From Promethearchaeota archaeon (GTDB taxonomy: Archaea; Asgardarchaeota; Hermodarchaeia; Hermodarchaeales; Hermodarchaeaceae), in NCBI GenBank assembly GCA_048939245.1, contig JBHLPR010000055.1, forward strand, positions 1 through 14,804: a DNA stretch of 14,804 nucleotides, in the 5' to 3' direction. A program made the position numbers and the translations under genes. How positions within the stretch are numbered: position 1 is the stretch's first letter; every line of letters begins with the position of its first letter. The notes beneath the pieces were generated by a model. That model was not told where the DNA came from and made no database searches. It saw only the letters and a list, made by a program, of their open reading frames with translations. Below are positions 1 to 14,804 of this stretch, in pieces.

Positions 1-762
1 TTGTTGCTGACGTTGGATTCGATGATTAATTTTTCGCGGGAGTATTTGCCGACGTCTCGGGGTGGTTCGATGGATACACCGTTGGTGTTGAGTGTGTCGA
101 TAACGCCGAAAGAGATTGATGATGAGGCGCATAATATTGATGGAAGTGGGATTTACCCGTTGGAATTTTATGAGCGAGCTAGACAGTTTGCGGATCCGAA
201 GGATGTTGAGGATATTTTTGATTTGGTGGCGCATCGCATCGTCGATCATCGAATTGATTCGACGGCTGAATCTTATGGGTTGGAATTCTCTCATCCAACT
301 TCTGATGTTAATTATGGTCCTCGTGTAACCACTTATACAAAATTGCAGACAATGGAAGAAAAAGTAGACCGACAATTAGCGCTAGGTAAACGGATTGCCG
401 CTGTCGATATTCAGGATATGGCTCGACGATTGCTTGATTCACACTTTCTCCCTGACATTTTTGGGAATATTCGCGCATTTTCAACTCAAAAATTTCGGTG
501 TACAAGTTGTAATGAAAAATTCCGGCGTATCCCATTATCTGGGAAATGCTCTGTGTGCTCAGGAAACCTTGTTTTAACCGTCACCAAAGCAGGAATCACC
601 AAGTATGTAGAATTAGCTGCTAAGATTGTTGAGGAATATCATCTACCCTTGTACTATCGACAACGACTTGACATGGCAAAAACTGTTATCGATTCTTTGT
701 TTTCCGTTGAGAAGGATAAACAACAACAGACATTGAAGCAATTTACGCCTACGAATCCGTGA
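1..762 (+). CDS. polC: DNA polymerase D (PolII) large subunit DP2, C-terminal part (5'-truncated by window edge)
   Basis: Translation shows DP2 C-terminal signatures: NFSREYLP..RGGSMDTPLVL, HFLPDIFGNIRAFSTQKFRC, zinc finger CTSC...RRIPLSGKCSVC-GNLVLTV, and a PIP-like tail QQTLKQF. The TTG at position 1 is not the real start. Confidence 0.96.
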   Translation: MLLTLDSMINFSREYLPTSRGGSMDTPLVLSVSITPKEIDDEAHNIDGSGIYPLEFYERARQFADPKDVEDIFDLVAHRIVDHRIDSTAESYGLEFSHPTSDVNYGPRVTTYTKLQTMEEKVDRQLALGKRIAAVDIQDMARRLLDSHFLPDIFGNIRAFSTQKFRCTSCNEKFRRIPLSGKCSVCSGNLVLTVTKAGITKYVELAAKIVEEYHLPLYYRQRLDMAKTVIDSLFSVEKDKQQQTLKQFTPTNP

Positions 763-764
763 AA

Positions 765-772
765 ATTTTTTA
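765..772. terminator. Possible oligo-T terminator between convergent polC and CBS genes
   Basis: GAAAATTTTTTATT directly after the polC stop, in a 7-nt gap between convergent stop codons. Archaeal terminators are typically T-runs. Confidence 0.3.
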
Positions 773-1615
773 TTCCGTTTCTAGCAGGATTCTCATCAGG
801 TCTTTATCACGAATGATTCCGATTAGTTCACCTTTAGCATCAGTTACAGGAAGTTGGTCAATATCATATCGTCGCATGGCTTTAGTAACTTCCCCTATCG
901 TTGCTTGCTCGTAGGTGGTGATGATTCCTCCGACCATTACTTCTGATACTGGTTTGTCTGGAAGTTGTAGTTCATTCGTTGTTATATAGAGGACAGTTGT
1001 TGCATCCCATGACCAATCAGTTCCTTCACTAGCTGCGGAGACCGAGGTAGAACGCCGTTCTCGAACAATTTCACTCAGGTTCATGATATCGGTAACAGAA
1101 ATGATTCCTACCAAATCGCCTTTTTCAGAAATAACAGGTAAAACATCGGTGGATGCTAAACGCATGATCGTGTATGCGGCTTGGATTGGAGTATTCTCCC
1201 AAACAGCGGTCACTTTTCGTTCAACAAATGGTGTGATGAGTTTTTCTGTATATTCTACACTAATCACCTTTCGGATGACTTGGTGCACGGTAAGCATGCC
1301 TTTGAGTCGACGTTTTGAGTCAATTACTGGTAGGCGACGGATTCCCTCTTGTAACAAGATACGGACAGCTTCTTTGATGTCGTTACTTTGGGCGATCACG
1401 GGTGGATCTCGGTCCATTAGAAGGGCTAACTGGTCTTCTTCGGTTTTTCGCATAAGGTCTAGTCGTGAGACCATTCCTGCAAGTTCTTCTGTATCCTTCT
1501 TCACTAATGGAATAGCAGTCTTTCCATGTTCGGACATGATTTGGAGAACTGTGTCACGAGTACCGGGGACAGATGCCCGAGCAAATTCCGTCTTCATCAC
1601 TTCTTTAACTTTCAC
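770..1615 (-). CDS. CBS domain-containing protein (four CBS domains, conserved archaeal family)
   Basis: 281 aa with repeated CBS motifs (VKEVM, RRLPVID...LKGML, VLPVISEKGDLVGIISVTD, PVSEVM, DQLPVTDAKGELIGIIRDKD) and the DWSWD insert. AGGAGG lies upstream of the GTG start. Confidence 0.93.
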   Translation of the reverse strand: MKVKEVMKTEFARASVPGTRDTVLQIMSEHGKTAIPLVKKDTEELAGMVSRLDLMRKTEEDQLALLMDRDPPVIAQSNDIKEAVRILLQEGIRRLPVIDSKRRLKGMLTVHQVIRKVISVEYTEKLITPFVERKVTAVWENTPIQAAYTIMRLASTDVLPVISEKGDLVGIISVTDIMNLSEIVRERRSTSVSAASEGTDWSWDATTVLYITTNELQLPDKPVSEVMVGGIITTYEQATIGEVTKAMRRYDIDQLPVTDAKGELIGIIRDKDLMRILLETE

Positions 1616-1623
1616 AATTGGCG

Positions 1624-1629
1624 CCTCCT
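1624..1629 (-). promoter_or_regulatory. Shine-Dalgarno site of CBS gene
   Basis: + strand CCTCCT = AGGAGG, 8 nt upstream of the GTG at 1615. Confidence 0.65.
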
Positions 1630-1720
1630 AAGGACAATATCCACTGAAATAATAGTCTTGAAGGAGAAAATCCTGCATTAAATTGGTAAAGACCGTTAAA
1701 AAGGGTTCCTCAACAGGATG

Positions 1721-3073
1721 TTATCGTATTTTTATATATTCATAAGCATCACGAGCTGTATCGAATGCGTAGTGAACCTTCTGGAATGTCTTTCTGAAAT
1801 GGGCAACATCTTTGGCAACGGTTTTTGGTTCCTCCTTATCAAAGACAATTCGACGCATAAATTCAGCAATCTGTGCCATTTCATCCTTTTTCATTCCAAG
1901 GCGTGTCGTTTCACTAGTTCCTAGGCGTATTCCACCTGGACGGATATAATCACGTCCAAATCGTTTATCCCATGGTAATAAATTGCGGTTGATGATGATA
2001 TTGGCATCTTCAAGTTTTTCTTCAACAGCTCGTCCATTTCTTAGAGGAGTATTAGCAACTTCAATTAGCAGAACATGTGATTTTGTGAACCCTTTATGTT
2101 CGGCAAGTACTTTGAATCCCTCTTCCATAAGTGCTTGTCCAAGAGCCTGCGCATTTTGAATAATCTGTTGACTATACTCTTTCCCAAAGGCTAACATTTC
2201 TGCCATTACGACGGCCTTCGCTGCTACATGATGAAGGTGATGATTACTATGCAGGGCGGGGAAGACCCCTCGCTTAATACGATCTGCAAATTGTTCATGC
2301 GCGACAATGCATCCTCCCTGTGGTCCGGGGAGCGTTTTGTGTGTGCTAAACGTAATGCTGTCTGCCCCTTCTCGCAAGGGGTCTTGAAAGTTATTAGTAC
2401 CAACAAGCCCTGCAACATGCGCTCCATCATAATTCACGTAGGCCCCGTATCCTTTCGCAACTTCTACAATTTCAGGAAGGGGTTGAGGAAAAGGAAAGAC
2501 TGAAGCTCCGAACATGTAGAAATCAATATGCTTACCTTTTTTATGTAAGCGTTCAATTCTTCGGATACTTGTATCTACGTCGATATTCAGTTCATATTCA
2601 TCATATTTGAAATACTGGATTTTTAATCCCCGGACCCTCCCTGCTGTGCCCCATAAACGATGGCGTGCTGATGAGATATGACCCCCCGTTGGAATTGATA
2701 AACACATCATACGATCCCCAGGTTCCGTGAACGCCGTCAAAATACTAAGATTTGCTAACACACCACTTATCGGTCTTACATCAGCAAAGTCAGATCGAAA
2801 AAGAGTCCTTGTAAGTTCATTAGCCATGATTTCAACTTCATCAATATACTTAGTTCCTGCATATACTCGTTCACCTGGCCACCCCTCAGCATAACGGTCA
2901 CTGAAATCAATCTGCATCGCTTCTCGAACTGCAGGTGAATGAACATTTTCCGATGCTATGAGATTGATTGTATCTTGCATCCAGGAATGGTGCGTTTCTA
3001 ATAAAGAGAAAATTCGATTATATGCGGATCGCGCTTCACTGACTTTCATTTTTTCCATCTCAGGGTTTTTCAC
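1721..3073 (-). CDS. glyA: Serine hydroxymethyltransferase (archaeal type); true start may be the ATG at 3058 or 3049
   Basis: Motifs LIASEN, YAEGWPGERVYAG, GGHISS, DGAHVAGL, PLP-lysine motif STHKTLPGPQGG, and GIRLGT. Confidence 0.97.
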   Translation of the reverse strand: MKNPEMEKMKVSEARSAYNRIFSLLETHHSWMQDTINLIASENVHSPAVREAMQIDFSDRYAEGWPGERVYAGTKYIDEVEIMANELTRTLFRSDFADVRPISGVLANLSILTAFTEPGDRMMCLSIPTGGHISSARHRLWGTAGRVRGLKIQYFKYDEYELNIDVDTSIRRIERLHKKGKHIDFYMFGASVFPFPQPLPEIVEVAKGYGAYVNYDGAHVAGLVGTNNFQDPLREGADSITFSTHKTLPGPQGGCIVAHEQFADRIKRGVFPALHSNHHLHHVAAKAVVMAEMLAFGKEYSQQIIQNAQALGQALMEEGFKVLAEHKGFTKSHVLLIEVANTPLRNGRAVEEKLEDANIIINRNLLPWDKRFGRDYIRPGGIRLGTSETTRLGMKKDEMAQIAEFMRRIVFDKEEPKTVAKDVAHFRKTFQKVHYAFDTARDAYEYIKIR

Positions 3074-3099
3074 TCACAAAGGAGCGGAGATGTTTCATC

Positions 3100-3130
3100 A
3101 AGAAACCTTAAAAACGGTTGGGATTTAAAG
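3100..3130. promoter_or_regulatory. Candidate divergent BRE/TATA region for glyA and Sec61beta
   Basis: The 86-nt divergent spacer contains AGAAACCTTAAAAA and GATTTAAAG, which are TATA-like on either strand at about 30-55 nt from the two starts. Confidence 0.4.
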
Positions 3131-3159
3131 ATTCCAGATAACTTGCAAGTGGGAATCAT

Positions 3160-3357
3160 ATGCCAAAATCAAAAAAGAAAAGACAATCAGAAGGCCCCAT
3201 GCCCGCTGCAGGTGCAGGTTTAATCCGCTTTTTCGCCGATTCAAGTGAGGGCATCAAAGTAGGACCAATTACGGTTTTGTTAATCACGATAGCAGTTGTT
3301 GTAATCGTTTTCATGGCCGACTTGGGACTTTTCAATTTGTTCTTCCCCACTATCTGA
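3160..3357 (+). CDS. secG: Preprotein translocase subunit Sec61beta (SecG)
   Basis: 65 aa: basic N-terminus, MPAAGAGLIRFF.D...GIKVGP signature, then a single hydrophobic TM helix. Confidence 0.93.
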   Translation: MPKSKKKRQSEGPMPAAGAGLIRFFADSSEGIKVGPITVLLITIAVVVIVFMADLGLFNLFFPTI

Positions 3358-3461
3358 CAATCAAAGAGATTCAATAAGTCAAAAATCTATTAGGCTTAAA
3401 TCTGTAAGTGTGGACAGTTCATTGCAGAATATCAAGCTGCAAATCATCGTGGGACATTATA

Positions 3462-4505
3462 ATGCAAAACCCATTTACCGATTTCCAGCTCATTAAATCT
3501 CGAAATATCGCTATTCGTGCGGGGCAAAAACGTTTACTTTTTGATCCCATTAGAGTCCCACATCGATGGCACACGCCTAATACAACTATCTGTATCTCCC
3601 ACGCCCATTCCGACCATATCGCCGGATTCAAAACCAATATTCCTAAAATCGCCACTCCCGAAACTTTGGAAATCTACAAATCCCTCACTGGAATACCCAA
3701 GAAGGTTCACGCGATTCGACCAGGAGAAAACTTCGCATTAAGTGATGGAGGGACAATCGCGCTTCATTCAGCTGGGCATATGCTGGGGGCTGCCCAATTT
3801 GTGTTGGAACGAAATGGAGCAAGACTCGTGTATACAGGGGATTTCAATCTCCAATCCTCGTTGACAGCAAAAGGGGCTAAACCGATTCCTTGTGATATTC
3901 TTTTAATGGAAGCAACTTATGGACGTCCGGACGCGATTTTTCCACCACGTGAACAAGTCTATACCGAAATTGCCGATTGGACCAGTCAGGAGCTAAGAAA
4001 AGGTAAAATCCCCGCATTTCGCGTTTATGCTACTGGGAAAGCCCAAGAACTCATTCGTATTATCAATACCTATCTTACAGTTCCTGTCGTCGTTGAACCC
4101 CCCATCGCCAAAATCAGTAATGTATACCAACAGTATCAAATTCCCTTAAACTTCTTCAACGCACGGTCAAATGAAGGAAGAGAGATAATGCGTCAGGGTG
4201 AGTACGTTTTTCTCACATCTGAACCCCTTCCTCCGAGGCGATCACATTTTGGTCATAAGATGTCTCGCGCAGTAGCTACTGGTTGGGCAAGAATCTTTCC
4301 AATGAAAAAATTTGATAAATCATTTATCTTATCCGCCCATGCTGACTTTCATCAACTCGTTGAATATGTGACGAACGCGCAACCACAGGCTGTTCATCTT
4401 ACTTGTGGTAACATAGTAACTTTCGGAGCGGTTCTTGAGAAATTAAATATCAAGCAAATCATGCCTAAGGCTCGCTCTCAATTACAACTTTCTGATTTCC
4501 TTTAG
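3462..4505 (+). CDS. MBL-fold beta-CASP nuclease (ORF track starts at GTG 3408; ATG 3462 preferred)
   Basis: SHAHSDH (HxHxDH), AGHMLGA, YTGDF, MEATYG, YATGKAQE, ATGW and SAHADF motifs. C-terminus is QLQLSDFL. Confidence 0.9.
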   Translation: MQNPFTDFQLIKSRNIAIRAGQKRLLFDPIRVPHRWHTPNTTICISHAHSDHIAGFKTNIPKIATPETLEIYKSLTGIPKKVHAIRPGENFALSDGGTIALHSAGHMLGAAQFVLERNGARLVYTGDFNLQSSLTAKGAKPIPCDILLMEATYGRPDAIFPPREQVYTEIADWTSQELRKGKIPAFRVYATGKAQELIRIINTYLTVPVVVEPPIAKISNVYQQYQIPLNFFNARSNEGREIMRQGEYVFLTSEPLPPRRSHFGHKMSRAVATGWARIFPMKKFDKSFILSAHADFHQLVEYVTNAQPQAVHLTCGNIVTFGAVLEKLNIKQIMPKARSQLQLSDFL

Positions 4506-4513
4506 TCCACTTT

Positions 4514-5776
4514 TTACATTGAAATTCCTGAAACGTAAGGCGTTCCCCCTAATACTTCCTGAGAGGCTTTTCCAACACGTTTTCGGAGCGCTGCTGTCGT
4601 ATAAACTCGCACAATATCGAGGTACCCTTTCAATGATGAAATTACACGAGATAGCTCAACGAGATCGACTGCTATTTTCTTCTTACCCACATAAGCGAAG
4701 CCTGGAATTTCCATGGGGTCTAATAGCGATGAATGCCGATAGGGAACGGAAGGGAGCAGCGGTGAATCGAGTTGCACTTTTTCTGGGTCGACTTTGGCCT
4801 TGGTTGCGATCTCTTCTTCGATCTGTTTCCGTACACTTGCCTTATCCAGTAAATCAATTGTTGGGTGGTCTTGGACTATTGATTCAACAGTATATGCGCA
4901 TTTTAGGAGTTCTCGGCGTTCTAATCTTTCAATAACTGGTCGTGATGCTTTACATTGTTTCAATCTAGACCAGGTTGTATAGTCGTCCATATCTAAGTAA
5001 TCTTCAGGCGTATCGAACTCAGATAAGCCCAATTCGTCATCCGCCAATTTGAGAGCATCAGCTAACATCCGTTGGATACCACGGCATACCCGATGATAGT
5101 AGATGCTTCGAAAACTCAATACACGTGCAATTAAGAATGATTCAAGTGTGGTTAAGGCTGTAGTGTTTACTGCTAAATTTCGTTGGAAGGGTTCCGTAGT
5201 ATAAATTAGGCGGAAAACATCAACATTTCCATACTCCGCTCCCGTGTGAAAAGAATCCCGTACAATGTAATCTAATTTGTCCACATCAACAGAACTTCGG
5301 ATGACTTGGTTAAGAAATAATCGCTCTTTCTTTTCTAATTTTCCAACGGCTAATCTACTCAAGTTGTCGGGATTAAATCCTCCATCTCGAATAATATCAG
5401 CTAGCTCCGAGTTTCTGATTAGCCAGCTAGTAATATCTTCATGGTTTTGGTCTTTCTTAGCTAGAATCTCTTCAAATATATGGCTAAACGGGCCATGCCC
5501 AACATCATGCAATAATCCGGCTAAGCGTAGGGCCTGAATCTCCGTTTCATCCTCTGTAATATTATCGGCCATTAACCCTGCCAGATGCATGGCTCCCACA
5601 CTATGTTCAAACCGCGTATGGTTTGCACCTGGATAGACAAATTCGGCTCCTGCCAGCTGACGTAGTCGACGCAACCGCTGGACCACGCGAGTATCAATTA
5701 TATCTTTCTCTAAGGGGGTAATCGCCACATACCCATATAATGGGTCTTTAATGAACCCCCAACGTTCACGAACCAA
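4514..5776 (-). CDS. HD-domain phosphohydrolase, SAMHD1/YwfO-like dNTP triphosphohydrolase family
   Basis: IKDPLYG, QRLRRLRQL...VYPGANHTRFEHSVG, LLHDVGHGPFSH, DVDKLDYIVRD and IYYH motifs. TTG start is preceded by GGAGGT. Confidence 0.92.
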   Translation of the reverse strand: MVRERWGFIKDPLYGYVAITPLEKDIIDTRVVQRLRRLRQLAGAEFVYPGANHTRFEHSVGAMHLAGLMADNITEDETEIQALRLAGLLHDVGHGPFSHIFEEILAKKDQNHEDITSWLIRNSELADIIRDGGFNPDNLSRLAVGKLEKKERLFLNQVIRSSVDVDKLDYIVRDSFHTGAEYGNVDVFRLIYTTEPFQRNLAVNTTALTTLESFLIARVLSFRSIYYHRVCRGIQRMLADALKLADDELGLSEFDTPEDYLDMDDYTTWSRLKQCKASRPVIERLERRELLKCAYTVESIVQDHPTIDLLDKASVRKQIEEEIATKAKVDPEKVQLDSPLLPSVPYRHSSLLDPMEIPGFAYVGKKKIAVDLVELSRVISSLKGYLDIVRVYTTAALRKRVGKASQEVLGGTPYVSGISM

Positions 5777-5783
5777 TTACTTA

Positions 5784-5825
5784 ACCTCCATGTTAATTGA
5801 ACAATCCTTTCAAATAACATATAAA
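5784..5825 (-). promoter_or_regulatory. TATA box and Shine-Dalgarno site of HD gene
   Basis: Minus strand TTTATATG (5818-5825) and GGAGGT (5784-5789), with spacing compatible with a short leader. Confidence 0.55.
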
Positions 5826-5848
5826 CCTGCTGCTGAAACTGCTCTCTA

Positions 5849-6232
5849 TTAGCCTAAACGCGCCTCTTCTTCATCAGCAGCCTCCATTTTCAAAACAACC
5901 GAACGAACCGCAGACAACACCGCTCCCACTTCTCCTTCATGTTCACGCGACAAAAATAAATTCACCACCACAATTCCCCCTAACTGCTGCGCTGCAATAT
6001 CTGCGATAGCCCGCGTCTCAGCTTGAAACCGCGTTCCCACAACACACGAAGTCGCCACTGGGGATACCTCACTAAACGGACTCGGAACCCCCACCGCAAT
6101 TGTACCAAACCGATACTCCCCATCACTCACCAATATCAACGATCCATTCGCTAACCGACTGACCGCTACCGCTATCTTAAGTTCGCCAACTTTTACCAAT
6201 TCTTCCATAAACTCTAATTCCAAATTAATCAC
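5849..6232 (-). CDS. Small hypothetical protein, proteasome assembly chaperone 4 (PAC4/PSMG4)-like
   Basis: 127-aa ORF filling the gap between porB and the HD gene. Candidate TATA CTATATAG at 6269-6276. The pattern V.RL....L.VS.....G..AV........PVATS...G........A...A......V.V resembles PSMG4 by eye (alignment from memory, not computed). Confidence 0.6.
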   Translation of the reverse strand: MINLELEFMEELVKVGELKIAVAVSRLANGSLILVSDGEYRFGTIAVGVPSPFSEVSPVATSCVVGTRFQAETRAIADIAAQQLGGIVVVNLFLSREHEGEVGAVLSAVRSVVLKMEAADEEEARLG

Positions 6233-6279
6233 CGCTCAATAATCGAATATGCAGTGAGAACTTACACCCTATATAGATA

Positions 6280-7194
6280 CTAACATCCCACGCGCTTCTT
6301 AAGAATCTCCCACTCCCGTGTAATACCCCGCTCAAACTCCTTCACTCGCTCTGGATCCTTGATAAGTGTACGGAACCGCCCCTGTGGCTTCAAATACTCC
6401 ATCAACGGCTTTCGCTCAATTTTCCCTTCAGCAATCCGCTTACTCCGACCTAAAAACCGCCACTCATCACCCTCCTTTTCCCACATAATCCACACACCAG
6501 TTTCCACCGCTAATTTACCCATTTTCACCGTGTCCCACGTCAAATACCGCCAACCCGTCGGACACATCGCATGAATCTCAATAAAGCGTGTTCCCACAAT
6601 TTCCTTCACCTTCGAATACGTCTCATACACCAACCGTGGATAAGCTGCTGAAATCGACGCTGTATACGGAATTCCATGCTCTGCCATAATCCGTGCAAAC
6701 GGCTTCCGATGCTGCAACTTCCCCGTCGGCGTCGTCGTTGAAAACGAACCATACGGTGTGGCCCCAGAACGCTGCATCCCAGTGTTCCCGTATGCTTCGT
6801 TATTGTAGCAAGTGAAGATGAAGTTGGTTTGGCGCTCAGCAGCACCGCTGAGGGCTTGGATACCAATATCGTAGGTTCCGCCGTCGCCAGCCCAGGCCAT
6901 GAGATTGATTTCTTTGTCTTTGCCCATGTATTTGAGTCCTGCAGCGATTCCGGAGGCTGCTGCGCCTGCGGTCATGAAGGCGGTATTTAGAACTGGTAAG
7001 CGGAGGCTATTTTTGGGGTAGAGTCCTTGGATGACGGACATGCAGCAGGCAGGAACTGTAAGGATGGTGTTGTCACCTAAGGCTTTGAGTGCGTGGCGGA
7101 TGGCGATGGTTGCGCCGCATCCTGCGCAAGCGGCGTGGCCTAGTTCGATGTATTCTTCTCTGGGTAAATCTTTGATTGCTACCATCTTCATCAC
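6280..7194 (-). CDS. porB: Pyruvate/2-ketoisovalerate:ferredoxin oxidoreductase beta subunit (TPP-binding); start may be the ATG at 7191 or 7185
   Basis: GHAACAGCG, PACC, GDGGTYDIG...YNNEAYGNTGMQRSGATP and CPTGW motifs. Overlaps the porA stop (GTGA). Confidence 0.93.
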   Translation of the reverse strand: MMKMVAIKDLPREEYIELGHAACAGCGATIAIRHALKALGDNTILTVPACCMSVIQGLYPKNSLRLPVLNTAFMTAGAAASGIAAGLKYMGKDKEINLMAWAGDGGTYDIGIQALSGAAERQTNFIFTCYNNEAYGNTGMQRSGATPYGSFSTTTPTGKLQHRKPFARIMAEHGIPYTASISAAYPRLVYETYSKVKEIVGTRFIEIHAMCPTGWRYLTWDTVKMGKLAVETGVWIMWEKEGDEWRFLGRSKRIAEGKIERKPLMEYLKPQGRFRTLIKDPERVKEFERGITREWEILKKRVGC

Positions 7195-8378
7195 CTTTTT
7201 AATCCATAGAATATGTCGGGTCTCGCTTCTCCTTTGTCTGCAACATCAAATCCGATTTTGAATAATTTCTTAATATCTGTATATCTTACGTCTCGACCTC
7301 CGAGTCCGGCTATGACCCCTTGAACAGGTATGGTTTGACCGCCACGGTAGAGGGCTGACCGGATTTCGGTGGCAGCTCCTCCGAGGTGTCCATATGAGAG
7401 ACTTCGGTCGACGACAACAAAGGCTTTGGCTTTCCTTGCTAAGGCTTGGATTTGTTCAGCTGGGAATGGTCGGAAGACGCGGAGTCGTGCAGATCCAGCC
7501 GCTATGCCTTCGTTTCGAAGTTCGTCAACAGCAAGTTGGGCTTCTTCCCCCAAAGTTCCTAGCGCAATGAGGACAACCTCAGCATTATCGCAATGGTATC
7601 TGTCAATAAATTGGCCATGGTCACGTCCGAAATGTTTCTTGAAATCTGCTTCAACTTTCGGGATTAGTTTTCGTGCGGCTTCAAAACCTTCATGGATTGC
7701 ATAACTAAGCTCGTAATAATATTCGGGACCTGCAATGTTTCCGGTTGCCATCGGATCTTTGGGATCTAATTTCCAGTGGCCTGCTTCATAGGATGGGAGA
7801 AAGTCAGTAATTTCGTCGTGTTCATAGACCTCAATTGAAGTGAACGTATGGCTGAGAATGTAAGCATCTAAAGCTACCATTCCAGGAAGCAGGACTTTAG
7901 GATCTTCACATAATCGAAAGAGCATTAGGACAGTATCATAGACTTCCTGATTATTCGATGCATACAGTTGAATCCAGCCAGTATCACGTTGTGACATAGT
8001 ATCTGTATGGTCAGACCAGATATTCCATGGGGGTCCAAGAGAACGATTGACAACTGGCATAACGATAGGTAAACGTGAACGACCTGCCCAGTGAAGCATC
8101 TCATGCATCAAGGCTAAGCCATGAGACGAAGTAGCAGTGAATGTCCGGAGTCCTAAGGCTGAAGCTCCTATACACGCTGCCATCGCACTGTGTTCTGACT
8201 CAACACGCACATATTCAGATTTCAGCTCTCCGTTCTCCACGAATTCAGCGATTTTTTCTACAATCGTTGTTTGTGGGGTAATCGGATATGCCGCAATAAC
8301 TGCGGGAATAGCTGTTCGTGCTGCCCAAGATGCAGAATGATTCCCTGTTACAGATACAATTTTTGACATCCTCTTCAC
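7191..8378 (-). CDS. porA: Pyruvate/2-ketoisovalerate:ferredoxin oxidoreductase alpha subunit (likely start ATG 8369)
   Basis: AAYPITPQT, VESEHSAMAACIGAS, TATSSHGLALMHE, RDTGWIQL, RVFRPFP and GLGGRD motifs. Confidence 0.94.
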   Translation of the reverse strand: MKRMSKIVSVTGNHSASWAARTAIPAVIAAYPITPQTTIVEKIAEFVENGELKSEYVRVESEHSAMAACIGASALGLRTFTATSSHGLALMHEMLHWAGRSRLPIVMPVVNRSLGPPWNIWSDHTDTMSQRDTGWIQLYASNNQEVYDTVLMLFRLCEDPKVLLPGMVALDAYILSHTFTSIEVYEHDEITDFLPSYEAGHWKLDPKDPMATGNIAGPEYYYELSYAIHEGFEAARKLIPKVEADFKKHFGRDHGQFIDRYHCDNAEVVLIALGTLGEEAQLAVDELRNEGIAAGSARLRVFRPFPAEQIQALARKAKAFVVVDRSLSYGHLGGAATEIRSALYRGGQTIPVQGVIAGLGGRDVRYTDIKKLFKIGFDVADKGEARPDIFYGLKR

Positions 8379-8390
8379 TTCACTAATACT

Positions 8391-8687
8391 TCACTCAATG
8401 TCTGCTTCAGTTTCGCGCACACGTGTAATTGCTTCAACGGGGCAATTTGTTTCACAAATCATACATCCTTTACAATATTCCAAGTTAATGACAGGTTTGT
8501 TATTCTTATCCATTGTAATGGCTGCATCTGGACAAAACATCCAACAGATCTGACAACCAGTGCATTTTTCATTATCTACGACAGGACGAAATATTCGCCA
8601 GTCACCGGTACGCCCCATTGCCCCAGGCTCAGGGTAAGTAATACAAGTAATACGTCTATCTGGTGGATTGCGTTTAAGTGGTGTCAT
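8391..8687 (-). CDS. porD: 2-oxoacid:ferredoxin oxidoreductase delta subunit (2x[4Fe-4S])
   Basis: TGDWRIFRPVVD, CTGCQICWMFCP and YCKGCMICETNCP motifs. ATGA overlap with the gamma subunit. Confidence 0.94.
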   Translation of the reverse strand: MTPLKRNPPDRRITCITYPEPGAMGRTGDWRIFRPVVDNEKCTGCQICWMFCPDAAITMDKNNKPVINLEYCKGCMICETNCPVEAITRVRETEADIE

Positions 8688-9262
8688 AATGAATACCCCA
8701 TATTGAGTTCATTATAAGCGCGTTGGGCTGCTTCAACATTGATTTCTACGACTTTCTCAGGAAGCCCCTCTAAGCCCTTTCGAATCGCCTTCTTCACACT
8801 TTCAATCGAAGCAATATTTGTAGCCCTCACAACTGCTCCTAACATGATGGTGTTAACTACGGCGATTCCAGCAACTAAAATCCCCTCGTCTAAAGCAATT
8901 TTTGTGGCATCTACAGTAGATATTTTTGCTTTTACAGGTAATTTGATTTCTCCTGGTAATCGCGGTGTGTTGACAACTAAAAATGTCCCATCTTTGAGAC
9001 CTGCTTTAACATTAGGGTTATCGAGCAAAGTTTCATCCAAAACGACGATAGCCTCAGGCTCATAGATATAACTGTGGATACGGATTGTTTCATCAGCTAT
9101 TCGAGTGAACGCCATAACAGGAGCACCACGTCTTTCTGCGCCATAATGGGCAAAGGCTTGAAAGTGTTTGTCTTCTAAACGCGTTGCACCACCAAGGATC
9201 TTAGCGCCTGTTACGGCTCCTTGACCACCTCGTCCATGAAAACGTATCTCAAAGAGAGTCAT
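8684..9262 (-). CDS. porG: 2-oxoacid:ferredoxin oxidoreductase gamma subunit
   Basis: EIRFHGRGGQGAVT, YGAERRGAPVMAFTRI, VDATKIA and NTIMLGA motifs. Confidence 0.94.
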   Translation of the reverse strand: MTLFEIRFHGRGGQGAVTGAKILGGATRLEDKHFQAFAHYGAERRGAPVMAFTRIADETIRIHSYIYEPEAIVVLDETLLDNPNVKAGLKDGTFLVVNTPRLPGEIKLPVKAKISTVDATKIALDEGILVAGIAVVNTIMLGAVVRATNIASIESVKKAIRKGLEGLPEKVVEINVEAAQRAYNELNMGYSL

Positions 9263-9333
9263 CGTGTATTCCGTCCAAATTAGATATCGTTACAGAATGT
9301 CATTCATCTAAAAAGGATTATGAAACACTAGTT

Positions 9334-11256
9334 TCACAAGGGAAACGGAAGAACAAAGAGCAGTAAGAATAGGGAAATAATGAATGCAATTGCATAAACT
9401 GTGATTCCCAACCGCTTAGCAATACTTGCTGAAACGGGAATAAGGCTTGTTAGTTTATCAACGGTTCCTTCACCCATTACTAAAAGGGGTTCAGTTTCTC
9501 CTTGGTAAAGTGCCACATTTCCCGGTTCAAGATTATTTGTTACCTCTACTATTAGTTCGATAATAAGGTTGGTCAGTTCTTCATGGGGAATCAGTTCTCC
9601 GATAGGACTATACCCATTTGATGCAGAGATTGCTGCGGTTTGATGGGTGTCCGAAGTCATGATTTCTGCAGCATCAACATATTTAGGAACAATGGCGTTG
9701 ACAATTGTTTCTCGTAACCCAATTATCATATTGTTACCATCGATGAGGACATAAGCCATTTTTTGACCATTCACCTCGACAATGGAAACGGTTATCCCCT
9801 CGTCGCCCATTCCTTCAGCTTTGGTATACCCAGTTTCTTTTCTTTGGGCAATCCCTATCCGCGGTTTACCTCGTGAAGTCTTAGAAGCCTCACTGAGGGC
9901 AGTTTTTGCGGCTTCAATCATATCAGGGATTAACTTCGATCCTTCATGGACCGATTCTTTGAGTTCACTCATACAATTATGCGTATCAATGATAATGTAT
10001 CGATTTGCACGATTTTCTAGCTTCGCTATAATCTGCTCTGCTACGGCTAAGCTAATATCATCCATTTCAATTGGAGAACGCGTAATGAGTAAAACCGCAG
10101 TATCTCCAAATATTTGACAACCTACTTGAATGGTTCCTGAGGTTGCACGAGAAAATTGACTCACATCTTGGACGGGTGTTGCCTGTTCATACGCAGTCTG
10201 AACAATCTCCATAAATCGTTGGACTTCTGCCTGCGAGACAAGGTTCAAATCGTGAGTTGAAGTACTGTGTGGTGAATATGCAATGGCGTTTAATTTCGTC
10301 CGTCCCCAATCGCCAATTTCTTTAGGTAATGCACTACTACCTGTATTTTTGAATGGACCCGGGTGTGCGCCAGGAACGACTTTTACAAAGAGTGGCTCTT
10401 TGGTGTCAGTTGAAAATTTGATTAGTGAAAGTGGTAGGATTCGTTCTTGTCCAATCTGGGTGAGACTTTCTTCCATGAGGTCTGCCCGGTCCTCCATCCA
10501 TACCTCAAGGAATCCGCGGAACATCTGAATTCCATCAATCTTGAAGGCTTTTTTCAAAGGCCGTCCTACTGCTGTAAGTAGTATCCCTGAAGCACTAACA
10601 AAAGTTATGGCACAGAGGAAATATATGATGAGGAAAATCGACTGAGTGGGTACGGGCTCTGTTAAAACATACATTGCCATAGCGGTTGTTGGGAAAACTA
10701 GTGAGAGCAATATTCCGGCGGTGACGCCAACTCGGCTTGTGCTTAATGCGATAAGGAGCATGATAGCAGAGGTAAATGCTGCTGCTAAAATCAGATTTCG
10801 TAAGTAGAACATTGTCGCAATGCCTCCACCTGCCAGGGGGCCGTATTGAAATTTGAAACTAAGTTCAATCGCCCATCCTATGAGAGTTGAAAGAAACCAT
10901 ATAATTAGAAGAACAACGACCGATGTTGTTACAACTCCGAGGAGTCGATGCCAGTTCAAAATTGTTCCCTTTCGGGTTCCAAGACGGAAAGCAAGCAATG
11001 TCAAAAGAGCTGCAGGTGTCGTAATTACTAATCCCCTCGCTGATCCTCTCAGAAAAATTATACCAATAGATGAACCGCCTCCAAGATATCGAAGAAGTTC
11101 AGTAAGTCCTCCAACCAGAAGCGATGCGACGATAATAATCATTACTAAGGTTCTGTTACTTGGCAAGCTAAACAGTCGTTTGTATAGCGAAATTGTACTC
11201 CGAACATCTTCACTCATTATGAATCGCTCATCTGAGATTTGAGAGGAAGATACCAA
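9334..11256 (-). CDS. DUF2070 family membrane protein (start TTG 11256 or ATG 11217)
   Basis: About six N-terminal hydrophobic helices, a soluble domain with HPGPF, PHSTSTHD, DTHN, DGNNM and TSDTH motifs, and a C-terminal TM helix. This is the architecture of archaeal DUF2070. Confidence 0.85.
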   Translation of the reverse strand: MVSSSQISDERFIMSEDVRSTISLYKRLFSLPSNRTLVMIIIVASLLVGGLTELLRYLGGGSSIGIIFLRGSARGLVITTPAALLTLLAFRLGTRKGTILNWHRLLGVVTTSVVVLLIIWFLSTLIGWAIELSFKFQYGPLAGGGIATMFYLRNLILAAAFTSAIMLLIALSTSRVGVTAGILLSLVFPTTAMAMYVLTEPVPTQSIFLIIYFLCAITFVSASGILLTAVGRPLKKAFKIDGIQMFRGFLEVWMEDRADLMEESLTQIGQERILPLSLIKFSTDTKEPLFVKVVPGAHPGPFKNTGSSALPKEIGDWGRTKLNAIAYSPHSTSTHDLNLVSQAEVQRFMEIVQTAYEQATPVQDVSQFSRATSGTIQVGCQIFGDTAVLLITRSPIEMDDISLAVAEQIIAKLENRANRYIIIDTHNCMSELKESVHEGSKLIPDMIEAAKTALSEASKTSRGKPRIGIAQRKETGYTKAEGMGDEGITVSIVEVNGQKMAYVLIDGNNMIIGLRETIVNAIVPKYVDAAEIMTSDTHQTAAISASNGYSPIGELIPHEELTNLIIELIVEVTNNLEPGNVALYQGETEPLLVMGEGTVDKLTSLIPVSASIAKRLGITVYAIAFIISLFLLLFVLPFPL

Positions 11257-11321
11257 TCTTTAGTGTAACCTGAAAAGTTTTTCTTGCAACTAATAGGTAA
11301 TGGCGGTTTGAATCGGCTACT

Positions 11322-13259
11322 TTAATTGGCATATAAAGAGGGGCATTTACCATGCAGACAATTCTCGCATCGTATACATTTTTCAGCAAGTATATTTGCT
11401 TGATTTTTATCGATTGAAATTGCGTCATTTTCGCAGAGGGACTGACAGGTACCACAACCGGTACAAAGTACGCCGCGGAGTACAGTGCGAGCAAATTTCT
11501 TAGCAATTTTCTGGGTAACCGGACCCGCTAAGGAAAATAGACCACTTTCGAATAGAATGGCTTTAATCGCCTCTTTTTTGGTTTGAATTGTCACTTCAAT
11601 CAGTCTTCGTTCGATATCTACAATTACTGTTCCTAGCGCAGGAAGAAAAGCTGCTGCTCGATTCAAGCCAATTGGCTTAGTGATTCTTCCTTTAATGAGT
11701 TTGAATTCATGCACATTCTCAGGATCAATAATAAATGAAGGCGTCTCCTCTGTTTGATCAGACACCTCTGAAAGAAGATTAATATCCATCCTTTGCGCCA
11801 GCTCTCGGATTTTAGGTGGATGCTTTTTCCAGCGCCAGAATCCATGTTCCAACCATTTTGTACTCATCCCATATCTTTGAACTAACTTCTTTGCATTTGA
11901 TTGCCAGCGTTGCCATTCAGAAGGAAAGTTCTCCGCAATAATTTTCAATTCGCTCATAGTAGAAGCCGGACAAAACATACATCCGATTCGTTCAAACCCT
12001 TTTTCATACAGTGGGTTGTAGGTTGCTTTTTCATGAAAAATATAGAGCCAAATCATCATCGCCGTCCAATTATGAATGGGGCTAGCTCCCACTTGTTTTG
12101 GCACCCACGGATTTTGCCAAATTCGTTTACTAGCGGAACGTCGATGGGACTCGTATCTTCGCTGACCAATAAAACTCAAACAACCATCAGGAAAATATTG
12201 TTCAATTATTTGGCTTGTTGGACCAAGTTTAACGGTTTTACAGCAGACCCGATAGTCTCGGGCCATAAAACCATACAAATCCATTACTCGAAAGAATTGA
12301 TTTTCATCAACATTTTTTACAAGCAATTGGTTTTCTAAATTATAATTAGCTGCTGTTGTATACACATTTTGTATAGTCTCAGGAAATTCAATTCCGGTAT
12401 TAATGAAAATCAGATGGTAGGGGTGGTTCGGAAGGGCTTTTCTAACTAATAATAGGACCACAAGACTATCTTTTCCACCAGAGAACGCAACAACCAATGG
12501 TAGATGAGAGTCTTCAGCCACTTGATTGATAAATTCTAGAGCTTCGGTTTCAATGCTACGCAGAATATTAGCATTCGCTTCTAAGACAGTATTCCAGGTT
12601 TGTCCACCTGGTAAGAGTTTGGGCTCTTGTGGTTCTGCTTTGTATTTCTTTTTAATTGCCATACCTCGTTCTCTGGTCTGCATATCTTCTCCTTTCATTG
12701 TCGCGGTTCCAACTAGAATCGCATCTTTATTCTGAGTGATTCCAATTACATATTCTTCTTGTCGAATTGATGAATCAGCCCTTGTTATTCCTGGCCTGAG
12801 GAGATTCGCTCCTTTTAGGATGAAGGGTACAGCGGAATCGTCAATGACAACTTGTTTCGCATTAGTAAGTTTGACTAGACGTCGCGCGCCTTCCATCTTT
12901 GGAACAAATTCCCAAGATAAGGTTTCGATACGAAATCTATGGAGACCAATTATTCGCCCATCAACGATGATTTCTTCACAACAATCAATATCCGGAATAG
13001 CGTTCAAAAGAACAATTTTGTCTGAGGGTAGAAGTTGATGCGCAACCCTATCGCCGTATGTTAATGCTATTGAAGAAATAATTTTATCTCGATCTGCTTT
13101 GAATGCGGGACGTGCATCGCCGGGTGGTGTCACAGGAACTCGTCTTGTTTTTTCTCCACATAGACCACAATGTTCTCTTTTAACCAACGGAACGTTACAT
13201 CGGTCACACCAAGCCAGTAAAAGTGGACCTAAATAGGGTTTCTTTTTCTTTCCACTCAT
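11322..13259 (-). CDS. PAPS/APS reductase family protein fused to Zn-ribbon, PUA and C-terminal 2x[4Fe-4S] ferredoxin-like domains
   Basis: N-terminal WCDRCNVP...CGLCG, PPGDARPAF, PUA-like VVIDDSAVPFILKGANLLRPGI, PP-loop FSGGKDS, TGIEFPET, RVCC, GQRRYES, ERIGCMFCP, and C-terminal CTGCGTC...C / CIRCENC...CP. Confidence 0.9.
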   Translation of the reverse strand: MSGKKKKPYLGPLLLAWCDRCNVPLVKREHCGLCGEKTRRVPVTPPGDARPAFKADRDKIISSIALTYGDRVAHQLLPSDKIVLLNAIPDIDCCEEIIVDGRIIGLHRFRIETLSWEFVPKMEGARRLVKLTNAKQVVIDDSAVPFILKGANLLRPGITRADSSIRQEEYVIGITQNKDAILVGTATMKGEDMQTRERGMAIKKKYKAEPQEPKLLPGGQTWNTVLEANANILRSIETEALEFINQVAEDSHLPLVVAFSGGKDSLVVLLLVRKALPNHPYHLIFINTGIEFPETIQNVYTTAANYNLENQLLVKNVDENQFFRVMDLYGFMARDYRVCCKTVKLGPTSQIIEQYFPDGCLSFIGQRRYESHRRSASKRIWQNPWVPKQVGASPIHNWTAMMIWLYIFHEKATYNPLYEKGFERIGCMFCPASTMSELKIIAENFPSEWQRWQSNAKKLVQRYGMSTKWLEHGFWRWKKHPPKIRELAQRMDINLLSEVSDQTEETPSFIIDPENVHEFKLIKGRITKPIGLNRAAAFLPALGTVIVDIERRLIEVTIQTKKEAIKAILFESGLFSLAGPVTQKIAKKFARTVLRGVLCTGCGTCQSLCENDAISIDKNQANILAEKCIRCENCLHGKCPSLYAN

Positions 13260-13327
13260 CGTCTCTTGCCGTTCTAGGGGATTTCAGGGTTAAAGATAAA
13301 ACTATGGTATTTCTAGCACTAGTGTGT

Positions 13328-13660
13328 TTATCTAATGATAAGGCCCTGAACCTCTTTCCATGTTTCTTCCCTTAGACGTTGCACATCTGCTATTGAGATT
13401 TCCTCAGCCTCTTTGACCGTGTTTGATAGTTGAATTACATTCCCAACGGCTGTGATATTTGAAACGTCAACAGGGAGCTCCACACCGAGGCCTTTCACTT
13501 GTAACTCGACTTTTCCAGGAGGTAACATTATTCGAAGGCTTCGTACGATTCCTATGCGACGCGCGCTTCCATCGATAACTTCTTTTCCAATTATATTGCC
13601 AGGCATTTGTAATTCATAGACTTCTGCTTCAGCCATTGAGGGGACACTGGGTTTCGACAT
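13328..13660 (-). CDS. PRC-barrel domain protein (ORF track start GTG 13669; ATG 13660 preferred)
   Basis: IIGKEVIDGSARRIGIV...I.AVGNVIQL is the PRC-barrel pattern, followed by a predicted C-terminal helix. Confidence 0.8.
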   Translation of the reverse strand: MSKPSVPSMAEAEVYELQMPGNIIGKEVIDGSARRIGIVRSLRIMLPPGKVELQVKGLGVELPVDVSNITAVGNVIQLSNTVKEAEEISIADVQRLREETWKEVQGLIIR

Positions 13661-13685
13661 TACGAGCACACTCTTTCATAAAGAC

Positions 13686-13705
13686 GTGGAATATAGTGGA
13701 ATATA
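13686..13705. repeat. Perfect tandem 10-bp direct repeat GTGGAATATA x2 in divergent promoter region
   Basis: Read directly: GTGGAATATA GTGGAATATA AAT. Confidence 0.8.
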
Positions 13706-13773
13706 AATGCGGGTAATAAAGTGGTTTCAGGCAGAAAATACTCTACTTCATTAAAAAATGTGCTGCGATTAGC

Positions 13774-14804
13774 ATGTCAAAGACGGAATACGTCCAACAT
13801 CCGCTCATCAAACCTAATAGAATCAATAAAAGGCTCTATCAAGAAACCATCATTGGGACAGCGGTTAAATGGAACACATTGGTTGTGCTTCCCACAGGGG
13901 TTGGGAAAACCATTCTTGCTGTGCTAGCTGCGGCATATCAACTGCGGAAGCTACCTTCCTCAAGATGCATTATTCTCGCGCCAACAAAACCTCTCGTGCT
14001 TCAGCATCTGAAAACTTTTCGTGACATCATGGCGCTGCCCGAAGACGAAATGGAAATACTCACTGGTGAAATATCTCCCCAAAAACGACAAAAAATGTGG
14101 GGGGAATTTAAAATCCTGTTTATGACCCCCCAAGTTCTTCAAAATGATTTGCTTGCTGGTCGATATACACTTGAAGACGTGTCCCTAGTAGTTTTTGATG
14201 AAGCCCATAGGGCTGTGGGTGAATATGCATATGTCTTCATTGCCCGCCAGTACCTAAAACAGATCCAGTCAGCATTGATATTAGCATTAACAGCATCGCC
14301 TGGCTCTGAGATTGAAAAAATCCGAGAAGTCGTAACCAATCTCGGTGTTGAGAACATCGAAATCCGAACACGAGAAAGTCCAGATGTTGCCCCTTATCTT
14401 CCGCCAATAGAGTTTGAGTGGTATGAGATTCAATTACCCACTGAATTCTTGCAAGTCGGAAAAACCCTGCGGCGCGCTATTAAGGAGCGTCTTGTTCCAT
14501 TAAAAGAATATGACTTTTTACCCTCAAGTGATCCCCGTCGCGTATCCGTTCGACAGATTCTGCAGGTACAACGTGAAATCCAACATCAAATTTCTCACGT
14601 GACAGCACCTCCGAGTCAGCTTTTTCAATTAGTATCAAATTGTGCAGCTTTGGTTCGATTATACCATGGTGTTGAATTATTAGAGACTCAAGGCGTAAGT
14701 GCTCTCAAACATTATCTTACAGGGCTCCAGAAAGAAGCTCAACACGGAAAATCCTCTAAAGCCGTTCAAAATATTGTACAAGATGCTAATATCTTAGAAG
14801 CTCA
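13774..14804 (+). CDS. hef: Hef / FANCM-like SF2 DEAH helicase, N-terminal part (3'-truncated by window edge; absent from ORF track)
   Basis: Manual translation from ATG 13774: MSKTEYVQHPLIKPNRINKRLYQETI...NTLVVLPTGVGKT (motif I)...LAPTKPLVLQH (Ia)...MTPQVLQND...VFDEAHRAVGEYAY (II)...LALTASPG (III). Frame runs off the end of the window. Confidence 0.95.
   Translation, partial: MSKTEYVQHPLIKPNRINKRLYQETIIGTAVKWNTLVVLPTGVGKTILAVLAAAYQLRKLPSSRCIILAPTKPLVLQHLKTFRDIMALPEDEMEILTGEISPQKRQKMWGEFKILFMTPQVLQNDLLAGRYTLEDVSLVVFDEAHRAVGEYAYVFIARQYLKQIQSALILALTASPGSEIEKIREVVTNLGVENIEIRTRESPDVAPYLPPIEFEWYEIQLPTEFLQVGKTLRRAIKERLVPLKEYDFLPSSDPRRVSVRQILQVQREIQHQISHVTAPPSQLFQLVSNCAALVRLYHGVELLETQGVSALKHYLTGLQKEAQHGKSSKAVQNIVQDANILEA

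Follow-up and report, generated by a model that had tools for sequence, protein, structure and literature searches.

Within the porB gene of a sediment Asgard archaeon, the composition of synonymous sites reverses abruptly at a single point. We regard this switch as most probably the strand-polarised scar of homing-type break repair, a reading in which we infer the cleavage, the exact cut and the renewed strand. Since the switch coincides with sites that homing elements attack, a lasting cut-and-repair scar is the most likely explanation, and not a replication origin.

The composition switch in porB and its counterparts in the genome

The window (the whole stretch of 14,804 nucleotides analysed here) is contig C58 of G000, the 2.5 Mb genome of this archaeon, for which Ca. 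Hermodarchaeota (Asgard archaea) are the closest named relatives. The porB gene of the window (6280..7194, minus strand) is intact and encodes the 304-aa beta subunit of a 2-oxoacid:ferredoxin oxidoreductase (PF02775). On the coding strand, the third bases of the 160 codons in 6301-6780 comprise G84 T45 A26 C5 and those of the 120 codons in 6781-7140 comprise C65 A28 T20 G7, with G42/C2 and C33/G1, respectively, at 4-fold sites. A recount reproduced exactly these wobble-base numbers of a preliminary description, as well as its 25 C versus 5 G in 5881-5940, and the sharp flip that it had placed at ~6781-6790 was recovered as a change point at 6788 (-10/+11; 90% interval ~6778-6799). This is the strongest switch in the genome (LLR 83.6; z 12.8; shuffles without any peak of at least 5). 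The interval 6778..6799 includes the junction between N137 and T138 (6784/6783), which is the intein site of homologues and is unoccupied in the window.

According to an HMM, the left arm spans 5858-6787 and is C-rich on the plus strand and G-rich on the minus strand; it covers the 3' half of porB, the spacer and a 127-aa ORF (5849..6232, minus strand) that is conserved across the family and has no Pfam match. The right arm (6790-7482), G-rich on the plus strand, covers the 5' part of porB and the 3' end of porA (7191..8378, minus strand), with a weaker tail to ~7900. Both arms fade outward over ~1 kb. The left side had been described as C/A-rich and the right side as G/T-rich; the G-versus-C component of this bias holds and the keto component does not, since A and T are about equally frequent at 4-fold sites.

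Comparison of orthologues, as had been suggested, revealed a switch of the same polarity and of varying strength at codons 131-158 in 18/18 Hermodarchaeia genomes holding this porB. It is absent in other families (0/12 genomes). Moreover, in both G000 and G008, a paralogue of porB has its switch at the same motif. The earlier proposal of a fixed site and a local, repair-type process is supported.

Scoring synonymous sites relative to genome-wide usage, we found 49 C-to-G steps with a z of at least 5 in the genome and none in shuffles. At an LLR of at least 20 there were 29 C-to-G switches versus 2 of opposite polarity, which bears out the surmise of a genome-wide system. The signal previously noted at ~3700 stayed under the genome-wide threshold and is not conserved in 17 alleles. 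[quoted passage not shown] Across the genome, strong switches coincide with intein borders and cassette borders, and the arms end where homology ends. No element was found at many strong switches (L11, HdrA, small GTPases, RadA, SecY, H+-PPase, thioredoxin); L11 showed no insert among longer homologues and no duplicated fragments in 18 loci, and HdrA is uninterrupted in 19 genomes.

Inteins and endonuclease cassettes at the switch points

The intein lies at N137/T138, with T at +1, in 38 of 47 intein-bearing porB homologues, and the porB switch is within ~10 nt of this junction. The same junction holds the intein of a porB homologue in the Asgard genome G021. No intein was found in ~27 Hermodarchaeia porB alleles, including that of this genome, and the window's own allele has neither intein nor cassette at porB. 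One further porB homologue (G036:C127:47993-48943, L032) is seemingly circularly permuted, residues 138-291 preceding 8-126 in a 326-aa frame, at the same junction.

In G000, switches lie 4-9 nt from the points where the two MCM inteins and the PolB intein start (switch versus border: 8573 vs 8568, 6749 vs 6753, 9578 vs 9569; chance ~0.0008 each). The intein bodies are neutral, and the G-rich arms begin at the C-extein. Furthermore, G011 carries a different MCM intein at another site and has switches at both its borders. The inteins of DP2, the large subunit of PolD, are mosaics in eight genomes: the C-rich arm spans the shared N-terminal part and ends where alternative C-terminal cassettes start, two alleles agreeing at 95% up to that point and at 40% beyond it. 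These mosaics suggest intein-versus-intein displacement. The signal that had been noticed at the window start is real and belongs to this separate site, as the G-rich right arm (1..282, plus strand) starting at the DP2 C-extein. Since arms start and stop at intein and cassette borders, we take them to be the homologous flanks of an inserted or swapped piece.

The first 77 bp of the window (positions 1-77) coincide with the end of contig C81; DP2 therefore spans both contigs, with its intein on C81. The DP2 inteins (L254-L259; G000 C81:40563-42180) have exchangeable C-terminal endonuclease cassettes and end in Q or N without the usual H. The empty DP2 alleles of G012, G017 and G018 (L261, L263, L264) carry Ala in place of Cys at +1, a residue that should keep the intein out.

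Little or no skew was seen at the occupied intein sites of atpA, rpoA2 and a radical SAM gene. Most other Asgard mcm genes have none, and it is present in those of G029 and G043. Six foreign intein-bearing porB genes likewise have no skew; therefore, homing alone is insufficient and a lineage factor is needed.

At porB itself, allele L323/L324 consists of a porB gene with a diverged, replaced 3' part, followed by a 676-aa HTH-LAGLIDADG gene and then by a stranded porB fragment of codons ~181-235 (score 173 versus a shuffle maximum of 46), which are single copy in the window (6490..6654, minus strand). This allele is C-rich up to the motif (3G:56C ahead of it, 19:14 after it) and neutral in the replaced part as well as over most of the endonuclease gene; G-richness returns at the second LAGLIDADG motif and extends across the stranded fragment. 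The L323 fragment starts near codon 181, ~130 nt 3' of the switch, and the cassette's cut site is not pinned to the switch. The LAGLIDADG domain of L323 has a fold predicted with a pLDDT of 91, invariant aspartates in both LAGLIDADG motifs and matches to I-DmoI, TliVMA and I-SceI; the best match to its fold is WhiA, a LAGLIDADG protein that does not cut.

Behind porB, the spacer of G017 contains codons 135-147 twice in decayed form (matched by 0/1000 shuffles of this spacer), a relic that is not above chance over a 3.6 kb search, and a long DNA alignment of this spacer with porB was not significant. The spacer was also considered as an RNA and discarded, having no Rfam match, a folding z of -0.7 and a single copy. 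In G001 (L084:3938-6127), a 730-aa phospholipase D-like gene lies between porB and the 127-aa ORF, with no stranded porB fragment. No porB was found in viral contigs.

Codons 134-162 of porB (6709..6795, minus strand) form a dimorphic haplotype block, the window being of type M (A134, M140, S151, T158) and other alleles of type Q (S134, Q140, A151, I158); the two types also differ at 161-162. Type Q is one clade in codons 126-170 and also, weakly supported, in 171-304, whereas such a clade is rejected on porA (AU p=2e-7); on porB 1-125 alone, the test is not significant (p=0.15). The 3' haplotype beginning at the switch is in conflict with the porA tree.

The HTH-LAGLIDADG family occurs in 14/19 genomes at variable spots, its members being 28-45% alike and showing no intein domains. 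Its genes adjoin duplicated gene ends at a trm112-like gene in G000 and at two more loci in relatives. The actin cassette of G000 (C68:1306-3679) comprises a LAGLIDADG gene, a 148-aa partner and two stranded copies of actin's last 18 codons; the duplication starts at 3679 and the switch lies 4 nt away, at 3675. Several cassette loci have little or no skew. In the window the spacer upstream of porG (9256..9311) is empty; in G005 it is occupied by an HTH-LAGLIDADG gene and in G006 by a relic of it. No skew surrounds this gene, which is probably not the porB cutter. More duplicated gene ends with small genes between them were observed at G000 C55:7844-10101, C87:8517-11068 and C19:15766-20050.

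Base spectrum, proposed mechanism and alternative explanations

On the G-rich strand of 47 strong tracts, bases rank G>>A=T>C, with odds of ~5 for G/A, 2-3 for T/C, ~1 for T/A and 8-10 for G/C, and the bias has no neighbour context. Genes were predicted with a custom caller, which makes errors at some genes within skewed tracts, and these counts are limited to high-scoring genes. The arms have an elevated GC3. On the por tree, the G-rich strand has more A>G and C>T than the respective complementary changes (2.4 vs 0.8 and 3.4 vs 1.9), G>A and T>C fall below controls, and there is no rise in the mean rate; these estimates are time-averaged and constrain transversions poorly. Synonymous divergence is 0.17-0.23 in the arms versus 0.13-0.27 in controls.

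We propose that the porB site is a homing hot spot, where selfish LAGLIDADG endonucleases would repeatedly cut the conserved TPP-binding motif. The cutters would sit in inteins and, in Hermodarchaeia, also in free-standing cassettes that replace the 3' ends of genes, and every break would be mended from another allele. In the homologous flanks one strand would be renewed, namely that running 5'-3' away from the cut, which is the G-rich strand, and the repair of this lineage would prefer G over A/T over C on it. Many rounds would bring silent sites within ~1 kb near saturation, mirror-wise, while non-homologous inserts would stay neutral.

As to the biasing step, G:T, G:G and G:A mismatches are stable, whereas C:A, C:C and C:T are not. 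We give just short of an even chance to a mismatch-type-dependent resolution of the donor/recipient heteroduplex, and hardly less to an error-prone resynthesis of one strand by a fill-in polymerase erring towards G. The divergence data do not separate the two; since the insert bodies are neutral and not GC-enriched and the back-rates are lowered, we lean to heteroduplex resolution. Stated in full, and held tentatively, the process may be a strand-polarised biased gene conversion in Hermodarchaeia and a few other Asgard archaea, in which heteroduplexes at homing breaks would be resolved by pair stability with G favoured on the donor-derived strand. Such a drive would bring silent sites near saturation without extra mutation, and composition would map past and present homing sites, including those where rival endonuclease cassettes displace each other inside inteins. 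EndoMS/NucS, whose gene is present, was rejected as the source: its published preference (G/T, G/G, T/T; PMC4838380) would favour T over A too, unlike the observed spectrum.

Nuclease-free recombination hot spots could leave a similar trace if exchange with diverged relatives began at the most conserved motifs, with the same strand-biased repair, and homing elements merely picked the same motifs. The switch positions shared by paralogues, the many switch motifs without a known element, the lack of a common DNA motif and the mosaic porB region would fit. However, we consider this explanation unlikely, as the switches match several different intein borders and cassette duplication points exactly, porB itself has a cassette and relics, and most motifs of equal conservation have no switch. 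Still less probable is damage of single-stranded DNA exposed around a fixed site, be it by deamination alone (C>T and A>G), which the preliminary description had put forward, or with a translesion polymerase taking part, even though both changes are in excess over their complements on the G-rich strand and a DinB-type polymerase gene is present. A model raising only these two changes is rejected (chi2 169 and 921), with 36-41% T predicted by transitions alone at 4-fold sites and 15-24% observed; the missing neighbour context, the lowered G>A and T>C and the unraised mean rate also speak against it. Furthermore, on the left side of a break, 5' resection leaves the forward strand as the single-stranded tail (PMC7615360); here that would be the C-rich strand, so that deamination of the tails would predict the opposite sign.

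A bidirectional origin, or dispersed and non-canonical initiation sites, had likewise been suggested, and the dozens of sites would suit the latter. The GC-skew switch of a replication origin has the same polarity as the porB switch. Hermodarchaeia switches differ from it in numbering dozens per genome, in their intragenic rather than intergenic position and in arms that, instead of spanning replichores, reach only ~1 kb, are interrupted by inserts and end at intein and cassette borders. The proposed search for a shared motif gave nothing above chance over 36 switch points (k-mers, dyads, folding), and no hairpin either; the three weak ORB-like matches are at chance level, none of them near 6785. 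The cdc6 genes lie on C81, C22 and C91, two of these loci having no switch and the nearby switch of the third ending at an intein border. Origins are thus hardly credible as a cause, and we attach next to no weight to an assembly chimera, two foreign halves or codon selection. The 3' half of porB does move between Hermodarchaeia lineages, but its 5' and 3' halves have the same relatives, which disposes of a recombinant of two foreign origins. A chimera is contradicted by contigs of four studies that bridge the switch point, one of them without any difference, and by the same switch in 18/18 genomes. Codon selection is at odds with a bias that tracks position rather than coding strand and decays inside genes.

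Relation to known systems

Prior descriptions exist for homing, for co-conversion (PMC2988022), for WHO elements and for break-flanking asymmetry. Judged from its sequence, allele L323/L324 has a WHO-like layout, with a predicted endonuclease gene between an intact host gene and a stranded 3' fragment. The WHO elements found in yeasts of the genera Torulaspora and Lachancea (Coughlan et al., 2020; PMC7282813) resemble the Hermodarchaeia cassettes in the free-standing LAGLIDADG gene behind a host gene, the replaced 3' end, the stranded 3' fragments and the discordant trees of 5' and 3' gene parts. The Hermodarchaeia cassettes differ in being archaeal, in carrying HTH domains rather than a zinc finger, in having many target genes per genome and in that their cutting is predicted; moreover, no strand-skew footprint of WHO elements appears in the parts of that publication considered here. 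WHO-type fragments start just 3' of the cut; the G017 relic starts from codon 135 and the L323 fragment from ~181.

Intein and intron homing with co-conversion and the free-standing homing endonucleases of T4 (PMC2988022) have in common with our case a cut in a conserved motif, repair from a donor and exchange of flanking markers, and the porB switch is a common intein site. In contrast, a compositional scar of homing was not found in the literature searched, and it is lacking in the six foreign porB genes and most other Asgard mcm genes mentioned above. At human meiotic break hot spots, the flanks of 1-2 kb carry mirror-image asymmetries of C>N and A>N changes, C>G and A>G among them, which amount to a slight excess of rare variants attributed to damage in resected single-stranded DNA, with APOBEC/CpG context (Hinch et al., 2023; PMC7615360). 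Mirror-image strand asymmetry is thus shared, whereas the Hermodarchaeia scar is near-saturating, context-free and, as we infer, of opposite polarity. GC-biased gene conversion is a fixation bias near recombination sites. The GC3 rise in the arms resembles it, but the Hermodarchaeia bias is strand-polarised, in that G is favoured on the very strand on which C is disfavoured. In the literature searched, no near-saturating scar of G over C with such polarity was described.

A scar of this kind would provide a sequence-only readout of recurrent double-strand break sites and repair tract lengths in an uncultured Asgard lineage, predict target sites of candidate homing endonucleases and imply that Hermodarchaeia lineages often exchange alleles. 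A local flip of GC skew in these genomes should not be equated with an origin, and marker genes close to switches (mcm, polB, DP2, radA, secY, L11) can have distorted codon usage and yield distorted trees. At the switch points of L11 (codon 16; L140-L157) and of the HdrA motif (L158-L187), we observed a dimorphism of serine codon class, AGY versus TCN, which possibly represents an escape from cleavage.
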